A stretch of DNA of 64,000 nt from Candidatus Saccharimonadota bacterium (GTDB lineage: Bacteria; Patescibacteriota; Saccharimonadia; Saccharimonadales; OFTM59). Numbering within the stretch: the first letter of the stretch is position 1; each line of letters starts with the position of its first letter. This document shows, one piece after another, positions 1 through 64,000 of the stretch. The translations under genes were made by a program, and so were the position numbers. The notes under the pieces were generated by a model that saw nothing but the letters and a program-made list of their open reading frames with translations, was not told the DNA's origin and did not search any database. Location: assembly GCA_029260855.1 (NCBI GenBank), contig JAJDCK010000014.1, positions 6,018 through 70,017 of the forward strand, written 5' to 3'.

Positions 1-567
1 GTGTAGTATCCTTCTATTCTCATATCTCTTGCCGGAACAGGTCATGACCAAAAAAGTGTTGGGTAAAAACCTCTGAGTCGCGGCGTATGCTGAGGGTTCG
101 ACTATTTCGTCGTTAACATATTTGAATAGATATGTTTTGCCCTCGCCGGTCTCTATGATAAGCACTTCATTCTCAGCCACACCGCTCAATGGCTTAAAGA
201 CAGACTCAATATTGTGACCGTATACCAGGGGTGTTTTGGCGCTATTCATCCAGAATGCATTTTTTTTGTCTAGTGTCCATTTGCCACTGTTGGTGTCATA
301 AAAGCCTTGCTTAACTTCCTTCTCAAGTTTTAGCCGAGGCAGACTAAGACGCACGGGATCTTCTAGTCGTAGGTCGCTATTCTGTTTTGCGCCCTGCCAG
401 ACCTCGGCTAATCTTTGCGAGTTAATACTTTTCCCCTCAAAGCGTTTATGTGCCGCAGCTAGATCAGGAATTAAAAAATATGCAGACCCGGAAACAAGTA
501 AAAACAGAGCAAATATTGTTATAATACTTGCTCTGTTCTGCCATACTTTGACGCGTAATCTTTTCAT
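1..567 (-). CDS. sortase-family transpeptidase, membrane anchored (C-terminus runs off the left window edge)
   Basis: Own translation of the minus strand from ATG at 565-567. It is absent from the ORF track because there is no stop in the window. Sequence starts MKRLRVKVWQNRASIITIFALFLLVSG (TM anchor), then LVYGHN (sortase His motif) and FLVMTCSG (TLxTC-type catalytic Cys). Confidence 0.75.
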   Translation of the reverse strand, partial: MKRLRVKVWQNRASIITIFALFLLVSGSAYFLIPDLAAAHKRFEGKSINSQRLAEVWQGAKQNSDLRLEDPVRLSLPRLKLEKEVKQGFYDTNSGKWTLDKKNAFWMNSAKTPLVYGHNIESVFKPLSGVAENEVLIIETGEGKTYLFKYVNDEIVEPSAYAATQRFLPNTFLVMTCSGKRYENRRILH

Positions 568-602
568 GTGTATAGCTCGTTTAGTCTAAATAGTAATAGA
601 AA

Positions 603-788
603 CTATCGTGAGACGCGGCGTGCGATCCGAACCGCCAACTGGCTTGTTAAAGCTAGAATGCCGATGGTTATAGCTGAGTAAGCTAGGATAGTACCTAGTG
701 TGTTCCCTGCCGTGTTAGGTAGTAATACTATGCCACTGCCAGCAGTTGTTGTTGCTGCCAAAACTTGTCCTACATCACTTGAATACAT
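603..788 (-). CDS. 61-aa protein consisting essentially of a cell-wall sorting signal (LPNTAG + hydrophobic helix + RIARRVSR tail)
   Basis: ORF track. AAGGAG SD lies 5 nt before the ATG. LPxTG-like motif is followed by a ~25-aa hydrophobic segment and an Arg-rich tail. Located 35 nt upstream of the sortase on the same strand. Confidence 0.7.
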   Translation of the reverse strand: MYSSDVGQVLAATTTAGSGIVLLPNTAGNTLGTILAYSAITIGILALTSQLAVRIARRVSR

Positions 789-803
789 ACCTACTCCTTT
801 TAA

Positions 804-834
804 TAAAAAAGCTCCGCGTGTTAGTGCGCGGAAC
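804..834 (-). terminator. intrinsic terminator-like hairpin directly upstream of the SD of 603..788
   Basis: Minus-strand RNA GUUCCGCG-CACUAACA-CGCGGAGC followed by UUUUUUAUU, then AAGGAG and ATG. Confidence 0.55.
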
Positions 835-1028
835 TCTCTTAATATTGATTTACTTCTGTACTTTATCAGTAAAGCGCGGATAGGTCAACATTATTTTAGA
901 ATAATCAAATTGATGATGGCAGAAATCATTTGTGTAGATTGGCTGGTAGACAGCCCGCCTCTTGCGTGCAGACAATATGCGTACAATCATTAAGCGAGGT
1001 ATTTTAAATAGCAGCCCGAGCTAAGTTA

Positions 1029-1373
1029 TTAATTTGAAATTTCGGCAAAGCGGAAGCGGATAATTGCTTGAAGCATCGGTTCGGGGATGGGGTTGTTCTC
1101 TGTAAACTGTAACGTGCCTTTGCCCGTCCGGAACTCAGCTAGCGGCCCGCCGATTACTTTTATCATTCTATCCGACGCAGGATGTATGCTCATATGATCT
1201 TTGTAGGCGGCGTAGTATATCAATGCTCGCTTGTTGTGCTTGAATGTAGGTATACCGTAGCTTATGACCTCTTCGGCATCTGGGACTAAGTGTTTGACGG
1301 CTTGCCTAATCTTCTCAAGCTCGATTCTTTGTGTCGGGCTAGCTCTATTAAGGTAGTCATCAATATCAGTCAT
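1029..1373 (-). CDS. DUF1801/YdhG-like small protein
   Basis: 114 aa. Recognised pattern DYL...ISYGIPTFK...YYAAYKDHMSIHP typical of the YdhG/DUF1801 family (from memory). Confidence 0.6.
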   Translation of the reverse strand: MTDIDDYLNRASPTQRIELEKIRQAVKHLVPDAEEVISYGIPTFKHNKRALIYYAAYKDHMSIHPASDRMIKVIGGPLAEFRTGKGTLQFTENNPIPEPMLQAIIRFRFAEISN

Positions 1374-1385
1374 CTAGATAGTTTA

Positions 1386-1847
1386 TTATAAATCGGCGAT
1401 TATGATTTTTTTCATATCCATCATCCTCGCAAAAGCGCCGGGCTTTTTGATAAGGTCGTCCATATTCTGGGGTGTTATCTGCCAGCTTAAGCCATACTTG
1501 TCCTTGAGCCAGCCGCATTGTTCGGCCTCTGGTACAGCTGAAAGTTTACCCCATAAATTATCAATTTCAGTTTGATCCTCACAGGCAATCAGAAACGACA
1601 CGGCTTCTGTGAATTTGAACTCCGGCCCGGCGTTGATAGCTGTAAAACGCTGTCCGGCCAGCTCAAAGTCAATTGTCAGCACTTTGCCGGCAAGTTCTTG
1701 TTGAAAATCGGCCAGGCCCTCTTCGGCGCTCTTCGGATAGTGCGTCGTGTCAATAATTTTGCCGTCCGGAAACACCGAAACATAAAAGTCTACGGCTGCC
1801 TGAGCGTTATGATCAAACCATAAATTAGGTGTTATTTTTTGATGCAT
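1386..1847 (-). CDS. VOC-superfamily protein, PhnB/3-demethylubiquinone methyltransferase-like domain
   Basis: 153 aa. ITPNLWFD...AVDFY...FTAINAG..F.F.EAVSF...C..Q.EID..W..L and CGWLKDKYGLSWQI are hallmarks of this family. Confidence 0.7.
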   Translation of the reverse strand: MHQKITPNLWFDHNAQAAVDFYVSVFPDGKIIDTTHYPKSAEEGLADFQQELAGKVLTIDFELAGQRFTAINAGPEFKFTEAVSFLIACEDQTEIDNLWGKLSAVPEAEQCGWLKDKYGLSWQITPQNMDDLIKKPGAFARMMDMKKIIIADL

Positions 1848-1868
1848 GGCGACCCCCGTAATTAATTA

Positions 1869-2069
1869 TTAAAGCCTAGACTGTGGTTTGTCGCTCAGAT
1901 ACTTGCGGGCAACACTAAGGGCAAACGAAGGCAGAATCACAAAAACATCCACCATAAGGAGTTTTGAAAGCAGTGCATTGTCATCGGGTTGCGTAAGAAC
2001 GACTAATATCCCTAAAACACCAAAGATGACGGAAGCACACACAAACACTCGTGTTGCGATTCTTTGCAT
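1869..2069 (-). CDS. small two-helix membrane protein, hypothetical
   Basis: 66 aa with two hydrophobic segments. No SD checked. Confidence 0.4.
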   Translation of the reverse strand: MQRIATRVFVCASVIFGVLGILVVLTQPDDNALLSKLLMVDVFVILPSFALSVARKYLSDKPQSRL

Positions 2070-2109
2070 AGCTTAAGTATATCAAAAGGTAGCAATAATT
2101 TTTGTTGTC

Positions 2110-2361
2110 CTACCTACCGCGATGAGGGCAGCCGGCCCAGCAGCATGGGCGCCGCTTTCCTTCTCGCAGCTCAGTAGCGACTCGCTTGATATGGTTTGCT
2201 CTGGTCTCTTGCTGCTTGACAGAAATAACCCAACAAATCCATTCATTACGCGCCAGTGGTGTTAAGTCTTCCCATCGTTCCAAGCTAGATTGATCAGACT
2301 TGAGGGCTTTTGCCAAATCTGTCGGTACTGCGTGTACTACGCCACCAGTAATTGTCGTCAT
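2110..2361 (-). CDS. YdeI/OmpD-associated (OmdA) family protein
   Basis: C-terminal LTPLARNEWICWV...KQ.ETR..HI.R pattern. Start moved to the internal ATG at 2361, which has TAGAAT 7 nt upstream. Confidence 0.6.
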   Translation of the reverse strand: MTTITGGVVHAVPTDLAKALKSDQSSLERWEDLTPLARNEWICWVISVKQQETRANHIKRVATELREGKRRPCCWAGCPHRGR

Positions 2362-2524
2362 ATGATCTATTCTACAACAAATCGCTGCAGAGGTATGATG
2401 ACCGAAAGACTTTTCGCGGTTAATACCAGACGTACAGTTGCCCACTATACGGCAGGCAATACCTTCACCAAACTATCTACATATTTCGCGTGCACACACC
2501 TGTGTTAAAATCAAAGTTAGTTTT

Positions 2525-2878
2525 ATGGCAAAACCTCGGATCTACACCACAAGCTTCGCAAGTGTCTACCCGTATTATGTTGCAAAGGTGGTAAAAAAGG
2601 GGCGCACAAAACAAGACTTGGATGAAATTATCCGCTGGCTAAGTGGCTATAGCCAGAAGGAGCTAGAAGCGCAACAAAAAAAGCAAACGGATTTTGAAAC
2701 CTTTTTTTCGGAAGCCCCAAAAATGAACCCTTCACGAGCCTTGATTACGGGTGTCATCTGCGGAGTCCGAGTTGAAGAGATCAACGAACCAACGATGCGC
2801 GAAATTCGGTACCTGGACAAACTGGTTGACGAGCTGGCACGAGGAAAAGCCATGACGAAAATTTTGCGCAAGCGATAA
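2525..2878 (+). CDS. DUF2200-like protein
   Basis: [38 protein letters not shown] pattern. Start at the internal ATG at 2525. Confidence 0.6.
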
Positions 2879-2981
2879 ACCGAGCTCTCAGCCGGGTTGG
2901 GTCTGGTGAACCCGTTCGTAAGAAAACACTTCGCTAAAATTATGATTCTGGCCGTGTACGATAAGGCTAAAGTAAACTGGG

Positions 2982-3407
2982 CTACTTCTTTAATTGCATG
3001 TGCGCTTTATCGACCAGCTTAAGTAGCTCGTCGATATTGACGTCAGATAACTTCTTAAAGCTGATACTAGAGCTGCCCAATTTCACCTTGCCGAGTAAGG
3101 CTCCATATTTCTTAACAAGGTATTGACCATCTTCGCTCGCGCTTATATAAACACTAATATAATTTTTTTGTAACGTCAGGCCGACAGCAAACCATTCGAC
3201 CACCTTTTTGTCTGAACGAACATAGACAAGATCGCCAAAGCCAATTATTGACTGTTTGCTACCGCCCCAGAATACGCCCTCCCAGAGCTTCGGGGTAACA
3301 CTGGGCATGTGCTTAGAAATCTGATCATATAGATTGCCAACATCGGCGCGAGCAATGTCATCAAGCGAGGCAAGATAATCAGTGACGGTGCGATCTGTAA
3401 CATTCAT
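2982..3407 (-). CDS. DUF1801 domain protein
   Basis: 141 aa. TDYL...IGFG...Y...W..VGL...NYISVY pattern. TATAAT lies 6 nt upstream of the ATG. Confidence 0.55.
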   Translation of the reverse strand: MNVTDRTVTDYLASLDDIARADVGNLYDQISKHMPSVTPKLWEGVFWGGSKQSIIGFGDLVYVRSDKKVVEWFAVGLTLQKNYISVYISASEDGQYLVKKYGALLGKVKLGSSSISFKKLSDVNIDELLKLVDKAHMQLKK

Positions 3408-3525
3408 AATTTTATTATAGCTTATACAGCAAGTGATGTTGTCAGTACTCGTGCCTCACAACGCAGCATTTGTCCCCCGTTGATTGTCCGATCAGACGGT
3501 CGGGTAATAATGAAGGATTCTTTTG

Positions 3526-3942
3526 CTAAGACTCTGGGCTGAAGTCGGGGTTCATCCACACCGGTTCCCACTGGTTGCCGTCGGGGTCAAGCACTTCGTA
3601 TCCGAACATCATTTCTTCGGGCACGCTATAGTCAGCTTTGAAATAATCTCCACCGTTTTGTTTTGCGGTATCGGCGAAGTTTTGAACCTCTTCTTTTGAG
3701 TCGAGCGTTAAGGCTAGTAAGACTGCGCTAGTTTGGACGGTGTCGCTAATGTCCTTCCCTTTCAAAAAATTTTTGTAAAAGTCGTGTTTTAGTAACATTA
3801 CTACTATTTCATTTGACCACATCAACGCGCTGGCATTTTCGTCAGAAAAATCGGAATTTTTTGTAAAACCTAGAGCTGAATAAAACTTAGTTGACTTGTC
3901 CAGATTCTTTACCGGCAAGTTAATATAAATCTGCTTTGACAT
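3526..3942 (-). CDS. VOC/glyoxalase-bleomycin-resistance family protein
   Basis: 138 aa. INLPVKNLDKS..FY..LGF... and ...GY.V.DPDGN.WE are typical. AAGGAG SD present. Confidence 0.7.
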   Translation of the reverse strand: MSKQIYINLPVKNLDKSTKFYSALGFTKNSDFSDENASALMWSNEIVVMLLKHDFYKNFLKGKDISDTVQTSAVLLALTLDSKEEVQNFADTAKQNGGDYFKADYSVPEEMMFGYEVLDPDGNQWEPVWMNPDFSPES

Positions 3943-3995
3943 AACCCACTCCTTAATTACGAAGGTATTATCTCACACCCAGTAATTCATTTCTG

Positions 3996-4760
3996 CTAAA
4001 CGAGCGTAGCAGCAAATATTTGCCAGGCAAGCAAGGACTTAGCCACAAAACTCAGGATGATATAGGCTTTCTCGCCCCTTAGATAATTAGCCCATTTGCC
4101 TTTTGCTCTATATTGCTTGTATTGAACAAGGGCGAAACAATTAAAAAACACAAACAATGAAACAACAATGCCGTATACGAACCCCGGTGCGGAGGCCCCC
4201 GCAGGGCCACTTGGTGTCAGTAGCTGAATCAAGATGATGATCCAGGGGATGCTCCCTGCAATACAGCCAAATATAAACGGTAGCCATTGGCCGTCGCCGG
4301 GCTGCGCGTACTTTTCCTGAAGCCAGCCAAATAAGATCATTGATACATTAACGCCAAATATCGCCAACAAAGCAGCATAATCGCTTATACCATTCAGCTG
4401 CGCGATCAGGAAAATCATAACCGAAGAACTAAGCGAATACTCTACCCAGCGGAATACATTACGACTATGCTTTAAGCCTGTGGAATATTTAGGAAAGAAT
4501 TTTTTTGACGACACAAGAAAATGGAAAAACGCCGATAGCCCCAAAAACAAAGCTATTGTGTAGCTAACATTATTGCTAAAAAGCAATATTGGGCTTGTAA
4601 AAGTTGAACCCGGAGGGCCCGTCATATATGTTGCAGTAACCGGCAGTGCGAAATTGTTAGAAAGTGCCAAAACTGCAACCAACGATGCTAGGTGTAATAA
4701 CCCTGCTGAGATGTTCCACATCTTCAACGGTTGAATGTGTGAACTGGTCAGTTTACTCAT
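3996..4760 (-). CDS. heliorhodopsin
   Basis: 254 aa, 7 TM. Collinear with the heliorhodopsin sequence as I recall it (48C12): GPPG, FLGLSAFFHF, RWVEYSLSSSVMI, FGWLQEKY, PGFVYG, FALVQY, NYLRGEKAYI, SFVAKSLLAWQIF (Schiff-base Lys). Start set at the ATG at 4760 (MSKLTSS). Confidence 0.9.
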   Translation of the reverse strand: MSKLTSSHIQPLKMWNISAGLLHLASLVAVLALSNNFALPVTATYMTGPPGSTFTSPILLFSNNVSYTIALFLGLSAFFHFLVSSKKFFPKYSTGLKHSRNVFRWVEYSLSSSVMIFLIAQLNGISDYAALLAIFGVNVSMILFGWLQEKYAQPGDGQWLPFIFGCIAGSIPWIIILIQLLTPSGPAGASAPGFVYGIVVSLFVFFNCFALVQYKQYRAKGKWANYLRGEKAYIILSFVAKSLLAWQIFAATLV

Positions 4761-5014
4761 TCTTGAATAATAGCACAAAGCGGCCATAAGCGGGGTTAAG
4801 TACGCTATTGGCTCCTAGTTGAGAGCTACATTTTCCGCAACAGACGCTAAGAGCATGGGTCAGCCAAACTTCGGCCCTTAGTGCAAAGCCCGCTAAGTTA
4901 TTTTTGTTCCGCACAAAACAACCTTGCTGTTCAAAAGAGAGAGCTAGTATAATATGTAAATTATAATATATATGTATAAGGCTTTTTGACCCTACAATAC
5001 TTACACCGGAGGCT

Positions 5015-5695
5015 TTGGCAGCGCAGCTTGAAACAATGCATGCGCAGCAAGCGACACTCATCGGTTCACTCGGGAGAGCGGTACTCTACCATTTGCACGC
5101 AGCGGATCCAGAACACAAGTTTGGTATTCTAGGTCAACGAGCAGAACGAGCAGGCGCTAAGGCCCGCGACATAGACTTCTTAGGCACGCCAGAAGAAGCC
5201 GGGCAATATACGGGGGAGGCATTTGATGTGGATCCTTGTGTACATGATGAATTTGTTCAGCTAGTAAGAGATCGTGGCGACTGGCTGCTAACCTCGCCAA
5301 GAAAAGGATTTTGTGAACCTATTAGACCAGAGGTTATGGAGCCAATAAGTGGGGAGACAGTCCTCGGCGTCTCCGCTCAGACACTCCCACCTCAAACCCA
5401 TATTGCCTTATATGGCTTAAAAGGTTTGTTACGGCCAAAGGACAGGCTTACCTTGGTGCCGTTACAGGAGCTTGTGTCTCAACTCAATTCACAGGATCGT
5501 CTCCCAGAGGATATGTTTCAGCCCTTTCAGTCGTTGCGCAGGCTGAATCAACAGGATCCATATATTCGGTTACTAAGGGCATATACTGCAGTAGTCCCAG
5601 ACTTTGTTAGGGCACGAGTCCACCCGCTTGAAAGAGCTCTAAAGGGGCTATTGTTGCCTGCGCTGACAAAGAAAAACCCTAATGCGGTGTTTTGA
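5015..5695 (+). CDS. hypothetical protein (start uncertain: TTG 5015 or ATG 5036)
   Basis: Long ORF with ordinary composition. No recognisable motifs. GGAGG at 5009-5013 is too close to the TTG. Confidence 0.5.
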   Translation: MAAQLETMHAQQATLIGSLGRAVLYHLHAADPEHKFGILGQRAERAGAKARDIDFLGTPEEAGQYTGEAFDVDPCVHDEFVQLVRDRGDWLLTSPRKGFCEPIRPEVMEPISGETVLGVSAQTLPPQTHIALYGLKGLLRPKDRLTLVPLQELVSQLNSQDRLPEDMFQPFQSLRRLNQQDPYIRLLRAYTAVVPDFVRARVHPLERALKGLLLPALTKKNPNAVF

Positions 5696-5964
5696 CAGCT
5701 AAACTATCTCAGTGTCGCTGTCACACTCACCCAATAGTCTTCCTAGGCGTAGGCGGACCGACCTTATTCTTTCAGACCATCAACTTATCCGGGCTACTGG
5801 TATCGTTATCGCTCGGGTTTACACTCAGCATTCTCTCAAGTTGGGTATGTATCTTTAGTGGTGCTGCAAGACGATTTTATCCGATCGATGCACACAGGCA
5901 CACTAAAGCGCAAAAAGTGTACGGAATCGTAAAGCGGCAGTAATAACTAACAATAGGAGCAGTA

Positions 5965-6492
5965 ATGAAAATACCAATTAAAAAATCACTAATGGTGGCC
6001 GGCGCGGTGTCGGCGCTATCTTTAGGGTCAGTTGCAGGAGTGTCGGCTGCATCGGTGCAGGCTGACGGCGGTAACCGCACAGCAGCTTTGATAGAAAAAA
6101 TTTCATCGAAGTTTAATGTCAATCAAGATGAGGTGAAAGCTGTATTTGATGAACAGCGTGAGGAGAACCAGGCAGCAAGAGATGCGGAACTGAGCACGAA
6201 GCTTGATCAGCTTGTCAGTGAGGGCAAGCTAACGGCTGAGCAAAAGGATGCTATCAGCGAGAAACGAGTAGAGCTAATGGCTGAGCGTGAAGCAAATAAA
6301 GAATCTGGTCAAGATAAGACTGATGAAGCGCGAAAAGCCGAGCATGAAATAAAGAAAGCGGGGCTTGAAACATGGGCCGAAGAAAATGGAATAGATAAAG
6401 AATATCTAGGATTGATTTCAGGTCATGGGGATAGAGGTTTCAGACCCCATCGAGGAGATAAAGGGATGGAACCTAGCCAAGAAGAAAGCTAG
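5965..6492 (+). CDS. secreted coiled-coil/charged protein
   Basis: AGGAG SD. Signal peptide MKIPIKKSLMVAGAVSALSLGSVAGVSAASVQA. Rest is E/K-rich. Confidence 0.7.
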   Translation: MKIPIKKSLMVAGAVSALSLGSVAGVSAASVQADGGNRTAALIEKISSKFNVNQDEVKAVFDEQREENQAARDAELSTKLDQLVSEGKLTAEQKDAISEKRVELMAEREANKESGQDKTDEARKAEHEIKKAGLETWAEENGIDKEYLGLISGHGDRGFRPHRGDKGMEPSQEES

Positions 6493-6515
6493 ACATAGCT
6501 TTCCCTAGAAATCTC

Positions 6516-6547
6516 AAGCTGCCACATGCTAAGTGTGGCAGCTTTTC
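6516..6547 (+). terminator. intrinsic terminator
   Basis: AAGCTGCCACA-tgctaag-TGTGGCAGCTT followed by TTTT. Confidence 0.75.
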
Positions 6548-6583
6548 GGTGTTTAAGCTAAATCTCAGTAATTACAAGGTAAA

Positions 6584-7273
6584 ATGAGTGTAATGAGAAT
6601 ATTGGTCGTAGAAGATGAAAAGAAAATTGCAGATGCCCTCAAGCGTGGCTTGGAGAGGCAGTCATTCGCCGTCGACGTCTGCTATGACGGAGATTCAGGC
6701 CTGAGTATGGCGCTGTCTGAGCCGTATGACCTGATGATCCTCGACAGAATGATGCCAGGAGAAGTTGACGGAACAGGAATTTTGAAAGAAGTCCGCAAGA
6801 ATAATATGCACGTCCCGGTGCTTCTACTGACCGCAAAAGATAAAGTTTTGGATAAAGCCGAAGGTCTTAATCTAGGCTCTGATGATTATCTTGTGAAACC
6901 GTTTGCGTTCGCGGAGTTAATCGCCAGAGTTCGGGCTTTGCTCCGCAGACCACAGCGTAGTGTCGGTACGAAGCTGGAGTACGGAGGCTTGGTAGTCGAT
7001 ACAAGCCAGAGTTCGGTTATGCGAAACGGCCAAATTATCGATCTGACCGCAAAAGAGTTTGCGTTACTGGAATATTTTATGAGAAACCCTGATCGAATAC
7101 TGTCAAAAGATACCCTGGTAGCTCAAGTATGGGATTATGATGCTGATATATTACCGAATACCGTAGAGGTCTACATGGGGTACCTTCGCAGCAAGGTCGA
7201 TAAGCCGTTTGGATCGCAAAACCTGATTCACACCAAGCGTGGTTTTGGATATTATTTTGGATACGTGAAGTGA
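6584..7273 (+). CDS. OmpR-family response regulator
   Basis: MRILVVEDE receiver domain plus winged-helix C-terminus (LT.KEF.LLEY...R.GFGY). Confidence 0.9.
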   Translation: MSVMRILVVEDEKKIADALKRGLERQSFAVDVCYDGDSGLSMALSEPYDLMILDRMMPGEVDGTGILKEVRKNNMHVPVLLLTAKDKVLDKAEGLNLGSDDYLVKPFAFAELIARVRALLRRPQRSVGTKLEYGGLVVDTSQSSVMRNGQIIDLTAKEFALLEYFMRNPDRILSKDTLVAQVWDYDADILPNTVEVYMGYLRSKVDKPFGSQNLIHTKRGFGYYFGYVK

Positions 7274-8289
7274 AATTACACAAAAATTCATTAAAGCTGT
7301 CCCTGGTCTATGTTTCGATTATTATGTTTATTAGTTTATTTTTTAGCATATCGCTCTATCGGTTGTCTATAAATGGTCTAGATCGAGGCCTTCGAAGGTC
7401 GCCTGGCGTCCCCCAGGGTATCAGAAGTCAATTGCCGCAAGAAATCCAAGCCGGGCTTGTCAGCGATCGTGAGCAGGCCTTTGAAGAAGCTCGACAGAAT
7501 ATCCTGTCGCAACTTGTTTCAATCAATTTGATGATTCTAGTGTCTGGCAGCCTATTTAGCTATTATTTGGCACTTCGCACGCTCCGTCCGATTGAAAATG
7601 CCAATCAGAATCTTGAGAATTTTACTGCTGATGCGAGCCATGAGCTGCGCACCCCCCTTGCATCGATGAGGTCCGAGATAGAAGTGGCGCTAAGCGATAG
7701 AAAGTTAAGCTTACCAGAAGCCAAATCATTGTTGTCTAGCAATCTAGAAGAAGTTGAAAAGCTAACAAATCTAACACAAGGTTTGCTGCGCCTAGCCCGG
7801 CTCAAACATAACGAAATTCCGATGGAAGACACATCGATCAGCGAACTTATAGATTCTTCAACCAAGGCCATTGAGAAGTCTGCCAAAGCTAAAAAAATTA
7901 AGCTTGAGATCAAAGCTACTTCAGGCTATGTGTCTTGCGAAAAGTCGAGTATTATTGAAGCTATCATGGCCTTGCTCGACAACGCAGTAAAGCATAGTCC
8001 TGTAGGCTCGCCAGTGGGGGTTGTTGCCACGAAGTCCGGGAGCTCACTGGAGATCGGAATAACAGACAATGGCCCGGGTATACGCCCGTCCGAAATACCA
8101 CATATTTTTGATCGCTTTTACCGATCTGATTTATCAAGGTCAAAAGCAGCAGATGACGGCTACGGTCTAGGGCTAGCTATTGCTAAAGACACAGTAGATG
8201 CTCATGGAGCTAGTCTTTCTGTCCAAAGTGAAGTCGGCAAAGGCAGCACCTTTAAAATAACCTTTCCCAAAAACATGATGAAGTTTTGA
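7270..8289 (+). CDS. sensor histidine kinase (HisKA + HATPase_c)
   Basis: 4-nt overlap with the RR. Two N-terminal TM segments. H-box FTADASHELRTPL, N-box LLDNAVKHSP, G-boxes DNGPGI and GYGLGLAI. Confidence 0.9.
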   Translation: MKLHKNSLKLSLVYVSIIMFISLFFSISLYRLSINGLDRGLRRSPGVPQGIRSQLPQEIQAGLVSDREQAFEEARQNILSQLVSINLMILVSGSLFSYYLALRTLRPIENANQNLENFTADASHELRTPLASMRSEIEVALSDRKLSLPEAKSLLSSNLEEVEKLTNLTQGLLRLARLKHNEIPMEDTSISELIDSSTKAIEKSAKAKKIKLEIKATSGYVSCEKSSIIEAIMALLDNAVKHSPVGSPVGVVATKSGSSLEIGITDNGPGIRPSEIPHIFDRFYRSDLSRSKAADDGYGLGLAIAKDTVDAHGASLSVQSEVGKGSTFKITFPKNMMKF

Positions 8290-8321
8290 TTACTACCGCC
8301 CGCCCCAAAAATTAGAGAATT

Positions 8322-9026
8322 AGGGTCTCACCCCATAGGAATGAGAAATAGTGTATAGTAACCTTGATGCCGGTTCGAAATGTTGTGCGATACCAAGCAG
8401 CTGACACAAACTATCACGTGTATAATCGTGGCCATAATGCTAGCAAGGTTTTTGTAGAAAACGATGATTATTTATACTTCGAATTCCTGCTCCAAAGATG
8501 CTTTGGACCGAAACAGCTAAAAACCAAGGACAATAAGCTATTCCCTTGGTTTGGCGATAAAGTCAGCCTTGTCGCCTTCTGTCTGATGCCCAACCACTTT
8601 CACCTTCTACTTTATCAAGGCGACCATACAACTGCTTTATCGAAAGCAATGCAAAGCCTAGCAACAACTTATTCAATGTACTTCAACAGGAAATACGGGC
8701 GCAGGGGATCTATTTTTGAAAGTGTTTTCAAATCATGTCTTGTCGCTAATGATTCATACCTTTTGCATATTACCCGATACATTCACCTGAATCCGAAAGA
8801 TCACAAACATTGGAGATATTCGAGCTATGGTGACTATATCAACCGCCCCCGTGACTGGGTAAAAACGAATGAAATTCTAACTATGTTCGATAGCAGCAAA
8901 GAATACGAGCAATTTATGGACGACTATAAAGATCTAAAAAATGAAATTGACGACCTAAAGTATCAGCTTGCTGATTACGCAACAACACATTAAACCATAA
9001 ATATAATATTTTGGGGTGAGACCCTG
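8322..9026 (+). mobile_element. REPtron-like unit: Y1 (HUH) transposase gene flanked by inverted 14-nt REP-like motifs
   Basis: AGGGTCTCACCCCA at 8322-8335 is the exact reverse complement of TGGGGTGAGACCCT at 9012-9025. A further copy (GTGAGACCCTG) sits at 9050-9060. Confidence 0.65.
8364..8993 (+). CDS. REP-associated tyrosine transposase (RayT)/IS200-like Y1 transposase family protein
   Basis: YHVYNRG, LMPNHFHLLL (HUH motif), RRGSIFE..FKS, TRYIHLNP (catalytic Tyr region). Probable ATG at 8367 with TATAGT 7 nt upstream. Confidence 0.8.
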   Translation: MMPVRNVVRYQAADTNYHVYNRGHNASKVFVENDDYLYFEFLLQRCFGPKQLKTKDNKLFPWFGDKVSLVAFCLMPNHFHLLLYQGDHTTALSKAMQSLATTYSMYFNRKYGRRGSIFESVFKSCLVANDSYLLHITRYIHLNPKDHKHWRYSSYGDYINRPRDWVKTNEILTMFDSSKEYEQFMDDYKDLKNEIDDLKYQLADYATTH

Positions 9027-9069
9027 TCTCCTGTCTCATGTATTTCGGTGTGAGACCCTGCTCGCTTAA

Positions 9070-9663
9070 TTATTGGACCCTGCCCAGTTTTGTCTTAATA
9101 CCATCGTGCCCAGAACACATTCCACGATAATCAGGCTTAGAAGGAGTGTCCTGATAACTGACTGAGCCGTCATTACAGATTGCCTTGAGCGGTAAATTAG
9201 AGCTTTCTTCAGCTACTGGTGCCGTGGTTTGACTAGGGCTACTTGAGTTTGTTGCTGCTTCTGCTGCTTTTCTTTGTGTTGCTGCCGCCGCTGCTGCTTC
9301 CTCTGCTATTTTTTTCTGAGCTTCTGTCTCTTGTGCTAATTTATCCGCAGCTTCCTTTTGTGCAATCTCTTCCGTCGCTTTTTTGGCTTCTAGCTCCTGC
9401 TGTTCTTTAGCTTGAGTGTCTTCTTGGCTTGTAAGGCTATTCTGCTGAGTGGTTTCTTCTGGCTGAGTCGTAGCTGCGCCAATCATAATGGGCAGCATAA
9501 TTAAAGCAATTACTGAGGTGAGTATAATCTTTACGTTTTTACTCCAGCTAGATTTTGCCCAAGCGTACCAAATTAAAAAATACGGAAAGAATAGAACTGT
9601 TACTAGCAGTCCCCAGCCGTGTTTGTACCATTCCTTTTTAGTGACCTGCATACTAATAGCCAT
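9070..9663 (-). CDS. membrane-anchored low-complexity protein with C-terminal DUF3761-like Cys motif
   Basis: N-terminal TM helices, an E/A/K/Q-rich linker, and a C-terminal ICNDGSVSYQ...GMCSGHDGI pattern. Confidence 0.6.
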   Translation of the reverse strand: MAISMQVTKKEWYKHGWGLLVTVLFFPYFLIWYAWAKSSWSKNVKIILTSVIALIMLPIMIGAATTQPEETTQQNSLTSQEDTQAKEQQELEAKKATEEIAQKEAADKLAQETEAQKKIAEEAAAAAATQRKAAEAATNSSSPSQTTAPVAEESSNLPLKAICNDGSVSYQDTPSKPDYRGMCSGHDGIKTKLGRVQ

Positions 9664-9797
9664 ATTTTACTTGTTCTACTTGATTATAGTAAATATTTAG
9701 TTTTGGATTTTGAAGAAACGAGGCTATCTTTAGAGTCTTTGCTGGCATCAATTCTGTCTTTGATCGCCATATAAAGTCCAGCTTTTACAGAATTACA

Positions 9798-9990
9798 GGG
9801 TGAGACCCTGCCCCGAGACTCTGCCCCTTTGCAGATTACGTAATAGCACACTAAACCATAAATATAATATTTTGGGGTGAGACCCTGCCCCCTGCCCCTT
9901 TGCAGATTACGTAATAGCACACTAAACCATAAATATAATATTTTGGGGTGAGACCCTGCCCCCTTGGGGTGAGACCCTGCCCCCTGCCCC
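9798..9990 (+). repeat. REP-like cluster: four GGGGTGAGACCCTGCCCC copies, including a perfect 71-bp tandem duplication (9821-9891 / 9892-9962)
   Basis: Motif copies at 9798-9810, 9874-9887, 9945-9958 and 9966-9979. The two 71-bp units are identical base for base by my reading. Each unit also carries a diverged copy of the last ~22 nt of the RayT-like ORF. Confidence 0.85.
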
Positions 9991-10495
9991 AGATACGCTT
10001 ATTGATGCAACAAGACAACGACAAGCTAAAAGGAACGGTTGAAGTAGATGAGACATTTATCGGTGGTAAGGCAAAAATGCACAACAAATATAAGAACAAA
10101 ACGGGCGTTTATGGCGTTACTGAAAGAGGCGGTCAAGCCAAGGCTCTAGTAGCTTACGGTGGAGTTAACGCCACTACCCGATTCCGTTCTTAAAAGCTAA
10201 CGTTAAGGAGGGTTCTAGGGTTATGAGTGACGAAAGTAAGATTTATAATCGGGTGAAGCGTGATTATACCCATGCTTTTGTGACTCATTCTAAGGAGCAA
10301 TACGTTAAAGGTGACATTCACACCAACTCAATTGAGGGGTTTTGGGGCAACATGAAAAATGCCATATCAGGCACTTATCATTGTGTTTCACCAAAGTATC
10401 TACAATCGTATGTAAACGAGTTTGTTTTTAGGTACAACTATAGAGCCGTGCCTATTTGCCCTTTGCTTTTGGAACGGGCTGTGAAGCTTTCTTGA
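9991..10495 (+). pseudogene. IS1595-family (ISXO2-like DDE) transposase remnant: N-terminally truncated and frameshifted
   Basis: LKGTVEVDETFIGGK ... GVTERGG in one frame. After a frameshift near 10170: PIPFLKANVKEGSRVMSDESKIYN ... HTNSIEGFWGNMK...YH.VSPKYLQ.YVNEF.FRYN. The REP cluster abuts the 5' break. Confidence 0.75.
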
Positions 10496-10515
10496 TTAGT
10501 CGTTTGAATAGTTTT

Positions 10516-11109
10516 TTACTCATCATTTCCTTCTATAGAATTTGCTTCTGTGTTAATTAGAATTTTTTGAAGGCCAACGTAAATGGTATTGATCTTCGTG
10601 AATAGTTCTTCTGTCTTGTCATTAATTATATCAATGTCTTTGCCCATTATCTCAAGACCCTTTGCGTCTGTGGTGGCAAAATTATGAAAGAGATTGTTAC
10701 GGCTCTTGGCGATGTCCGCTAGCAGATCCAACACACTATCTCTATCAGGAAAACTAAAGCTTTTGAGCATATCTATGATCGTATTCATTGTTGGTGGTCG
10801 TTTACCCCTGGTGTTTCTTAGATCAATAAAGACGATGCCTGCAAAATCTCTGTAAGTGGATTGGTAAACAAGGTGTCTTAGGTTTTCTAACAAGTTACCG
10901 GCAAGGTATTCGGCAAAACTAGAGTAAATCATTGCAGTCGCTAATCTGGTTTCAACCTCCTGCTTGTCACGAATAGACCTGGCATAGTTGATCAATTCAT
11001 TCTTAATCTCAAGATCATCATGTTCAAATGGTTTAAAGGTTTTCTTTGCCATATCTATATTGTATAGCAAACCACCCTGTCGTAACCAATCAGTCATTAT
11101 TCTTTCCAA
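10516..11109 (-). CDS. orphan protein with HEPN-type RNxxxH motif (possible start ATG 11097)
   Basis: 197 aa, visibly AT-rich. Motif AKSRNNLFHNF in a predicted helical context. No other recognisable domain. Confidence 0.55.
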   Translation of the reverse strand: MERIMTDWLRQGGLLYNIDMAKKTFKPFEHDDLEIKNELINYARSIRDKQEVETRLATAMIYSSFAEYLAGNLLENLRHLVYQSTYRDFAGIVFIDLRNTRGKRPPTMNTIIDMLKSFSFPDRDSVLDLLADIAKSRNNLFHNFATTDAKGLEIMGKDIDIINDKTEELFTKINTIYVGLQKILINTEANSIEGNDE

Positions 11110-11111
11110 TC

Positions 11112-11133
11112 AAAAAGAGAGCCGTAGCTCTCT
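11112..11133 (-). terminator. intrinsic terminator
   Basis: Minus-strand RNA AGAGAGC-UACG-GCUCUCU followed by UUUUUG. Confidence 0.65.
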
Positions 11134-11180
11134 GATTACAATTTAATATTGTTTACTTGCTGTAAGGGGATAGTCGCCTA

Positions 11181-11196
11181 GCTCCTGGGGCCGGAC
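11181..11196 (-). repeat. direct repeat of the tRNA-Asn 3' end (att-like scar)
   Basis: gctcctggggccggac at 11181-11196 is identical to 11352-11367 (T-stem 3' half plus acceptor 3' strand of tRNA-Asn). CCA is replaced by CTA. Confidence 0.7.
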
Positions 11197-11309
11197 AGCG
11201 CTTTCCCGCTTCGCTCGTCGCTTCTCCGCTCAAACAGGCTCAGTGCAAGTACTTGCGTGTGTTGTCGCTACGACGACCTCCGGTTCGAGACTCTGATTCT
11301 CAGAATCCT

Positions 11310-11349
11310 AAAGTAAAAGCCCCAACCAGAGCGGCTAGGGCTTTTACTT
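11310..11349 (-). terminator. 13-bp hairpin immediately after tRNA-Asn
   Basis: AAAGTAAAAGCCC ... GGGCTTTTACTTT. Confidence 0.6.
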
Positions 11350-11424
11350 TGGCTCCTGGGGCCGGACTCGAACCGGCAACCCTCTCGTTAACAGCGAGAT
11401 GCTCTACCATTGAGCTACCCAGGA
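11350..11424 (-). tRNA. tRNA-Asn (GTT), CCA encoded
   Basis: Hand-folded cloverleaf: acceptor UCCUGGG/CCCAGGA, D arm GCUC/GAGC, anticodon stem UCUCG/CGAGA with loop CUGUUAA, T arm GCCGG-UUCGAGU-CCGGC. Confidence 0.95.
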
Positions 11425-11658
11425 TTATCGTCCGTACTTTCACCTTCGCCGGCGCTCTTTAACAGGGGAAATCACTAAAGCCTATTTCTTGGTGAGCGCT
11501 TGCAAACCGGGTCGGACTAAAAGTACTCGCTTCCTCGTTACGGAAAGAGACGACTGACGAATTATAACTAGGGAGAGTTAAACTGGCAACTATCTGTTCC
11601 CTTATCTGCGTTTACTTAAAAGGTCCTGATTCGTGGCTTTGACAGCTTTTTGGATGGT

Positions 11659-11847
11659 TCAAATGCCCTGAGCCATGTCGTCAACGGTTTGCTGGTCAGA
11701 TTTGTTTGCAAGTTCCTCACGAACACTACCCACCCCTTCTACGATTCGCACGATGTCATCTCGTATCTCTTCTTGGAGTACCTCAACTCTATGAACGTCT
11801 GTTTTGAGGCTGTGAACGTCCTGTTTAAGGTTCTGTAAATTTTCCAA
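11659..11847 (-). CDS. possible small coiled-coil protein (TTG start)
   Basis: 62-aa ORF only. No SD or promoter seen. Confidence 0.25.
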   Translation of the reverse strand: MENLQNLKQDVHSLKTDVHRVEVLQEEIRDDIVRIVEGVGSVREELANKSDQQTVDDMAQGI

Positions 11848-11891
11848 AACTTGTTCTTCAAAAGATCTATTAGCCGTGCCGCAATTATATC

Positions 11892-11936
11892 CTATCTTAA
11901 TTGTACGGCGCGTTGAATGCTGCGCTGTTCGTCGCG
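11892..11936 (-). repeat. relic/alternative copy of the smpB 3' end
   Basis: Minus strand reads RDEQRSIQRAVQLR-stop, versus RDEQRGIAFAVKNR-stop at the real smpB end (12533-12577). Same length. 25/33 identical over the core, 14/15 at the 5' side. Confidence 0.65.
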
Positions 11937-11998
11937 TATATTATGGTTGCAGTATGTGTTACTCCAGTGCATAATTAGGTTTATTCAAGGAGTATCAT

Positions 11999-12517
11999 AT
12001 GTCACTGAAAGAAGTACTGGGAGAAAAGCTCACTGCTATTGACAGGGACGCTAAGCAGAAAAAAGCCGTTGCCGAATATATTGTCAGTCTCATCCAGAGC
12101 GATGAACAGAACTTCCTGGAGGCCTACACACCCCCAGCAAGGCCGGGAGCAGATGTGTCTGCGCTTCTATATACGAGTGTAGAGCAAGATATTAGTGGTT
12201 TGATTGGCCATTTCACTAGACCGATAGGGGTATTGACTTCTCATAGAAGACTTAATGAGGAACCAAAATTACCCTCTGCGCGACTCGGTCTGACTGTCTT
12301 TATCCCGGCTCTTGCGGTGCCAGAAGATTTTCCTGAAGATAAGAAGTTCCCGCATTACCTAAGGCTGACGGACGCAGGTACGGAAGTTCTGGATCGTATC
12401 TTAGTATTACAGGGTCAGCCGGGGATTGCTGAACAACATAGACGGAATCGCGAAGAAATTGACCGTGCATTAAATATTGGTAACTCAGGACAAATATCAT
12501 CAGAGACCACAGCTTAA
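11999..12517 (+). CDS. hypothetical protein (cargo of the smpB-end insertion)
   Basis: AAGGAG SD 7 nt before the ATG. 172 aa, no recognisable motif. Confidence 0.7.
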   Translation: MSLKEVLGEKLTAIDRDAKQKKAVAEYIVSLIQSDEQNFLEAYTPPARPGADVSALLYTSVEQDISGLIGHFTRPIGVLTSHRRLNEEPKLPSARLGLTVFIPALAVPEDFPEDKKFPHYLRLTDAGTEVLDRILVLQGQPGIAEQHRRNREEIDRALNIGNSGQISSETTA

Positions 12518-12532
12518 TACGTCCTCTATTGA

Positions 12533-12991
12533 TTATCTGTTCTTTACGGCAAATGCTATGCCGCGTTGTTCGTCGCGAGTTTTGAGAGTTTGGCGCTTGT
12601 CGTATTGCTTTTTGCCCCGCCCTGTTGCGATGCGTAGTTTTATATAGTGTCCGCGTGTAAGAAGCTCTAGCGGGATGAGCGTTAGCCCTTGCTGCTTTTT
12701 GGACATTAGCGTGTCAATCTCTTTGCGCTTGGCGAGCAACCGCCGGCTGCGGGTTTGGTCGGCCTCCGCAATCGGAATGCCCTTGTCGCCGTTGATGCTG
12801 GCGTTGACTAGCCAAAGCTGGTTGTCTTTGACGGTAACGTAAGCGCCGCGCAGCTGGCCGTGGCCGCGGCGTAATGACTTGGTCTCTGCGCCGGTCAGTT
12901 CTATTCCCACGACCAACTCATCACCCAATGCATATTCATGCCGGGCGCGACGATTGCTGATTGAGCCGCTTGGGCCTGTGCGCTTTTTCAT
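12533..12991 (-). CDS. smpB: SsrA-binding protein SmpB
   Basis: NRRARHEY.....E.G..L.G.E.KS.R ... KGY.L.PL.....G..K...A..RGKK.YDKR pattern. Confidence 0.95.
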   Translation of the reverse strand: MKKRTGPSGSISNRRARHEYALGDELVVGIELTGAETKSLRRGHGQLRGAYVTVKDNQLWLVNASINGDKGIPIAEADQTRSRRLLAKRKEIDTLMSKKQQGLTLIPLELLTRGHYIKLRIATGRGKKQYDKRQTLKTRDEQRGIAFAVKNR

Positions 12992-13029
12992 AACAGATTT
13001 ATTCTACCTTACTTAACCCCTTATGTATA

Positions 13030-13058
13030 TAGACAAACATTGACTGATGTGATATAAT
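13030..13058 (+). promoter_or_regulatory. sigma-70-type promoter with extended -10
   Basis: TAGACA, 17 nt spacer, TGATATAAT. ATG at 13067 lies 8 nt downstream of the -10. Confidence 0.55.
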
Positions 13059-13066
13059 AGCAGGAT

Positions 13067-13222
13067 ATGAGTGAAAGACTTTCTGTACGCCCTGTGATTC
13101 AGGATGACTATATCCGTGACTTGTGGGAACGTGATGGGCTGGCCCAAGAAGCTCATGCCCGGATCGCTGGCATGAGTTTGAGGGATATAGTTGATCGGAT
13201 GCCACCGGTACAATGGGATTGA
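13067..13222 (+). CDS. 51-aa ORF, in frame with 13334..14113 across a single TGA
   Basis: Own translation: MSERLSVRPVIQDDYIRDLWERDGLAQEAHARIAGMSLRDIVDRMPPVQWD-TGA. Below the ORF-track length cutoff. Confidence 0.45.
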   Translation: MSERLSVRPVIQDDYIRDLWERDGLAQEAHARIAGMSLRDIVDRMPPVQWD

Positions 13223-13333
13223 GTAGACGGGAACGCTAGGTATGTTGATCTGTGGCCGACCGACCGAGAGACATGTGATTCTGCCCGGGTCGTCGTCGCT
13301 ACCCTTGATTACGGCAATCTTTGGCAGCCCCAT

Positions 13334-14113
13334 ATGGCTATTCGCTTTTTGCACCTACAAACAAGCATGCCTGAACCAACACGTTTTATTATATTTCCGA
13401 ACAACGGGCTTAAAGATACGGCCTATAGCTTAAGCAAGCAGGAGAGGGCTAAGATTACTGAAACTGGAGATTTCTCTCCGATTGCGGTTCAGGAAATGAG
13501 AACACTAGACTATCTGCGCGTTACAGATGTCCGTCGAGCTGACTTTTCTCATGGGGCTGCTGTGGGCGCTGCCATGCTGAGGATGGCTTCGAAAGGCCAC
13601 TATAACCTTGGTCCGTCTGTATTTACCGAAGCGCCGAATGCCATCGCCCGTACAAATAAAGAAATCAGCAAAGCCTTCACCGGTGACGGCGTGAAGCCAT
13701 TAAATAAAGCTATCAATGACTCTGCGATACCAGCTTTTTCTGAGGCTCAACGAGCACGAGGCGGTGCGGTTGACACCTTGCGACAACTTGGTAGATTCGC
13801 GAATTTTGGCCTAGCCGTCTATGGCCGCGCAGAAAACCGGGCTATTGGTAGCGGCTACAAACTTCCCTGTTTTATTGGAGATGTAGAAATTGCGCTTTTA
13901 AATAACCCTGAATTGAAGGTGCTCTTCGTTGCCGGGCTTAAGAGTAAAATCATGAATCAAGCGGCCCGGTTGCGGGTAGAGGAGCTGCACGAACGTTTCC
14001 CCACTCGGACAGATTGTTTAGGGGTTGCGGGCTACGGACATGAGGTCGGCAATAATGTGGCTGCGTATACCATAATTGCCAAGCTCGGTCTCAGCGGGAA
14101 CTACCACAGTTAA
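13334..14113 (+). CDS. hypothetical protein (possibly the C-terminal part of a longer, interrupted gene)
   Basis: 259-aa ORF. The frame is open back to the TGA at 13220. DFSHGAAVG is weakly reminiscent of a hydrolase nucleophile elbow. Confidence 0.6.
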   Translation: MAIRFLHLQTSMPEPTRFIIFPNNGLKDTAYSLSKQERAKITETGDFSPIAVQEMRTLDYLRVTDVRRADFSHGAAVGAAMLRMASKGHYNLGPSVFTEAPNAIARTNKEISKAFTGDGVKPLNKAINDSAIPAFSEAQRARGGAVDTLRQLGRFANFGLAVYGRAENRAIGSGYKLPCFIGDVEIALLNNPELKVLFVAGLKSKIMNQAARLRVEELHERFPTRTDCLGVAGYGHEVGNNVAAYTIIAKLGLSGNYHS

Positions 14114-15204
14114 TTAGCGACCTTAGATCTGGTTATCACAGCCCTGCCGGCTTCCCAGAGAGCAGGTTCGCCACGTTTTTCTTTCATGTAATACCACCAC
14201 TCCACTCCCCATAGGTCAATACGGCGGATGCCGGTAGCGACGGCGTAGTCTAAGCGGTCTTCTAGGCGTTCTGGATTCATGGATTTATACAACTCATCTG
14301 TCGAGGCTGTGTCCATAGTGAATCCATCTGGTAGCCATGATTCAGCCTGTAGCTCGTGGATGATCATATCGCTGCCGTGTAGTAGCTTGTTCCAGCCGGC
14401 CAGGTTGGCGTAAAACCAGGCCGGAAAAGGATACTCAACATATCGTTTGGTAATAGTGCGGTCCCAAACTCGTTTATATACTGATACAGCACTGACATCA
14501 GGGCGTGGTTCACCCACAGCCCAGCCAAGCGCGTTGTTGCTGCGACTGATGATTAGCGGTCTGGTATTGTCTAGGCTTTTGACCATATCGTATTCGGCTA
14601 TTAACCGTTCACGGCTGTAATCTGGGCAGATGCCAAAAGGTCTTAGGAAATACTCGTTCTCTAGCTGCCAGCTCTCTATGATGGGACTATTTTTATAACG
14701 CTCAACAGTTGCGCGGATGTAATCCATGAGTGGTTGCTCCCACTCGCTTTTTGGGAGAGGTCTTGCCCAGTCTGGCATGTGGCACTCTGGCCAACGCGGC
14801 TGGCGAAGTCCGATTGCAAGCGATACGCTAACACCCTCTCTTTTAGCTTTTTCAAGTTGCCAATCCAAAAAAGAAAAGTCATAGCTGCCACGCTCTTTTT
14901 CGCCCTCGGACCAATAGCTAACAAGGCGCATATGCTTGATGCCCAGGTCGTTTATGGTGGCGTCAAGAGTCTCTTCTGCGCTTAGGCCGAACGATTCTGC
15001 GTAGCCAGGAATAAATGTAGCACCAAAAACTAACGGCTTGTTTTGGTTTTTAAGGATATACCACTGCGCAATCCCGTACATACCACTGACAAAAAGCAAC
15101 ACAAAGACAGACAAACAGATTCCGGCCCTTTGCCATAGCCCGCGGCGCCAGTAGTGTTTTAGTCGTAAAATAGCCCTTGTTTGCTTTCTGTGCGAGTTTT
15201 TCAT
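14110..15204 (-). CDS. membrane-anchored TIM-barrel glycoside hydrolase-like protein (clan GH-A)
   Basis: N-terminal TM. WQLENEY (acid/base NE) and HELQAESW (candidate nucleophile) spaced as in the GH5/GH42-type fold. Confidence 0.6.
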   Translation of the reverse strand: MKNSHRKQTRAILRLKHYWRRGLWQRAGICLSVFVLLFVSGMYGIAQWYILKNQNKPLVFGATFIPGYAESFGLSAEETLDATINDLGIKHMRLVSYWSEGEKERGSYDFSFLDWQLEKAKREGVSVSLAIGLRQPRWPECHMPDWARPLPKSEWEQPLMDYIRATVERYKNSPIIESWQLENEYFLRPFGICPDYSRERLIAEYDMVKSLDNTRPLIISRSNNALGWAVGEPRPDVSAVSVYKRVWDRTITKRYVEYPFPAWFYANLAGWNKLLHGSDMIIHELQAESWLPDGFTMDTASTDELYKSMNPERLEDRLDYAVATGIRRIDLWGVEWWYYMKEKRGEPALWEAGRAVITRSKVAN

Positions 15205-15219
15205 CTATACTTGTTGCTA

Positions 15220-16029
15220 ATGCCCGAAAATAATACAAGCTTGAGCATAATCATACCAGCTTACAATGAACAGCACCATCTCAAGGCGTGTTTGGATGCT
15301 ATAGCTGTTCAAACCGATAGGCCCGATGAGGTGATTGTAGTTGATAATAATTCTAATGATGCTACAGCTGAGATAGCGAGATCTTACAAATTTGTTAGGC
15401 TGTTGCGCGAGTCGCGTCAGGGTGTGGTCTTTGCCCGGGACTGCGGGTTTAACGCCGCCAAGAGCAGCCTTTTGGGGCGGATAGATGCCGATACGGTCTT
15501 GCCGCCGGATTGGGTAGAGCGTGTTAAAGGTTTTTACGCGGATCAACAACACAGTACTTATGCGTTGACGGGTGGTTGCTTTTTCTATAATGTACGGTGT
15601 CCACGTCTAGCTAGGTGGTGGCAGGGCCAGATTGCGTTCCGTGCTAACAGGCTCCTTATGGGGCATTACATACTTTTTGGCTCAAATATGGCTATGCCAC
15701 AACACTTGTGGAAATCGGTTAAGGATAAAGTCTGTCACATACCAGATGTTCACGAAGACCTTGACTTGGCTATACATGTTCACGAATTTGGATACGAAAT
15801 AACCTACCTTGAAAACTTGCGTGTAGGAGTCAAAATGCGTCGTGTACGGTCTAATCAAGCTGAGCTTTGGAGCAATATGATGTGGTGGCCTAGAACCTTG
15901 CGCAAACACGGAAAAAGAACTTGGCCACTTGGCTTGCTCGGCGCTCTAATCCTGTATATCGGCGCTCCAGCAGTTATTGTTGCAGAACTCCTAGCCCGCC
16001 TAGTCGGTCGACCTCCCCTAGATGAATAA
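15220..16029 (+). CDS. family 2 glycosyltransferase
   Basis: LSIIIPAYNE, VIVVDNNSND, RIDADT motifs. Start at ATG 15220 with TATACT 8 nt upstream. Confidence 0.85.
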   Translation: MPENNTSLSIIIPAYNEQHHLKACLDAIAVQTDRPDEVIVVDNNSNDATAEIARSYKFVRLLRESRQGVVFARDCGFNAAKSSLLGRIDADTVLPPDWVERVKGFYADQQHSTYALTGGCFFYNVRCPRLARWWQGQIAFRANRLLMGHYILFGSNMAMPQHLWKSVKDKVCHIPDVHEDLDLAIHVHEFGYEITYLENLRVGVKMRRVRSNQAELWSNMMWWPRTLRKHGKRTWPLGLLGALILYIGAPAVIVAELLARLVGRPPLDE

Positions 16030-17247
16030 TTATTCAGTGTCCATAAACATTCTTAAGAAGTTCATTAAAGGATTTGGCCTATTGCTGTTACGACGCATAG
16101 CCTCTGCGAATGCCGGGATGTCATCCATCTTACCGACTTCAATATCCACCCCACGTTGTTTGAGTAATGCCCGCATGAATTCTATGTGAATCTCCGGCAC
16201 CAGAATCAGGCCAATATCCTCAAGAGCAATACCTCCACGCACTACTACTTCTCCGGAAAGACCTTGCGGTATGAAGGTCTTATCGTTGATACTATTCCTC
16301 TTTTTACCAATACTTAAACCATCATCAAAGAATCTGCTGCTGTCATCCCAGACAGCATGTTGTTTAACAGCGTATGCTATCCCGAAACAATCTTTAACCA
16401 AAGACAATTTAAGCTTTTCTTCCAATGTTGTTGGTGTAGTAGCGTGGTAATCTCTGCGCGCTTCCAAATGCGGTAGAGCTGCCCTAAGGATTTTAATGAG
16501 TCCCCCGTATCCCTCTGGCTGGGTCATTGCTTTTCGGCCGAACTCAATCGCATTACTTAATTCTTCTTCAGTGACTTGTCCATAAAAGTAGCGCGTGATG
16601 GAGGATAGGCTGTGATTATAGAGAGTCGCACAGCTGACACCATCTTTGACTGAAGAGCTGGCATCATGAGCCCCGGAAAATATAGGAATCCCTTTTTCAA
16701 CAAGTTTATTAAACGGCAGTAAACCTTGCTCTAAGACGGACAATAAGCTGGCTGAAGTAGTGGCGTGAATTCCCCAAATTTTATTGCGAATAAAGGATTC
16801 GGCTAGCGCAGGATTCTGCCCGTATATGTTCAAAAGCACTATTCGCTCTTCCGAAGGGAGGGCTGCATTATCAATAAAAGGCTCATGGATACGAGACGGT
16901 TCTTTTAATAGCACAGATATGGTAGTAGTTTCATCCCATAACGTGTGATTTTTTACAGCGCTGGCAGTAGCAAGGGTTGTGACGTCTGAAATAAAAGCGC
17001 CTTGAGCTTCTGGCGTGGCACAATTATGCCAAGCAGGACTCTCAAATACATGATCAACAGCTCTCATCAGTCCTTTTTCTCGGGTCTCCATGTCATTCAT
17101 CAGGACTTCATCATCAATTGGGGAAAATGGACGCCTCCATGCTCGCTCATGCTCGTCCCCTAACCATTGAGCGGCATAGCAGGTTCGAACAAATTCCTGT
17201 GCTTCTCGGGTGCTAATAGCCGCCTGTTTCTCGCCAAACTCACTCAT
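16030..17247 (-). CDS. 405-aa orphan protein
   Basis: Long ORF. TGGTATAAT lies 7 nt upstream of the ATG. No confidently recognisable domain. Confidence 0.75.
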   Translation of the reverse strand: MSEFGEKQAAISTREAQEFVRTCYAAQWLGDEHERAWRRPFSPIDDEVLMNDMETREKGLMRAVDHVFESPAWHNCATPEAQGAFISDVTTLATASAVKNHTLWDETTTISVLLKEPSRIHEPFIDNAALPSEERIVLLNIYGQNPALAESFIRNKIWGIHATTSASLLSVLEQGLLPFNKLVEKGIPIFSGAHDASSSVKDGVSCATLYNHSLSSITRYFYGQVTEEELSNAIEFGRKAMTQPEGYGGLIKILRAALPHLEARRDYHATTPTTLEEKLKLSLVKDCFGIAYAVKQHAVWDDSSRFFDDGLSIGKKRNSINDKTFIPQGLSGEVVVRGGIALEDIGLILVPEIHIEFMRALLKQRGVDIEVGKMDDIPAFAEAMRRNSNRPNPLMNFLRMFMDTE

Positions 17248-17364
17248 TAACTATATTATACCACACAAATGACTATTTAACAAAGTTAATAAACTTAATG
17301 TGAAAGGTCCGTCCTTTCACATACTCGCCGAACTTACTTAATTTGACAAGATTGATAAGTAAGG

Positions 17365-17916
17365 CTAACTCGTTTGTGGTGGTCTGTTTAAAATCCCATC
17401 CAGGACTTCGGCTTCTCTTTTTGTAAATCCTTTGTTAAGGTGCGGGTCACGCTCAACGATAAACGGTTTTTGAAACGGCAAGAAGGGGGCTACCCAATCA
17501 TCCACAATTGCATAATGTCCCACCGGGTACTTAGCTAACCAGGCCTCAACTTCTATGCCCCGATCCCACGGTTTCAGTTTGTGATATATTGCCGTCCTCT
17601 CTTTTCGGGGAGGGGCCGCTGCTGGTCTCCAAAGTTCGCTCTCCAGATCTATTGTTCGGTCTATAATTGGCGGATTTGGCCACCCAGCCTGAGTCGCATA
17701 CCATGTTATTAGAGACCTGTACTTAGCTGACCCGCGCCAGGTGGAGCTTATTACCGGGCTTGCCTGATGCGCTTCGGCTACCTCTCTTAAGCAGCTTACG
17801 GTACGAGGATCAAAATGTTTTATGTTTGGCAACGTGCCTTCCATTCGAAGGCGGATCATCTCATTAGTGGCTGCAAGGACATTATCAATATCAAGGAAGA
17901 TTACTTTTTCGGGCAA
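17365..17916 (-). CDS. HAD-superfamily phosphatase-like protein
   Basis: N-terminal VIFLDIDNVL (DxD nucleophile motif), later ISSTWR and AIVDD. Confidence 0.6.
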   Translation of the reverse strand: MPEKVIFLDIDNVLAATNEMIRLRMEGTLPNIKHFDPRTVSCLREVAEAHQASPVISSTWRGSAKYRSLITWYATQAGWPNPPIIDRTIDLESELWRPAAAPPRKERTAIYHKLKPWDRGIEVEAWLAKYPVGHYAIVDDWVAPFLPFQKPFIVERDPHLNKGFTKREAEVLDGILNRPPQTS

Positions 17917-18039
17917 GTTTTCAGTTCAGGATCTACTAGAGGTTTCTCGGAATGGCCACACGAAAATTCGGCTCAGGAGGGTATGACATATATTAAAACA
18001 TTATACCACGCTCGTCAATCTACAACAATGCTGAATAGC

Positions 18040-18615
18040 TCATTCTGGACTGGGGGTGAAGCTGCCGTATTGGTTGGGGGTTAGTGTGCAGCTGCCCCAC
18101 AGACCTTTGTTTTGGGCGCGGGCAGTTAGCTCAAACGCCTTAAATTCATCAGATTTCGTAAACGGAAAGCTAGTATAGGCGAAACCGTAACCTTGCCCGA
18201 TTATCTCAGCCTGCACCAATCGGCCGTCAGGTAAATAAATATAACGCAATAAACGGTCGTAGCGGTCGCGGTTGCTGCTGAGCGGGTCGGATTCTAAACG
18301 AACATCACTCTTGCCTATAAGTTCTTTGGTGAAGCTGCTGGCGGCACGGCCAAAGCATTGTACGGGCTTGCGTGGGTCCTTTGTTTCTGGCGTATCCACA
18401 CCAATAAAGCGAACCCGCTCTTCTTTACCGTTCATGTCTACAGTTATCGTGTCGCCGTCTTCTACGCTAAGTACTTGATATAAGCCTGGGGCGCTAGTGC
18501 CCAGCAGTCGCCCGCTCTCGCCGGTTTGTGTCCCGCCAAGATAAGTTACTAACGTGCCCAGTAGACTGATCGCTAGCCCGATCAGGATTTTTTTGTCGCG
18601 ACGCTTAAGCTTCAT
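18040..18615 (-). CDS. membrane-anchored thermonuclease (SNase) family nuclease
   Basis: GDTITV....EERVRFIGVDTPE ... RDRYDRLLRYIY..DG ... motifs. Start chosen at ATG 18615 with TACAAT 7 nt upstream. Confidence 0.85.
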   Translation of the reverse strand: MKLKRRDKKILIGLAISLLGTLVTYLGGTQTGESGRLLGTSAPGLYQVLSVEDGDTITVDMNGKEERVRFIGVDTPETKDPRKPVQCFGRAASSFTKELIGKSDVRLESDPLSSNRDRYDRLLRYIYLPDGRLVQAEIIGQGYGFAYTSFPFTKSDEFKAFELTARAQNKGLWGSCTLTPNQYGSFTPSPE

Positions 18616-18678
18616 GCGCCTGATTGTACGGCTATTATAAAAGGTATACAATTAAGCTTAAGTTTAATCAGGAATACT

Positions 18679-20067
18679 ATGGACGACCAAAAATCAGGCT
18701 CTCAAAAGACAGATATGCCTGCAGGTATGGAAAATGACACGCCGCGAGTTAACGACGTTCCACAGTATCCGCAGAACACACCAGAAACTCAGCCAAATAA
18801 ACATAGACGAGGTCACCCGCTCCTGCTACTTGCTATCCTGCTTATCGCGGCACTAGGTGGCGCAGCTGGCTATTATAAACTTCATCAAACACTACCTGTT
18901 GCCGTGGATGACTTATCTAACAGCCAGGCTGTTATTGAGCCACAGCGAAATCTCTACTTTCAGGTGGGCAGCAAAATAATGAAATACAACCAAAATGATA
19001 AGTCTACATCCACGCTTACGGCTGTGTTGCCAAATGGGTCCGAAGTGCTGGACTTCTTTGCCGACAACGCTAGCTGGAGAGCGATATATAGAACCACACC
19101 GCAGACTGACGCTGAAGCCCAAAAAATATTTCTTATAGAAAATGACAAACAGCCCGTAACACTTGTAGAAAATGCGCAGTATATAACAGCTGCCGCTGCC
19201 CGACACAGAATGGTAGCTTATAGCTTGCCAGCCGACACCACAGAGTCAACAGGCGCAGCAGCGCGAACGCGTACATTCCTAGCTAAGGCCGGTGAAGAAA
19301 CCGAAGAAATCCTTACTAGTAACCCCTGGAACCAAGAAACTCCATCGTCAGACGTAAAGAATTATTTGTATACGCCGCGCGAAATTTCCAATAATGGTGA
19401 CAAGCTACTGCTCAGTCTTCTCTCGTGCTTCCAGTGCGACGGCCCACCATTGGCAGCAGCCTTTGAGATGGATCTGGAATCTAAAGAAGTAAAGCCGATA
19501 TATCTAAGCGACGAGCCGGGTTACGTCACATTCAACTCCCTTACGGGTGGCTTTAAGGGGTATAAGATCATTGAATCTAACAATCTAAGCCTGGCCTCAG
19601 ACGAACCGTACGAGCTTACGATCAGCCAGGTTGACGCGCCAGGCGCACCGGCTGAACAAGAGTTTAAAGCTAGTGAAAATGATTGGACAAACCTGGTGCT
19701 TTCACTTGATAGGGGTCATGTAGCTATTGAGAAAAAGGATAAGACATTTACTGCGACTGGTAAGACAACTTTTGACGGGATTTATGATTTTGCGGGCGCC
19801 ATAAAGCCGGCCGATATGAAGAAGTTATCTGTTAGCGGCCTACCGGTAGACAAGTACATTGTCCAGTCACTAGGGGTTTTGTATGGCGATTGTCTTGGGG
19901 TTGCGATGTACGAGCGAGCAGTAAACAATCCATCATCTACTAATACCACCCAAGAAGCTGGTGCGATTTGTAAGGCTGCTGAGGGTTATAGCTATGTAAA
20001 GATAGATGACCTTGAATCAGGTAATAACGAAGCTTACCAGACGGTTAAGGCGCTGGATCATTTATAG
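18679..20067 (+). CDS. membrane-anchored hypothetical protein
   Basis: 462 aa. Cytoplasmic N-terminus, one TM (LLLLAILLIAALGGAAGYY), large extracytoplasmic part. Confidence 0.7.
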   Translation: MDDQKSGSQKTDMPAGMENDTPRVNDVPQYPQNTPETQPNKHRRGHPLLLLAILLIAALGGAAGYYKLHQTLPVAVDDLSNSQAVIEPQRNLYFQVGSKIMKYNQNDKSTSTLTAVLPNGSEVLDFFADNASWRAIYRTTPQTDAEAQKIFLIENDKQPVTLVENAQYITAAAARHRMVAYSLPADTTESTGAAARTRTFLAKAGEETEEILTSNPWNQETPSSDVKNYLYTPREISNNGDKLLLSLLSCFQCDGPPLAAAFEMDLESKEVKPIYLSDEPGYVTFNSLTGGFKGYKIIESNNLSLASDEPYELTISQVDAPGAPAEQEFKASENDWTNLVLSLDRGHVAIEKKDKTFTATGKTTFDGIYDFAGAIKPADMKKLSVSGLPVDKYIVQSLGVLYGDCLGVAMYERAVNNPSSTNTTQEAGAICKAAEGYSYVKIDDLESGNNEAYQTVKALDHL

Positions 20068-20577
20068 GCCTAGACAGCTTTTGATGTGGTCCTTGCTAAC
20101 TTCTGTGCCATTGACTTCTGTTGCGGGCTCGTCGGAGTGTGGTGGCTCAAAGTCGCTCGTGATACGCTCAAACCTATCTGTAGGCATAGCTTCCGGATAT
20201 GTGTTTCTGGTGGCGTGACTGGAGCGTGTAGCGCGTTGCTTGGCCAGATCTTTGTTGACTTTAACCCAGATAAGTTTGACGTCTGCGCCGTGGTTGACAG
20301 CAATCTGGCGCAAGTGTTGCCTGTCTTTATAAAAATTAAACCCGGTGTCAAAAACTACGCTTTGGCCGGTAGCGAGCAGCTCGGCGGCTAGTTCATTAAG
20401 GTAGTTATACAGTTCAATATTTTCTGGGTGAGAGTGTGTCGGATTTGGATATCGCTCATTCCGAATTTTGTCCGCCCAAAGGTGCGCTGCACCCGTAAGA
20501 TCATGGATCAGTTTTGCTGTCGTGGTCTTGCCTGCACCAGGATAACCAAGCATTAGATATAAGGTCGGTCGGGGCAT
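20062..20577 (-). CDS. P-loop kinase/AAA-type ATPase (AAA_33-like)
   Basis: Walker A LGYPGAGKTT near the N-terminus. Size and layout match small nucleotide/polynucleotide kinases. Confidence 0.7.
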   Translation of the reverse strand: MPRPTLYLMLGYPGAGKTTTAKLIHDLTGAAHLWADKIRNERYPNPTHSHPENIELYNYLNELAAELLATGQSVVFDTGFNFYKDRQHLRQIAVNHGADVKLIWVKVNKDLAKQRATRSSHATRNTYPEAMPTDRFERITSDFEPPHSDEPATEVNGTEVSKDHIKSCLGL

Positions 20578-20615
20578 ATGGACTTATGGTAACACGAAGG
20601 GTACCAGTGTAGGTT

Positions 20616-21110
20616 CTAGCTTGCATTCCCAAGCTGTACGGCCTGAGAAGCTTCGGGTGTAGGTTTTTCTTGCAGACTATTGAAAGTAGCTATACGACCC
20701 CCGTAGACAGCTATTCTCACCCGCATTTTAGCGCGCTGGTTTGCCTCTTTTGTTTCGGCTGATGCTTTCCCTTTTGTCAGGTCTTTGTCTCTACTGAGCA
20801 GTCGTTGCATTTCAGGATCCTGGCTTACTGCAGTTTCGGTGTTTTCATCAAAGCGTGCAAGGGCAAGCGCGCCAACTGCTTTGGCTTGTTGCCACGCCCC
20901 CCACAGCGCCTCAATCTTTTCCCTGTTTCCTGGCCTTACTAAGGGCAAAATGCTCTGTGGCTCAGGATGTAGATCAACTTGAACCAGCGCTGATAATAAC
21001 TCTTCCCGTGAAAAGTCTGTAACGGCATAGTCAAGCTCTAATAGGGCCATTGCCTGCTGAGGGGTTGCCCGTTCTTCCGCTATCATTTGTGGCCTTGATT
21101 GCTCCGCCAT
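20616..21110 (-). CDS. hypothetical protein
   Basis: 164-aa ORF. TATAAC lies 6 nt upstream of the ATG. Confidence 0.55.
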   Translation of the reverse strand: MAEQSRPQMIAEERATPQQAMALLELDYAVTDFSREELLSALVQVDLHPEPQSILPLVRPGNREKIEALWGAWQQAKAVGALALARFDENTETAVSQDPEMQRLLSRDKDLTKGKASAETKEANQRAKMRVRIAVYGGRIATFNSLQEKPTPEASQAVQLGNAS

Positions 21111-21165
21111 GCTCTAGTTATACAGAGTATAAATGTTACCGTATGTGATATTTTTCACTCTTGGG

Positions 21166-21405
21166 CTAAACGAGTTTTTTAGCGCGCAGTGCTGAGTCAA
21201 TACGTTCGCGGTCAAAACCTAAAATGACTTCACCGTCTACATCGGTAACTGGCGTAGCAAGCTGGCCAACTGTGTTGGCGACCCAGTCCATAGCTTCTTT
21301 GTCTTGCGTGATGTCACGCTCTTTAAAGGGCAAACCCTTACTCTGTAGGTACGCCTTTACCATATGGCAATATCCGCAAGCGGGGCTAGTGTAAACAGTT
21401 ATCAT
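21166..21405 (-). CDS. glutaredoxin/NrdH-like redoxin
   Basis: 79 aa. ITVYTSPACGYCHMVKAYL (CxxC) and TPV..VDG..I.GF. Confidence 0.85.
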   Translation of the reverse strand: MITVYTSPACGYCHMVKAYLQSKGLPFKERDITQDKEAMDWVANTVGQLATPVTDVDGEVILGFDRERIDSALRAKKLV

Positions 21406-21439
21406 GTACCTCTAATTATAACATTGTTATACTAGAGCC

Positions 21440-22066
21440 ATGCAAATGAGGCACATCTCAAAAAAACTAATTCTAGTGGCGCTGATCAGTTTTCTGGCCG
21501 GTATTTTGTGGTTTGTTATGGTTAGGTTCATCATGTATGAGAGTGACGCTGTGCATTATCATGCAAATTTTGCTGTGTATGTGGACGGGCAGCGAGAAAC
21601 ATTTGATAACTTTACATTTTATGAAGAAGTAGCCAGTTGTGGGGCAGACGAGCTCAATAACCCTAAAGCGCGCGGCCATATGCACGATAACATTAGTCAT
21701 GTGGTGCATGTGCATGACTACGGCGTTACCTGGGGCCATTTCTTTGCTAACATAGGATATACATTTGGCAACGACATTTTAAAGACCGATAAGGGTCATT
21801 TTGTTAGTGGCGAGGACGCAAAAGAGCTGAGATTTATCTTAAACGGGAAAGATGTGGATAGTGTTGCCAACCAAACTATTCGGAGCGAAGACGTGCTGTT
21901 AATTGATTTTGGCACCAGTACTGACCCCGAACTACAATCGCGGTTCCAAAGCATTACACGCGACGCTGCTGACTATAACAAACGCGACGACCCCTCATCT
22001 TGCACGGGCGACAAGCCCCTCACCTTCACCGAGCGTTTGAAAAAATCAATCGGTATCAATAGCTGA
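21440..22066 (+). CDS. membrane-anchored His-rich hypothetical protein
   Basis: N-terminal TM. HYHANF..YVDG ... GHMHDNISHVVHVHDYG. TGTTATACT lies 6 nt upstream of the ATG. Confidence 0.7.
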   Translation: MQMRHISKKLILVALISFLAGILWFVMVRFIMYESDAVHYHANFAVYVDGQRETFDNFTFYEEVASCGADELNNPKARGHMHDNISHVVHVHDYGVTWGHFFANIGYTFGNDILKTDKGHFVSGEDAKELRFILNGKDVDSVANQTIRSEDVLLIDFGTSTDPELQSRFQSITRDAADYNKRDDPSSCTGDKPLTFTERLKKSIGINS

Positions 22067-22069
22067 TAG

Positions 22070-22390
22070 TCAGGCGGCGGTGCTATCGTTCTGGCTAGAA
22101 TCAGACACAATACCCCCTTTTGACTTAATCCATGCATCAATTTCATCAAGAGGCAATGGCGGCAAAATATCTTCACTCCCATCATGACCAGGGGTGAGTA
22201 CGGTTAGCGCTTCTAGGCCTGTATAAAAGGAATTAATTATGAGATCACCTGTCGTAGGATCAACTGTTTCGCCATATACATCTCCGTCTTCGTCATGGAG
22301 ACTGTTGTTATGTAAATGTGTGGCCCCAGGCAAGGTTCTAAGATCCACTTCCCCGTTCTCAATACTCAGTGGGCACCTGTTCATTTCCAT
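22070..22390 (-). CDS. acidic hypothetical protein
   Basis: 106-aa ORF. TGCTATTAA lies 6 nt upstream of the ATG. Confidence 0.5.
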   Translation of the reverse strand: MEMNRCPLSIENGEVDLRTLPGATHLHNNSLHDEDGDVYGETVDPTTGDLIINSFYTGLEALTVLTPGHDGSEDILPPLPLDEIDAWIKSKGGIVSDSSQNDSTAA

Positions 22391-22464
22391 GTGTGATTAA
22401 TAGCATATAACAATGCTTATGTCAATGCTAAACAACGACCCCAGAGCTGGGCCGCTGCTTAGTC

Positions 22465-22493
22465 TTGCAATAAATTGACATAGTTGGTATAAT
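22465..22493 (+). promoter_or_regulatory. sigma-70-type promoter with extended -10
   Basis: TTGCAA, 17 nt spacer, TGGTATAAT. ATG at 22501 lies 7 nt after the -10. Confidence 0.55.
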
Positions 22494-22500
22494 AAATAAG

Positions 22501-22683
22501 ATGGCTGATAAGAGTGAAAAGCTAGAAGAATTGTTTGGCGTTCCGCCGCAAGTTACTGACCGCATTCGTGCTTCTGTTAAAAGACACTCAAAAGCAGTTA
22601 TTGCTTTAGCTAGCTCGCTAACCACAGTCCTGGCTTTACGAGTAATTTCATCATCGTCTCATGCGGATATGAGAGTGTTATAA
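22501..22683 (+). CDS. 60-aa hypothetical protein upstream of the atp operon
   Basis: ORF directly behind a good promoter. One weak hydrophobic segment. No atpI/atpZ similarity recognised. Confidence 0.35.
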   Translation: MADKSEKLEELFGVPPQVTDRIRASVKRHSKAVIALASSLTTVLALRVISSSSHADMRVL

Positions 22684-23077
22684 ATGAACGGTACTTTACT
22701 GTTTTAACAGACGAAGGTTTAGTTACGTGCTACGGTAGACAGCGAACAAGGATGCTTGAAGGCGATACTATTAATTCGCTACTATTAGATAGAACGGTAT
22801 TTGTCCCAGCTTCAGGGTCAGGAGTAGGGCCAGATCTACGCCCAATCATAGATAGAGTAATGCTTGAGAGTGGGGTTAAAGTTCCAGAAACACAAATACC
22901 AGTTGGACCCACGGCAATATTGCCAGAGCTGTGTTGCTTTGCTGATTTTTTGCAGCAATAAAGTTGCGAGGCAACAACTGTCCCTGTTATACTGAAGTGG
23001 TAAATTATGGGATACGCCGACACAAATCTGCCGACGATTACTGAGGTTGTTGCTAACAGCCTGGAGCTCTGCGCCCT

Positions 23078-23926
23078 GTGATCCAACTCTTTGCGGCTAC
23101 AGATATCCACATAAGCCTAAAGGCTGAAAGGCTGTTTACTTTTGGTCCTTTAACAGTGACAAACTCCATGGTCTACGGCTTATTATGCGCAACGCTGCTG
23201 GCGGCTGTCATGATTTTTGCTGCCCGGCGCAGCAAGCTGCTGCCAGGCAGAAGTCGCTTAACATCCATAATTGAAGCTATAACCGAATACGTAATCGGTG
23301 TTTTAGAGGGTGCATTCGGCTCTCGTGAAAAAGCGGCTAAATTTGCCCCCGTCTTTGGTTTTTATTTCTTTTTTATTATTTTCAATAACATGCTTGGTTT
23401 GCTGCCAGTCGTTGGCCCAGGGTTGTACAGCAGCGTAGAGGGTGCTCATATCCCGCTCTTCCGTCCCTTCACTGCAGATTTAAATGGCACGATTGCTATG
23501 AGCGTAATCGCAATTATCATCGTTCAGTACCTGAGCATCAAAGAACAGGGCGGAAAAAAACACTTGCAGCATTACTTTACCGATAAGCCGAAAAACCCGA
23601 TTAACTTCTTTATTGGCATACTTGAGGTGTTCGGTGAGTTTACCCGTATGCTTAGCCTATCGCTGCGTCTTTTTCTGAACACCGCTGTGGGCGAAATTTT
23701 AATAGCTGTCTTTACCTCAATGATTATCGCCTCTGGCCGTACGCCGATTGCTGTTTTGCCGATTTTGTTATTTGAGGCGCTTGTTGCATATATCCAGGCG
23801 TATGTATTCACGGTGCTAGCAGGCACCTATCTTGGTATGGCGATTGCCCATGCCGACCATCACGATGATCACCAAGCAAGTTTAACCTCTGGCCAGGTCG
23901 AAGCCAGTGGGGTGCATGGTGGCTAA
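23078..23926 (+). CDS. atpB: F0F1 ATP synthase subunit a
   Basis: GTG start. Multi-TM. LSLSLRLF.N (essential Arg) motif. First gene of the atp cluster. Confidence 0.9.
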   Translation: MIQLFAATDIHISLKAERLFTFGPLTVTNSMVYGLLCATLLAAVMIFAARRSKLLPGRSRLTSIIEAITEYVIGVLEGAFGSREKAAKFAPVFGFYFFFIIFNNMLGLLPVVGPGLYSSVEGAHIPLFRPFTADLNGTIAMSVIAIIIVQYLSIKEQGGKKHLQHYFTDKPKNPINFFIGILEVFGEFTRMLSLSLRLFLNTAVGEILIAVFTSMIIASGRTPIAVLPILLFEALVAYIQAYVFTVLAGTYLGMAIAHADHHDDHQASLTSGQVEASGVHGG

Positions 23927-23988
23927 CCATTTATATTTAGGTAAAATTAATCCGGTGCGCGATTTAGCGTGACGGTAAAGGAGTAAAA

Positions 23989-24225
23989 ATGGTTGAATTA
24001 TTTGCTGATGCAGAAAGCGCTCTAGCTATCTCTAAAGGAGCTATGCTAGGTATTGCTTTTGCTGCTGCCGCCCTAGGCCTAGGCCTGGTCGGCTCAAGTT
24101 ATATGAAGGCTTTGGGGCGAAACCCAGAAGCTGGTAAGGCTGCTACGTCGGTCGTGATCATCGCTGCGATGATCGAGGTAACCGCGCTGTTGGCTTTCCT
24201 GCTAGGTGCCTTCTTGCTCGGATAA
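23989..24225 (+). CDS. atpE: ATP synthase subunit c
   Basis: 78-aa hairpin with the GRNPE loop and a carboxylate in AAMIEVTALLAF. Confidence 0.9.
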   Translation: MVELFADAESALAISKGAMLGIAFAAAALGLGLVGSSYMKALGRNPEAGKAATSVVIIAAMIEVTALLAFLLGAFLLG

Positions 24226-24244
24226 GAATAAATAAGGAGATAAG

Positions 24245-24817
24245 GTGATAGATTTGTTTTCCAAAATTTTAGCTCAGGCCGGTGAACACGTATCGGAAGC
24301 CGAGCACGCCGAAGAAGCGGGCGGTATCGGTGCGTTGGGGCTTGACCCGCTGGCGATTTTGGCGCAGGCTGTCACTTTTCTTCTCCTTTTTTGGATCATC
24401 AAGCGGTTTGCGCTTGAAAAGATTGTAAACACTCTGGAAGAACGCCGAAAGACAATTGACAAAGGGGTTCGCCTGGGCATACAAATGCAGACTGAACAAG
24501 ACAGGCTTGCTGATACTATCGAACAAAAACTACAAGAGGTTCGCAAGCAGTCTGACACTATTCTGGCCGAAGCAAACCAAGAGGCTGGTGCTATAGTCAA
24601 GCAAGCCGAGGCGACGGCTCAAACAAGCATTGATACGATGTTGTCAGACGCCCGAGCCCGAATAGAAGATGACGTGCAAAAAGCTAAGCGAGAGCTAAAG
24701 AAAGATACTATTGACCTTATAGCTGCAGCAACAGAAATCATAATTGACGAAAAGCTTGATGCTAAAAAAGACAGCGAGCTGATTGAGCGCGCACTTGAAG
24801 GGGCTAAAAATGGTTAA
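24245..24817 (+). CDS. atpF: ATP synthase subunit b
   Basis: One N-terminal TM followed by a long charged helix. Operon position. Confidence 0.85.
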   Translation: MIDLFSKILAQAGEHVSEAEHAEEAGGIGALGLDPLAILAQAVTFLLLFWIIKRFALEKIVNTLEERRKTIDKGVRLGIQMQTEQDRLADTIEQKLQEVRKQSDTILAEANQEAGAIVKQAEATAQTSIDTMLSDARARIEDDVQKAKRELKKDTIDLIAAATEIIIDEKLDAKKDSELIERALEGAKNG

Positions 24818-25202
24818 AGCATCAGTAAAGCAGCTTGCAGAAGCAATTTACGCGTTGATTGAGAGCGCTAAGACACAGAAAGAACTGACTGAAACGATAG
24901 CAGCTTATCTTGTTGTCGAGCAGCAAACCAAAGACGCGGACCGCGTACTGCGTGAGGTTGAGCGGCTTAGGTATGAACGTGATGGGGTGCTTGAAATTGT
25001 AGCGAGCTCGCGCAGAAATTTGAATGAATCAACCAAGCAAGTAATTTCGCAAATTTTTGAAGCAAAAAACAGTAAAATAGTAGAACAGACCGGAGAAAAT
25101 TTGGTCGGCGGCGTTAGTATTCAGGCTCTGGACAAATGGCTTGATCTGAGTATTCGTGGCCGACTAAATCAACTCAAGAACACTAATCTAGGTAAGGGAT
25201 AA
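24810..25202 (+). CDS. atpH: ATP synthase subunit delta (short OSCP-like)
   Basis: ATGGTTAA start/stop overlap with atpF. Position between b and alpha. Only 130 aa. Confidence 0.65.
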
Positions 25203-25204
25203 GC

Positions 25205-26758
25205 ATGGCACAACCTGACATATCAGTTAAAGAACTATCAAGTGATATTCGTAAAGCGATCGAACAGCTCAAGGTACGCCCTGAGATTGAATCTGTAGGT
25301 ATCGTAACCCGTATTGGCGATGGAATTGCCTGGGTTTATGGCCTGCGCGACGCGGGATTTAATGAAATGATCGAAATTGAATCCGAAACAGGTCATGTCA
25401 CGGCGTTTGCCCTGAACCTAGGCGAGGACGAAATCGGTGCTGTGCTGCTTGGCGATGACCGCTATGTTAAGGCGGGCGCCAAAGTGCGCCGTACTGGCAA
25501 GATCCTGGAAGTGCCCGTTGGTCCTGAGTTAGTTGGGCGTGTTGTTAACCCAATGGGCGAGCCTTTGGACGAAAAAGGCCCCATCAAAACTAACCGCAAA
25601 GGTCGTGTAGAGCAAGCTGCACCAGGCGTGCTTGACCGCAAAAGTGTGCACGAGCCTTTGATGACTGGGCTGCTTGCGATTGATTCAATGGTGCCTATCG
25701 GTCGTGGCCAACGTGAGTTGATTATTGGTGACCGTCAGACCGGTAAAACTGCCGTAGCGATCGACACTATGATTAATCAACACCGCCAGCAAACAGGTGT
25801 TATTAACATCTATGTTGCTGTTGGTCAGAAACTAAGTAAAGTAGCCCGAATTATTGAACGCCTGAAGCGTGAGGGCGTGATGGATCAGACGATTATTATT
25901 GCTACTAGTGCTAGCGACCCTGCGTCGCTGCAGTACCTGGCACCGTACGCCGGTACGGCCATGGGCGAATATTTCCGTGATAACGGCCAGCATGCCTTGA
26001 TTATTTACGATGACCTTACCAAGCACGCGGCGGCTTATCGTCAGATGTCACTTTTGCTTCGCCGTCCACCGGGCCGTGAAGCCTACCCTGGTGATGTGTT
26101 TTATCTGCACTCTAGATTGCTAGAGCGTTCCGCCAAGATGAGCGATAAGCTGGGTGGTGGGTCGCTGACTGCGCTGCCGATCATTGAGACGCAGGCCGGC
26201 GACATCAGTGCTTACATACCAACTAACGTTATTTCTATCACTGACGGCCAGATTTTTATGGAGACCAACTTGTTCTATCAGGGTATACGACCGGCTATCT
26301 CCGTGGGTTTGTCCGTCTCCCGCGTGGGTGGCGCAGCGCAAACTAAGGCTGTCAAAAGCGTGGCGGGTCCGTTGCGACTTAACTTGGCTCAGTTTCGTGA
26401 GCTAGCGGCTTTTGCGCAATTTTCTACTGATCTTGACGCAGAAACTAAGCAGCGCATTGAACGTGGCCAGCGCCTGACAGAACTGCTCAAGCAGCCGCAA
26501 TATTCTCCGCTAGGCGTATGGGAGCAAACGGCAATCCTGATGGCGGCTAATGATGGCGCCTTTGACAGTGTTGAGTTAGAAGACATCAAACAAGCCCAAC
26601 AAGCACTATTGACTACCCTGCACCGCGAGCACAAAAAAGCTATGCAAACTTTGAATACGGGCGCTAAACCAACAGACGAAATAATCAAAATAATCACTGG
26701 TGTTGCGAGTCAGGTCGCTAAGACCTATAAGAAAAATACGGAGCAGCCCAGGACATAG
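25205..26758 (+). CDS. atpA: ATP synthase subunit alpha
   Basis: GDRQTGKT Walker A and typical alpha-subunit sequence throughout. Confidence 0.97.
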
Positions 26759-26761
26759 TTT

Positions 26762-27624
26762 ATGGCACAGACGACGGCGCTTAAGCGCAGAATTACCAGC
26801 GTAAAGAACACTAAGCAGATCACCAAGGCTATGGAGCTGGTGGCTGCGAGTAAGATGCGCCGTGCTCAGGAAAACGCGCTTCGTAGCCGAGAATATCGTA
26901 ACCTTGCCCGCGCCATTCTGACACGTATTTCTGAGCTGACTGATGTGACGAAACATCCCTTATACGTAACGCGTGCATTAAAAACCAGGCTTTACATAAT
27001 TGTCACAAGTGACCGAGGCCTAGCCGGTGCATATAACAGCAACCTGTTTAGGCACCTTACAAACGAGCTAAAAACGGACCAGGTTCAGAAAATTCAGAGC
27101 CAGGTTATTGTCATAGGCAAACAGGGTGCTAAATTCTTAGCTCGCTTTAAGGACGTGGAGGTTGTTGCGGTTTATGAAAACTTTCCAGATTACCCTACAG
27201 CTAATGATATCCGCCCTATTCTAAATACGGTTGTAGAGAGTTATAAGGCTAAGGACGTTGATACTGTAGATATTTTGTACACCGACTATAAATCTTCTAT
27301 TTCCCAGGTCGTAACTAGTGACCGCCTACTGCCGGCAGTTTTTGAGGCTGTACCTATACCTAAAGACCTAGAAACTGCAGAGTTCGAACCTTCTGCCGAA
27401 GCGGTTTTAGATAGCATTACCGAGCGAATTATCGAAGTCCAGTTGTCACAAGCGTTGCTAGAGTCAAAAGCTAGCGAACAGTCCATGCGCATGATGGCTA
27501 TGAAGAACGCTTCAGACAACGCGGGCGAAATTATTGACGACCTAACGCTTGCTTTTAATACAGCGCGGCAAGCGGCTATCACCCAGGAATTAGCAGAAAT
27601 AACCGGCGGCGCAGAGGCCATAAA

Positions 27625-27628
<4 letters not shown>
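26762..27628 (+). CDS. atpG: ATP synthase subunit gamma
   Basis: N-terminal KRRI.SVKNT.QITKAMELVAASKMRRAQ and C-terminal ARQAAITQEL.EI..GAEA. Confidence 0.95.
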
Positions 27629-29281
<1,653 letters not shown>

Positions 29282-29284
29282 GCA

Positions 29285-30670
29285 CTAGTTTAATGGGGCG
29301 GTCGGAGGGGTTCTCCTGCTGATTTTTCTGACTAATGTTCGCAGCGCTTCACGTTTGAAAAAATATAAATAGGCTACAGCAATTGCGAAAATAGCGGTCA
29401 AAACGGCTACCACAATCATTATACTAAAAGAGTCGTCATCCTCGCTGGTCGCTATAATATCTGTTGATGGCAATTGATCTGCAACACTAAAAGATAAAAC
29501 TTGCTCACGATTTGACGTTTTGCCAGTTGAAGGATCAGTAAGTTCAGCTTCAACATGATGCTCGCCTGGTTCCAGCCCGCTAATTTCAATTGACCAAACG
29601 CCTTCCTGGTCGGCTGTTACGGTATATTCCTTCGGTTCAGAAAAAACATAAAGCTTTATTTTTGCGCCCGGTAAAGTTATCCCAGAAAGTTTTAATGGTT
29701 CATTCACCCCCAGCACAATTCTCTCTTCCTTGATTATCTCAGTATCCCCAATCTTAATACTATTAAGGCCAATAGTACTGTTCTGAGCTGTGGGCTCGGA
29801 AGAATCATTTCCAGAAGTATTACTAGATTCAGGTGAGGATGAGGCAGGCGCACTAGAAGGAGAGCTGTCATTATCAATTACTGTAATTGTTGTACTTGGG
29901 ATGTTTTTCCCGCTATAGTTAGGGTCTGAAGTAGAAACGGAATGCGATATAGTGCAAGTATGATTGCCCTCGGGCTTAGAGTCATCAACTCCCCTAACAT
30001 TATAATATAATGATCCGGCAGGACCTTTTGATATTAAGTAAGAATTTGGAGACTCAACAACAGCTCCCGAACCCCCCTTCCCTGATTTAAGTAATTGACA
30101 CTCACCGCTAATGGATGTGGTGATCGATACATCTTCTTCAGCATCGTCGTTTAGTTTGACTTCATAAGCCTGGGCTGGGCCGCCTTCAGTGAGTGAGCTG
30201 GGTCTATGAACAAATTTAAATCCTGGTGTTGCGTCATTATCGTTAATAGTCAACGTGCTGGAGCCGCTTAGTCCATTAAACTCTGCGTCATCAGAAGTAG
30301 CAGTATAGCTAATACTACAGGTATGCTGCCCTTCAATGAGCTGGTCGTTATGTGCACGGATACTCACGGGGTTACTAATGGTAGAGCCGCTAAATACTGT
30401 TGTCTGTTCGGTGGTGGCCCAACTTGACGATGTGGCTTTTATTTCGCACTGGCCGTTAGTTGATAGGCTGAGTGCTACATTGCTCCCGGGGGCACTGCTA
30501 AATGTATATCTACCGCTTTCCGAAACAGTACCGAACACACTTTCTGTTAGAACTGTTGATGAAGGCAGTGAGAATGTAATATTTCCCAGTGCAAACACTT
30601 TAGAACGTAGCCAGTAAATGCACATAATTGCAATTAAGAAAATTAATATTACATTGAATGATTTTTTCAT
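29285..30670 (-). CDS. surface protein with two Calx-beta-like repeats, an Ig-like domain and a C-terminal TM anchor
   Basis: Signal/anchor MKKSFNVILIFLIAIMCIYW. Internal repeat ends HTCSISYTATSDD...TLTINDNDATP and HTCTISHSVSTSD...TITVIDNDSSP. Ser-rich linker. Ig-like KIKLYVFSEPKEY...GEHHVEAE. C-terminal TM plus basic tail. Confidence 0.75.
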   Translation of the reverse strand: MKKSFNVILIFLIAIMCIYWLRSKVFALGNITFSLPSSTVLTESVFGTVSESGRYTFSSAPGSNVALSLSTNGQCEIKATSSSWATTEQTTVFSGSTISNPVSIRAHNDQLIEGQHTCSISYTATSDDAEFNGLSGSSTLTINDNDATPGFKFVHRPSSLTEGGPAQAYEVKLNDDAEEDVSITTSISGECQLLKSGKGGSGAVVESPNSYLISKGPAGSLYYNVRGVDDSKPEGNHTCTISHSVSTSDPNYSGKNIPSTTITVIDNDSSPSSAPASSSPESSNTSGNDSSEPTAQNSTIGLNSIKIGDTEIIKEERIVLGVNEPLKLSGITLPGAKIKLYVFSEPKEYTVTADQEGVWSIEISGLEPGEHHVEAELTDPSTGKTSNREQVLSFSVADQLPSTDIIATSEDDDSFSIMIVVAVLTAIFAIAVAYLYFFKREALRTLVRKISRRTPPTAPLN

Positions 30671-30787
30671 AGTTATTCTTTTTATTTTTAGTTATTATAA
30701 TGAATAGTATTTAATCTTATTGTCAGTAATGTGTCAAATAAGGTAAAATAGTTATTTAATAACGTATTAAAGTGGAGAGGTAAAATA

Positions 30788-31213
30788 GTGGTTCACTTAG
30801 AACTTGTGACATTATCTGGGGTCAAATTTCGGCAACAAGTATATGAAGTACAGCTGCCAACCACAGAAGGAATTATCGGTGTGTTCAAAGACCACTCTCC
30901 GCTTGTGGCTATGGCAGCGCCTGGAGTAATAAAGGTCCGTCATAAGGCTGGCGAGCCCGACGACCTGCAAGATTTTATAGCTACTAACGGCGGGGTTATA
31001 GAAGTTGGCGACGACAATATTCGTGTGCTAGTGGATGAAGCTGACCTGGCAGATGAGATTAACGAGAAAGAAGTCGAAGAGGCTCACGCAAGGGCCCTGA
31101 AACTGCGCTCTGAAGCCAAAGACCAGACATCATTAGACCACGCACAAAGCCTGATTGACCGCTCTTCAGTCAGGTTGCAGGTAGCCAACCTAAAACGTCG
31201 CCGTCGCAAGTAA
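30788..31213 (+). CDS. atpC: ATP synthase subunit epsilon
   Basis: GTG start behind GGAGAGG. LELVT....F...V..V.LPT.EG.IGV...H.PL pattern. Confidence 0.85.
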   Translation: MVHLELVTLSGVKFRQQVYEVQLPTTEGIIGVFKDHSPLVAMAAPGVIKVRHKAGEPDDLQDFIATNGGVIEVGDDNIRVLVDEADLADEINEKEVEEAHARALKLRSEAKDQTSLDHAQSLIDRSSVRLQVANLKRRRRK

Positions 31214-31364
31214 ACAAATAAGAGTATCAGCCAAACTCGCTATTTATTGTCAGTCTGATTTAGGTGCGGACATGTATTGCTATACAGAAATAAAACTATA
31301 GGATGAGTACTTGCCTTTTTTTGGTGTTCGCGGTAAAATTATAGACAACGACTTATAAAATAAA

Positions 31365-31380
31365 TGTGATCATTATCACT
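31365..31380. promoter_or_regulatory. CRP/FNR-family-like operator TGTGA-N6-TCACT
   Basis: TGTGATCATTATCACT, 13-28 nt upstream of the 31393/31408 start codons. A Crp/Fnr regulator is encoded at 36704. Confidence 0.35.
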
Positions 31381-31392
31381 TAGTAACTAAGG

Positions 31393-32361
31393 GTGCGTGA
31401 GGTTTATATGTCTTTTGAAGGTGAAGGAGCTGAAGTGTTGAAAGAAGTCAGGGTGGCGCGAATTTGCGATGGGCTAGGTTTTGGCGAAGGCCCTATATCT
31501 TATAGCGATCGTCTAGATATAGACCAAAGCACACGTGCGCGAGTTGAGGCGCTAATAACTAGCCCCGACATACTTGTAGTAGTAGAAGCTGATGACGATG
31601 GCTGTGGTGATGGTCGAGAGGTGGGCGTGATTCATGAAGGTCAAAAAATCCGTGAGCGCTCCCTGCATCGTGCTAAAGTTTTTGGCGGGGGGGCTACTAT
31701 GGCGGCTGCCTCAGACATCGGCCTGGGGCGCGCACGAAACATGAGTCTTCATAGTGTATTTGATACAGCAAAAGGCACTATCTTTGACGCAGGTCTTAGT
31801 TATGGTGCTCACACCGGTAGTCACGCAGATGATGAACAGAGTGGCTGTGGTGCGGTTGATAAAGCTCCGGTCATTATCGCCATCACTGAACAGTATCATC
31901 AGCAAATTGCTGGCACAATCGCGGCATTAGGGGTTGATACTGCTGGCTTGGAAGGGATTTTTGAAAACTACAAACAATTCGGACGTGATATTCAGGGACA
32001 GGAATATCGGGGGGCTGAGGTTGTTAATGATATAAAACGCGACGGACGAGTCGTAAAAGAGCTGAATGGCGAGCACCTTGAGATGTATATAGTGCTTAAC
32101 AATGTAGAAGGCAAAACAGTTAACCAACAAAAAGTGCGTGAATCTAGTGATGGAAAGGTCCAGGTTTTTGGTATTGATCTTTGGCGATTGATGCAACTCT
32201 CACAAAAGCTCTACCCCGAAGATAGAGGTTTTAGTGATTCCGACCGGCACGTAGCCTTTCTTAGCGAGCTAGTTTATACCTTGTCAACGGCTGCCACGCT
32301 TACAAAGGGGGACCTTCCGGTTTATATGGTTAGCCCAGAAAACGAACTAGTAGCAGTATAG
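31393..32361 (+). CDS. hypothetical protein with GCGDGR and SGCGA motifs (start 31393 GTG or 31408 ATG)
   Basis: 322-aa ORF. No confident family assignment. Confidence 0.7.
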   Translation: MREVYMSFEGEGAEVLKEVRVARICDGLGFGEGPISYSDRLDIDQSTRARVEALITSPDILVVVEADDDGCGDGREVGVIHEGQKIRERSLHRAKVFGGGATMAAASDIGLGRARNMSLHSVFDTAKGTIFDAGLSYGAHTGSHADDEQSGCGAVDKAPVIIAITEQYHQQIAGTIAALGVDTAGLEGIFENYKQFGRDIQGQEYRGAEVVNDIKRDGRVVKELNGEHLEMYIVLNNVEGKTVNQQKVRESSDGKVQVFGIDLWRLMQLSQKLYPEDRGFSDSDRHVAFLSELVYTLSTAATLTKGDLPVYMVSPENELVAV

Positions 32362-32468
32362 TGAATAGTGAACAGCTGCACTGCCGATTGTATTTAAAAA
32401 ACCTATTTGTAATATTGCCAATATAGTCTATTCTTAGACTATAAAAAGTTTTTAAGTGGAGGTTTTAG

Positions 32469-33206
32469 ATGTTTGGTAGACAAAAAGTAGCTGCTCTGGT
32501 GGCTGAATTTGTCGGTACTGCTACGTTGGTTTCAGTAGTGCTGGCAACAATCTATGGGCGTACAGGGTTCCCGCTCTTTATAGCAATGGCAGCAGGCTTA
32601 ACGATCGGACTGATGATGCTCGTGCTAGGACCGATTTCTGGTGCGCATATAAATCCAGTAGTGACCGTTGCGCTATGGACTACTCGTAAGATACAGACAA
32701 TGCAGGCCATCGTTTATGTGGGGGCGCAAATGCTAGGAGCTGTTGCAGCTTGGCAGCTAGCCGAATTTTTACTTAATCGTCCGCTACAGAACACTGCTGG
32801 CGACAGTCTTAACTGGCGCGTTCTGATCGCCGAGGCGATTGGTGCGTTTGTTTTTGCGACTGCACTGTCAGCCGCAATATCCCGGGCTTACACTGGTGTT
32901 AAGCTTGCCATAGCTGCTGGTCTAGGATTTACGTTGGGTATGCTAATCGCCTCCTTAGCTTCAAATGGGCTGATTAACCCTGCGCTTGCGTTGGGTATGC
33001 AGTCATGGAGCTGGGCATACCTGCTGGGACCTTTAGCTGGTGCAGTAATAGGTATGAACCTATACGGGCTTGTGTTTGAGCCAATTGATAATCCAAAATC
33101 AAAAACCGTTAAAGCAGCTGCCTCTGTCGCTTCCAAGAAAATCAAAACGACAGCCAATAAGACCAAAAAACGCGTTACTAAGAGTGCTGCTAAGAGAAAA
33201 AAATAA
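32469..33206 (+). CDS. MIP-family channel (aquaporin-like) with Lys-rich C-terminal tail
   Basis: GGAGG SD. SGAHINPVVT (NPV) and GLINPALA (NPA) half-helix motifs. 6 TM. Confidence 0.85.
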   Translation: MFGRQKVAALVAEFVGTATLVSVVLATIYGRTGFPLFIAMAAGLTIGLMMLVLGPISGAHINPVVTVALWTTRKIQTMQAIVYVGAQMLGAVAAWQLAEFLLNRPLQNTAGDSLNWRVLIAEAIGAFVFATALSAAISRAYTGVKLAIAAGLGFTLGMLIASLASNGLINPALALGMQSWSWAYLLGPLAGAVIGMNLYGLVFEPIDNPKSKTVKAAASVASKKIKTTANKTKKRVTKSAAKRKK

Positions 33207-33231
33207 TTAGCGGCGCTAGCGCTACATTAAT

Positions 33232-33261
33232 ATAAAGAGCTCATTCAGCAGGGCTCTTTAT
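33232..33261. terminator. bidirectional hairpin between convergent genes
   Basis: ATAAAGAGC-N12-GCTCTTTAT, flanked by A/T runs. Confidence 0.55.
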
Positions 33262-36200
33262 ATTTTGTTATTAATTAAGTCCTCTTCAAAGGCTAAGATA
33301 CCAGCGTAATCCGGAGTGTATGAGGATATGTCTGGAAAATTCAGTGCTTTGGTGTGTTGCCATATGGCTGATATAAGTTTGCTTAATCGAGTCATCTCCT
33401 CTTTGGATGGCCAATATGATTTTGAAAAATCGCTCGCTCGCTCGGCCTCTACGTATATCATTTTGCCTTCAACCTCTTTACCGCGGAAGCGTGGCGTGTT
33501 GTTGGTAAGCAGTGCGTAGAAAACTAGCTGAGTGCGCTGTTTCCAGGCGCGAATCACTTGGTTTCGGTCTTTTGTTTGAAAATTGCTCAAAGACCGGCCA
33601 GTCTTATAGTCTACTACTACCAAATGTTTATTGTCCGGCAGATCTATGCGATCCAGCTTGCCACTGATGGTCGCTGGCCCAATTGCAATGTCATCTATCC
33701 GTTGTTCGGTAAGGCTGCCTGGAGCCAGACCTAGTTTATTGTTAGCTAAAAGTTTCTCTATCAGTAATCTGCCCTGCACAAGATATCGTTGAAATTCGTT
33801 ATCGGGCAGGTGTTCGTTACGAAGCGCGGAGTTATATGTTTGTTGTACGGTCGCAAGATCAAAAATATTCTTATTAATCAGTTTTTGCGCTTCTTCCAGC
33901 GCAGCGTGAGTTGCTGTGCCGTGCGATAAAGACGCGGTTTTTACGTCTGGCAAACGTAAAATATTGCGTTCAAAATAATAATCAGGCCCGCCCTTCGTTA
34001 CATCTAGGAAATTAAGTAAGCTCGTGACGCTGATAGATAAATTCTCAAGCCGAGGTTTTAGAAGCACTTTTTCGTCCTTGGATTCGAGCCGTGGCCAGCG
34101 CAGCGTGTGTTCTAGTACCTTAATAGGTGGGTCAAGATCGGCTTGTGAAACCATTTCTGCAGCAACACTAGTGCGGACAAACGATGCCGCTAAGACTTCT
34201 TCGCCAATATGGTTCTGACAATAACTGCTAAATATAAGCCTACGTCTAGCGCGCGTTGCTGCTACGTACATCAGGCGAATGTAGTCATCTATGTCGTCAC
34301 CATAAGGTTGTAGGGGGAGGTTAATAGGTGGCTTCCGGCCGCCGTTTCTTGGCTTCCAAATGTCTTCCATGGCATCCACCACGAACACGCTGTCAAATTC
34401 CAGTCCTTTTGCCTTGTGTACCGTCAGTAGCTGCACAGCATCATCGCTACTAACAAACGGAGACCCATCGGCGATAATTTTGTGATTGCTCCTGTTGAGC
34501 TCAATAAAACGAACAAAATCCTGAAGATCTGAATCGTTGTTATGCGAAAATTCACCAACGAGTATGCGTAGCAGGCGTATAGCTGACAACCCATGCAAAT
34601 AATCATTATCAACCTCTTGCCTAGCTGCAAAGTACGGTTTAATCGGGCTGCTACGATGTTCGCCATCTCTCAGGCCTATCAAGTATTCGATCGCCAGCTG
34701 AAGGGGCATGCCCACGGCCCGCTGTCCTAGCCATAAGAACCATCTAGCAATATTGCTTATGTCGTTGTTTGCGCTACGCAGTAAACTATCTAGCCAGCTT
34801 GACTCAGCATAATTGCCAGCTGCTAGTTGCCACAAATCTTGCGGGGGAATTTCCCACATTGGGTGCAGCAAGGTCTTCGCAACTCTTTCATTAACAACCT
34901 GCTTGTTGCCGTTTTTGATGGCGACGGCTAGCTCTGCCAATAGGCATACCTGTTGAACCGCCTCATGATCAAGAATATTACTCTGGCGCTCGTAATCCAC
35001 CGGCACCTTTAGCGCTATCAGGATGCTGGCGAGCTGCTCAAGGCTGGCGTGGCCACGTGCAAGGATCGCTATACTGCCCTTGCTGTCTGATCGAAAGCGA
35101 GCGACCTCCCTTGCAATACCCACTTGCTGGTGTTCTTTAGTGGGGAAGCTGAGGTGCCTAACTATGGTTTTGCCTCTAGGCTCATTTAAGGCTGTTAGGT
35201 TTTTCTGTAAAGTGACATCGCGTTTCACTAGTCTGTCGTCAGCTTGCTGGATAATTTTCTGAGAAGTGTCTAGTATTGTCTGAGAGGAGCGATAATTATC
35301 CTTCAGTACTATCCTCTGGGTTGCAGGATACATCCGCTCAAACGACAAAAGGTTATTTAGCTCAGCGCCATTAAATTTATAGATAGACTGGTCATCATCA
35401 CCCACGGCCATAAGGTTCGGCTTGTCGTTGTTCGCATGATGGTCCGCCACCAAATGCGCTAGACGCAGCTGTGCCGCATTGGTGTCTTGGAACTCATCTA
35501 TTAGCACATAGAGAAATCGTTCCTGAACGTTTGCCAGCATCTCTGGGTTACCTTGTAGCTCTGTAATGACTTCAACCAGCATGTCGGCATAATCATAATA
35601 ACCGCGTCGTCTTAGCTCTGCGCGGTACGTCTCATACACCCCGGCGACCGCAAGCCACCAATTATTCCTACGCTTCTCATCAAACATGTCCTTATGACCA
35701 TCTACGGTTTGGAGCACGCGCTTTTTCCATTTCCCGGTATTTATAGTTTTAGATGTGCCTTCGTCCAACATCACTGCTTGCTGAAAAGACTCCTTTAGAA
35801 CACTTGTTAGCGACAAAAGCGGTGCAGTTGTCTCGTCGGTGAGCTGATCCGGTAAGTCCAGAATTTTTTCGACAAGTTTATTTAAGCTTTTTTGTGATAA
35901 TGGCGCTTCAAGTGCATTGACTAGTTTTGGGGCAATTATCTCTATGAAAGCAAGGTTAGCCTTAATTAACGCTCTAAGTTTAGCTGGCGTAAGACCGGCT
36001 TCTTTAGCTAACTTTAGCGCCTCTTGTACGTCTCCGACCACAGTGTATGTGCCAGCAAACTTTAAGGCCAGCGGGTTATCTAGTGGTAGCTCGCGTAGAA
36101 TCGTCTCCACAATTTCAAGCTGTACAGTATCTGGGGCGGTTGCTAACCGGGCACCACTCCAAAAATGGTCAGGGTACTGGTTCATCAGCTCCGCGGCAAA

Positions 36201-36476
36201 GCTGTGAAACGTCTTAGCTGAAACATCACGCGCAGTGGGGCCGATAAGAGACACGAGCCTTTCTCGCATATTTGTCGCAGCTTTGTTTGTAAACGTCAGG
36301 CAAAGTATATTGGCGGCTGCCGTATCCGTTTTTCTTAAAATATTAGCAACACGCATGCTTAGTAACTGAGTTTTGCCTGTACCTGGGCCGGCTATAACCA
36401 GCACGGGCCCCTCAATTGTCTCAACGGCCCTTTTTTGTTCAGGGTTTAACCTCGCGTATTCTTCAACAAAACTCAT
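33258..36476 (-). CDS. UvrD/PcrA-type helicase fused to a C-terminal PD-(D/E)XK (RecB-like) nuclease domain
   Basis: LNPEQKRAV...GPVLVIAGPGTGKT, DEFQDTN, VGDDDQSIY, TVHKAKGLEFD, VAATRAR. C-terminal GKLDRIDL...VVVDYKTGR. Confidence 0.85.
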   Translation of the reverse strand: MSFVEEYARLNPEQKRAVETIEGPVLVIAGPGTGKTQLLSMRVANILRKTDTAAANILCLTFTNKAATNMRERLVSLIGPTARDVSAKTFHSFAAELMNQYPDHFWSGARLATAPDTVQLEIVETILRELPLDNPLALKFAGTYTVVGDVQEALKLAKEAGLTPAKLRALIKANLAFIEIIAPKLVNALEAPLSQKSLNKLVEKILDLPDQLTDETTAPLLSLTSVLKESFQQAVMLDEGTSKTINTGKWKKRVLQTVDGHKDMFDEKRRNNWWLAVAGVYETYRAELRRRGYYDYADMLVEVITELQGNPEMLANVQERFLYVLIDEFQDTNAAQLRLAHLVADHHANNDKPNLMAVGDDDQSIYKFNGAELNNLLSFERMYPATQRIVLKDNYRSSQTILDTSQKIIQQADDRLVKRDVTLQKNLTALNEPRGKTIVRHLSFPTKEHQQVGIAREVARFRSDSKGSIAILARGHASLEQLASILIALKVPVDYERQSNILDHEAVQQVCLLAELAVAIKNGNKQVVNERVAKTLLHPMWEIPPQDLWQLAAGNYAESSWLDSLLRSANNDISNIARWFLWLGQRAVGMPLQLAIEYLIGLRDGEHRSSPIKPYFAARQEVDNDYLHGLSAIRLLRILVGEFSHNNDSDLQDFVRFIELNRSNHKIIADGSPFVSSDDAVQLLTVHKAKGLEFDSVFVVDAMEDIWKPRNGGRKPPINLPLQPYGDDIDDYIRLMYVAATRARRRLIFSSYCQNHIGEEVLAASFVRTSVAAEMVSQADLDPPIKVLEHTLRWPRLESKDEKVLLKPRLENLSISVTSLLNFLDVTKGGPDYYFERNILRLPDVKTASLSHGTATHAALEEAQKLINKNIFDLATVQQTYNSALRNEHLPDNEFQRYLVQGRLLIEKLLANNKLGLAPGSLTEQRIDDIAIGPATISGKLDRIDLPDNKHLVVVDYKTGRSLSNFQTKDRNQVIRAWKQRTQLVFYALLTNNTPRFRGKEVEGKMIYVEAERASDFSKSYWPSKEEMTRLSKLISAIWQHTKALNFPDISSYTPDYAGILAFEEDLINNKI

Positions 36477-36703
36477 CTCCCTATTGTAACTTGTTATTTT
36501 GTTAGTTGCACAAGCGTACGGTGCAAGTTCTGTATTTCTTGCGCTTTTCAGCTCAGCTGTCGGTTTCTACCTGCTATCTCAGGGTGAAGACCGGTACTAA
36601 GCTCTTTCTACTTACACGATATGCTAACCAGGAATTTAACTATATCTTTAGCTCTTCTATCAAATCATGTACAATTTAGTGACCGTAACAAGGCCACTGT
36701 CAA

Positions 36704-37372
36704 TTGAAGACATTCCAGGATTTTCTTGAGCAGTACCACGTAAAGACCTTTGCTAAGGGTGAGCTTATACTTGTTCAGGGTGAAGTGCCGCCTTGTGCCT
36801 ATGTGATCAAGAAGGGCGTTATAAAGACCTATAACCTTACCGCAAGAGGTGAGGAAAAGCCTATAACCTATGATGTGGCCACCGAAAGCTTCCCGATCGG
36901 CTGGATTTTCTCTAAGACTGAAGAGTCGTTGTTTTTCTATGACGCTTATACTGATGTTGAGCTGTATTGCGTTCCTCGCGCCGATTATTGCGAATTCTTA
37001 AAGCTAAACGTAGATGTCCTTTACGATGCACACAAATTTTGGATCAACCGTTTGTTGGACATGCAGACAAGAGTCAATGCGCTTGAGCAGTCCAAAGCAT
37101 CGTCTAAGGTTGTCAACACGCTTCACTACCTATGTTTGCGTTACGGCAGAGACATAAAAAAAGATGTAGTCCGTATTGATTTACCACTAACACAGCAAGA
37201 GTTGGCAAACTTTATGGGCCTAACACGTGAAACGACCGGAATCGAACTGAAGAAACTACAAAGAAGCGGTGTCCTAAGCTATAAACGGCAAAATTACATA
37301 GTTAAAACCGATAAACTCAACGACCTGCTTGATGAAGACTATGCTCAAGGAAAGTTGGTGGACGAAACTTAG
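36704..37372 (+). CDS. Crp/Fnr-family transcriptional regulator
   Basis: cNMP-binding-like N-terminus (F.KGE.I..QGE....YVI.KG.IK.Y) and C-terminal HTH (LTQQELANFMGLTRETTGIELKKL). Confidence 0.85.
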   Translation: MKTFQDFLEQYHVKTFAKGELILVQGEVPPCAYVIKKGVIKTYNLTARGEEKPITYDVATESFPIGWIFSKTEESLFFYDAYTDVELYCVPRADYCEFLKLNVDVLYDAHKFWINRLLDMQTRVNALEQSKASSKVVNTLHYLCLRYGRDIKKDVVRIDLPLTQQELANFMGLTRETTGIELKKLQRSGVLSYKRQNYIVKTDKLNDLLDEDYAQGKLVDET

Positions 37373-37399
37373 AACACCCCGCAGAGCGAGGTGTTCTTT
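37372..37399 (+). terminator. intrinsic terminator after the crp-like gene
   Basis: GAACACC-ccgcagagcga-GGTGTTC followed by TTT. Confidence 0.6.
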
Positions 37400-37421
37400 G
37401 GGCTCCTACCTATACTAGGTT

Positions 37422-37571
37422 CTATAAGAGCTGCTGCTTGATACGTCGCCATCTTTTAGCCCGTAGCTTTTCGGCCCTGTGTCCCCAGCCTTGGCCGACA
37501 TCATCGTAAAGTTCTTCAATGCTTAGATCAGATATGCGAATCGGTTGGTGTAGTATTTTATTTCTACCCAT
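37422..37571 (-). CDS. 49-aa basic protein, paralog of 41769..41918
   Basis: GGAGGAGG SD 6 nt before the ATG. MGRNKILHQPIRISDLSIEELYDDVGQGWGHRAEKLRAKRWRRIKQQLL. Collinear with the other copy (Y22, G28-W29, A33-E34, L36-R37-A38, R40-W41, K45). Confidence 0.7.
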   Translation of the reverse strand: MGRNKILHQPIRISDLSIEELYDDVGQGWGHRAEKLRAKRWRRIKQQLL

Positions 37572-37691
37572 AGCACCTCCTCCTGCTTGCGTTATTGGTG
37601 AATAAAGAATAAGCCTACCCCGCATTTAATGCAGCGTGAAAATTCACAATTCGCTTGTTAATATTTACCGAGGCCTACAATTGGACATCGT

Positions 37692-38078
37692 TTAAATTGA
37701 TCGGCTCAAATCCTTGCTCACTAGATGATCTACTACCATAGCCAATTCTTCCGGCTTTGCATGAGCTTTAACGATATACTTATAGGCGCCAAGCGTCATA
37801 GCTTTTTGAACTTTTTTTTCGTCACCCAAGTTGCTTAGTATGACAATAGACACACCAGCGGGCTTGCCCTGCTTATTATATTTCTCCAGGAATTCAATGC
37901 CGCCCATCTCTGGCATGAGTAGATCGAGCAGAATAATCTTTGGCGCTTGTTCGGTAGCCTTTTCAAGCCCCTGCTTACCGTTATAAGCGGTGGATACTTT
38001 GTGGCCATGCCTTTTTAGTATTAGTTTATAGGCATCGCTGAGTAATTTGTCGTCTTCAATGATAAGGATATTTGCCAT
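37692..38078 (-). CDS. single-domain (CheY-like) response regulator
   Basis: MANILIIEDD...DLLMPEMGG...K receiver motifs, 128 aa. Confidence 0.9.
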   Translation of the reverse strand: MANILIIEDDKLLSDAYKLILKRHGHKVSTAYNGKQGLEKATEQAPKIILLDLLMPEMGGIEFLEKYNKQGKPAGVSIVILSNLGDEKKVQKAMTLGAYKYIVKAHAKPEELAMVVDHLVSKDLSRSI

Positions 38079-38121
38079 GTTGCCCCTTCCTTTCTAGACT
38101 ACACTATAATGACATGAGATT

Positions 38122-39291
38122 TTATTGTTGCTGTAAGAATTCATCCATTTGCGCAGGAAGCCCGTCATTATTATTACTCACTGGAATTGAAAAATAAAAT
38201 GTACTGCCCACGTTTTCGCGACTCACAAACCAAACCTTGCCACCCATACCGGTGGCAATGAGCTTTACCATATACAGGCCGAGCCCAGTGCCAAACGTCT
38301 CTTTTTGCATGATATTGCTGGCACGAAAAAACTTACTGAACACACCTGCCTGGCTCTCTTTTGGAATGCCGTAGCCTGTATCACTTATTTTGAGCAGGAT
38401 ATTCTTGTTTCTTTTTGCCAGAGTGACTTGAACGGTCCCCTTCTGAGGGGTGTATTTAATGGCATTGGACAATAAATTTGAGAAAACCTCTGTTAGTAAA
38501 AGTGGATCGGCTGTTACTTGCAAGGGCGCTCGCGGTAGATCCGTCCTCAAACTAATCTTTTTGGCTGCGGCAACTTGAGCAAACTCGTGACTAATAGTGC
38601 TTATGATTTCATTATAATCTATGCTTGAAGAGTTGATTTGGAGCTGCCCAGTTTCGATGCGGGATATGTCAAGAAATGTAGTAATCAGCTCATTCATGCG
38701 ATCAATAGACGACAAGATAACCTTCATGAAATCCCTCTGTGCGCCCGATAGATCCCCCGCATAGCCATCATACAACATTCTGGAGTATGTATTAATGGCG
38801 CTCAAGGGTGTTCGTAGTTGGTGCGAAGCTATAGAAATAAACTCGCTTTTCATGCGGTCTACTTTGTGCTCCTGAGTTATGTCGCGAAAGGTCTCGATAG
38901 CCCCTATGGGTTTACCCTCTTGTAATATAGGTGAAACCGTAGCAAAAACAGGCAGGCGCGGGTTCTTCTTGGTGCGGTAATATATTCGTTCGGAAATAGT
39001 GCGACCGCTTAGAAATGCACGGGTAATGGGGCGATCAATTAGCGGGATAGTTTTATTTTCGTGAGTTACGGCCATAACAACATCAGGGAACCACTTCCCA
39101 AGCGCTTGCTTTTCAGTTAATCCTAAAATATTAAGAGCAGTTTTGTTTATGCGGTATATAACACCATTTTCATCTGTGGCAATAGCCCCCTCCCCCATGC
39201 TCGCAAACAAAGCTTCAGTTTTTGCCCGTTCTTGTACGGCCCGAAGCGTACTATCCTGAAGTTCCTTTAGTAGCTCACTTAAATCAAGCAT
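38122..39291 (-). CDS. PAS-domain histidine kinase (no TM segments)
   Basis: PAS-like N-terminus, H-box FISIASHQLRTPL, N-box LLSNAIKYTP, DTGYGIP, GTGLGLYM. Confidence 0.9.
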   Translation of the reverse strand: MLDLSELLKELQDSTLRAVQERAKTEALFASMGEGAIATDENGVIYRINKTALNILGLTEKQALGKWFPDVVMAVTHENKTIPLIDRPITRAFLSGRTISERIYYRTKKNPRLPVFATVSPILQEGKPIGAIETFRDITQEHKVDRMKSEFISIASHQLRTPLSAINTYSRMLYDGYAGDLSGAQRDFMKVILSSIDRMNELITTFLDISRIETGQLQINSSSIDYNEIISTISHEFAQVAAAKKISLRTDLPRAPLQVTADPLLLTEVFSNLLSNAIKYTPQKGTVQVTLAKRNKNILLKISDTGYGIPKESQAGVFSKFFRASNIMQKETFGTGLGLYMVKLIATGMGGKVWFVSRENVGSTFYFSIPVSNNNDGLPAQMDEFLQQQ

Positions 39292-39303
39292 GCCTTTTTG
39301 TGC

Positions 39304-40413
39304 CTACTTTCCCGATGCCTTTGGAGGCCGTTTTGTCCCGCCTCCCTCCTCTATGATATCTGCCAGAATAGCGTTTATCTTGCTTGTTGCATCATTCATT
39401 TGCGCTTGTAGGTCTTTGCGCAATTCCATGTTGCGTAATGCCTGGAACTTGGCTTGGTTGAGTTCGCCTGCTTGCTTTATAACAGCTTTCTCAGAGCGAA
39501 TGCGACCGTACACAGCAACAGAAAGCACTAAAGCGGTTAGCATGATAATTAGCAAAAAGAAATGTAATGCGAAAAGATTATGCGCAGCTACCCCGCTATA
39601 TACATAAGGTCCCGTACCGACAAGCGTTCCCCAAATGGCTGCAAGCGCTATAACCATACCTGCGGTAACCGCGCCAATTTGCGTAAAACGCACTGCGGCC
39701 AAAATAATCAATGGGAAAAGAACGTAGATAAACGGCAGGGTCGAACCTAGAGATTGTGGTGGTTGTGTGAATATAAGCAGGCTGACCATTATTACTATGA
39801 GCAGCAGCGCCAGCGCTTCGTAAACGTGCTCAAACAGCCCCTCCCGATACGCTGGTGTACGCCAAGCAACTATAAATGGCACGATTAGAAAAGCGCCCAT
39901 AAGGTCTCCTACCCACCATGTAGTCCAGGCTTCACCTATGCTATATGAGGGCACCACACCACCCAGTACCAAACTACTCACCCCTATAGTTGCCGCAACT
40001 ATAGAGCTCAGGAGAGGCGCTACGACAACGAAGACGACAGACCCAGTAATCGATTCCAGGATTTCGCCATTGAGGATATAGCGCCTAATGAGAAAAACGG
40101 CTGTTACTGCCTCAAGCGTGTTGCCTAGCGCGATGCCTGTCGCGACAGAAGGCGAGACGCCCATTAATGAGTTAATCATAAATGCTCCCACGAAAATGCT
40201 AGGCCAATAGTGGTAGCCCCACAGCAACAACGCCGCCATAGCTATACCGCTCGGAGGCCAGACTGCAGTTATATAATCAAAATTTTGAGAGAGTGAAAGC
40301 CCAAGCTTAGCTGCCAGCATATAGACTACCGATAACAGCAGTAGTTTTATAAGATAAGGCCGCACCCCCTCTTCTTTAATAGCACGTTCAAAGCCAGCAA
40401 GAGTAGAATCCAT
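39304..40413 (-). CDS. MASE1-domain integral membrane sensor module with C-terminal coiled coil
   Basis: 8 TM. Typical MASE1 start YMLAAKLGL.L......ITAVWPPSGIA.AALLLWG...WP.IF.GAF. Same reading frame as the downstream kinase, separated by TAG plus 4 codons. Confidence 0.8.
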   Translation of the reverse strand: MDSTLAGFERAIKEEGVRPYLIKLLLLSVVYMLAAKLGLSLSQNFDYITAVWPPSGIAMAALLLWGYHYWPSIFVGAFMINSLMGVSPSVATGIALGNTLEAVTAVFLIRRYILNGEILESITGSVVFVVVAPLLSSIVAATIGVSSLVLGGVVPSYSIGEAWTTWWVGDLMGAFLIVPFIVAWRTPAYREGLFEHVYEALALLLIVIMVSLLIFTQPPQSLGSTLPFIYVLFPLIILAAVRFTQIGAVTAGMVIALAAIWGTLVGTGPYVYSGVAAHNLFALHFFLLIIMLTALVLSVAVYGRIRSEKAVIKQAGELNQAKFQALRNMELRKDLQAQMNDATSKINAILADIIEEGGGTKRPPKASGK

Positions 40414-40418
40414 CCTAC

Positions 40419-40673
40419 TTATACCCCTTCATTATTAGCAAGGTTCATCAGGCGACTGACATAGTTGCTTACAAGTTGCTTATCATTTGTTAAAAGCGCC
40501 ATTGATACCCTGCTCCAGGCTGCCAAGGTCTTTAGGTCTTTTTTGGTCAGTTCATCTGGCGATTTGTTGAGGTGGCTGTCAATTTGTCTGTCCACGAATC
40601 GGCGCGCAGCAGGACCAAGATAGTCGGCTGTGACTGCAAGTACGTCCTCGTATAGTGGGTTAATATTCACCAT
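40419..40673 (-). CDS. 84-aa hypothetical protein
   Basis: ORF tightly packed (2-5 nt gaps) between the membrane protein and the MASE1 gene. Confidence 0.6.
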   Translation of the reverse strand: MVNINPLYEDVLAVTADYLGPAARRFVDRQIDSHLNKSPDELTKKDLKTLAAWSRVSMALLTNDKQLVSNYVSRLMNLANNEGV

Positions 40674-40675
40674 AC

Positions 40676-41632
40676 CTAAACTTCCTCGATCTTCTTAAGC
40701 TTCTCGGACCCCTTTGCGATGAACCCGTAACCGATAGCGATAAATACTAAGAGGCAGTAGATTATTGCTAGAAGATACTGAAGCGTCCATGCTTCAACAA
40801 TAGTGTTAAGGGATAACATATAACGCACGGTTGCGCGCGACAAAACGATGAACACTACACCGCTCACAAAATAGGTCAAAGCCTTTCTGTAGACAATACC
40901 CTGCACGCTTTTTTTGTACAGATTTATAAAGTAGGCCGCGTAAAGTCCCATGTACCAAATCAGTAAATAAGGTATGACCACTGTAAATAATAGCAAATAG
41001 TCGGGTAAATAATAAGCTGCGCGCTCGCCTGCGGCTGCCGGAAACTGGCGCACCGGATTGGTAAAAGTTAGATATACATAAGATGTGCCGATCAATGTCA
41101 TTCCTATCATCACTACATATGCGGGCGTTGCCTTCGCTTTGCCGTCCACTATACTTAGTAAGCTACGTGCACCGTTGTAAATAAGCCACACTGCAACCAG
41201 TCCAACTATAATATCTATATAGTTGAAGACTATCGTACTGGTGGCAGCAAGTTGCGGCTGGGTGTCTTGGACAAAGCTCATTAGTCTGTTGCCTATAGCC
41301 CTTAAAGGGAGTCCCAGGGCTAGCACAAAAAGTCCATTAGCGATTGTTGATAAGGACTGCCCGTGCCTACTTTTGTTTATGGCTTGAGAATAATTTTTTA
41401 GTCTTACAGAACCAAAGCAGGCAATAAACCAAATAGCGATATAGGGTAAAATTATTGAAAGCCTTAGATTACGCGCTTCAAGAGGAGCGAGGTCATAGCG
41501 CGTCAATGCGTCCGAACTAGTGGGCATCCAAAAGATAAGGGCAATGTAAGCTAAAGCAAGAATTCCGAACAGCACATAAGCTTGCTCGGGTTTGATCTTT
41601 ATCAACATGTTTCTCCGCAACATCTTAGACAA
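40676..41632 (-). CDS. polytopic (about 8 TM) membrane protein, hypothetical
   Basis: 318-aa ORF. TATAAT lies 8 nt upstream of TTG 41632. Alternative ATGs at 41623 and 41608. Confidence 0.7.
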   Translation of the reverse strand: MSKMLRRNMLIKIKPEQAYVLFGILALAYIALIFWMPTSSDALTRYDLAPLEARNLRLSIILPYIAIWFIACFGSVRLKNYSQAINKSRHGQSLSTIANGLFVLALGLPLRAIGNRLMSFVQDTQPQLAATSTIVFNYIDIIVGLVAVWLIYNGARSLLSIVDGKAKATPAYVVMIGMTLIGTSYVYLTFTNPVRQFPAAAGERAAYYLPDYLLLFTVVIPYLLIWYMGLYAAYFINLYKKSVQGIVYRKALTYFVSGVVFIVLSRATVRYMLSLNTIVEAWTLQYLLAIIYCLLVFIAIGYGFIAKGSEKLKKIEEV

Positions 41633-41768
41633 CTCCGAAAATTATAGTATGAAACTTTCAGCAGGGCTAGCAGTACATGGCCAAATACGAAAGTTAACAG
41701 CTGGCTAGTCTTTGCCGTTAGCCCTAACATGCCTGTACGACTGCCGTAACAACATAATGGCGCGTAAG

Positions 41769-41918
41769 CTATCCGCGCTTTCGTTTTAGCTGCTTCCACC
41801 TGCGGGCTCGTAGATTTTCTGCTTTTGCTTCCCAGCCTGAAGCTAAGCTTTCATAGAATTTATCAAAACCTAAACCTGCAACGGCTGCAGATTTATAAAC
41901 GACCCTGCTTTTGTGCAT
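41769..41918 (-). CDS. 49-aa basic protein, paralog of 37422..37571 (not in ORF track)
   Basis: Own translation: GGAGG SD 7 nt before the ATG. MHKSRVVYKSAAVAGLGFDKFYESLASGWEAKAENLRARRWKQLKRKRG-TAG. Confidence 0.65.
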   Translation of the reverse strand: MHKSRVVYKSAAVAGLGFDKFYESLASGWEAKAENLRARRWKQLKRKRG

Positions 41919-42002
41919 ACTGTTTCCTCCGTATAATCTCTAGCCATAAATATAATGGAGGCGAGGTCTTCGTACAGTGAGTTTTCTCGCAAACCTTGAA
42001 GC

Positions 42003-42833
42003 TTACTTTTTGTCTGCTTGATGTATAACGCGCTGCGGAAACGGTATTTCAATGTTGTTTTCGCTAAATGCTTCTTTCAGTCTGGCGCGAAACTCTCCAG
42101 CTACGCCCCACTGTCTGCCGGGCTTGACTTTGCCAAGAGCCTTGACTATAACCGCAGAATCCCCAAACCCGTCAATGCGAAGAAACTCTAGTGGCTCTAT
42201 GATTTGGTCTTTCCATGCTGGGTCACTAGCCATTTTTTTAGATGTGCTGTTGATTACTTTTTTTACTATTTCTATGTCGGAACTGTAACTTATGCTGATG
42301 TCCATATTCACAGCTGACCACTCAAACGTACTATTTGTGATCACGCTAACCGTTCCGTTTGGGATAATATGGATATTCCCATCAAGATCCCGTAACTTTG
42401 TGATGCGTAGTGTAATCTTTTCTACAACCCCCGAAACATCACCCAATGTGACAATATCACCGATACGATACTGGTTTTCTATAAGTACAAAAAGCCCTGC
42501 AACAAAATCTTTAATGGCATTTTGCGCGCCAAGTCCAACCACAACACCAACTACGCCAGCACCTGTTAGTAGACCAGCTATGTTAACGTGAAAAATAGTC
42601 AGCAGCCCCACCAGGCTAATCACCCAAACCAAAATAGTGAGCGCCGTGCCAATAATACTAATAAGAGTTTCTTCGCGTTTTTGTTCCGCGAACATACTCT
42701 CAAATTGATGAGTCCGAAGGGCGCGCCTTACAACACTTGCTAGGAAGTGCTTAATAATGAATCGTGCGACAGTAAGCGTAAGGACCAGAATTACTATTTG
42801 ACCTATTTCGTCTTGTAGTTGCGGTAGAATCAC
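42003..42833 (-). CDS. small-conductance mechanosensitive channel (MscS family)
   Basis: 3 TM, GLGAQNAIKDF.AG, IGD.V......G.V..I.LR.T......G....IPNG. Confidence 0.9.
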   Translation of the reverse strand: MILPQLQDEIGQIVILVLTLTVARFIIKHFLASVVRRALRTHQFESMFAEQKREETLISIIGTALTILVWVISLVGLLTIFHVNIAGLLTGAGVVGVVVGLGAQNAIKDFVAGLFVLIENQYRIGDIVTLGDVSGVVEKITLRITKLRDLDGNIHIIPNGTVSVITNSTFEWSAVNMDISISYSSDIEIVKKVINSTSKKMASDPAWKDQIIEPLEFLRIDGFGDSAVIVKALGKVKPGRQWGVAGEFRARLKEAFSENNIEIPFPQRVIHQADKK

Positions 42834-42876
42834 TGTTTAACCTTAATGCTTTGTTTGGTACTGCGCAAGACGCTAG

Positions 42877-43416
42877 CTACCTAACTTGTGTTGCGATAAG
42901 CGCAAAACTAATCAGCACAAGCACAGAAGCAAGTGTGTTCGCCAGGGGTATAAGTACGTCATCGCTGTTTATCTTGTGGTTTCGAAGCGCATTGTTAATA
43001 ACAAATATTGCTCCAACACTTATCAACAATATAAAAACCAGCGATACAGCGACCAAGAATATATAGGTTAGCAAAACCGTTCTAGATATATCGAACCCTT
43101 GTCGGTATGCAATAAATAGACTCATTGTCGTGACGCCGAAAATACTTACCGGGACACTTATAACTAAAGAAATAAGCAGTTTTTTTAAGCGTTGCCGATA
43201 TAGCTGTGGATCGCCTATGTGCCCAGCGATCAGCGTAACATAATCTCCGGCTATGGCGTTCATGGCTGGAAGCGCAATAATAAGCGGGGTAAAAGATAGT
43301 AACTGGCTTCGTACAGCCTGAATACCAAACCCACCAAAGAGCGCAATAGAAGCTAGCCCTGATGAAAGCAAGACCGATGCCCAAAATCCTCTGTGAGGAA
43401 GTACAGTATGTATCAT
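42877..43416 (-). CDS. MgtE-like divalent cation transporter membrane domain protein (half 2)
   Basis: PLIIALPAMNAIAGDY...G and NSDDVLIPLANTLASV motifs of the MgtE/SLC41 TM domain. Confidence 0.7.
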   Translation of the reverse strand: MIHTVLPHRGFWASVLLSSGLASIALFGGFGIQAVRSQLLSFTPLIIALPAMNAIAGDYVTLIAGHIGDPQLYRQRLKKLLISLVISVPVSIFGVTTMSLFIAYRQGFDISRTVLLTYIFLVAVSLVFILLISVGAIFVINNALRNHKINSDDVLIPLANTLASVLVLISFALIATQVR

Positions 43417-44075
43417 GTTAGTACCCTGGACACTACGCCAATCATAAGTAGCACCAGCACGTTAAAAACCGTGTTCTCAAACGGAGGGATCACGTCGTCT
43501 GGGTTTGTACGCAATCTTCTAGCAATTAGCGTAACAGTCATGACAAGGGGGAACCCCAGTAAACCGGTTAATGCTCCCGCAAACATGGAAAGCCGTAGTG
43601 TTTGTATGAAGTCCGCGCCAAAAATTAACAGTCCCATGATACCCGCCAGACAGCCCACAAAACTACACGCTATGGTTGCGATTAATATAGATCTCCCTAC
43701 TGCTCTAAGGATAAACCAAGCGTGGCTATGTTTTTCTAGATCAATGTCGTGGTGCACGCTCGCAGCAAGTACTGCTGAGTTGGACACCATAAGGTCTACA
43801 AGACTAGGATATAAAATCAGCGTACTACCAACTAGCAATAAGGACTCCTTGTTCTTTTCTACTAAAACACTCAAGGTGGCCACAGCAACAATAGTAAATA
43901 GCTGGCCCCAAATAATTTGTTTTGTGCTGACGTCATGCTGACGGCGTTTTTGCTCAACAATTGTCCGCCAATGCCCACTTAACTGTTCGAGTAAGCTCAA
44001 CGGTACTTGATTGACATCGGTGTAAATCGGTACATTTTCTGCCCGGCTGTTCCTTTGCGGGGGTGCTGGATCCAT
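43413..44075 (-). CDS. MgtE-like divalent cation transporter membrane domain protein (half 1)
   Basis: LILYPSLVDLMVSNSAVLAA and NPDDVIPPFENTVFNV motifs. 4-nt overlap with the downstream paralog. Confidence 0.7.
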   Translation of the reverse strand: MDPAPPQRNSRAENVPIYTDVNQVPLSLLEQLSGHWRTIVEQKRRQHDVSTKQIIWGQLFTIVAVATLSVLVEKNKESLLLVGSTLILYPSLVDLMVSNSAVLAASVHHDIDLEKHSHAWFILRAVGRSILIATIACSFVGCLAGIMGLLIFGADFIQTLRLSMFAGALTGLLGFPLVMTVTLIARRLRTNPDDVIPPFENTVFNVLVLLMIGVVSRVLT

Positions 44076-44087
44076 CAGTAGCTCATT

Positions 44088-45020
44088 CTAGTTATCAGGT
44101 GTTTCTATTTCAACTTGTACGCGGTGGACGTTTGGGACATCTTGATGGACTGCGGCCTTTACTGTGTCAGTTATTACCTCGATCTCATCTGTGGTTAGCC
44201 GGTCATTTAAGTGCACCTCCAATATAACCAGTAATTTTGAAGAACCGACATACATTGTTCGCAGGTCAAGTACGGCATTGACACCTTTTACACCAAGGGC
44301 GCTATTTGTTATATCGCTGGCTACGGAATCAGAAACCGCGCGACCTACAATTAGCCCCTTGACATCGCGGATAAGAAAGAGCGACCCAGTCATCATCGCA
44401 GCCCCAACAACCATCCCGCCTATACCGTCGAAACGTAGATTACCGGTGAAAACATAGGCGCTCAGGGCGATTAATCCCAGGATTGCGGTCGTTGTACCAA
44501 GCGCGTCAACCAGAAACGTGGCTTTTGTCTCTACCATACCGGAATGCATAAATCGCTTCCACCAATGTTCTGTGCCAAGCGTCTGATTCATGCGTTTAAT
44601 GCTCCGCGAGAACGAGTAGAAGTTTGTGACAAGACCGAATGTTAACATCACAAATGCCAGCCATACATTATCAATACCCGTCGGTGCAATTAGCTGACGA
44701 TAGCCAAGCACGATTGATAATATGCCCGTGCCCAAGAACATGAAGATGCCTGCAATTAGCACCCAAAAAAATATCTCGCGTCCATAACCAAAGGGGTGTG
44801 ATTTGTCCCCGGCGCGAGCTGATTTATTTACACCGACAAGCAATATGACAGCTGTTAGACCATCCGATAGCCCCTGGAGTGATTGTGTTAACATCACAAC
44901 ACTGCCAGTCATCACTGCCACAATTAAATTGAGGGTAATATCCGATAAACTAACAAGTAGCGAAGTGGTTACTACCTTTTTGTCGCTCAGACGTTCGCGT
45001 TTTGTGTGCGATTCATTCAT
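44088..45020 (-). CDS. cation diffusion facilitator (CDF) family transporter
   Basis: 6 TM plus a C-terminal cytoplasmic domain. SLLVSLSD..LNL....TGS...L...L.SL.D pattern. Confidence 0.85.
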   Translation of the reverse strand: MNESHTKRERLSDKKVVTTSLLVSLSDITLNLIVAVMTGSVVMLTQSLQGLSDGLTAVILLVGVNKSARAGDKSHPFGYGREIFFWVLIAGIFMFLGTGILSIVLGYRQLIAPTGIDNVWLAFVMLTFGLVTNFYSFSRSIKRMNQTLGTEHWWKRFMHSGMVETKATFLVDALGTTTAILGLIALSAYVFTGNLRFDGIGGMVVGAAMMTGSLFLIRDVKGLIVGRAVSDSVASDITNSALGVKGVNAVLDLRTMYVGSSKLLVILEVHLNDRLTTDEIEVITDTVKAAVHQDVPNVHRVQVEIETPDN

Positions 45021-45111
45021 GTGTGTGGTTTTTGACTGGCGTCGCTCAATTTACTATTACCGTTATTATAACGTATAATCGTAAGCAATAAGAAGGTGGA
45101 GGTTTTAGTTT

Positions 45112-45816
45112 ATGGAAGAAAACAATACAGACTATGTCCCCAAGTCTAAAGAACCCAGTGACAAAGCTAGCGGACGCGACAAACTAGTTCTAAGCGTTCT
45201 GCTTGTTTTGTTTTTGTTGGTAATCATCGGGTTGTGTCTTTTGTACATGAATTCTAAACAAAAAATCAGTGAGCACAGTAGCGAGGTAGCATCGCTCAAA
45301 GCGCGCATTTCTACACTTGAATCATCGGTCTTGGCAGACGACACAGGGGTCTCGGGAGAATCAGTAAACTGTTCGGGGGGCTCTGCTTATACGGCAGATA
45401 TCGGCAAGTTTACGATTGAGCTTGACAGCCCTCGGGTTATTATTCGTGCTTTGGACGCAGGGTTTGAGGGCGGTCCGATAACCAGCCTAGAGATCGGAAC
45501 ATGCTTAGTTGATATGACAAATGTTGTGGACACGCCACCAACTGCGGAGGTAAAAATACTTGGCCATCCTGCAAGTTCATCATCGGATTTGCGGTCAGCG
45601 TATGAGTCGCGTGCAGGCATGGCATTAGCAGCAGACGGAACGATAACAATCGCCGGAGTCACGGCAAACAAATATACACTTGACGGACTTTTTCAAACGA
45701 CGGTTGTTTATTTTGACAACGCCGGAATAGGCTACGAAATTGAACTTTCGGACACGAACGATACAACCAATGCGATTCTTGCCGACCTAACCAGCGACTG
45801 GATATTTACTCCGTAA
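45112..45816 (+). CDS. membrane-anchored hypothetical protein
   Basis: GGAGG SD. One TM (LVLSVLLVLFLLVIIGLCLLY). Confidence 0.7.
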   Translation: MEENNTDYVPKSKEPSDKASGRDKLVLSVLLVLFLLVIIGLCLLYMNSKQKISEHSSEVASLKARISTLESSVLADDTGVSGESVNCSGGSAYTADIGKFTIELDSPRVIIRALDAGFEGGPITSLEIGTCLVDMTNVVDTPPTAEVKILGHPASSSSDLRSAYESRAGMALAADGTITIAGVTANKYTLDGLFQTTVVYFDNAGIGYEIELSDTNDTTNAILADLTSDWIFTP

Positions 45817-45818
45817 TT

Positions 45819-46289
45819 TCAGGCAACTTGATCAAAAAAACTCTTTGCTATATCGGCCACAAATTCACTAGCTTCTTTGATGTCGCTGCCAAGCCGTAGA
45901 GGTAACGGCTTTCTTTGAGCTGAGCTACGAAGTACTGTGAGCCCGTCTTCCTGCCGTTCTGCTGTAAAACGAAGCTTCGCTTCGCTTTCCAAATTTTGCA
46001 GGCCAATCCCAACCAGTATGTCGCCGTGCAATGTTGGCCGGTAGACTATCCTACTTTCAAATCTCTTAGCCCACGATGGCCCGTGTGAAACGACCCTAAC
46101 AGCGCTAGGGCTATCTGTATATCTGTGGGGCGATACTTCTTGCTGTTTCACTTCCCCTCCCTTTTCGTAACTAGCAATAGCTAATCTACCGAGTGTGTGT
46201 GTTGTACCGCTCGGATCGCAGATTGGTGCAAACTCACCACTGAGCGCTTCAAATAAATATGGGCTCACCAACAACTCGGGGCACTTCAT
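45819..46289 (-). CDS. hypothetical protein
   Basis: Start at ATG 46289 with TGGTATTAT 7 nt upstream. Confidence 0.55.
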   Translation of the reverse strand: MKCPELLVSPYLFEALSGEFAPICDPSGTTHTLGRLAIASYEKGGEVKQQEVSPHRYTDSPSAVRVVSHGPSWAKRFESRIVYRPTLHGDILVGIGLQNLESEAKLRFTAERQEDGLTVLRSSAQRKPLPLRLGSDIKEASEFVADIAKSFFDQVA

Positions 46290-46793
46290 TGTCAATATAA
46301 TACCATAAAATGGTAAACAATCAAAACCTATAACCTGAATCACGAATTAATCAACAGATAAAGCTCCCCCTTGTTGCTATTGATATGCTGAAATTAAAAG
46401 ATGTAAAGCAAAACGAGCGTTCCACAAAAACATCACATACTGCCCGATAGTAGGTGCTCGGTTCAAACCACAAAAAATAAAGCTTTGAGCCTAGGGTTTG
46501 GCCTGTTCCTGCCCGTATGTTTTTCTCCTGCACAGTACATGTATAGGAGGGAGAATAATTCACGAGCGCTAGCTGGGGCATTTGACTCTGTAAGGCTAGG
46601 CTATCGGTAGCACAACCTTAGGGCAAGAATAGGGTGTATTGATGCGCCCTGTTTTCACGTCTCAAAACAGCCTATATCCAGCCTTCAGCTTTCACTATTT
46701 GTCATGAAATCGGTACGAGCTTGGTTGTATAGTTGAGCCGAAAGAAAACTTTTTTCAGATTTTCTTATGGCTGAGCGCGTTGGTCTAGGTTGT

Positions 46794-47309
46794 TTAATAT
46801 CCCTCGGCTTTTAATCGTCCACTGCTTCGTGAATCGTCGATATACTCTTGGAAGATACCATTTGCCCAATCAAGGTAGTCCTTTATATCCTTGATTTTAA
46901 TTGCAATCTCTCCGATTATGAACTCTTCCTTGTCGAATGTTAGACGTGAAAGAAGTTTTTTATTCAAATTGAGGCTTTTATGCCGATCTTTCCTTCTATT
47001 TTCATCGTTGGAATTTGAAATGAGGTCTCTTATGTCGTGCCTAATATGGTCACGTGCCGTTTTCCAAAGTTGGTGAGAGGAATGATCAAAGTTTCCAAGT
47101 GAAAGGTATCTTCTAATGCAGTCCAGGTCTTCTAGTAAGCATGAAACTTCATGTAGTTGCATAAATACACTAGTCGTCTTCGAATACTTTTGTTGATTAA
47201 CTGCTTTTTGATAACGGTCTATCTGTAATGCTGCACCGAGTAAGTAGATCTGTAATAATAAAAACTGCCCAGAGCTGTCGAAGCTAAAATTAGCTTTATT
47301 TTCAGACAA
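46794..47309 (-). CDS. orphan protein with HEPN-type RDxxxH motif, immediately downstream of tRNA-Gln
   Basis: TTG start with AGGAGA SD 5 nt upstream. Motif TARDHIRHDIRD. Visibly AT-rich. Confidence 0.6.
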   Translation of the reverse strand: MSENKANFSFDSSGQFLLLQIYLLGAALQIDRYQKAVNQQKYSKTTSVFMQLHEVSCLLEDLDCIRRYLSLGNFDHSSHQLWKTARDHIRHDIRDLISNSNDENRRKDRHKSLNLNKKLLSRLTFDKEEFIIGEIAIKIKDIKDYLDWANGIFQEYIDDSRSSGRLKAEGY

Positions 47310-47333
47310 GTAGGTCTCCTTTGGTGCAATACT

Positions 47334-47408
47334 TGGCTGGGGCGGTAGGATTCGAACCTACGAATGCCAGTACCAAAAACTGGTGCCTTACCACTTGGCC
47401 ACGCCCCA
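47334..47408 (-). tRNA. tRNA-Gln (TTG), CCA encoded
   Basis: Hand fold: acceptor UGGGGCG/CGCCCCA (U1-A72 as in bacterial tRNA-Gln), anticodon stem CCAGU/ACUGG with loop UUUUGGU, T arm GUAGG-UUCGAAU-CCUAC. Confidence 0.93.
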
Positions 47409-47592
47409 TCGTAACAATGTGAATGTATGGTTATCAGATAGCCAGCAAAACAAGTTTACCCGATTCTATTAGCAACCACACAAAGCCTGCTCCTCTCGGA
47501 TTCATGAATCACTTCACGAACATCAAAAGACCAAGAACAGATTGATTTTACCCTACGCAGAGCAATTGAGCAACGTAGGCTATACTAAGCTT

Positions 47593-48474
47593 ATGCGTGT
47601 TATAGAGCCGAGACAATTCGAAAGTATAAAGGCCGAAAAGAAGCGTCACTCTACCAGCAAAAAGGGCAAGCGCTTGATTATTATTTTGATTCTATTAGGT
47701 GTTTCCTGCTATGGGCTAAGTATTCGTTTAGATAGATCGCAACCGGAGAAGCGACAAGCTCAGGATGAAAAAGCAACAGAAGACAGCGCCACGCAAAGTG
47801 ATGAGCCAAAAAGATTAAAAACTTTCAGTGGTGAGGAGTTCAAGAAGCTATATAGCTCCTTTGCTTATCCAAACACCCAAATGCTAACCGAAAAACCGGC
47901 AATCACCGGCAACAAACAAGCCGATGCGCGCATAAGAGAAATTGCCGAGAGCCGTGGCTACAAGCTAAGTAGCGTCCCAGTAGCAAACATTGTCAAAACT
48001 GGTGAACCGGGCCTGACAGACGATGACTTAATCCAGCCCAATGCACTTATTGCTTGGCAAGAAATGAAGGCTGCAGCGATAAAGGAAGGAATAGTGTTGC
48101 AGATGACCTCCGCCTACCGTTCGGTTGATGCTCAAATGGCGCTTTTTGTGCGCAGGATGAACAATGACGGCGTGTACGAAGAAAGCGTGGCGGCGGGTTT
48201 CGTGGATGACCGAGTAATTAAGCTATTGACCCGAGCTGCACCTCCAGGTTACTCCAGGCATCATACAGGTTACACCGTTGACCTGGCTTGCGATGGTATT
48301 GGCCTTGACGCATTTAAAACAACGAGCTGCTATAGTTGGCTGAGCAAAAACAACTACGAAAATACAAAAAAATTTGGATGGGTACCGAGCTATCCAGACG
48401 GAGCAAGTCTGCAAGGCCCTGAGCCGGAACCGTGGGAATTTATATGGGTTAGTACCTATTCGCTCTACGAGTAG
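47593..48474 (+). CDS. VanY/M15B-type D-alanyl-D-alanine carboxypeptidase, membrane anchored
   Basis: SAYRS...Q, GYSRHHTGYTVDL, EPWEF motifs. ATG 47593 with TATACT 6 nt upstream (the ORF track extends to TTG 47542). Confidence 0.8.
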   Translation: MRVIEPRQFESIKAEKKRHSTSKKGKRLIIILILLGVSCYGLSIRLDRSQPEKRQAQDEKATEDSATQSDEPKRLKTFSGEEFKKLYSSFAYPNTQMLTEKPAITGNKQADARIREIAESRGYKLSSVPVANIVKTGEPGLTDDDLIQPNALIAWQEMKAAAIKEGIVLQMTSAYRSVDAQMALFVRRMNNDGVYEESVAAGFVDDRVIKLLTRAAPPGYSRHHTGYTVDLACDGIGLDAFKTTSCYSWLSKNNYENTKKFGWVPSYPDGASLQGPEPEPWEFIWVSTYSLYE

Positions 48475-48521
48475 ATGTATGGGCTTGCAGTTTACTGAGT
48501 ATATGCCGTAGAGTTATTGCA

Positions 48522-49454
48522 ATGGCGCAGTCTGAAACAAAGAAGTCGGCAGATTTTATCATGCCGCTACATATGAACGGTTTACGTGGGCGCATGCTCA
48601 AAATGCCAATGCCTAAGAATAAACGGCGAGAGATCCTTTTAATCTATGGGCATCACGCTACTATTGAGCGATTGTATGGCTTGGCGGAATTGCTGAATGA
48701 GTTTGGCGCAGTAACTATGCCCGACTTGCCTGGCTTTGGCGGCATGGATAGTTTCTATAAGATCGGCGAGAAGCCAACTCTAGACGACTTGGCAGATTAT
48801 CTCGCCGCTTTTGTTAAGCTGCGCTATCGAGGGCGACGATTTACGATCGCCGCCTTATCGTTCGGGTTTTTGGTGGCAACTCGCATGCTACAAAAACACC
48901 CAGACATAGCCAAGAAAGTTGACCTGATTGTTAGTTTTGTTGGCTTCACGCACCATGACGAGTTTACATTTACTAGGCCGCGTTATTGGTTTTATAGGCT
49001 GCTGGCTTCAGTATTTTCCAGAAAGCTGCCCTCAATTTTTTTTCATAATATTATCCTACACCCCTTAATAATTCGTGCCTTCTATGGGCGAACACATAAC
49101 GCGAAACATAAATTTGTGAATTTGTCCGACGAAGAAAAAAAACGTGTAACAGACTTTGAGGTTCATTTATGGCGATGCAATGATTTGCGTACGCATATGT
49201 ACACATCCGTAGTCATGTTAACTGTTGATAATTGCCAGGTCAAAGTTGATGTGCCGGTTGCTCACCTGTCGGTCAAAACCGATAACTACTTTAATAACAT
49301 GGTAGTTGAACAGCACATGCAGGTAGTCTTTAGCTCATACAAACCGATACCTGTAAATATAAAGGGCCACAGCATCAGTGTGGTAGCGACTAAGCAGCAG
49401 TCCGAGCCACTTGTTCCTGCTAAGCTTCGTGCCATACTGCGCAAACATCCATGA
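48522..49454 (+). CDS. alpha/beta-hydrolase-fold protein
   Basis: ILLIYGHHAT ... PDLPGFGG ... AALSFGF layout. Confidence 0.6.
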   Translation: MAQSETKKSADFIMPLHMNGLRGRMLKMPMPKNKRREILLIYGHHATIERLYGLAELLNEFGAVTMPDLPGFGGMDSFYKIGEKPTLDDLADYLAAFVKLRYRGRRFTIAALSFGFLVATRMLQKHPDIAKKVDLIVSFVGFTHHDEFTFTRPRYWFYRLLASVFSRKLPSIFFHNIILHPLIIRAFYGRTHNAKHKFVNLSDEEKKRVTDFEVHLWRCNDLRTHMYTSVVMLTVDNCQVKVDVPVAHLSVKTDNYFNNMVVEQHMQVVFSSYKPIPVNIKGHSISVVATKQQSEPLVPAKLRAILRKHP

Positions 49455-49467
49455 TAAGATAGATAAA

Positions 49468-50583
49468 ATGAAAATCGGCCTAATTTGTCCTTATGACATA
49501 TACAAGGGAGGCGGCGTACAGGAGTGCGTCCGCGCTATGCAGTCCGAGCTATTAGGCCGCGGCCATGATGTGAAGATAATTACTCCACTGCCACGTAAGA
49601 TCGCCAAAAATCAACCGGCTAACACTATTTTCATAGGACGCTCCAGAGATATAAAATCACCCCTGCACACCACATCGCAAGTGTCTGTTAGCCTGAATAA
49701 CGACATGGTTGAGGAGGTGCTGGCGCGTGAAAAATTCGATGTATTGCATTTTCATGAGCCATGGGTGCCTGTTGTTAGCCGACAAATTTTAGCTCGCTCA
49801 ACTTCCAAAAATGTAGCTACGTTTCATGCTAAACTGCCCGAAACAGTGGTAAGCCGAACGATTGAGAAAGTCATTACACCCTATACTAAATCGGTCATAA
49901 AATATCTGGACGCTTTGACCGCAGTTTCTGAAGCGGCTGCGACCTATGTAAGCACCTTGACAGATCGGCCCATCAATATTATTCCAAATGGTATAGATCT
50001 GGGCTATTATTCGGCACAGTCAGTCACGCACCTAAGCACTAAGCCAAAGCACATTGTTTTTATAGGCCGTCTTGAGAAGCGCAAGGGTGTTAAGTATCTT
50101 TTGCAAGCATTTGCCTTGCTAGCCGAAACTCACCCTAGCGTAAAACTGACAATTGGTGGAGACGGGCCTGATCGCGCCAAGCTTGAGTTGTTAGCTAAAA
50201 ACCTGCACCTAAAAAACGTAAAGTTTGTAGGTTATATAACAGAGAAGCAAAAAAAACTTTTACATGCACAGGCTGACATACTTTGTTCACCTGCCCTTTA
50301 CGGTGAAAGTTTTGGGATTGTGCTTTTAGAGGCATTAGCGAGTGGTATCCCTATAGTTGCAGGCGATAACCCGGGATATGCTAGCGTGATGAAAGGTCTG
50401 GGTCAATTATCTATACTTGATCCAACGAACACTAATGAGTTCGCGCGTCGTTTGGAATTGTTTTTGATGAATGATAAATTACGCGAGCTGTGGCAGGACT
50501 GGGCTCTTGACTACGTCAAGCAGTTTGCGTACCCCAAAGTAGTCGATGCCTATGAAAAGCTATATCAAGGCCTTGTTAAATAG
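49468..50583 (+). CDS. GT4-family glycosyltransferase (PimA-like)
   Basis: MKIGLICPY....GGVQ, GRLEKRKG, GESFGIVLLEALASG. Confidence 0.85.
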   Translation: MKIGLICPYDIYKGGGVQECVRAMQSELLGRGHDVKIITPLPRKIAKNQPANTIFIGRSRDIKSPLHTTSQVSVSLNNDMVEEVLAREKFDVLHFHEPWVPVVSRQILARSTSKNVATFHAKLPETVVSRTIEKVITPYTKSVIKYLDALTAVSEAAATYVSTLTDRPINIIPNGIDLGYYSAQSVTHLSTKPKHIVFIGRLEKRKGVKYLLQAFALLAETHPSVKLTIGGDGPDRAKLELLAKNLHLKNVKFVGYITEKQKKLLHAQADILCSPALYGESFGIVLLEALASGIPIVAGDNPGYASVMKGLGQLSILDPTNTNEFARRLELFLMNDKLRELWQDWALDYVKQFAYPKVVDAYEKLYQGLVK

Positions 50584-50585
50584 CT

Positions 50586-51722
50586 ATGAAAATTGGTTTT
50601 GTACTTGACGACAGCCTTGATAAAACAGATGGCGTTCAGCAGTATGTTTTAACTATTGGGCGTTGGTTAAGCGAGCAGGGACACGACGTACACTATTTGG
50701 TCGGCGAGTCTAGGCGCACCGACCTGCCTAACCTGCACAGCCTAGCTCGCAATATTAATGTAAGGTTTAACAATAACCGCATGTCAACCCCCCTACCTGT
50801 TAGTAAAAAAAAGATTAGGGCGCTTCTGATACGCGAGAATTTTGATGTACTTCACGTACAAATGCCATACAGTCCATTTCTGGCAGCCAAAATAATTAAT
50901 GCAGCACCTGACTCCTGTGCAATTACGGGTACATTCCATATTATGGCTGCGAATAAATTATCAGAACTTGCAAATAGAGCTGTTCGGCTTTTTGTGTCCA
51001 GAAGTCTACGACGCTTTGACCGTGTATTTAGTGTGTCTGAGCCAACAGCGCGGTTTGCTAAACGTATCTACGGGATCGAATCGGATGTATTGCCATGCGC
51101 GGTAAATCTTGAAAATTTTTACGACGCGCGACCTCTTAAAAAATACCAAGACGACTATACTAACATCGTATTCCTGGGAAGGCTTGTAGAACGCAAGGGT
51201 TGTCATTATTTATTGTCGGCTATCAAAAGACTCCAACAAATTGAGTCTGCCCCCATAAGATTAATCATTTGCGGTCCTGGGCCACAGGAAAAGTCGCTAA
51301 GAGAATTTGTGAACAGAAACAATCTAAGTAAAATTGTGCATTTTATTGGCCAGGTTGATGAAGAAAAAGCTGAGTATTTGGCTTCGGCACATATTGCAGT
51401 TTTCCCGAGTACGGAGGGGGAAACATTCGGTATCGTGTTAGCGGAGGCTATGGCGTCTGGTAGTGAGGTTGTTATTGGTGGCGACAACCCTGGCTACCGG
51501 GCTGTGCTACAGGACAACAAAGAACACCTGATTAATCCTAAAGACACCGAGGCCTTCGCGGCGTTACTCCAGTACTACATTCGTAACCCATCAGCCCGGA
51601 TAAGTGCAAAGAAGTGGCAACAATCACTTGTTAAGCAATTTGATGTGAATGTGGTCGGAAATCGGTTTATTGCTTACTGCGGTAAAGTGGTTGCAATAAG
51701 ACAATCACGGGAGGATAATTAG
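50586..51722 (+). CDS. GT4-family glycosyltransferase
   Basis: MKIGFVLDD....DGVQQYV, GRLVERKG, GETFGIVLAEAMASG. Confidence 0.85.
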   Translation: MKIGFVLDDSLDKTDGVQQYVLTIGRWLSEQGHDVHYLVGESRRTDLPNLHSLARNINVRFNNNRMSTPLPVSKKKIRALLIRENFDVLHVQMPYSPFLAAKIINAAPDSCAITGTFHIMAANKLSELANRAVRLFVSRSLRRFDRVFSVSEPTARFAKRIYGIESDVLPCAVNLENFYDARPLKKYQDDYTNIVFLGRLVERKGCHYLLSAIKRLQQIESAPIRLIICGPGPQEKSLREFVNRNNLSKIVHFIGQVDEEKAEYLASAHIAVFPSTEGETFGIVLAEAMASGSEVVIGGDNPGYRAVLQDNKEHLINPKDTEAFAALLQYYIRNPSARISAKKWQQSLVKQFDVNVVGNRFIAYCGKVVAIRQSREDN

Positions 51723-51725
51723 CGT

Positions 51726-52826
51726 ATGAAAATTTTTGGTGGTGCTGAAAAAACAATAAGCATCACATCGGAAACAATCGCAAAGACCATTGCCCTGACT
51801 GTTGCTACTGTGTTTTTGCTCAATTTTTTTGGCGCAGTAGACCATCAGCTAAAGCTTATATTCATATCTGCGTTTTTGGCTATGGCGTTGAACCCAGCTG
51901 TTACGTGGATAACGGTCCGCCTGAAAAGTAAAAGTCGTGTTAGGGCAACCGGCTTTGCCTATATTGTCGTGCTTTCTGTATTGATCGGATTTTTAATGCT
52001 TGTCGTGCCCCCCCTGATAACTCAAACCAGTGACTTCGTACGAGACATACCACGGACTTTAGACAACTTTAAGAACCAGGACTCGGCTGTGTCCAATCTA
52101 GCTAGACGCTACAATATTGACGAGCAACTCGATAAAATCGGGGCCGACTTAAGCAATAGAACCGGTGAGCTTGCCAACCCTGTCTTGAGCACGGCTGGGC
52201 GGGCGGTCGCCACGCTGGTTTCAATTATTACGATTCTGGTGCTAACGTTTATGATGCTTATTGAAGGCCCGCTTTGGTTTGAACGTTTTTTAGCATTTCA
52301 ACCAGGCAGTAAGCGTGAGCAGCGCAAAAGGACAGCTCAGCGCATGTATAAGGTGGTAACTGGCTATGTAAACGGCCAGGTGCTAATTGCTGCAATTGCG
52401 GCGGCGTTTGCTCTCGTGACCCTGCTAATTGGCAATACCATTTTTGATGCATCTGTTAATGCGGTGGCCCTTGCTGGCATAACATTTATTTTTGGCCTCA
52501 TACCGCTTATAGGTAATATTATCGGATCAGCGGTTGTTGTTTTGATGTGTCTTTTCGCGTCCTCCGGCCTTGCCATCATGATGGCAATCTACTACTTAGT
52601 CTATCAACAGATTGAGAACGTAACTCTGCAACCGTATATCCAATCACGCAGCAACCAATTGACTCCATTAACCGTCTTTGCCGCTGCTTTACTGGGTGCC
52701 GGCTTTGGTGGATTACTTGGTGCATTGGCGGCAATACCTGTGGCAGGCTGCCTAAGAATATTGTTAGAAGAATTACTGGGCAAAAAGATGCTGTCTCGCG
52801 AAACTATTGAAAAGCCTAAAGTCTAG
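51726..52826 (+). CDS. AI-2E/PerM (UPF0118) family transporter
   Basis: 8 TM. Characteristic GYV.GQ..IA, IPLIGN.IG and the C-terminal LGA..AIP.A layout. Confidence 0.8.
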   Translation: MKIFGGAEKTISITSETIAKTIALTVATVFLLNFFGAVDHQLKLIFISAFLAMALNPAVTWITVRLKSKSRVRATGFAYIVVLSVLIGFLMLVVPPLITQTSDFVRDIPRTLDNFKNQDSAVSNLARRYNIDEQLDKIGADLSNRTGELANPVLSTAGRAVATLVSIITILVLTFMMLIEGPLWFERFLAFQPGSKREQRKRTAQRMYKVVTGYVNGQVLIAAIAAAFALVTLLIGNTIFDASVNAVALAGITFIFGLIPLIGNIIGSAVVVLMCLFASSGLAIMMAIYYLVYQQIENVTLQPYIQSRSNQLTPLTVFAAALLGAGFGGLLGALAAIPVAGCLRILLEELLGKKMLSRETIEKPKV

Positions 52827-54183
52827 ACCAAATCGGCCCGTGCGCTGTATCGTGTACCGCTAGGCCCTGCCCCTCTAACTCTTCACGCAACATATCTGAT
52901 TTCACCCAGTCATTTTTGGCTCTGGCGCTTTCACGTTCCTGGACGAGAACTTTTTGCGCTGCTGTTATGTCTGAACGCTCAGATAGTTTTAGTCCTAAAA
53001 CACTATCCAACCATATCAAGAATCGCCCAAAGGCCTCTTGACTTGATGTGCTAATACCGTCCCTGCTAATCTTGCCTTCAAGTTTGCTTAGTGTAGCAAG
53101 TGCTTGGGCGACATTAAGGTCTTCAGCGAGTGCAGCATGAATACTGGCCTTAGATTGCGCGATAAGGCTAGACTGATTAGTGTTGGCCGTGCTGCTCTGC
53201 CATTTGTGATCTGCCATAAATCGTAATGAGTTTAGACGATTTGCGGCAGCGTCTAGATTGGCCCAGCTGAAATTGATTGGCGACCTGTAATGTGTCTGTA
53301 GCATCAGTAAACGTAAAGCCATTGGGTCGTAGCTTTTTGCTAGTACATCACGAATGGTAACAAAATTGCCCATGCTTTTGCCCATACGTGTTCCGTCTAC
53401 TGTAAGAAAGCCGCCATGCACCCAATACTTTACAAAAGGTACCTTGCCAGAAGCAGACTCCATCTGAGTAATTTCGGCCTCATGGTGAGGAAATATTAGG
53501 TCCACTGCCGCACCGTGGATGTCATACTGTGGCCCAAAATGGTGTTCTGTGATGGCGGTATCTTCAATATGCCAGCCTGGCCTACCTCGCCCAAAAGGCG
53601 CGTCCCACTCTGGCTCACCAGGCTTTGAAAACTTCCAAAGACAGAAGTCGTTCCAGCCTTTCTTCTCGTCACTATGGTCAATGCGCGTTTGAGCGTCGTC
53701 CTTTTGCACGTTAGTTCTACCTGACAGTTTCCCGTAACCAGGGAATGAAGAAACTTCATAGTAAATGCCGTCGTTAATCCTATAAGCATGATCCTTATCC
53801 ATAAGTACCTGAACTTGGCGAATAATATCGTCTATGTAGTCCGTGGCTCTTGCGTACTCTGTGACAGACGTATTATTTAAGGCCTCCATATCCCTCTTGT
53901 ACGCGACTTCGTAGCAATTACGTAGCTCCTCCCACCCAACGTTTTTTTCTTGTGCGCGGGCGATAATTTTGTCGTCGATGTCCGTAATATTTTGTAGGTA
54001 AAACACCTCATATGCATGATCACGCAAAACCCTGGCGAGTAGATCCATTTGAGTGTAAGTCTTAGCGTTGCCTAGCTGGGCAAAATCATAGACAGTAGGG
54101 CCACAAACGAACAAATTAACTTTGTCTGACTGCCTCGGCTTAAAATTCTCAACCCTGCGCGCGAGTGTGTTGTATAGTTTCAT
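52816..54183 (-). CDS. cysS: cysteinyl-tRNA synthetase homolog with degenerate signature motifs
   Basis: Collinear with E. coli CysRS as I recall it (FVCGPTVYD, NITDIDDKII, GRPGWHIE, DIHG...DL.FPHHE.E, MGKSMGNF). However HIGH is QLGN, KMSKS is RMGKS, and WHIEC is WHIED. Start at ATG 54183. Confidence 0.8.
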   Translation of the reverse strand: MKLYNTLARRVENFKPRQSDKVNLFVCGPTVYDFAQLGNAKTYTQMDLLARVLRDHAYEVFYLQNITDIDDKIIARAQEKNVGWEELRNCYEVAYKRDMEALNNTSVTEYARATDYIDDIIRQVQVLMDKDHAYRINDGIYYEVSSFPGYGKLSGRTNVQKDDAQTRIDHSDEKKGWNDFCLWKFSKPGEPEWDAPFGRGRPGWHIEDTAITEHHFGPQYDIHGAAVDLIFPHHEAEITQMESASGKVPFVKYWVHGGFLTVDGTRMGKSMGNFVTIRDVLAKSYDPMALRLLMLQTHYRSPINFSWANLDAAANRLNSLRFMADHKWQSSTANTNQSSLIAQSKASIHAALAEDLNVAQALATLSKLEGKISRDGISTSSQEAFGRFLIWLDSVLGLKLSERSDITAAQKVLVQERESARAKNDWVKSDMLREELEGQGLAVHDTAHGPIWSRL

Positions 54184-55183
54184 CAGACTTACCTCCATCA
54201 ATCTTATCAAGTAAATCACTAGCAAGCTTGGTACACTCTGATTTTATCTCACTAAATAACCGACCATCAGTTATTTTAAACCCGGCTGCGTACGGATGCC
54301 CGCCGCCGCCGAAGTGTGCAGCAAGCTCGCCTGCTATCGGTGAACCATAGTTAGCGCGCAGCTTAGCGGTTATCTTGCCGTCAGGATACTGCTTAAACCC
54401 GATAGCAATGCGGGCATTCTCAGCCAGTAGCATATCTTCTATGACAAGCATGGTGGGGTTATATGCGTGGCTGTATTTCTCAATTTCTTGCCAGGGTATC
54501 GTAACGGTGGCCACCCTATTGTCCGCCAGATATTCTACGCGCTGCAGCAAGACGCCCTTGTATGTAACAAGCTCAGCAGGCCGACGCATACTTGCTCTTC
54601 TTGCGGCTTCCAGTTCAGGTATAGAAACCCCCTTTTCAACCAGCTCAGCGATTACATGAATGCTGCGTGCGGACGTCTTATCAGTCGTTAGGCCGCGACT
54701 GTCCGCCATAATGGATGTTGCAAGCATTGTCATGGCGGAATGGCTAAGTGGCCAATGAAGTTGTTTGGCAATTTCATAAATCAACTCGCCAGTAGCAACC
54801 GCCGATTCATTAATTGAATTAGTTGCAAATGATATACTTTGATCGCCTTCATGGTGATCAATGACTATGGCCGGTTTACTTTTTAGCCACATCATCTGCG
54901 CGGTCTCGGCTAGTTTGCCCAAAAGTGTCTCTGAACTGGTGTCTACAATTATTGATAGGTCAAACTGCTGCGGCAGCTCGTCGGAAACGCGGTCCCACCC
55001 AGCTAGGTATCGCAAGTAAGTCGGTATATTCACGCCACAGTACAGCCACGGCTCCTTCCCTAGATCACCAAGGATTTGCTCCAAAGCCAACGCGCTAGCC
55101 AAGCTGTCGCCATCGGGATTATCGGCTTGGATAATAACTATTTTCTGGGAACTTTCAATGAGCCCATTCACTTCGTTAATCAT
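54149..55183 (-). CDS. DHH/DHHA1 phosphoesterase (NrnA-like oligoribonuclease/pAp phosphatase)
   Basis: NPDGDSLASALAL, VIDHHEGD, GGGHPYAAG. ATG 55183 with TACAAT 7 nt upstream. 35-nt overlap with the cysS start. Confidence 0.85.
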   Translation of the reverse strand: MINEVNGLIESSQKIVIIQADNPDGDSLASALALEQILGDLGKEPWLYCGVNIPTYLRYLAGWDRVSDELPQQFDLSIIVDTSSETLLGKLAETAQMMWLKSKPAIVIDHHEGDQSISFATNSINESAVATGELIYEIAKQLHWPLSHSAMTMLATSIMADSRGLTTDKTSARSIHVIAELVEKGVSIPELEAARRASMRRPAELVTYKGVLLQRVEYLADNRVATVTIPWQEIEKYSHAYNPTMLVIEDMLLAENARIAIGFKQYPDGKITAKLRANYGSPIAGELAAHFGGGGHPYAAGFKITDGRLFSEIKSECTKLASDLLDKIDGGKSDETIQHTRAQG

Positions 55184-55211
55184 TCCTACTATTGTACTAC
55201 AATTATAATTA

Positions 55212-55240
55212 TTGCCAGCAATTGACAAACATGACATAAT
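55212..55240 (+). promoter_or_regulatory. sigma-70-type promoter with extended -10
   Basis: TTGCCA, 17 nt spacer, TGACATAAT. ATG 55248 lies 7 nt after the -10. Confidence 0.6.
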
Positions 55241-55247
55241 ATAAACA

Positions 55248-56216
55248 ATGGCTGAAGTTAATTGTGAAATACTTAAGCTACTTGAGACCTGTAATATACA
55301 GCCGATGGCAGAAATGCCGCACCACATTTATGAGCCACATACTGAACGGGCCACGGAATCATATAAAGCTTTGAATTTAACTGTGGTTGATAATCTGCAC
55401 GAAATTGCAGAACAAGCACCTGACGGCGAAGATAATAGGTCTGCGCGCAATTTCTATGAGACCGCCGTACTGCTCGCCAATCGTGGTCTATTAAGATATG
55501 TTCTAGATGGCCCAATCGGCAACACATACAAAATCAAGCAACTAGACGTGCAGCGTACACATGAAGAACTTGACCAATTGCCGGCGCTTGACCGTGACGA
55601 TCTCTTGCAGTGGTGTTGCTGGACACTCATTCAGAAATCGTTGAGTTGGGAGTCAGGAAAGGGGTCTAGCTTTTTTAACTACGAAAGGCGCTGGTTGGAG
55701 CAAACCGCCAGACGAACTATTGACAACGAGGGCCGTACAATAAAGTTGCCGGTTCAAGTTTTAGAGATGGTGCGCGAATATGAACGATCAGGCGCCTACC
55801 ACGAACGGCTGTATTATCTAGACAGGCTTATGATTAAAGATGGGACTAGCTATTTTCCGGAAACGGTACCTCTGAATCTACGAGCGGATATTACTGAATC
55901 GGAAAGCGATGACAGTCCTATAGATGAGGGACACTTGCCTCTCGTCCCTGATATCCCGCATAGCTCACATCCAATTACCGCTGATCAGTTTGAACAGGTT
56001 GAATCTACAGCCATGGTAGCTCAATTACTTAAAGACGTTGGTGCGCGAGCAAGACAAGTTATGGAGTTGCGCTACGGACTTACCGGGCGTAAACCGATGG
56101 CTTACGATGCCATTGCACAAGAACTAGGCATCCACACACAGACAGTAGTCAGGATAGAAAACCGTACCCTACAAGCGCTGCGCGCACGTTATGCATGCTC
56201 CAGCGTGTCACTATAG
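55248..56216 (+). CDS. divergent sigma-70-family RNA polymerase sigma factor
   Basis: Region 2-like FFNYERRWLEQTARRTI....RTIKLPV. Region 4 VMELRYGL....MAYDAIAQELGIHTQTVVRIENRTLQALR. Confidence 0.7.
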   Translation: MAEVNCEILKLLETCNIQPMAEMPHHIYEPHTERATESYKALNLTVVDNLHEIAEQAPDGEDNRSARNFYETAVLLANRGLLRYVLDGPIGNTYKIKQLDVQRTHEELDQLPALDRDDLLQWCCWTLIQKSLSWESGKGSSFFNYERRWLEQTARRTIDNEGRTIKLPVQVLEMVREYERSGAYHERLYYLDRLMIKDGTSYFPETVPLNLRADITESESDDSPIDEGHLPLVPDIPHSSHPITADQFEQVESTAMVAQLLKDVGARARQVMELRYGLTGRKPMAYDAIAQELGIHTQTVVRIENRTLQALRARYACSSVSL

Positions 56217-56257
56217 GACTTCAATTTCAACGGATCAAAAACGCAGAGCAGCTTAAA

Positions 56258-56863
56258 CTAAAGTACGGTGCGACCTTCTAGGGCGCGTCCAAGCGTTATC
56301 TGGTCGGCATACTCCAGGTCCACGCCGACGGGCAGGCCCCTGGCTAAGCGTGTGACTTTGACCTTACGTTTGCCTATCTGCTGCTGGATATATAGTGCCG
56401 TGGATTCGCCCTCTACACTGGCGTTTGTTGCAAGAATGACCTCCTGCACTTTATCCTCGTCAATACGGTGTATAAGCTGTTTGATGTGGAGTTGTTCGGG
56501 CGTGATTCCGTCTATTGGAGAGACCAACCCGCCTAGTACGTGATACGTTCCTTTGTATTGGCTGGTTTTTTCAATTGCCACAATATCGAATGGTTCAGCT
56601 ACAACTGCAATCAAAGTCTTGTCACGGCCTGGGTCTGTGTAAAGATCGGATATTTCCTTGCCCTTTTCAACCAAAGCAAATGTTTTTTGGCAATACCCCA
56701 CGCCGTCACGCATCTTTTCAATAGAACTGTATAGTTCATGCGATACGGCCGGCTCTGCTTTTAATAAAAAATACGCGTATCTTTCGGCGGTACGTGGCCC
56801 AACGCCGGGCAAATTTCCAAACGCCTCAATTAAGGAGATTAAAGCTGGAGGTAACAATTGCAT
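56258..56863 (-). CDS. recR: recombination protein RecR (zinc-finger cysteines mostly absent)
   Basis: LI..F..LPGVGP.TAER.A..LL, Toprim region VVAEP.D..AIE.T..Y.G.YHVLGG..SP..G, ATN...EGE.TA.Y. Confidence 0.9.
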   Translation of the reverse strand: MQLLPPALISLIEAFGNLPGVGPRTAERYAYFLLKAEPAVSHELYSSIEKMRDGVGYCQKTFALVEKGKEISDLYTDPGRDKTLIAVVAEPFDIVAIEKTSQYKGTYHVLGGLVSPIDGITPEQLHIKQLIHRIDEDKVQEVILATNASVEGESTALYIQQQIGKRKVKVTRLARGLPVGVDLEYADQITLGRALEGRTVL

Positions 56864-56878
56864 ATCTGTGTAAAATTC

Positions 56879-57172
56879 TTATAGACCTAGGCTGCCGAGC
56901 ATGCCCATCATTGGCTGCATTTTTTCAGCTGCTACCTTTTGGCTCTCCTGGATAGCTTCCTTGACCGCGTCCTCAACCCAGCGCTCAAGTTGCCCAATGT
57001 CGTTAAGATCTACAGATGTAGGGTCAATATGGATCTTTTTGATCTTTTGTTCGCCAGTAATTTCTACTTTGACTGCGCCATCACCTTTTTCAATAGTAAT
57101 AACCATTTTTTGCAGCTCTTTCTGCAGCTTCTTTACTTTTAGTAGCATTTTAGCCTGATCAAACTTATTCAT
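56879..57172 (-). CDS. ybaB: YbaB/EbfC nucleoid-associated protein
   Basis: 97 aa. Typical MLKVKKLQKELQK....E...G.GAVKVE..G..KI..I.I.P. Located between dnaX-side genes and recR. Confidence 0.85.
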   Translation of the reverse strand: MNKFDQAKMLLKVKKLQKELQKMVITIEKGDGAVKVEITGEQKIKKIHIDPTSVDLNDIGQLERWVEDAVKEAIQESQKVAAEKMQPMMGMLGSLGL

Positions 57173-57212
57173 TAGTAAACTCCTTAACTTCTTAACTAAT
57201 TATAACAGATCA

Positions 57213-58400
57213 TCAGGGCTGGTGGCTAAACGACGCCTTAGTATCCGGAACATTAGGCCAAGCTACAAAATAGTGGCTTAGGTGATATCCGGCTGATAGC
57301 AAGACCGTGGAAGATATTAGCACTACCCCTAGCGCTCGTGCTACCGGGTTTCGCGGAAAAACCGTAAACCATTGCTGCAGTAATAATGCGATGCCACCAG
57401 AAGCCAGAATATACACAATCGGCAAAAGAAGCGTGATGGCAACCGGCCCATCAAGCGCCACTAACAGTATGGATATTGCTCCGGCCCCAAACAACAGCCT
57501 GGTCCGATCTAGCCCTAGCTTAAAATAGAATACGAAAATACCAAGTAGTACCATGCAGGAAGTAAACACATCAAGCAGCGGTAGGTGTCCAATACTATAG
57601 ACCGGATCTGCAGCGCCTCTTATGAACAATTCCCTGGGAATGGATACTAAGTTTGACAAGTACGCTAACGGCCTTGGCCATGTTTCCGGAAAGCCCAGCC
57701 AAGAGTTTATCAACCCAGTGTCAAGTGCAAAAGCCCAGACAAGCGGAGCAAGAGCAAGTACAGAAACCAGCACCGTGCCTACCTGTTGCGCCGCACTAAG
57801 CCGCTTAAAAACACGCTTTACTAGTCGCCTTCGCCAAATAAATATCAAAAACACAAACCAAATCATCCCAGGCGTATAAAGCATTAGTATGCCCGAAATC
57901 AGTGTTAAGACAGGGGCAAACATCATAAACTTATCTCTGTGCATCCAAACACTACCGACCAGCAACAGTAGTGGCATAAGAAAGTTAATCTCCGGTGTCG
58001 CTAATCTTGAAAAATGCAGCTGCCAACTTGATGTTGCGAATAAGAATGCGCCGAGCACAGCAACACGAGTTGTGTACCAGTTTTTGAGTACTATGTACAT
58101 ACAGACAATTGCGGTAAGGCCCATGAGCACACTTGGAGCTCTCATGGCCGCGGGGCCTTTGTGATCAAGTTTTTGCAGTATGAACTGCCCAACTTTTTGA
58201 TGTAAATGAAGGGGGTTGCTGACTATAGATGTCGTCGTAGCCGTATGTGCTCTTTGTTGAAGTTCGGCTTCCGTGAAGCCTGGTGTTATTGTGCCCAAAC
58301 GAAAAGTTAGTAGTAGTACCAGCGTCGCCAAACAGCATATTGACACGAGCATTGGTCGCCAAAAATCTTCAACTGGCAGTAAGTTAAAACTTTTTTTCAT
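57213..58400 (-). CDS. polytopic membrane protein (possible GT-C-type glycosyltransferase)
   Basis: About 11 TM. General resemblance to ArnT/PMT-like proteins only. Confidence 0.6.
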   Translation of the reverse strand: MKKSFNLLPVEDFWRPMLVSICCLATLVLLLTFRLGTITPGFTEAELQQRAHTATTTSIVSNPLHLHQKVGQFILQKLDHKGPAAMRAPSVLMGLTAIVCMYIVLKNWYTTRVAVLGAFLFATSSWQLHFSRLATPEINFLMPLLLLVGSVWMHRDKFMMFAPVLTLISGILMLYTPGMIWFVFLIFIWRRRLVKRVFKRLSAAQQVGTVLVSVLALAPLVWAFALDTGLINSWLGFPETWPRPLAYLSNLVSIPRELFIRGAADPVYSIGHLPLLDVFTSCMVLLGIFVFYFKLGLDRTRLLFGAGAISILLVALDGPVAITLLLPIVYILASGGIALLLQQWFTVFPRNPVARALGVVLISSTVLLSAGYHLSHYFVAWPNVPDTKASFSHQP

Positions 58401-58496
58401 AAGAATTAACTATAAGTATACCTCAATCTAAGGCAGTATGGCTTGTTCGGTGTTGTGACTGGACAAAGACCCAACGATAAGGTCTGGCACGACAAG

Positions 58497-59864
58497 CTAA
58501 GAGTCAAATGCTGATTGGTGCTTGGTGTCTAGGCTGCGGAAACGTTGTTTGTCGCGCTCAAAGTAAAGCTCTACGGCTCCGGTAGGGCCGTTCCTATGCT
58601 TTTTAATCAGAATGTCAGTAATATTCTTTCGATCTGTTTCAGGGTTGTAGTACTCTTCTCTATAGATAAACGCTACCACGTCAGCGTCCTGTTCTATTGA
58701 TCCGGACTCTCTAAGGTCGGCTAGTTGTGGAATTTGAGGGCTGCGGCTTTCAACCGAACGGCTCAACTGGCTAAGTGCCAAGAGGGGTACGTTGAGTTCT
58801 CGGGCTATACCCTTGAGTCCCCTGGATATTTCGGAAATTTCTTGTACACGGTTGCCTTCACCGCCAAATTTGGTACCACCACTCATTAACTGCAAATAAT
58901 CTACTATAACTAATCCAAGTTCTCGCTGATGAGCTTCGCGTCTGGCTTTGGTCCGCAAATCGCTAACAGTAATCGATGGACTATCGTCAATAAATATTTG
59001 AGCTTCCGATAGCGTGCCCATGGCGTGGCCGATTTTCTCAAAATCAGTATCAGTAAGGTTTCCGGTTCTTAGAGCCCAAGCGTCTACTCCTGATTCCATT
59101 GCGAGCATACGGTCTACAAGTTGCTCTTTGCTCATTTCTAGGCTGAAGATTAATACTGGCATATTGGCTTTGACAGCAACGTTATGGGCAAGGTTTAGGG
59201 CCAAGGCGGTCTTTCCCATAGAAGGACGAGCAGCGAGAACGAACAGGTCGGCGCGTTGTAGGCCAGCCAGCATGTTGTCCATGTCCTTGAAGCCAGTCGG
59301 AACACCCCTAATCTTGCCTTTATCTTTATGCAGCTCATCCAGTCTGTCAAAACTTTCGCTTAGAATGGTTTCTAAGCTGGTCACGTCCTGCTTCAGGTGT
59401 CGTTGGCTTACTTCAAATAGCTTTGCCTCAGCCTCCTCGACTAGCTCTTGCATGCTTTTGCTCTCATTGTGGCCGAGACCAACCATGTCCTGTGAGGCCC
59501 GTATTAATCTTCGTCGCATAGCTTTTTCTGCGACTATGGCTGCGTATTGTTCGCTGTGAGCTGCAGTTGGAACGAAATTAGTTAATTCAGTCAGGTAAGA
59601 TGCCCCGCCTACCATCTCTAGAAATCCGGCCCCCTTCAATTGATCAGCTAGCGTTAAAACATCGATCGGGCTGTGTTTGTCGTATAAAGCACGCATGGCT
59701 TCATATATGCGTGCATGGCGTTCGTCATAAAAATCTTGAGTGTGTATAGTGTCTGCTACCTTAACAATCGCATCAACATCAAGTAATACCGAACCAAGTA
59801 AACTGGCCTCTGCCTCTAGGTTTTGAGGGGGTACATTGATGGTAGAAGGGTTTTTATCGCTCAT
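58497..59864 (-). CDS. dnaB: replicative DNA helicase DnaB
   Basis: PPQNLEAE.SLLGS.L, GARPSMGKTALALN, IVDYLQLM, SQLSR..E.R. Confidence 0.97.
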   Translation of the reverse strand: MSDKNPSTINVPPQNLEAEASLLGSVLLDVDAIVKVADTIHTQDFYDERHARIYEAMRALYDKHSPIDVLTLADQLKGAGFLEMVGGASYLTELTNFVPTAAHSEQYAAIVAEKAMRRRLIRASQDMVGLGHNESKSMQELVEEAEAKLFEVSQRHLKQDVTSLETILSESFDRLDELHKDKGKIRGVPTGFKDMDNMLAGLQRADLFVLAARPSMGKTALALNLAHNVAVKANMPVLIFSLEMSKEQLVDRMLAMESGVDAWALRTGNLTDTDFEKIGHAMGTLSEAQIFIDDSPSITVSDLRTKARREAHQRELGLVIVDYLQLMSGGTKFGGEGNRVQEISEISRGLKGIARELNVPLLALSQLSRSVESRSPQIPQLADLRESGSIEQDADVVAFIYREEYYNPETDRKNITDILIKKHRNGPTGAVELYFERDKQRFRSLDTKHQSAFDS

Positions 59865-59871
59865 CTAATAA

Positions 59872-61317
59872 TTACTCTAGCACTTCGCCGCCACCGAAGA
59901 TATTGCTAATGCTATCAAATGTATCATCATTAGTTTTCTCAGATGCCACTTGTGGCCTGGGGTTATAGAAGTTTGTCGGTTTATACTTTGGGTCTAGTTC
60001 GCATTTGACAACAACCGCAGTACCAGCCAGTTCACCAACAATATCTGAGACTATCTGCTTGTTTCGTACTTCGTCAAGCCGTTTTTGATGAAAAGGAAAA
60101 CTAACAACCAAAGTCAGCTCGTTGTCAGAAAACCTAGGGCCAGCAATGCGCGCAATGCCGTATAAAGTATTATATTTGAGTTTCAATTTCTGTAGCGCTT
60201 TATGCCAGAGATCCTCGTCCAAAATTATACTAGACTTTGCTTGCGATTTGACGGGGTGAATAGTCACAGTATCCTTGGGGTTGGACTTGTTTGGCTTTGC
60301 GTCAATTTTGGCTTCAGTAGAATTATGTTGGGCGGGAAGTTGTGTAGCTTGTGTGTTAGTTGGAGCTGCCACACTTAGCAATATTATCTCTAATAAACTG
60401 TCCGGATCGTGGGATGTCGGTACTTCTAGGAGCTGTTTAAGTAGTTCTGTATCTACAGAATGCTCGATAATATATCTGTCTTCAATAATACATGTTCGCA
60501 GATACTGGGATAGCTGCTTCGCCACCTGAGTAGCCAGCAGGCCCTGAGCCTTTAGCTGACCCAGCTTTTGTACTAACCGCTTTTTGTCCCCTGTTCCAAG
60601 TGTTGCAGTAATATCCTTTGTGACAGATAAGGGCGGGATCCCCAAAAGTCTTTGTATATCCTCGCTTGTCACGTGCGAACCAACCCCTCGAACTTGGTCT
60701 AGCAAGCCGATGCTATCACGGAAGGAGCCTCCTCCATGAGAAGCAATCATTTGTAAGGCTTCATCATCTATGCTGATCTTTTCTGATTTAGCTATGGACT
60801 TAAGGTGAGTAACCACTTTCTCTGTCTCTACCGGCTTGAAAATAAAGCGTTGAGTACGACTTATTATTGTCTCCGGCAGTTTATGTGCCTCGGTTGTGGC
60901 GAGTATGAATATTGCATGAGCTGGCGGTTCTTCAAGTGTTTTGAGCAGTGCGTTAAAAGCTTCTTTCGTCAGCATGTGCACCTCGTCAATGATATAAACC
61001 TTATACTTAGCGCTGGACGGGGCTACATGCACGCGTTCGCGAAGTTCGCGAATCTCGTCAATTCGGCGGTTACTAGCGGCATCAATTTCTATAACATCTA
61101 AGTGCGTAGCTTCGTCGTCATAGCTTAGTCCGTTTACGGCGTGTGCAAGTATACGAGCCACGGATGTTTTGCCTGTGCCGCGCGGGCCAGTAAAAAGATA
61201 GGCGTGACCAATATTGCCACTCTTGAGGGTGTTCTTTAGTGTCGTTGTGATATGGTCTTGTCCGACCACTTCTTCAACGGATCTCGGCCGGTACTTTCGA
61301 TATAATGCCTGTCCCAT
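59872..61317 (-). CDS. dnaX: DNA polymerase III subunit gamma/tau
   Basis: LYRKYRP..F.EVVGQ, GPRGTGKTS.ARI, IIDEVHML, SRTQRF.F. Confidence 0.95.
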   Translation of the reverse strand: MGQALYRKYRPRSVEEVVGQDHITTTLKNTLKSGNIGHAYLFTGPRGTGKTSVARILAHAVNGLSYDDEATHLDVIEIDAASNRRIDEIRELRERVHVAPSSAKYKVYIIDEVHMLTKEAFNALLKTLEEPPAHAIFILATTEAHKLPETIISRTQRFIFKPVETEKVVTHLKSIAKSEKISIDDEALQMIASHGGGSFRDSIGLLDQVRGVGSHVTSEDIQRLLGIPPLSVTKDITATLGTGDKKRLVQKLGQLKAQGLLATQVAKQLSQYLRTCIIEDRYIIEHSVDTELLKQLLEVPTSHDPDSLLEIILLSVAAPTNTQATQLPAQHNSTEAKIDAKPNKSNPKDTVTIHPVKSQAKSSIILDEDLWHKALQKLKLKYNTLYGIARIAGPRFSDNELTLVVSFPFHQKRLDEVRNKQIVSDIVGELAGTAVVVKCELDPKYKPTNFYNPRPQVASEKTNDDTFDSISNIFGGGEVLE

Positions 61318-61443
61318 ATAATATTCTTATTATACTGTAGTAGCGGCGCAACAGATGTTGTTGATTTTTAACGGCAGAACCTTGTCGGTGGAATGATGTC
61401 TCGTAGCAACGTTCAAACACTCACCTACTGCCTGATTTGTCGT

Positions 61444-61953
61444 CTATAAGGCAGCTTCAAGAGCAGCCCACTCGGCGGCGGAGTCATCTTCTGGAACGTT
61501 AACGCTTACTTGATCTCCCGGCTTAGCTTTGAAATACGTCACACTAGCCAACAATACCCTAAGCTTCTTTTTGTTGACCTCTACGTAATAATGGCCGTTT
61601 TCTTGAGTTAATACTCCTACAAGCTGCTTTCTGGGGATCGGCCCGATCTGCTTATACATGAAAGCGCCATCATCGGCTATAGTTAACTTCAATATGTCGC
61701 CTTGGACAAGTTTTGACTTACTGGCGTAGTTAGCTGGTACGGGGTAGGTCTTGCCGTCGGAGCCGACCATTGTTTGCCCGTCAAACACGCCCTCAACAAC
61801 TTTACCTAGCGGCTCGTCCGCCAATGCGCCGCTAATAATAGGGTCTTCTCCTACTAGACTAATCAGCAGCTCTTTCGCCGCCGCCAGTCCTGTTTCAGCT
61901 TCTTGTATTAGTGTCTTTAGACGTTTTATCTGTTTATCTGGTACTTCTGCCAT
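61444..61953 (-). CDS. hypothetical protein
   Basis: 169-aa ORF between rplL and dnaX. No recognised motif. Confidence 0.65.
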   Translation of the reverse strand: MAEVPDKQIKRLKTLIQEAETGLAAAKELLISLVGEDPIISGALADEPLGKVVEGVFDGQTMVGSDGKTYPVPANYASKSKLVQGDILKLTIADDGAFMYKQIGPIPRKQLVGVLTQENGHYYVEVNKKKLRVLLASVTYFKAKPGDQVSVNVPEDDSAAEWAALEAAL

Positions 61954-62104
61954 CTCCGTAGCCTCTCCGTAAGTGTTTGTTTGCTACACTTCTTCCCTAA
62001 AACTATCATGTTTACTATGTCAAGTCAAAATCACAATCTTCATTTGTGGATAAGTGTCGTATAGGGCACGGAACTTGAGTATTGTGTAAGTTCCGGAGAA
62101 GAAG

Positions 62105-62137
62105 GCTAAAACTACCCGGCGTTCAGGTAGTTTTAGC
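62105..62137 (-). terminator. 12-bp hairpin after rplL
   Basis: GCTAAAACTACC-N9-GGTAGTTTTAGC. The downstream tract is C/U-rich rather than a clean U run. Confidence 0.5.
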
Positions 62138-62156
62138 AAACTGTATTTAGTTAATT

Positions 62157-62537
62157 TTAAGCTAGCTCAACTGTTGCGCCAGCTTCTTCCAGTGTCTTTT
62201 TGGCCGTTTCAGCGTCCTCTTTCTTAGCTTTTTCAAGCACGGTTTTAGGCGCGCCGTCTACAATAGCTTTAGCTTCACCAAGGCCAAGACCGGTAATATC
62301 CTTGACTGCCTTGATGACCGCTACTTTTTGGGCGCCCGCGTCTTTCAAGACGACATCATATTCGCTCTTAGCTTCTTCTGCGGGGGCCGCATCACCACCA
62401 CCGGCAGGACCGGCTACGGCTACAGCAGCTGCAGCTGGCTCGATGCCATACTCGTCTTTTAGTATTGTCTTTAGTTCGTTTACTTCGAGAACAGTCAAGC
62501 TTGTAAGCTGTTCTGCTATCTTCTTTAAGTCGGCCAT
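62157..62537 (-). CDS. rplL: 50S ribosomal protein L7/L12
   Basis: Typical N-terminal dimerisation helix, Ala/Gly/Pro hinge, and C-terminal domain KI.VIK.V...TGLGL.EAK..V...P. Confidence 0.97.
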
Positions 62538-62558
62538 ATAATTAATTCCCTTTCTTAT

Positions 62559-63083
62559 TTAACTAGTTGCTTTTGCTTCAATGCCATCAAGAAGCGCATG
62601 TAAATTACCTGATAAACCGCTGACAACGTCATTTATAGGTGATGTCAGAGTAGCCATAACTTGGGCAATAAGCTGGTCTTTGTTCGGTAGATTAGCGAGC
62701 GCCTTAACTTCATCGGCAGCAATAAACTTGCCATCTGCTGCTAATGCTCCAACAAACTCGATCGTTGGCTGTGTCTTGGCAAATGCCGCGAGCGTCTGCG
62801 CCGGAGCTACTTCATCCTCGGCGTTAAAAGCATACAGTAACATCCCTGTTAGGGCGCTTGCATCGGTCTCTTTCAGCGCATCGGTGCGCTTCATCGCCTG
62901 GATGACTAGACGATTCTTGACCACCTTAATAGTGGTACCATTGTTTCGTCCGCTGCTACGTAACGACTGCAAGGCCTTCACGGGCGTGCCCTGATAGGCG
63001 GCTACTACGGTCATCTTGGAGGTGTTCAGCAAATCGCTGACTTCCTGTACTACCTGATTTTTCTTATCTTTGGTTAATGCCAT
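62559..63083 (-). CDS. rplJ: 50S ribosomal protein L10
   Basis: Position upstream of rplL. V..Y.G..V..L..LR. pattern. Confidence 0.93.
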   Translation of the reverse strand: MALTKDKKNQVVQEVSDLLNTSKMTVVAAYQGTPVKALQSLRSSGRNNGTTIKVVKNRLVIQAMKRTDALKETDASALTGMLLYAFNAEDEVAPAQTLAAFAKTQPTIEFVGALAADGKFIAADEVKALANLPNKDQLIAQVMATLTSPINDVVSGLSGNLHALLDGIEAKATS

Positions 63084-63302
63084 TGGTATCCCTTTGTAAG
63101 TTCATTTGTGGCAACTATCGACCTGTAGTTGACTCGTTAGTACCAAAAAAGCTTCTTGTTACCAAGAAGCTTTTTAAAGAGTGCTTAAAAACAAAATAAT
63201 AAGTTTTTTCGCACCTAGGCGACTTTATCAAGGTTTCCCCGTCGCTGTCTTTGGTAACTTTTAAAGTCTAACAGATTAAACATGCTCAGTCAACTGGTTG
63301 GA
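63084..63302 (-). promoter_or_regulatory. rplJ leader with an internal intrinsic terminator (attenuator-like)
   Basis: Minus-strand RNA AAAAAGCUUCUUG-GUAA-CAAGAAGCUUUUUU (63145-63175), about 60 nt before the rplJ ATG. Upstream GUUACCAA can pair with UUGGUAAC at the hairpin apex. Confidence 0.45.
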
Positions 63303-63530
63303 TCAAACGACGCCACAAGTCCAAAATTCATTAGGAACGTGTCGTTTGGCAGGATCCGCGACGAATGGCTCGGTGCCATCATAGGGGATAACTACTACGG
63401 TGGCTAAGAACAAACGTTGTACAGCTTCCTGTGGCACTTCCTTGCCACCTGGTGTACGTGTGACACGCGGGCTACGCTCTTCAGTATTAAAAGGCACCTC
63501 ACCTTGACTTGAGTCCGGGTTAACACTCAT
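63303..63530 (-). CDS. 75-aa hypothetical protein
   Basis: AAGGAGA SD 5 nt before the ATG. No recognised motif. Confidence 0.55.
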   Translation of the reverse strand: MSVNPDSSQGEVPFNTEERSPRVTRTPGGKEVPQEAVQRLFLATVVVIPYDGTEPFVADPAKRHVPNEFWTCGVV

Positions 63531-63540
63531 TTCATTCTCC

Positions 63541-63645
63541 TTAAATTAAATTAATCAGGCTTTTGTTGAAGCCTGATTAATTTGGGGCTGTGCTGATCCT
63601 GCTCAATAAGCAGGATAGGCTTCAACCGTGTTGAAGCACAGCCCT
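63541..63645 (-). promoter_or_regulatory. riboswitch/attenuator-like leader: three-way junction followed by a terminator, with an alternative antiterminator pairing
   Basis: Minus-strand RNA elements: P1 GGGCUGUGC/GCACAGCCC, P2 UUCAAC-ACG-GUUGAA, P3 AUCCUGC-UUAUUGA-GCAGGAU, then a 12-bp terminator UUAAUCAGGCUU-CAACAA-AAGCCUGAUUAA followed by UUUAAUUU. GUUGAAGCCU (P2 3' arm) is perfectly complementary to AGGCUUCAAC in the terminator 5' arm/loop. Confidence 0.55.
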
Positions 63646-63883
63646 GTTAGGCCTAGGAGTCGCTGCAGGTTGTGCTTATGATTGAAATGCATATTACGAC
63701 CAGGTTACCATTGGTCCGCTGGCTTGACAAGGCCTCTACCAAGGCGTAGGTTAGTAATCGTGATTAGCAAAATCCAATCTAGAATCAGTAAATATTTCTT
63801 TCCGCCCATGATGATCAAGGTATTTATTAAGATTAAATAGGTTGGTGCGCCGTTTTTCATACAAAGTAAACAATAAATGGTAA

Positions 63884-63917
63884 ACCGGAATCCAACCAAG
63901 AGAGATCCGGTTTTTTT
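63884..63917 (+). terminator. intrinsic terminator on the plus strand
   Basis: ACCGGA-N16-TCCGGT followed by TTTTTTT. Sits 2 nt before the GGAG SD of the next ORF. Confidence 0.55.
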
Positions 63918-63928
63918 ACGGAGCGATT

Positions 63929-64000
63929 ATGAGTCTAGCATTAGAAGCGAAGCATGGCCCGCCTGAAAGTGAAACTCGCCTCGCAGCACGCCAGTTAGGT
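63929..64000 (+). CDS. 5' end of an unidentified CDS running off the right edge
   Basis: ACGGAG SD-like, ATG 63929, open to the window end (MSLALEAKHGPPESETRLAARQLG...). Confidence 0.4.
   Translation, partial: MSLALEAKHGPPESETRLAARQLG

Follow-up and report, generated by a model that had tools for sequence, protein, structure and literature searches.

Does a Y1 transposase gene bracketed by inverted repeats in a Candidatus Saccharimonadota genome mark a mobile insertion sequence, a REPtron or a resident of another kind? The question arises from a 64,000-nt stretch of contig JAJDCK010000014.1 (the window), in which a first-pass annotation had called a RayT/IS200-like gene and its flanking motifs a REPtron-like element. 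RAYT/TIRYT systems are the best-known domesticated bacterial transposases. The largest RAYT branch (subclass 2.1, or Group 1) is not known to have an assigned function, and bacteria of the candidate phyla radiation (CPR) lie outside the published RAYT surveys.

Results

The locus encodes an intact RAYT-like HUH/Y1 protein

The protein-coding part of the element is:

8367-8993, + strand: HUH/Y1 gene, RAYT-like, with TnpA-Y1 subclass-2.1/TIRYT-like signatures (Pfam, NCBIfam, invariant residues, AF2/Foldseek, HMM comparison)

The open reading frame at 8364-8993 encodes 209 aa from a TTG start, the length given earlier, or 208 aa (MPVRN...) from the ATG at 8367, which we took as the start because homologues support it. 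Both motifs on which the first-pass annotation relied are present in the 208-aa protein (CLMPNHFHLLL and ITRYIHLNP). The HUH motif is H77-F-H79, the catalytic tyrosine is Y138 (RYIHLNP), the tail carries SSY (WRYSSY), and H77, H79, Y138 and N142 are invariant among 35 homologues. Y1_Tnp (PF01797; 34.7 bits, gathering cutoff 23) is the sole Pfam domain, and RayT (NF047646) is the sole NCBIfam match, at 42.3 bits and below its cutoff of 80. None of the IS200 models of NCBIfam matched the protein (E <= 0.01). Neither Pfam nor the AF2 model revealed a C-terminal HTH-like domain of the DnaA_C, HTH_23 or HTH_28 type.

The AF2 model (pLDDT 90.4) ends in a single long C-terminal helix (177-204). In a Foldseek search its best match was 4ER8, RayT bound to REP (E = 4.7e-6, TMt 0.64), which ranked above the TnpA structures of IS608, ISDra2 and IS200; all 29 best PDB matches were Y1 transposases. 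Sequence searches of the PDB, with the single protein or with a 35-sequence profile, gave no meaningful match; the protein is tied to RayT/TnpA structures through the fold search only. The modelled 208-aa protein adopts the HUH Y1 fold, and none of its catalytic residues is lost.

A profile of the family scored 99-105 bits for three plasmid-borne proteins and 11 bits for E. coli RayT; with its sub-cutoff NCBIfam score as well, the window protein is no canonical RayT. The three plasmid-borne proteins bear NH[VY]H, Y..(L/Q)NP and (S/T)S(Y/H), and two of the three have a weak DnaA_C-like HTH tail; weak DnaA_C matches were found in L268 and L269. HMM comparison also placed a clade-specific insertion of ~15 aa after helix A. 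Its signatures put the protein in the RAYT-like branch of class 2 (Y...NP), with subclass 2.1/TIRYT nearest, an assignment based on motifs and pairwise scores. The RAYT-like half of the earlier label therefore stands, given the Y...NP HUH/Y1 signature and the fold match, but its IS200-like half falls to YIHLNP, NHFH and the absence of any IS200-model match.

Inverted repeats bracket the gene and recur in a downstream array

Four repeat features surround the gene:

8305-8335, + strand: left terminal inverted repeat (repeat comparison, motif scan, folding, relatives)
9012-9037, + strand: inner right repeat, with core TGGGGTGAGACCCT at 9012-9025 and hairpin at 9014-9024, then CTGTCTC twice (tandem 7-mer, 9024-9037)
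9047-9086, + strand: outer right repeat at 9047-9076 with degenerate core GGTGTGAGACCC, then half-copy GACCCTGCCC at 9076-9085
9796-9990, + strand: four-copy motif array, all in right-end orientation (repeat comparison, motif scan, folding)

The left repeat comprises a 30-nt imperfect arm (8305-8334), the core AGGGTCTCACCCCA (8322-8335) and a hairpin GGGT-CTC-ACCC (8323-8333). The perfect 14-nt inverted pair described in the first pass is real: AGGGTCTCACCCCA and TGGGGTGAGACCCT are 100% complementary (14/14 nt). Over its full length, the left arm pairs best with the degenerate outer right repeat (9047-9076; 73% complementary), which overlaps the 3' end of a convergent gene, 9070-9663(-). The outer flank of this copy, CTTAATTATTGG, resembles both the right end of L002 and the left end of the window element. 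Inspection revealed no target-site duplication outside the 30-nt inverted arms. A truncated IS1595 remnant adjoins the element, and a tRNA gene is near; an Rfam scan of 8000-11600 returned tRNA-Asn only and otherwise sub-threshold noise.

Within the array, CAGGGTGAGACCCTG occupies 9796-9810 and the other copies lie at 9873-9886, 9944-9957 and 9965-9978. It includes a 71-nt unit in perfect tandem (9821-9891 and 9892-9962); in each unit, 27 nt of diverged sequence from the 3' end of the gene (FADYVIAH*) precede 35 nt that correspond to the resident stop codon and right end. Compared with the resident locus, the non-coding 35-nt right end is 100% identical and the coding fragment is mismatched at 6/27 positions.

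With at most one mismatch allowed, GGTGAGACCCTG gave seven matches against 0.11 expected, and 0/100 shuffles reached seven. All seven lie inside 8321-9979, including the further downstream copies reported earlier (at 9049-9060, 9799-9810, 9876-9887, 9947-9958 and 9968-9979), and the remaining ~62 kb of the window contained none. Within the 64 kb the motif is thus confined to one locus, an outcome that the first-pass annotation had named as refuting its reading (a simple local duplication). Relatives carry only sparse gene-less copies, and no dispersed high-copy family was found in the window or in their flanks. A scan for GGGTGAGACCCTGCCCC in a genome-contig collection without this genome gave 93 single matches, at chance level, none of them named Saccharibacteria; those checked had 56-73% G+C. 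A scan of viral contigs for TGGGGTGAGACCCT gave 81 single matches without clustering, which we read as chance.

The flanking hairpin that the first-pass annotation proposed to fold can form, but its 4-bp stem (~-2.5 kcal/mol) is no more stable than those of shuffled sequences. The only window copy with a 6-bp stem is 9796-9810 (-5.4 kcal/mol, z = -2.45). TGGGGTGAGACCCT has no 5' GT[AG]G foot (neither GTAG nor GTGG) and its stem is a perfect 4 bp; lacking the foot and with so weak a stem, the motif does not qualify as a canonical REP. The first-pass annotation did not recognise the motif, but the literature offers a counterpart: in sequence, GGGGTGAG fits the TIRtron repeat motif GGGGWSAS (PMC3733652).

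Covarying palindromes flank homologous genes

Covarying palindromes (consensus CAAGG-N5-CCTTG) flank the gene in 55/73 homologous loci. A locus was counted as flanked if the score of its upstream/downstream inverted repeat exceeded that of the top shuffle out of 30 by 4 or more. Relatives that bear names are Saccharibacteria and the others are unassigned metagenome loci. At outer stem positions 8-11, 64-85% of pairs are Watson-Crick, with four pair types, against 26-41% in shuffled and 10-28% in slid controls; CAAGGTCTGACCTTG exemplifies a strong family hairpin. Spacing is kept across loci, the upstream palindrome lying ~39 nt ahead of the ATG and the downstream one ~18 nt past the stop codon, and in L002, L011, L187 and L004 the window motif is equally far from the start codon. 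As a test for decay, we asked whether most orthologous loci had lost their flanking repeats, which they had not. Because the same arrangement, with covarying palindromes, surrounds homologues 32-68% identical, it is no local accident around the window gene.

Loop orientation between the paired flanking hairpins is inverted at 21 loci but direct at 17, so strict REPtron geometry is no rule of the family. Inverted repeats GGGGTCAG and GGGGACAG flank the Sporomusa and P. aeruginosa relatives; GGGGTCAG is also a GGGGWSAS-type repeat at L004. GGGGWSAS inverted repeats flank two of the three plasmid-borne ~100-bit relatives; GGGGWSAS points away from the gene in the window (GGGG end facing the gene) and towards it in plasmid loci L267 and L269. 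As to the REPtron claim of the first pass, a single gene bracketed by an inverted, hairpin-capable motif is what we find, here and in homologues, but the repeats are not canonical REPs.

The gene occurs once per locus and gene-less repeats are sparse

The 64-kb window holds one copy of the gene, and 93 loci contained no second copy within +/-10 kb. Among 80 metagenome loci, with contigs of 0.55-1.04 Mb included, no contig occurred twice. Each species has one gene neighbourhood, and neighbourhoods differ between species; identical proteins (P0037 and P0050, with 24 contigs examined for each, P0023 and P0016) had the same neighbours wherever these were shown (3-10 of up to 24 contigs examined). 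No tnpB-like neighbour was found around the gene in the loci examined. A contig of the same genome in Logan ends 27 bp past the gene.

Across 498 kb at the relatives' loci we found 15 gene-less cognate palindromes, where shuffled cores gave 0.7. They amount to ~1 per 35 kb of flank and are present at only 10/49 loci; L004 and L010 exemplify intergenic copies. Tandem duplications in the outer flanks are enriched (16/98 against 44/2187 control windows, p = 1e-9); this figure comes from a strict test, used in place of one with periods from 6 nt that was too lax (21% of controls positive). We also considered the tandem units as exact C|T cleavage products, a lead at most, since the phase is ambiguous and the 7-mers of the window are not exact. 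Taken together, our analysis of copy number and context suggests that the gene probably behaves as a resident, vertically kept or domesticated, unlike a proliferating insertion sequence.

The left hairpin overlies a putative leaderless promoter

Upstream of the gene lies a candidate promoter element:

8354-8359, + strand: putative -10 box TATAGT, 7 nt before the ATG

A -10 box so close to the ATG implies a leaderless or near-leaderless mRNA, and the left hairpin covers the -35 position of the putative promoter. A -10 box (at least 5/6 positions) was found in 37/49 loci examined, and in 32/49 it lies 6-8 nt before the ATG. Across 8200-10100, predicted signals were near shuffle means (promoter-like, 4 against 3.6 +/- 1.7; terminator-like, 3 against 1.4 +/- 1.1), and neither the left nor the inner right repeat drew a terminator-like call. 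Just one such call touches the repeats; lying at 9050-9065, it joins the degenerate outer copy to its flank through a GTGAG/CTCGC stem with a T-poor tail, and this stem differs from the GGGT/ACCC hairpin.

Discussion

A probable resident element and its rivals

We consider it likely that the window element is a compact, single-copy resident of the RAYT/TIRYT kind with REPtron/TIRtron architecture. An ordinary active insertion sequence of the IS200/IS605 type, with gene and ends moving as a unit and many copies per genome, would account for gene neighbourhoods that differ between species, for the many homologues on short contigs, and for a position beside an IS1595 remnant and near a tRNA gene, which is typical of mobile DNA. 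The diverged 3' gene fragment and right end at 9821-9962 imply moreover that a second copy once existed. The Logan contig break just past the gene could be added to this list, but the right end is present three times at this locus, which accounts for the break. We nevertheless find such an element unlikely, given a protein with Y...NP rather than Y...Q and 208 rather than ~150 aa, the lack of tnpB (PMC6006769) and of any NCBIfam IS200 match, the failure to find a second copy in the 64 kb, within +/-10 kb of 93 loci or twice on a contig at 80 metagenome loci, and the single context that identical proteins keep, wherever shown, across dozens of samples.

Could the palindromes instead be primarily transcription signals, an operator at the promoter and a terminator or mRNA-stabilising stem downstream, beside an HUH protein with an unrelated host function? 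Several observations fit: the gene stays single-copy in one place, the upstream palindrome keeps a fixed position over the -35/spacer of a leaderless promoter and often provides TTGNNN from its right half (TTGACA in L255, L227, L248 and L239), and the downstream palindrome follows the stop codon by 0-25 nt. Yet the same palindrome stands on both sides with no T-tract, the terminator-like call at 9050-9065 is off the GGGT/ACCC stem and neither the left nor the inner right repeat has one, other intergenic regions carry 20 times as many gene-less copies as expected, half-site duplications and the amplified 71-nt unit sit in tandem beside the hairpins, and solved relatives bind such hairpins as single-stranded DNA substrates (PMC3479197); we regard signals of this kind as an improbable primary role. 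Still harder to credit, and in our judgement very improbable, is a decaying relic whose motif copies arose by local slippage or rearrangement around IS1595 and no longer interact with the protein. The confinement of all copies to 1.7 kb, the weak hairpin, the adjoining truncated IS1595 and a perfect 71-nt tandem duplication that could be slippage or an assembly artefact all fit decay. Against it stand the intact reading frame with invariant catalytic residues, the inverted flanks and spacing kept with compensatory changes at homologues 32-68% identical, and a right end identical at 35/35 positions beside a coding fragment mismatched at 6/27, a disparity that argues for constraint on, or homogenisation of, the right end.

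The resident RAYT/TIRYT element that we favour would consist of a left hairpin repeat over the promoter, a gene that is read without a leader and encodes an HUH/Y1 single-stranded DNA endonuclease, and at least one inverted right hairpin repeat. If it acts as E. coli TnpA-REP and IS608 TnpA do, the enzyme would bind the hairpin in single-stranded DNA, cut beside it through a 5'-phosphotyrosine intermediate and rejoin the strands. Rare events of this kind could have led to the local amplification at 9796-9990 and to solo copies in related genomes; in vitro, cleavage and strand transfer by E. coli TnpA-REP yields tandem units (PMC3333891). Binding to the left hairpin would probably autoregulate the promoter as well. 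A bolder proposal, which we consider rather unlikely, is that the clade represents a domesticated HUH nuclease passed on vertically in Saccharibacteria and related ultra-small genomes, which otherwise shed selfish DNA. It would be retained for some host role in single-stranded DNA metabolism, such as DNA processing at replication forks or in natural transformation, and its cognate hairpin would serve both as operator for the leaderless promoter of the gene and as a genomic signal that is rarely copied.

A short clade without an HTH domain and with clean covarying hairpins offers a minimal system for testing substrate recognition and cutting, and the fixed position of the hairpin over a leaderless promoter makes autoregulation of the gene testable. 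The clade also bears on the reasons for which such genes persist in very reduced genomes.

Comparison with known systems

Among top-ranked papers, none combined CPR with RAYT, TnpAREP or TIRYT, and a Saccharibacteria Tn-seq paper contained nothing on this gene. The closest described systems are the TIRtrons and their TIRYT proteins (Di Nocera et al. 2013, PMC3733652), which equal TnpA-Y1 subclass 2.1 (Quentin et al. 2018, PMC6006769) and the Group 1 RAYTs of Bertels (PMC5581495). TIRYT proteins have HuH NH[YF]H (or NHVH), Y[IV]HLNP (or YIELNP) and an SS tail, to which NHFH, YIHLNP and WRYSSY correspond in the window. TIRtrons combine a low-copy gene with flanking terminal inverted repeats that contain GGGGWSAS (PMC3733652), a motif that GGGGTGAG in the window fits in sequence though not in strand, and their gene-less copies are only moderate in number or sparse. 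Subclass 2.1 proteins, however, carry a C-terminal HTH-like domain (DnaA_C / HTH_23 / HTH_28) and have a median length of 238 aa (PMC6006769), whereas the window protein, at about 205-208 aa, lacks that domain and its clade has the ~15-aa insertion after helix A. No REP-like sequences were reported for subclass 2.1 (PMC6006769), whereas true palindromic hairpins flank most members of the window family. Seen from the gene, GGGGWSAS also lies on the other strand than it does in L267 and L269, and the probable host lineage, Saccharibacteria/CPR, is missing from subclass 2.1 surveys.

Like the E. coli REPtron (RayT = TnpA-REP, YafM; PDB 4ER8), the window element places a single-copy Y1 HUH gene inside inverted hairpin repeats (PMC3333891, PMC3479197), with repeat units tandemly amplified beside the gene, as in BIME arrays; 4ER8 is the best structural match and Y...NP is common to both. 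The proteins differ in that identity is ~20%, E. coli RayT reaches 11 bits with the family profile, the window protein falls short of the NCBIfam RayT cutoff, and the HuH motif is NHFH rather than EHMH/DHLH. The repeat differs from REP in lacking the GT[AG]G foot and a stem mismatch or bulge, and in place of hundreds of dispersed copies there are none beyond 8321-9979 in the 64 kb.

With the TnpA elements of IS200/IS605 (IS608, ISDra2, IS200) the locus shares the HUH/Y1 fold, hairpins by both gene ends and a compact layout with the left end near the promoter. Subclass 1.1, to which these TnpA proteins belong, has Y---Q, HuH DH[VI]H and a core-only length of ~150 aa (PMC6006769, Table 1); the window protein has Y...NP, is longer and has no tnpB partner, its ends form inverted repeats, and multi-copy behaviour was not seen in the loci examined. 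The locus should accordingly be annotated as a RAYT-like/TIRtron-type element, neither an IS200 copy nor a canonical REPtron. It is a new lineage of the already described REPtron/TIRtron arrangement rather than a new kind of system.

The Y1 gene and its flanking repeats

The window contains an open reading frame at 8364-8993 (counted from a TTG start) in which CLMPNHFHLLL and ITRYIHLNP can be read, just as the first-pass annotation had described when it assigned HUH and Tyr motifs to this gene. Because homologues begin MP(V/G)RN, the true start is the ATG at 8367, which gives a protein of 208 aa. The protein matches Pfam Y1_Tnp at 34.7 bits (cutoff 23), and its sole NCBIfam match is the RayT equivalog. 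Searches of PDB sequences with the protein found nothing. Its AlphaFold model is confident (pLDDT 90.4), and the structure matches of that model are Y1 transposases only, headed by 4ER8, the structure of E. coli RayT in complex with a REP hairpin (E = 4.7e-6, TMt 0.64), with the IS608, ISDra2 and IS200 TnpA structures ranking behind. Across 35 homologues, H77, H79, Y138 and N142 are invariant and conservation extends over the whole length of the protein.

The inverted 14-nt pair reported around the gene, AGGGTCTCACCCCA at 8322-8335 and TGGGGTGAGACCCT at 9012-9025, proved to be perfectly complementary. Additional motif copies had also been claimed, and a search with GGTGAGACCCTG allowing at most one mismatch recovered seven in total, spanning 8321-9979 and including a four-copy array (0.11 expected; 0 of 100 shuffles reached seven). 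A looser search with GGGTNNNACCC gave nothing convincing in the remaining 62 kb of the window. The best partner of the 30-nt left repeat is a degenerate outer right copy, and 9012-9025 is therefore the inner right copy.

Features of the window around the Y1 gene
8305-8334, left repeat, 30 nt
8306-8322, tandem repeat, CTAATT x2
8354-8359, -10 box TATAGT upstream of the ATG
8367-8993, +, Y1 transposase gene
9012-9025, inner right repeat, perfect 14-mer partner of the left core, followed by the 7-mer CTGTCTC x2 (9024-9037)
9047-9076, outer right repeat, degenerate, followed by the half-copy GACCCTGCCC
9070-9663, -, convergent gene for a probable membrane protein, ahead of the array
9796-9990, array of four motif copies in right-end orientation, about 700 bp beyond the right repeats
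9887-9900, tandem repeat, CTGCCCC x2
9991-10495, IS1595-family (ISXO2-like) transposase remnant, N-terminally truncated and split (ORFs 9948-10193 and 10223-10495)
11350-11424, -, tRNA-Asn (GTT) gene, 1.4 kb past the array

The convergent gene runs at its 3' end into the outer right repeat, which covers its final codons. It encodes 197 aa with N-terminal hydrophobic segments, probably membrane-spanning, and an Ala/Glu/Lys/Gln-rich middle; its matches are weak, TolA-like and of low complexity only.

Within the array, a 71-nt unit stands in perfect tandem (9821-9891 and 9892-9962), a duplication that could be an assembly artefact. Each unit opens with 27 nt reading FADYVIAH*, which differ at six positions from those of the resident C-terminus, LADYATTH*, and the next 35 nt reproduce the resident stop codon, the A/T-rich spacer and the motif with 100% identity. 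Divergence is thus uneven, and the right end may be under constraint or gene conversion; it is conserved or homogenised far more tightly than the adjacent coding remnant. The array directly adjoins the IS1595-family remnant; at this junction, either the array replaced the 5' part of the IS1595-family gene or the IS inserted beside a hairpin. The Y1 element shares the stretch 8300-11300 with the IS1595 remnant and two unannotatable ORFs, and this stretch may be a hotspot of integration. In a Logan contig from the same genome (L001), the assembly stops 27 bp past the gene, within the repeat of the right end. This break is consistent with assembler confusion, since the right end is present in three local copies, and is uninformative on dispersal.

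Folding of the repeat, suggested in the first-pass annotation, held for one copy: the window hairpin GGGT-GAG-ACCC is weak (about -2.5 kcal/mol, not better than shuffles), and the sole window copy that folds well is 9796-9810 (CAGGGTGAGACCCTG; -5.4 kcal/mol, z = -2.45).

Palindromes in related loci

In a word-indexed search the protein had over 1000 relatives, about 205 aa in length. With an exhaustive search, cluster representatives numbered 18,476 at E <= 1e-3 and 6,201 at E <= 1e-10. All named relatives come from Saccharibacteria/Saccharimonadales or an unclassified "bacterium", save one protein (P0025) labelled Nevskiaceae bacterium; going by these names, the window is probably from Saccharibacteria. 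In a sample of 93 related loci, we compared the 130 nt before the gene with the 130 nt after it in search of inverted repeats. Both flanks were available for 73 loci, and in 55 of these the best inverted repeat outscored the top one of 30 shuffles by 4 or more. The repeat arms are themselves palindromic, with the consensus CAAGG-WC-N-GW-CCTTG and nearly invariant inner GG/CC pairs. The outer stem covaries: at positions 8-11 all four pair types occur and 64-85% of pairs are Watson-Crick, compared with 26-41% for shuffled controls and 10-28% when the partner was slid by one. The median hairpin centre lies 39 nt upstream of the ATG and 18 nt past the stop. Close relatives (58-64% identical) retain the window's own motif, and doublets form 33-nt perfect palindromes in loci L007, L190, L211 and L252.

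Of the 38 loci with orientable flanking hairpins (39 examined), 21 had inverted loops and 17 direct ones. Inverted geometry is thus true of the window's clade and is not a family-wide rule. Direct loops occur, for example, in L196, L215 and L241 and inverted ones in L255, L206 and L010; in L201 the loop is direct and the outer flanks are inverted.

Probable promoter overlap and tandem duplications

A -10 box matching at least five of six positions lies 6-8 nt upstream of the ATG in 32 related loci, and because of this short distance the mRNA of the Y1 gene is probably leaderless. The left hairpin overlies the -35/spacer region, its right half giving TTGACA or TTGCAA in several members, a geometry that makes autoregulation by the protein probable.

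Tandem duplications adjoin the outer side of the hairpins, the unit consisting of the outer hairpin half and its flank, both in the window and in related loci.

Tandem repeats beside hairpins in related loci
L002, 9938-9967, GGATAAAGGGTCTC x2
L003, 10663-10680, CTTATCCC x2
L004, 9940-9965 and 10654-10718, CAGACCYTGGAAAC x4 and CATCCAGG x3
L011, 10656-10687, GAGACCCTACCGGGGC x2

When only duplications with two copies, a period of 8-20 nt and at most one mismatch were counted, a strict criterion, they were found in 16 of 98 outer flanks and in 44 of 2187 random windows of the same loci (2%), these controls being mostly coding (p = 1e-9). It is possible to phase the units such that each begins after ACC(C)|T, which recalls cleavage by E. 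coli TnpA-REP, a protein that requires C|T and builds tandem units in vitro by strand transfer (PMC3333891). As tandem-repeat phase is ambiguous, we regard this phasing as a lead and not a result. By analogy with E. coli RayT and IS608, the protein would recognise the hairpin on single-stranded DNA, cleave beside it and, rarely, transfer the strand, in addition to probably regulating its own promoter.

Copy number and mobility

Each of the 93 loci gave one tblastn match, and no contig appeared twice among the 80 metagenome loci listed, which include four contigs of 0.26-1.04 Mb. Identical proteins on many contigs from different samples (P0037, P0050, P0023 and P0016) each kept one set of neighbours across all places shown. 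P0037 belongs to a cluster of type IV pilus genes, between pilin and prepilin peptidase genes (L007-L009, 10001-10621), and P0050 lies just upstream of parA-parB (L271-L280); these positions were unchanged in 3 of 3 and 10 of 10 places shown, respectively, of 24 contigs read for each. Single copy and fixed neighbours are evidence against a proliferating IS. Evidence for some mobility comes from gene neighbourhoods that vary from species to species, from the remnant array, which implies that a second copy existed in the past, and from solo copies. These gene-less cognate palindromes, counted at distances above 200 nt from the gene, numbered 15 in 498 kb, compared with 0.7 for shuffled cores, and just 10 of 49 loci held any. 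Solo copies are intergenic in L004 and L010, and those in L004 retain left-end flanks and short tandem repeats.

Relation to known systems

The first-pass annotation had called the protein RayT/IS200-like. Its Y...NP is the signature of class 2 (RAYT-like), whereas IS200 TnpA has Y...Q (PMC6006769); the RAYT-like assignment therefore stands and the IS200-like one does not. The RayT equivalog score of 42 bits is far below the cutoff of 80. The protein shares NHFH, YIHLNP and SSY with subclass 2.1, for which this combination is tabulated. Quentin et al. treat this subclass as equivalent to Group 1 of Bertels and to the TIRYT proteins described by Di Nocera et al. (PMC6006769). The nearest annotated plasmid relatives, from P. 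aeruginosa, Legionella adelaidensis and Sporomusa termitida, are 31-38% identical and score 99-105 bits against the family profile, compared with 11 bits for E. coli RayT. Two of these three end in a weak DnaA_C-like HTH domain, a feature reported for subclass 2.1 (PMC6006769); the window protein is shorter, without this tail, and about 15 extra residues are inserted behind its helix A. Among the best-ranked literature matches, we found no link of RAYT/TIRYT with Saccharibacteria.

In the P. aeruginosa plasmid NZ_CP116719.1 (L267, 12781-16248), a Y1 gene for a 230-aa protein is surrounded by five copies of the 22-nt repeat AAAGGGGACAGATYTATTTTCC, all in a span of 3.4 kb, and the 24-kb record has three protein matches. 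This locus looks like a multi-copy TIRtron relative beside a DNA/RNA non-specific endonuclease gene.

The motif, said at first to be unrecognised, fits a published one: both GGGGTGAG of the window and GGGGTCAG of L004 conform to GGGGWSAS, which is common to many TIRtron inverted repeats (PMC3733652), and flanking inverted repeats of the Sporomusa and Pseudomonas relatives contain GGGGTCAG and GGGGACAG. GGGGWSAS points toward the gene in those examples and away from it in the window. Given the near-palindromic core we do not weigh this difference heavily, but it leaves the match of the window repeats to those of TIRtrons tentative. A 5' GT[AG]G foot characterises canonical REPs (PMC6006769, PMC3333891) and is absent from the window motif. 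Solo copies are sparse, like the "moderately abundant" TIRtron repeat families (PMC3733652) and the 16-mers flanking Group 1 RAYTs, with about 12 occurrences genome-wide (PMC5581495), and unlike the hundreds of true REPs. The original reading as a REPtron was thus close, in that the gene does lie between inverted hairpins, but a TIRtron-type element fits better. From sequence comparison, the locus appears to be an element of the TIRtron type, RAYT-like and nearest to subclass 2.1/TIRYT. It belongs to a clade of short proteins without an HTH, in which the named members are Saccharibacteria, and would be a new example of an already described system.

Follow-up and report, generated by a model that had tools for sequence, protein, structure and literature searches.

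A family of small basic proteins in Saccharibacteria and its putative control by a Crp/Fnr-family regulator

Two small genes and their surroundings

The window (the whole 64-kb stretch of DNA that was analysed) contains two 49-codon open reading frames, here called sA and sB, which lie on the minus strand at the two ends of a run of five genes that are also all on the minus strand. The initial annotation had placed both frames on one strand and had read the genes between them as membrane protein, 84-aa protein, MASE1, PAS-kinase and CheY-like response regulator, and this description was borne out; it did not mention the Crp/Fnr-family gene on the other side of sA, the window's sole gene of the Crp family.

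36704..37372, plus strand: Crp/Fnr-family regulator, 222 aa (Pfam cNMP_binding, HTH_Crp_2 and Crp), tail-to-tail with sA
37371..37397, no strand: GC-rich 12-bp hairpin where the 3' ends of sA and the Crp-like gene converge
37422..37571 (including the stop codon), minus strand: sA, 49-aa small basic protein (translation; family HMM E = 4e-22)
37692..38078, minus strand: receiver-only (CheY-like) response regulator (Pfam Response_reg, E = 5e-23)
38122..39291, minus strand: PAS-HisKA-HATPase histidine kinase (domain matches)
39304..40413, minus strand: MASE1 membrane sensor-domain protein (domain match; locus comparison)
40419..40673, minus strand: 84-aa protein matching no family; in 9 loci it is conserved along with the cluster
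40676..41632, minus strand: 318-aa multi-pass membrane protein matching no family; in 9 loci it is conserved along with the cluster
41769..41918, minus strand: sB, 49-aa family member and first gene of the cluster (translation; family HMM E = 4e-18)

Both genes comprise 49 codons and a stop codon, with the translations MGRNKILHQPIRISDLSIEELYDDVGQGWGHRAEKLRAKRWRRIKQQLL (sA) and MHKSRVVYKSAAVAGLGFDKFYESLASGWEAKAENLRARRWKQLKRKRG (sB), and the plus-strand translation at both positions is rich in stops, indicating that the coding frame is on the minus strand. The strong Shine-Dalgarno sequences reported for them were seen as described, GGAGGAGG lying 5 nt before the start of sA (plus strand cctcctcc at 37576-37583) and GGAGG preceding sB (plus strand cctcc at 41926-41930). 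As had been noticed, the mechanical list of open reading frames, with its 60-aa cutoff, handles neither gene correctly: sB enters it only at a lower cutoff of 40 aa, and sA is given as a 67-aa frame (37422..37625) from an upstream ATG, the 49-aa start being preferred here because the family alignment and the position of the Shine-Dalgarno sequence support it. The two genes had been called unannotated, which is true of that list but not of the public protein collection (NCBI assembly and Logan), where both exact sequences are already held without any name.

That sA and sB are paralogues which align without gaps was confirmed (13/47 residues identical, or 28%, with 33/47 positives), and in tblastn searches of the whole 64-kb window they found one another at E = 1.8e-9, with a next best match at E = 0.34 and no third copy. 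Megablast of window positions 37300-42000 against plasmids gave no match, and Rfam returned only two tRNAs and an L10 leader from the window, with nothing at the sA or sB loci. The hairpin at 37371..37397 has a fold energy of -23.2 kcal/mol (z = -3.4; 0 of 200 shuffles as stable) and is probably a bidirectional terminator for sA and the Crp-like gene, while the spacer of about 136 nt from sB to the membrane-protein gene has no significant structure (z = 0.0).

A conserved family and its most general neighbour

Word-indexed protein searches, with each copy or with the family alignment, returned only near-identical or very few sequences, none of them named, and an exhaustive profile search was therefore needed. 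It gave 147 cluster representatives, mostly of 45-75 aa and with a core motif in common, and we call this family of approximately 50-residue proteins S. The initial annotation did not recognise the family, and neither do the curated libraries: sA and sB had no match in Pfam, NCBIfam, PHROGs or PADLOC (a phage or defence origin was rejected on the last two), and 143 family members searched against Pfam and NCBIfam gave just scattered single matches near E = 0.003-0.01. A PDB profile search with the family found nothing at E ≤ 10, a Foldseek search of the PDB with the S model gave a single match at E = 5.7 and no related solved structure, and nothing on the family was found in the literature on Saccharibacteria regulation or small proteins.

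The initial annotation had proposed searching for homologues and asking whether their substitutions look coding, and both checks were run. Homologues exist, with a conserved W..KA..L.ARRW core, and their substitution pattern is that of coding rather than non-coding sequence: dN/dS is 0.03-0.2 with pS of 0.5-0.99 (synonymous sites near saturation), variability falls from the third to the first to the second codon position, and a GGAGG-type Shine-Dalgarno sequence stands before the aligned start in nearly all S loci. sA and sB are thus real coding genes of an uncharacterised family of basic proteins, and the family is a clear example of how a 60-aa cutoff hides a small protein that is conserved and under strong selection. 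AlphaFold2, supplied with the family alignment, gave a model with a pLDDT of 78.9 (above 90 for a helix at residues 29-48), in which a short N-terminal tail is followed by an acidic-aromatic helix (F-D-D-L-Y-E-D-I) and then a long Arg/Trp-rich amphipathic helix (W..KA..LqARRWRKlK). This predicted Arg/Trp-rich helix suggests RNA or the ribosome, a membrane or a protein as the partner of S. The proposal in the initial annotation that the Arg/Lys/Trp-rich C-terminus may bind nucleic acid or a membrane surface would fit such a long basic helix.

When 185,579 species genomes were scanned for [RKQ]LQARRWRK with a tight 17-sequence alignment, 35 loci were confirmed, 33 of them in assemblies labelled Saccharibacteria, Saccharimonadales or Patescibacteria; the sample consists of carriers of that motif, with the window's own genome and motif variants outside it. 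Family S was found almost only in Saccharibacteria and appears restricted to them.

An association with MASE1/PAS-kinase genes, which the initial annotation had suggested examining, did not prove general. The membrane-protein/84-aa/PAS-kinase/receiver cluster lies beside S in approximately 11 of 41 loci (about a quarter). MASE1 was seen in no lineage but the window's own (locus L001); it is missing from the other loci with the cluster and appears to be an insertion particular to this lineage, although a 367-aa gene on the P0005 contig, which has no Pfam record, may be another MASE1. The general partner gene is instead a Crp/Fnr-family regulator, encoded within 5 kb of S in 21/37 loci and on 4 further independent contigs (approximately 25/41), and immediately beside S in 12 loci, where convergent, divergent and both tandem orientations occur. 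In about 40% of loci no member of the Crp family is encoded within 5 kb of S.

The window's Crp-like protein has NtcA, CRP and FNR as its PDB relatives and a CRP-like recognition helix (TRET), and the R-E-T with which this helix starts in CRP is kept in 21/21 of the neighbouring Crp-family proteins. The cNMP-binding-like and HTH_Crp_2 domains and the R-E-T helix are shared with the regulators of class II CRP/FNR systems but, unlike those, the S-neighbouring regulators lack the cAMP-contact residues of CRP and the cysteine cluster of FNR. In the window regulator, aligned with E. coli CRP, E72, R82 and S83 are absent (G-E-L...R-S-A being replaced by F-P-I-G-W...S-L-F), and an N-terminal [4Fe-4S] cysteine cluster was not found in its 222 residues; its NCBIfam scores are 47 bits for CRP (cut-off 266) and 38.5 bits for Fnr (cut-off 228). 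It was therefore rejected as CRP or FNR in the strict sense.

A CRP-type box upstream of S genes

The second feature conserved across the family, also absent from the initial annotation, is a CRP-type box, TGTGA-N6-TCACA. With at least 8/10 matching positions it was found no more than 160 nt upstream of 32/38 S genes, as against 24/358 other genes of the same loci, and with at least 9/10 upstream of 17/38 against 7/358 (binomial P ~2e-29, a value which, like that for promoter geometry below, overstates independence because the loci are phylogenetically related); 6/38 S genes have no match of 8/10 or better. Both window copies have a candidate box and promoter.

37606..37611, minus strand: predicted -10 hexamer TATTCT of sA, 21 nt downstream of the box
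37633..37648, minus strand: CRP-type box of sA, TGTGAATTTTCACGCT (7/10; left half-site perfect, right degenerate; 10.9 bits)
41949..41954, minus strand: predicted -10 hexamer TATATT of sB, 21 nt downstream of the box
41976..41991, minus strand: CRP-type box of sB, TGCGAGAAAACTCACT (8/10; 16.2 bits)

A position weight matrix trained without the window ranked the sB box 2nd and the sA box 6th among all positions in the 64 kb, and marked another strong box at 31365-31380, right after atpC. Three loci fetched after the motif had been defined carried boxes matching at 10/10, 9/10 and 8/10. Among 25 proximal-box promoters, including both window copies, 24 have TAnnnT 21-22 nt after the box (approximately 8% expected; P ~2e-25, with the same overstatement), and taking this as the predicted -10 element would put the box centre at -41.5, which is class II geometry. 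A reading of the sA box as a GTG-N6-CAC variant with shortened spacing was rejected by the 21-nt distance to its -10 hexamer, which indicates a normal 16-nt frame with a degenerate right half. A generic sigma-70 scan did not flag the S promoters, which became visible through comparison of upstream regions.

Class II CRP/FNR promoters (E. coli CRP at -41.5, for example at galP1, and FNR) share with the S promoters the palindromic TGTGA-N6-TCACA box and its fixed 21-nt distance to a TAnnnT -10, a distance that would centre the S box at about -41.5, over a poor -35 region. The S promoters differ from them in that many have a second box about 22 bp upstream and in a conserved AGCATAAGC after the box. 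The S box is also retained at loci that lack a regulator or receiver gene close by, such as those after the ATP synthase operon. At locus L009 no S gene precedes the membrane-protein gene and a 21-bit box lies directly in front of the latter, and the Crp-like gene there carries a box of its own.

Proposed regulation and possible roles of S

We consider it likely (probability approximately 0.7) that S is a Saccharibacteria family of proteins of about 50 residues whose genes are direct targets of a Crp/Fnr-family activator and, from sequence comparison, we conclude that sA and sB are probably direct targets of the Crp-like activator beside them. The identity of the box-binding regulator, activation by its binding, the operon structure and the molecular target of S are inferred. 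A Crp-like dimer, with a recognition helix starting R-E-T as in E. coli CRP, would bind the palindromic box, centred some 41.5 bp before the predicted transcription start and overlapping a poor -35 region, and recruit RNA polymerase in the manner of class II CRP/FNR activators. The sB box would drive sB and then, by read-through, the membrane-protein, 84-aa, MASE1, PAS-kinase and receiver genes, a reading supported by the box in front of the membrane-protein gene in L009 and by the spacer after sB, with its lack of significant structure. sA would have its own weaker box and end at the hairpin that it has in common with the convergent Crp-like gene. Soil Saccharibacteria can encode around five regulators of the FNR family (PMC6031116), and the box may be bound by a regulator other than the adjacent one.

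S itself may act as a small effector that the active regulator induces and that binds a negatively charged partner through its Arg/Trp-rich helix. On the analogy of RMF, our best guess for this partner is RNA or the ribosome, with a protein (the regulator or the receiver) or the membrane/ATP synthase as close alternatives. RMF, whose gene is activated by cAMP-CRP on starvation, is a CRP-induced translational down-shift factor, and would be the best functional analogy for S as a CRP-induced small basic effector; like S it is a basic two-helix protein (about 55 aa; PF04957) restricted to one lineage, in its case the Gammaproteobacteria. Homology was rejected (hhalign against E. coli RMF gave a probability of 0.1%, and there was no Pfam RMF match), and the basic helix is C-terminal in S but N-terminal in RMF, which also lacks the acidic-aromatic segment.

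The genomes of Saccharibacteria and other Patescibacteria are tiny and encode few regulators and, to our knowledge, hardly any of their regulation has been characterised by experiment. Here the regulator family, its binding site, the promoter geometry and the most conserved target are all apparent from the sequence. That target, of about 50 residues and absent from family databases, offers a testable entry to how Saccharibacteria sense and respond, and a few Saccharibacteria are now culturable and genetically manipulable. A speculative and rather unlikely extension would make S the main conserved output of a Crp/Fnr switch specific to Saccharibacteria and a new class of small effector that re-tunes or shuts down the ribosome, the ATP synthase or the regulator; if true, S would do so upon a particular energy, redox or host-related signal in these ultra-small episymbionts, and its promoter architecture would be the first sequence-readable regulon in the Candidate Phyla Radiation.

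It is also possible, though doubtful, that S is a protein-binding modulator of the signalling proteins encoded next to it, acting either as feedback on the Crp-like regulator or as the partner through which the receiver-only response regulator exerts its output. The first would resemble SpfP, described as a 15-aa protein encoded by the Spot 42 RNA of E. coli which binds CRP (PMC8916003) and so a precedent for a functional link between a tiny protein and a regulator of the Crp family, although on that description it is unrelated to S in size and sequence and its gene lies inside a small RNA. In the second, the conserved S-D-L-S-F-D-D-L-Y-E-D-I, an acidic amphipathic helix, would dock on the receiver in the way that peptides of FliM and CheZ do on CheY, and S does adjoin a receiver-only regulator both in L009 and, in the window, at the sA position. 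The adjacency to Crp-family genes in 12 loci and four orientations is, however, already accounted for by local regulation through the box, the box is kept where neither regulator nor receiver is near, and only about a quarter of loci have a receiver gene beside S.

Binding of S to the membrane surface or to the F-type ATP synthase, adjusting energy conservation, seems improbable. Arg/Trp-rich amphipathic helices such as that of S commonly bind anionic membranes, and S precedes a multi-pass membrane protein at the sB position. In 7 loci (L015-18, L023, L030 and L040) it also follows atpC immediately, where the ATP synthase operon ends, and the strong window box at 31365-31380 directly follows an atpC confirmed by a Pfam check; these 7 loci, however, resemble one clade with conserved synteny and may for that reason count as a single event, and S at atpC has its own box and promoter and is not part of the atp operon. 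S would here be a functional analogue of mitochondrial IF1 or of AtpTheta (atpT), a cyanobacterial ATP synthase inhibitor induced under unfavourable energy conditions (10.1101/2021.07.30.454416), which like S is a soluble amphipathic protein of about 48 aa found in one lineage, often as two diverged copies per genome. AtpTheta has been reported only in cyanobacteria and is not known to be tied to Crp boxes, the link between S and the atp operon is confined to one group of loci, and the layouts (AtpTheta being compared by description) are opposite, with an N-terminal amphipathic helix, a central acidic cluster and a disordered C-terminus in AtpTheta (10.1101/2021.07.30.454416).

Finally, that the very short S frames are regulatory upstream frames or leader peptides for a downstream operon, or chance frames in a conserved non-coding leader, as the position of sB about 136 nt before the membrane-protein gene and of S in six other loci might suggest, is hardly credible and was rejected on the dN/dS values, which reflect strong purifying selection on the amino-acid sequence while synonymous sites are saturated, and on the occurrence of the same protein free-standing in many unrelated contexts; sA is moreover the last gene before a probable terminator, the operon box of L009 stands without S in front of the operon, and length and motif are kept across the 147 divergent representatives.

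The two S genes of the window and their protein family

Minus-strand translation of the two 49-residue ORFs, sA and sB, gave exactly the sequences quoted in the initial annotation, and plus-strand translation of the same coordinates gave many stops, the coding strand thus being the minus strand. Both carry the strong Shine-Dalgarno sequences described for them (GGAGGAGG for sA, GGAGG for sB), and the ORF list does mis-start sA (its sole entry is a 67-aa ORF begun at an ATG further upstream) and omits sB unless the cutoff is lowered. They align without gaps, as had been claimed, with 13 of 47 positions identical and 33 of 47 similar; in a tblastn search of the whole window they matched each other at E=1.8e-9, with the next match at E=0.34, and no third copy was found. 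The same-strand cluster reported between them was also recovered, and the features of the region are as follows.

36704-37372, plus strand: Crp/Fnr-family gene, convergent with sA; an AddA-like helicase-nuclease lies beyond it
37371-37397: 12-bp hairpin after sA
37422-37571, minus strand: sA
between sA and sB, minus strand: receiver-only response regulator
between sA and sB, minus strand: PAS-HisKA-HATPase kinase
39304-40413, minus strand: MASE1 protein (MASE1 only, no output domain), between the 84-aa gene and the kinase
within 40419-41632, minus strand: 84-aa protein, without Pfam, NCBIfam or PADLOC match
within 40419-41632, minus strand: membrane protein of 318 aa, without Pfam, NCBIfam or PADLOC match
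41769-41918, minus strand: sB
upstream of sB: MscS channel gene

The spacer between sB and the membrane-protein gene showed no significant RNA structure. Ordinary features elsewhere in the window include a ribosomal protein L10 leader (63136-63272, minus strand; Rfam, 55 bits) and the tRNA-Asn and tRNA-Gln genes (11350-11424 and 47334-47408, both minus strand).

Word-indexed protein searches with sA and sB returned near-identical sequences only, and among 1.84 billion representatives searched exhaustively with a profile 147 matched at E<=1e-3, nearly all of 45-75 aa; we refer to this family as S. Its consensus is M-K-K-x-K-I-L-x-K-P-t-r-l-S-D-L-s-F-D-D-L-Y-e-d-I-S-x-d-W-e-x-K-A-e-R-L-Q-A-R-R-W-R-K-L-K-x-Q, in which two helices are conserved, one acidic-aromatic and the other amphipathic and Arg/Trp-rich; L36, R39/R40 and W41 are near-invariant. 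In the DNA of 38 homologues pS was 0.5-0.99 (near saturation) against non-synonymous differences of 0.04-0.25, dN/dS was 0.03-0.23 where computable, and variability was greatest at third codon positions, then first, then second; in nearly all loci the aligned start codon has a GGAGG-type Shine-Dalgarno ahead of it. Homologues exist and substitute in a coding pattern, so that the original finding survives both refuting checks named for it, S being shown by these comparisons to be a conserved, selected and translated-looking protein family of Saccharibacteria. One locus (L024) holds tandem copies (3203-3382 and 3647-3811) that are 67% identical with a dN/dS of ~0.09, another independent duplication.

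The initial annotation had not recognised the family, and indeed S is absent from every family library searched: Pfam and NCBIfam gave no family match for 143 members scanned (scattered single matches at E=0.003-0.01), PHROGs and PADLOC gave none for sA and sB, and a profile search of PDB sequences gave none either. No source searched has a name for S, and no paper on it was found in the literature on Saccharibacteria regulation and small proteins. An AlphaFold2 model from the family alignment (mean pLDDT 78.9) predicts that the N-terminal tail is extended and that a short helix (18-26) and a long one (29-48, pLDDT above 90) follow it, and Foldseek found nothing meaningful for it in the PDB.

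Distribution and genomic contexts of S genes

Scanning 185,579 species, each represented by a single genome, for the motif [RKQ]LQARRWRK gave 35 confirmed S loci, and for 33 of them the assembly carries the label Candidatus Saccharibacteria, Saccharimonadales or Patescibacteria. The remaining two are labelled only 'uncultured bacterium' and Chlamydiae (L037), the latter reflecting misbinning or else a rare case outside Patescibacteria; its S ORF (6001-6153) is intact. Proteins encoded near the S genes of the window share 50-62% identity with their counterparts in these assemblies and occur in the same gene order, so that a Saccharibacterium is very probably the source of the window.

Window proteins were compared with all loci and all neighbouring ORFs were clustered, and five contexts emerged. 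In ~11 loci S, the membrane protein, the 84-aa protein, the PAS kinase and the receiver come in succession, followed by a convergent Crp-like gene and then AddA; S stands ahead of the membrane protein (L008, L010-13, L025, L029) or behind the receiver (L009), and the window has both positions occupied. Nine Saccharibacteria loci keep the 318-aa and 84-aa pair ahead of the kinase and receiver, and the pair probably provides this two-component system with its sensory input. The MASE1 insertion was found only in the window's lineage, the 84-aa gene elsewhere being followed directly by the kinase. Secondly, S is directly convergent on a Crp orthologue (L002-7, L027, L042 and contig P0005); in L002, whose contig has carotenoid biosynthesis genes, unusual for a Saccharibacterium, the two 3' ends overlap by 20 nt (8134-8153). 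Thirdly, in seven loci (L015-L018, L023, L030, L040) the ATP synthase operon (atpH-A-G-D-C) ends with atpC and S is the very next gene, located near 6000 in all seven, with its own promoter box (see below) and an N-terminal extension, MKKYRIKGE..RKH... Fourthly, in six loci the genes for 6-phosphogluconolactonase and 6-phosphogluconate dehydrogenase (Pfam check) run divergently from S, with a Crp paralogue ~1.4 kb away. Lastly, S and a Crp-family gene are immediate neighbours in tandem or divergent orientation (L034-36, L038).

The Crp/Fnr family was by far the largest neighbour cluster, found within 5 kb of S in 21 of the 37 loci. Three members further removed in sequence gave the same picture: the Crp-family gene is adjacent and divergent in two (P0054, P0096) and 3.3 kb off in the third (P0158). 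Five FNR-family regulators have been reported in the genome of a soil Saccharibacterium (PMC6031116), and even with five per genome chance adjacency would be a few percent. This makes the Crp-family gene the recurrent partner of S, and the MASE1/PAS-kinase cluster to which the initial annotation had tied it one context of several. All 21 neighbouring Crp-family proteins keep R-E-T at the start of the recognition helix (R180 and E181 of E. coli CRP), and because of this they resemble CRP in predicted DNA recognition; the cAMP-contact motif and the FNR-type cysteine cluster are absent from them.

A CRP-type box upstream of S genes

Alignment of the regions upstream of S start codons revealed a conserved palindrome (e.g. 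TGTGAGAATTCTCACA in L011). Against the textbook CRP consensus TGTGA-N6-TCACA, within 160 nt upstream and with other ORFs of the same loci as controls, matches of at least 8/10 were found for 32 of 38 S genes and 24 of 358 other ORFs, and of at least 9/10 for 17 of 38 and 7 of 358 respectively (binomial P ~2e-29, a value inflated by the relatedness of the loci). The 5.5 kb upstream of S genes, out of 430 kb in all, contained over half of the matches at 9/10 or better, and three loci fetched after the motif was defined had boxes of 10/10, 9/10 and 8/10. With a weight matrix trained without the window, the sB box (41976-41991, 16.2 bits) ranked second and the sA box (37633-37648, 10.9 bits) sixth among all positions in the 64 kb.

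A TAnnnT hexamer follows the box after 21-22 nt in 24 of 25 proximal-box promoters (~8% expected), the distance being exactly 21 nt in 21 of the 24; the sA promoter reads TGTGAATTTTCACGCT, 21 nt, TATTCT and that of sB TGCGAGAAAACTCACT, 21 nt, TATATT. If the hexamer is the -10 element, the box would be centred at -41.5, overlapping a poor -35 region, the arrangement found at class II CRP/FNR promoters, and the regulatory architecture would be of an already known kind. Many loci have a second box ~22 bp further upstream. Directly 3' of the box many loci also have a conserved AGCATAAGC (e.g. L010 5941-5949), which persists where the proximal left half-site is lost (L017, L019, L020, L023).

Possible function of S and a possible wider regulon

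At the sequence level it is shown that a CRP-type box and a -10-like element stand at constant spacing in S promoters, and that Crp-family genes are the commonest neighbours of S. We suggest that the Crp-like protein encoded next to S binds this box and switches transcription on as a class II activator. Transcription from the sB promoter of the window would also feed the sensory gene cluster, with sA as a second copy, separately and more weakly boxed. We regard S as probably a family of small effectors, specific to its lineage and controlled by a Crp-type switch, and favour its being an induced effector that binds a polyanionic partner. RMF is CRP-activated, and by analogy our first guess for the partner is RNA or the ribosome; S has no homology to RMF. 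That S instead modulates the regulator or the receiver-only response regulator seems unlikely to us, and a membrane- or ATP-synthase-directed role, for which the linkage to atpC and the precedent of AtpTheta (10.1101/2021.07.30.454416) speak, is less probable still. A mere leader peptide is contradicted by the data and highly improbable. The observation of S is solid and leads to directly testable predictions; regulation in this phylum is as yet essentially uncharted.

Boxes also occur before other genes. In L009 a 21-bit box precedes the membrane-protein gene, where S is absent, and a strong box lies in front of the Crp-like gene. A strong box lies between S and the pentose-phosphate genes, and boxes are shared with or precede 6-phosphogluconolactonase/6-phosphogluconate dehydrogenase genes at L019 5874, L028 5865, L031 2274, L041 4702 and L043 11253; genes for superoxide dismutase, glutaredoxin, PNPOx-like and flavodoxin-like proteins are found repeatedly close to S (L002, L036, L045, L046). 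Together the boxes at the pentose-phosphate genes and the redox-type neighbours hint at a redox or energy-stress regulon.

The strongest box in the window (TGTGATATTTTTCACT, 21144-21159, 17.6 bits) is just downstream of a glutaredoxin gene (21166-21405, minus strand) and ~40 nt upstream of a 164-aa ORF without family match (20616-21110, minus strand), and may mark a further regulon member. Another strong box (TGTGATCATTATCACT, 31365-31380, 14.4 bits) lies directly after atpC (30788-31213, plus strand) and upstream of a 322-aa ORF (31393-32361, plus strand) with a weak cadmium-carbonic-anhydrase-repeat match, in the post-atpC position which the S gene takes in seven other genomes.

Follow-up and report, generated by a model that had tools for sequence, protein, structure and literature searches.

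What does a compact three-way RNA junction sense when it stands, followed by a terminator-like hairpin, in front of a 75-aa ORF with almost no relatives? This question is raised by the minus strand near the end of the window, the 64,000-nucleotide stretch of DNA from a Candidatus Saccharimonadota bacterium that was analyzed here. The sequence-only reading had described the locus as a transcription attenuation device with a terminator, in which one segment pairs either within the junction or with the 5′ arm and loop of the terminator, and it had named a ligand or a protein as the trigger. The device and its alternative pairing were borne out by the present analysis. The proposed trigger was not: the sensor had been overlooked, as a conserved leader ORF of 23–34 codons overlaps the 5′ arm of P1, P2, and segment 2. 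We consider it very likely that this Saccharibacteria genome carries here a leucine-type leader-peptide attenuator, in which transcription is controlled by a ribosome.

Architecture and promoter of the element

The three-way junction, composed of P1, P2, and P3, occupies positions 63644-63585 (−) and is followed by a 12-bp hairpin with a U-tract at 63580-63543 (−). Unless stated otherwise, all features described below lie on the minus strand and are given 5′ to 3′. The 9-bp P1 is formed by the 5′ arm GGGCUGUGC (63644-63636), which is read as the codons Gly-Leu-Cys, and the 3′ arm GCACAGCCC (63593-63585). Within P1 lie the P2 hairpin UUCAAC-ACG-GUUGAA (63635-63621), recognizable in the sequence, the minimum free energy (MFE) fold, and the family alignment, and the P3 hairpin AUCCUGC-UUAUUGA-GCAGGAU (63616-63596). 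The 5′ arm of P2 is denoted as segment 1, while its 3′ arm together with GCCU constitutes segment 2, GUUGAAGCCU (63626-63617). The hairpin of the putative intrinsic terminator, UUAAUCAGGCUU-CAACAA-AAGCCUGAUUAA (63580-63551), has a 12-bp stem, with the 5′ arm at 63580-63569, the loop at 63568-63563, and the 3′ arm at 63562-63551. It is followed by the U-rich tail UUUAAUUU (63550-63543), and the tail is also U-rich in the family consensus (TTTTTTTA.TTT). Segment 3, AGGCUUCAAC (63574-63565), comprises parts of the terminator 5′ arm and loop and is the exact complement of segment 2, as had been proposed. A Shine–Dalgarno (SD) sequence, AAGGAGA, read from the sequence at 63542-63536, precedes the ATG of the controlled gene at 63530, and the model alignment retains a GGA/GGAG motif at its 3′ end. 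P1, P2, P3, the hairpin, the SD, and the ATG had all been placed on the minus strand by the earlier reading, and each was found there at most 1 nt from the position given.

The MFE fold consists of the junction and the hairpin at −56.5 kcal/mol, compared with a mean of −31.1 kcal/mol for dinucleotide shuffles (z = −6.4), and none of the 200 shuffles folded as well. In this fold, the terminator stem appears as a 15-bp version, in which the U-tract is paired with an upstream A-tract. This additional pairing is probably the reason why the hairpin at 63580-63551 was not listed by a simple terminator scan. The segment 63580-63543 is predicted to function as an intrinsic terminator, one of the features by which an attenuator was recognized here. 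The hairpin is not the terminator of an upstream co-directional gene, because the upstream neighbor is divergent, with its ATG at 63929 (+). The competing scenario raised with the original description, that the hairpin ends an upstream transcript, is thereby excluded.

A further candidate element, segment 0 (AAGCACA, 63677-63671), could pair with UGUGCUU (63640-63634), a complementary stretch that spans parts of the P1 and P2 5′ arms. The duplex has a family mean energy of −14.0 kcal/mol, compared with −8.7 kcal/mol in shuffled sequences, and its covariation is modest, with complementarity in 24 of 39 pairs where 16.8 are expected. We tentatively regard segment 0 as a candidate pause or early alternative helix.

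Upstream of the element, a −35 box, TTGTCA (63730-63725), can be read from the sequence according to the family pattern, together with an extended −10 box, TGGTAACCT (63710-63702), that ends 9 nt before the leader ATG. Most family members carry TTGACA or TTGTCA, a spacer of 16–18 nt, and TAnnnT, and the spacing between the −10 box and the leader ATG peaks at 7–10 nt in the family. The leader ATG is not preceded by an SD sequence. The leader mRNA is probably leaderless or nearly so, with the transcription start site (TSS) estimated from the promoter spacing. The −35 box TTGTCA also forms a near-palindrome with a TTGACA on the plus strand.

Conservation and the leader ORF

The element recurs in related genomes. 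BLASTN and a single-sequence covariance model located it ahead of the rplJ genes of 9 related genomes, together with 2 variants; of 80 Saccharibacteria rplJ loci examined with covariance models, 11 besides the window carry the element. When the family alignment was used to build a second model, 12 clear members were recognized among the window and the 80 rplJ loci; the Nanosynbacter and oral-taxon TM7 loci within this set gave no match to it. An exact-pattern scan of metagenome contigs yielded at least 120 contigs with the element, and the covariance model gave 78 matches across the 80 metagenome loci listed. The metagenome set was fetched by an exact pattern spanning the P1 5′ arm, the P2 5′ arm, and segment 2; these parts are therefore invariant in the set by construction. 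The final alignments were produced with the single-sequence covariance model followed by model-based alignment. They replaced an analysis of 10 sequences by MAFFT and RNAalifold, in which P3 was misaligned and P1 and the terminator alone were predicted.

In 83 distinct sequences, 92.4% of the cells are paired, compared with 30–44% in slid-partner controls. Double changes were detected in 7 of 7 pairs of P3 and in 11 of 11 pairs of the terminator. The P1 3′ arm was absent from the search pattern, yet P1 is 98.8% paired, and compensatory variants of P1 are present in L032, L096 (first copy), L010, and L011. P3 is missing from the variants L010, L011, and L017. Conservation and covariation, which had been proposed as a check of the element, were thus found: it is kept in related loci, with compensatory changes in P3 and the terminator. 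Rfam 15 at the gathering thresholds revealed no family matching the motif, and a scan of 63250-64000 at E ≤ 10 gave solely weak, chance-level matches to snoRNA, symR, and freshwater-2 models. This result agrees with the earlier statement that the junction fits no riboswitch class. ARAGORN detected no tRNA or tmRNA at the motif.

When read as codons, the conserved sequence 'CUCCUCGGCCU' and the adjoining P1 5′ arm belong to a short ORF in each copy. In the window, the leader-peptide ORF MHFNHKHNLQRLLGLTGLCFNTVEAYPAY (63692-63603) comprises 29 codons and a TGA, and passes through the P1 5′ arm, P2, and segment 2; its stop codon (63605-63603) sits inside the P3 loop. All 87 anchored sequences contain an in-frame leader ORF of 23–34 codons, which follows the consensus M..FN..VKQ-[L/I/V run]-G/S-L-x-G-L-C-F-x-M-V-E-A; the stop is located directly after GCC or a few codons further on. 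The leader peptide has no match in Pfam.

The 16 codons upstream of P1 lay outside the search pattern. Over this region, the leader frame contains 1 stop, compared with 145 and 50 in the other two frames, and it is stop-free in 80 of 81 distinct sequences, compared with 3 and 43 in the other frames. The aligned codon positions −6, −5, −4, and −2 specify Leu, Ile, or Val family-wide, with U at codon position 2. In the run codons −6 to −4, the entropy at position 2 is 0.23–0.50, while positions 1 and 3 reach 0.6–1.6. The identity of the run also tracks the downstream genes, which were named with NCBIfam. Leu runs, LLL(L), precede leuA, leuA-like genes, leuS, a serine hydrolase gene, some ridA-ilvBN operons, and small ORFs including that of the window. 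Ile runs, III(I)..I, precede short IlvA-like PLP enzymes, and V/I/L mixes precede ilvB-ilvN-ridA-ilvA and an ArgE/DapE-family deacylase. The products encoded downstream include the large and small subunits of acetolactate synthase, a Rid-family protein, biosynthetic threonine ammonia-lyase, 2-isopropylmalate synthase, leucyl-tRNA synthetase, and the serine hydrolase, and most copies precede tiny variable ORFs. The contigs bearing ilv and leu genes share synteny (rplJ and the ArgE/DapE deacylase). Three independent lines of evidence, namely the reading frame, the codon positions, and the run identity, show that the leader ORF is under coding constraint. A frame almost without stops, U at codon position 2, and a run that follows the downstream gene are also the features that support this ORF as the overlooked sensor.

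The regulatory Leu codons in the window (63668-63648) are CTG (63668-63666), CTC (63659-63657), CTA (63656-63654), and CTA (63650-63648), and a further Leu codon, CTG (63641-63639), lies inside P1. The Leu residues L9, L12, L13, L15, and L18 account for 5 of the 29 codons, with two adjacent at most. The Leu content of the window leader alone is not significant (P = 0.2), and the case for a Leu-type attenuator therefore rests on the family. CTC represents 54% of the Leu codons in the runs, compared with 8% of those in the long ORFs of the window; it is the rarest Leu codon in these ORFs and the commonest in the runs. Sequestration of the SD, in which an upstream CUCCU pairs with it in the MFE fold, was considered as a feature and rejected, because CUCCUC corresponds to two Leu codons and AUUAUU occupies its place in Ile-type leaders. 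Coding and alternative pairing, rather than a ligand pocket, explain why P1, P2, and the junction are conserved in sequence.

The switch and its alternative explanations

The pairing between segments 2 and 3 is retained throughout the family, in which 9 core pairs are formed in 90–100% of 81 sequences. The search pattern did not include segment 3, part of which is the terminator loop, and termination alone would not require this loop to be conserved. Covariation between the two segments is observed as GGUGAAGCCG/CGGCUUCACC in L010 and as GAUGAAGCCGU/ACGGCUUCAUC in L017. The antiterminator formed in this manner is an uninterrupted helix of 10–11 bp.

Co-transcriptional folding was simulated for 77 sequences with the RNA ending at segment 3, i.e., before segment 4 is transcribed. 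The antiterminator appeared in 19% of the sequences when the P1 5′ arm was free, in 97–100% when at least 3 nt of this arm were masked, and in 0% when the mask extended to +27, where the leader ORF ends. When nothing was masked, 74% of the partial transcripts adopted the antiterminator, because leader sequence further upstream competes with the junction for this arm, and this competition renders the outcome without translation uncertain. In equilibrium folding with 5′ masks, the terminator state was the MFE structure at nearly every mask position; the switch therefore has to be kinetic. The main codon run stops 12 nt short of P1, and a ribosome stalled there would reach just the first nucleotides of P1. 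A better fit than the main run is offered by stalls at codon −2 or at the CUG within P1.

In the proposed mechanism, transcription from the sigma-70-like promoter would start at, or within a few nucleotides of, the AUG at 63692, and a ribosome would translate the 29-codon leader through the Leu codons, the P1 5′ arm, both arms of P2, and segment 2. When charged tRNA-Leu is plentiful, the ribosome would reach the stop codon and cover segment 2. Segment 3 would then pair with segment 4, allowing the terminator to form and RNA polymerase to stop at approximately 63550-63543. Termination may likewise occur without translation, because the three-way junction would lock segment 2 away, although this outcome is uncertain. 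If the ribosome instead stalled at the Leu codons within P1 or shortly before it, it would occlude the P1 5′ arm and keep the junction open. Segment 2 could then pair with segment 3 once the latter is made, and the resulting 10–11 bp antiterminator would preclude the terminator and permit read-through into the 75-aa ORF. Tentatively, pairing of segment 0 (63677-63671) with the P1 and P2 5′ arms may also give rise to an early helix or a pause helix.

Other explanations account for parts of these observations. The promoter-to-terminator unit could be a stand-alone small gene that produces a functional hydrophobic micro-protein (..LLGLxGLCFxxVEA) or an sRNA, with the hairpin as its ordinary terminator and incidental read-through into the following ORF. 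In favor of this view, both a promoter and a terminator belong to the unit itself, its C-terminal GLCF..VEA motif is conserved, in L011 by way of synonymous changes, and leader peptides with functions in trans are reported, peTrpL being one example. However, a self-contained gene of this kind would not explain why the SD and ATG of the next gene lie approximately 5–20 nt past the terminator tail in nearly all copies, or why the sequence of the terminator loop is kept complementary to segment 2. Moreover, the variable part of the peptide switches its amino-acid class with the downstream genes, and its constant part falls exactly on the RNA helices. We regard this explanation as quite unlikely.

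Still less probable is a metabolite riboswitch, in which the junction would bind a branched-chain amino acid (BCAA), a keto-acid, or an alarmone, so that P1 is stabilized and the terminator favored. A compact conserved junction with a terminator/antiterminator expression platform would suit such a device, some copies are located upstream of leuA, ilvB, ilvA, and leuS, and known ppGpp riboswitches also precede BCAA genes. Nevertheless, Rfam contains no aptamer match even at E ≤ 10, and each conserved junction nucleotide falls in a leader-ORF codon or an alternative helix. P3 is dispensable in L010, L011, and L017, and free covariation is limited to this non-coding hairpin. A single aptamer cannot account for Leu, Ile, and mixed runs that switch in step with the downstream genes, and it leaves the frame-specific lack of stops unaccounted for. 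The smallest chance is assigned to attenuation by a trans-acting protein or tRNA that contacts either the junction or the antiterminator, as in TRAP, PyrR, or T-box systems. The alternative-pairing logic would be identical, and leuS and an ilv-leu regulon are typical of T-boxes. Yet Rfam revealed no T-box or other leader family, the antiterminator is by inspection continuous and lacks a bulge for the tRNA 3′ end, and a conserved single-stranded repeat that could serve a protein is missing; the evidence for the leader ORF would also stay unexplained. Among the points against the leucine-type attenuator is that the controlled gene in the window does not belong to the leucine pathway.

Controlled genes and known attenuators

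The controlled 75-aa ORF (63530-63303) is Leu-poor, with 2 Leu among its 75 residues. In a 5.8-billion-sequence search its sole match was itself, and 1.84 billion representatives yielded a single distant relative of 78 aa. The gene had been called an orphan, and this description nearly holds, save for the single relative. Neither the 75-aa ORF nor the L001 homologue of the divergent gene has a match in Pfam. The small ORFs downstream of the element encode 43–158 aa, each with a preceding SD, and are mostly unrelated to one another. The possibility that they constitute one protein family was rejected after an all-versus-all phmmer comparison, in which nearly all 59 were singletons; the ORF of the window clusters with 3 other small ORFs. 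Those behind Leu-type leaders contain 4.3% Leu and 5.2% Ile, while those behind Ile/Val/Leu-type leaders contain 6.5% Leu and 2.3% Ile, compared with 8.4% Leu and 5.8% Ile in large ORFs. The small ORFs are thus depleted in the amino acid sensed by their own leader (Fisher P = 4e-9). This pattern suggests that they are real proteins made during starvation for the sensed amino acid. Reduced-genome Saccharibacteria are commonly reported to lack amino-acid biosynthesis. An ancestral BCAA-operon attenuator that outlived the lost biosynthetic genes may have become a dedicated leucine-starvation sensor that switches on fast-evolving, Leu-poor small proteins for nutrient acquisition from the host bacterium or interaction with it, a scenario that we advance as a speculation and hold to be rather unlikely.

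The mechanism inferred for the element is a classical one. The enterobacterial leu, ilvGMEDA, and ilvBN attenuators contain runs of regulatory codons, some of them rare, and a stalled ribosome selects the antiterminator over the terminator. The present element shares with them a short leader ORF with regulatory-codon runs that include rare codons. The leader ORF is SD-dependent in the enterobacterial leaders, whereas no SD is present here, and the helix architecture differs. The Rfam family Leu_leader (RF00512) and the other amino-acid operon leaders gave no match at E ≤ 10. T-box leaders share the leuS, ilv, and leu regulon and the terminator/antiterminator read-out. What they sense is uncharged tRNA, to which Stem I and the antiterminator bulge bind; in contrast, the element described here has no Stem I or bulge elements and no Rfam match to the T-box family (RF00230).

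Leaderless attenuators offer a further parallel in the organization of the transcript. Mycobacterial polycysteine uORFs are reportedly leaderless short-ORF attenuators whose codon content senses the amino-acid supply. The present element displays an evident intrinsic terminator and a conserved antiterminator. As in the mycobacterial leaderless attenuators, a codon-sensing short ORF probably forms the first cistron. The M. tuberculosis ilvB1 leader likewise has a leaderless short first cistron, the codon content of which senses the amino-acid supply (PMC13236596). In the ilvBNC attenuator of C. glutamicum, which has been studied by experiment, the TSS lies 1 nt from the leader start codon, the BCAA-rich leader peptide IlvL is MTIIRLVVVTARRLP, and three hairpins serve as the anti-antiterminator, antiterminator, and terminator (PMC11857589). 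The two systems have in common a leader with BCAA codons, a TSS approximately at the start codon, which is deduced from promoter spacing here, and three competing structures before the first gene. No resemblance in sequence or structure is seen between them. The protector of the present element is a three-way junction with a 9-bp P1, of which the 5′ arm is coding and the 3′ arm non-coding, and one constant switch module is combined with Leu, Ile, or mixed runs before different operons. Furthermore, the host is a Saccharibacterium, and the target in the window is a small orphan ORF rather than a biosynthetic gene.

A full-text literature search found no paper linking leader-peptide attenuation with Saccharibacteria or Patescibacteria. 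The element family is missing from Rfam and, for this phylum, from the literature that was searchable. Very little is known about gene regulation in Patescibacteria/CPR, and the family provides a sequence-level handle on the sensing of charged tRNA-Leu and tRNA-Ile in ultrasmall bacteria. The covariance model is ready for annotating leader ORFs and terminators in CPR genomes, and the family also points to a set of hypervariable small proteins, the expression of which probably rises under amino-acid starvation. The locus also carries a warning for annotation: a covarying, well-folded junction in front of an orphan gene can mimic a riboswitch until all reading frames are checked.

Downstream of the 75-aa ORF, the minus strand contains an L10 leader, followed by rplJ and rplL. 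The L10 leader (Rfam RF00557; 63136-63272, −) scores 55.4 bits against a gathering score of 44, and represents a separate neighboring element. The relatives of the L10 protein place the window in Saccharibacteria (TM7), and the best of these matches is 84% identical.

Composition of the downstream genes

The small ORFs located first behind the copies of the leader-peptide attenuator are poor in the amino acid sensed by their own leader (Fisher P = 4e-9), as calculated from the first ORF after each attenuator in the compared loci L081–L160 and L001–L032. In this sample, the small ORFs behind Leu-type leaders contain 4.3% Leu and 5.2% Ile, and those behind Ile/Val/Leu-type leaders contain 6.5% Leu and 2.3% Ile, as compared with 8.4% Leu and 5.8% Ile in the large ORFs. 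The small ORFs are additionally Lys-poor and Pro-rich. Inspection by eye revealed a C-terminal motif in a subset of them, in which P-Y/F-D/S-G-T/S-E is followed by ..F/W R x N L P A, the latter part lying at or near the C-terminal end. The motif is present in the 75-aa ORF of the window (63303–63530, minus strand) and in the small ORFs of L001 (2544–2780), L002, and L095, and additionally in those of L018, L121, L135, L152, and L157. A Leu-type leader is located upstream in every case, and phmmer clusters only four of these ORFs.

Enzymes are also encoded behind the attenuators. An ArgE/DapE-family (M20) deacylase of approximately 385 aa lies behind Ile/Val/Leu-type leaders and immediately upstream of rplJ in many Saccharibacteria, while a Ser_hydrolase (PF06821) protein of approximately 181 aa immediately follows Leu-type leaders in five loci. 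The two observations jointly concern the attenuator-to-rplJ interval of L006, L008, L032, L081, L092, L097, L111, L114, L122, L126, L137, and L140.

Tandem, variant, and second-type leaders

Locus L096 contains a tandem pair of attenuators approximately 420 nt apart, each followed by a small ORF of its own. The first (10031–10150) is Leu-type (MSFKLRSILSLLLLSLMGLRF...) and the second (10452–10573) is Ile/Val-type (..AVIIVLGIRGLCF..). Variants without P3 occur in L010 (1547–1662), L011 (1038–1163), and L017 (1538–1661), in which the P1 sequences are altered (e.g. GGUUGUAUUGUU/AACAAUACAACC), segments 2 and 3, the antiterminator partners, are changed jointly, and the leader ORF with its I/V/L run is kept.

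Near rplJ, other Saccharibacteria exhibit a second leader architecture, comprising a mini-ORF with an I/L/V run and then a terminator. It was observed on the minus strand in L004 (680–795), L020 (2508–2647), and L043 (2097–2207), as well as in L021. The mini-ORF runs are MNLLQFVQHRSQAFILGLILVVPANG, ..YPIIAKHIM.., and ..SIIIAKAF.., and the terminators are of the AACCGrrCUCC-ACCA-GGAGCyCGGUUUUU type.

Leaders flanking the attenuator

The divergent plus-strand gene (ATG at 63929) has a leader of its own (63725–63935). Its TTGACA (63725–63730), which together with the −35 box of the minus strand makes up a near-palindrome, is followed by a TAGGTT −10 box, a mini-ORF encoding MMIKVFIKIK, and a hairpin with U7 (~63881–63918) that ends about 5 nt upstream of the SD. 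L001 retains the TTGACA, TAGGTT, mini-ORF, and hairpin with U7. This leader may represent a second attenuator. A 64-aa I/L-rich minus-strand ORF (63705–63899), conserved with L001 ORF 2195–2371, overlaps both divergent promoters and terminates inside the minus-strand −10 box. This ORF is probably not a gene, and its conservation in L001 may originate from the two leaders rather than from the ORF itself.

On the rplJ side, an Rfam scan identified an L10_leader (RF00557; 63136–63272, minus strand) in the interval that separates rplJ from the 75-aa ORF. This element, which is distinct from the leader-peptide attenuator, scored 55.4 bits, the gathering score being 44. Since a promoter-like site, TTGACT-17-TAGACT (TG), precedes the L10_leader (63293–63265, minus strand), rplJL probably possesses its own promoter and attenuator. 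Between rplL and dnaX, a 169-aa ORF (61444–61953, minus strand) matched no Pfam family; many of the related loci carry an ORF of equal length at this position.
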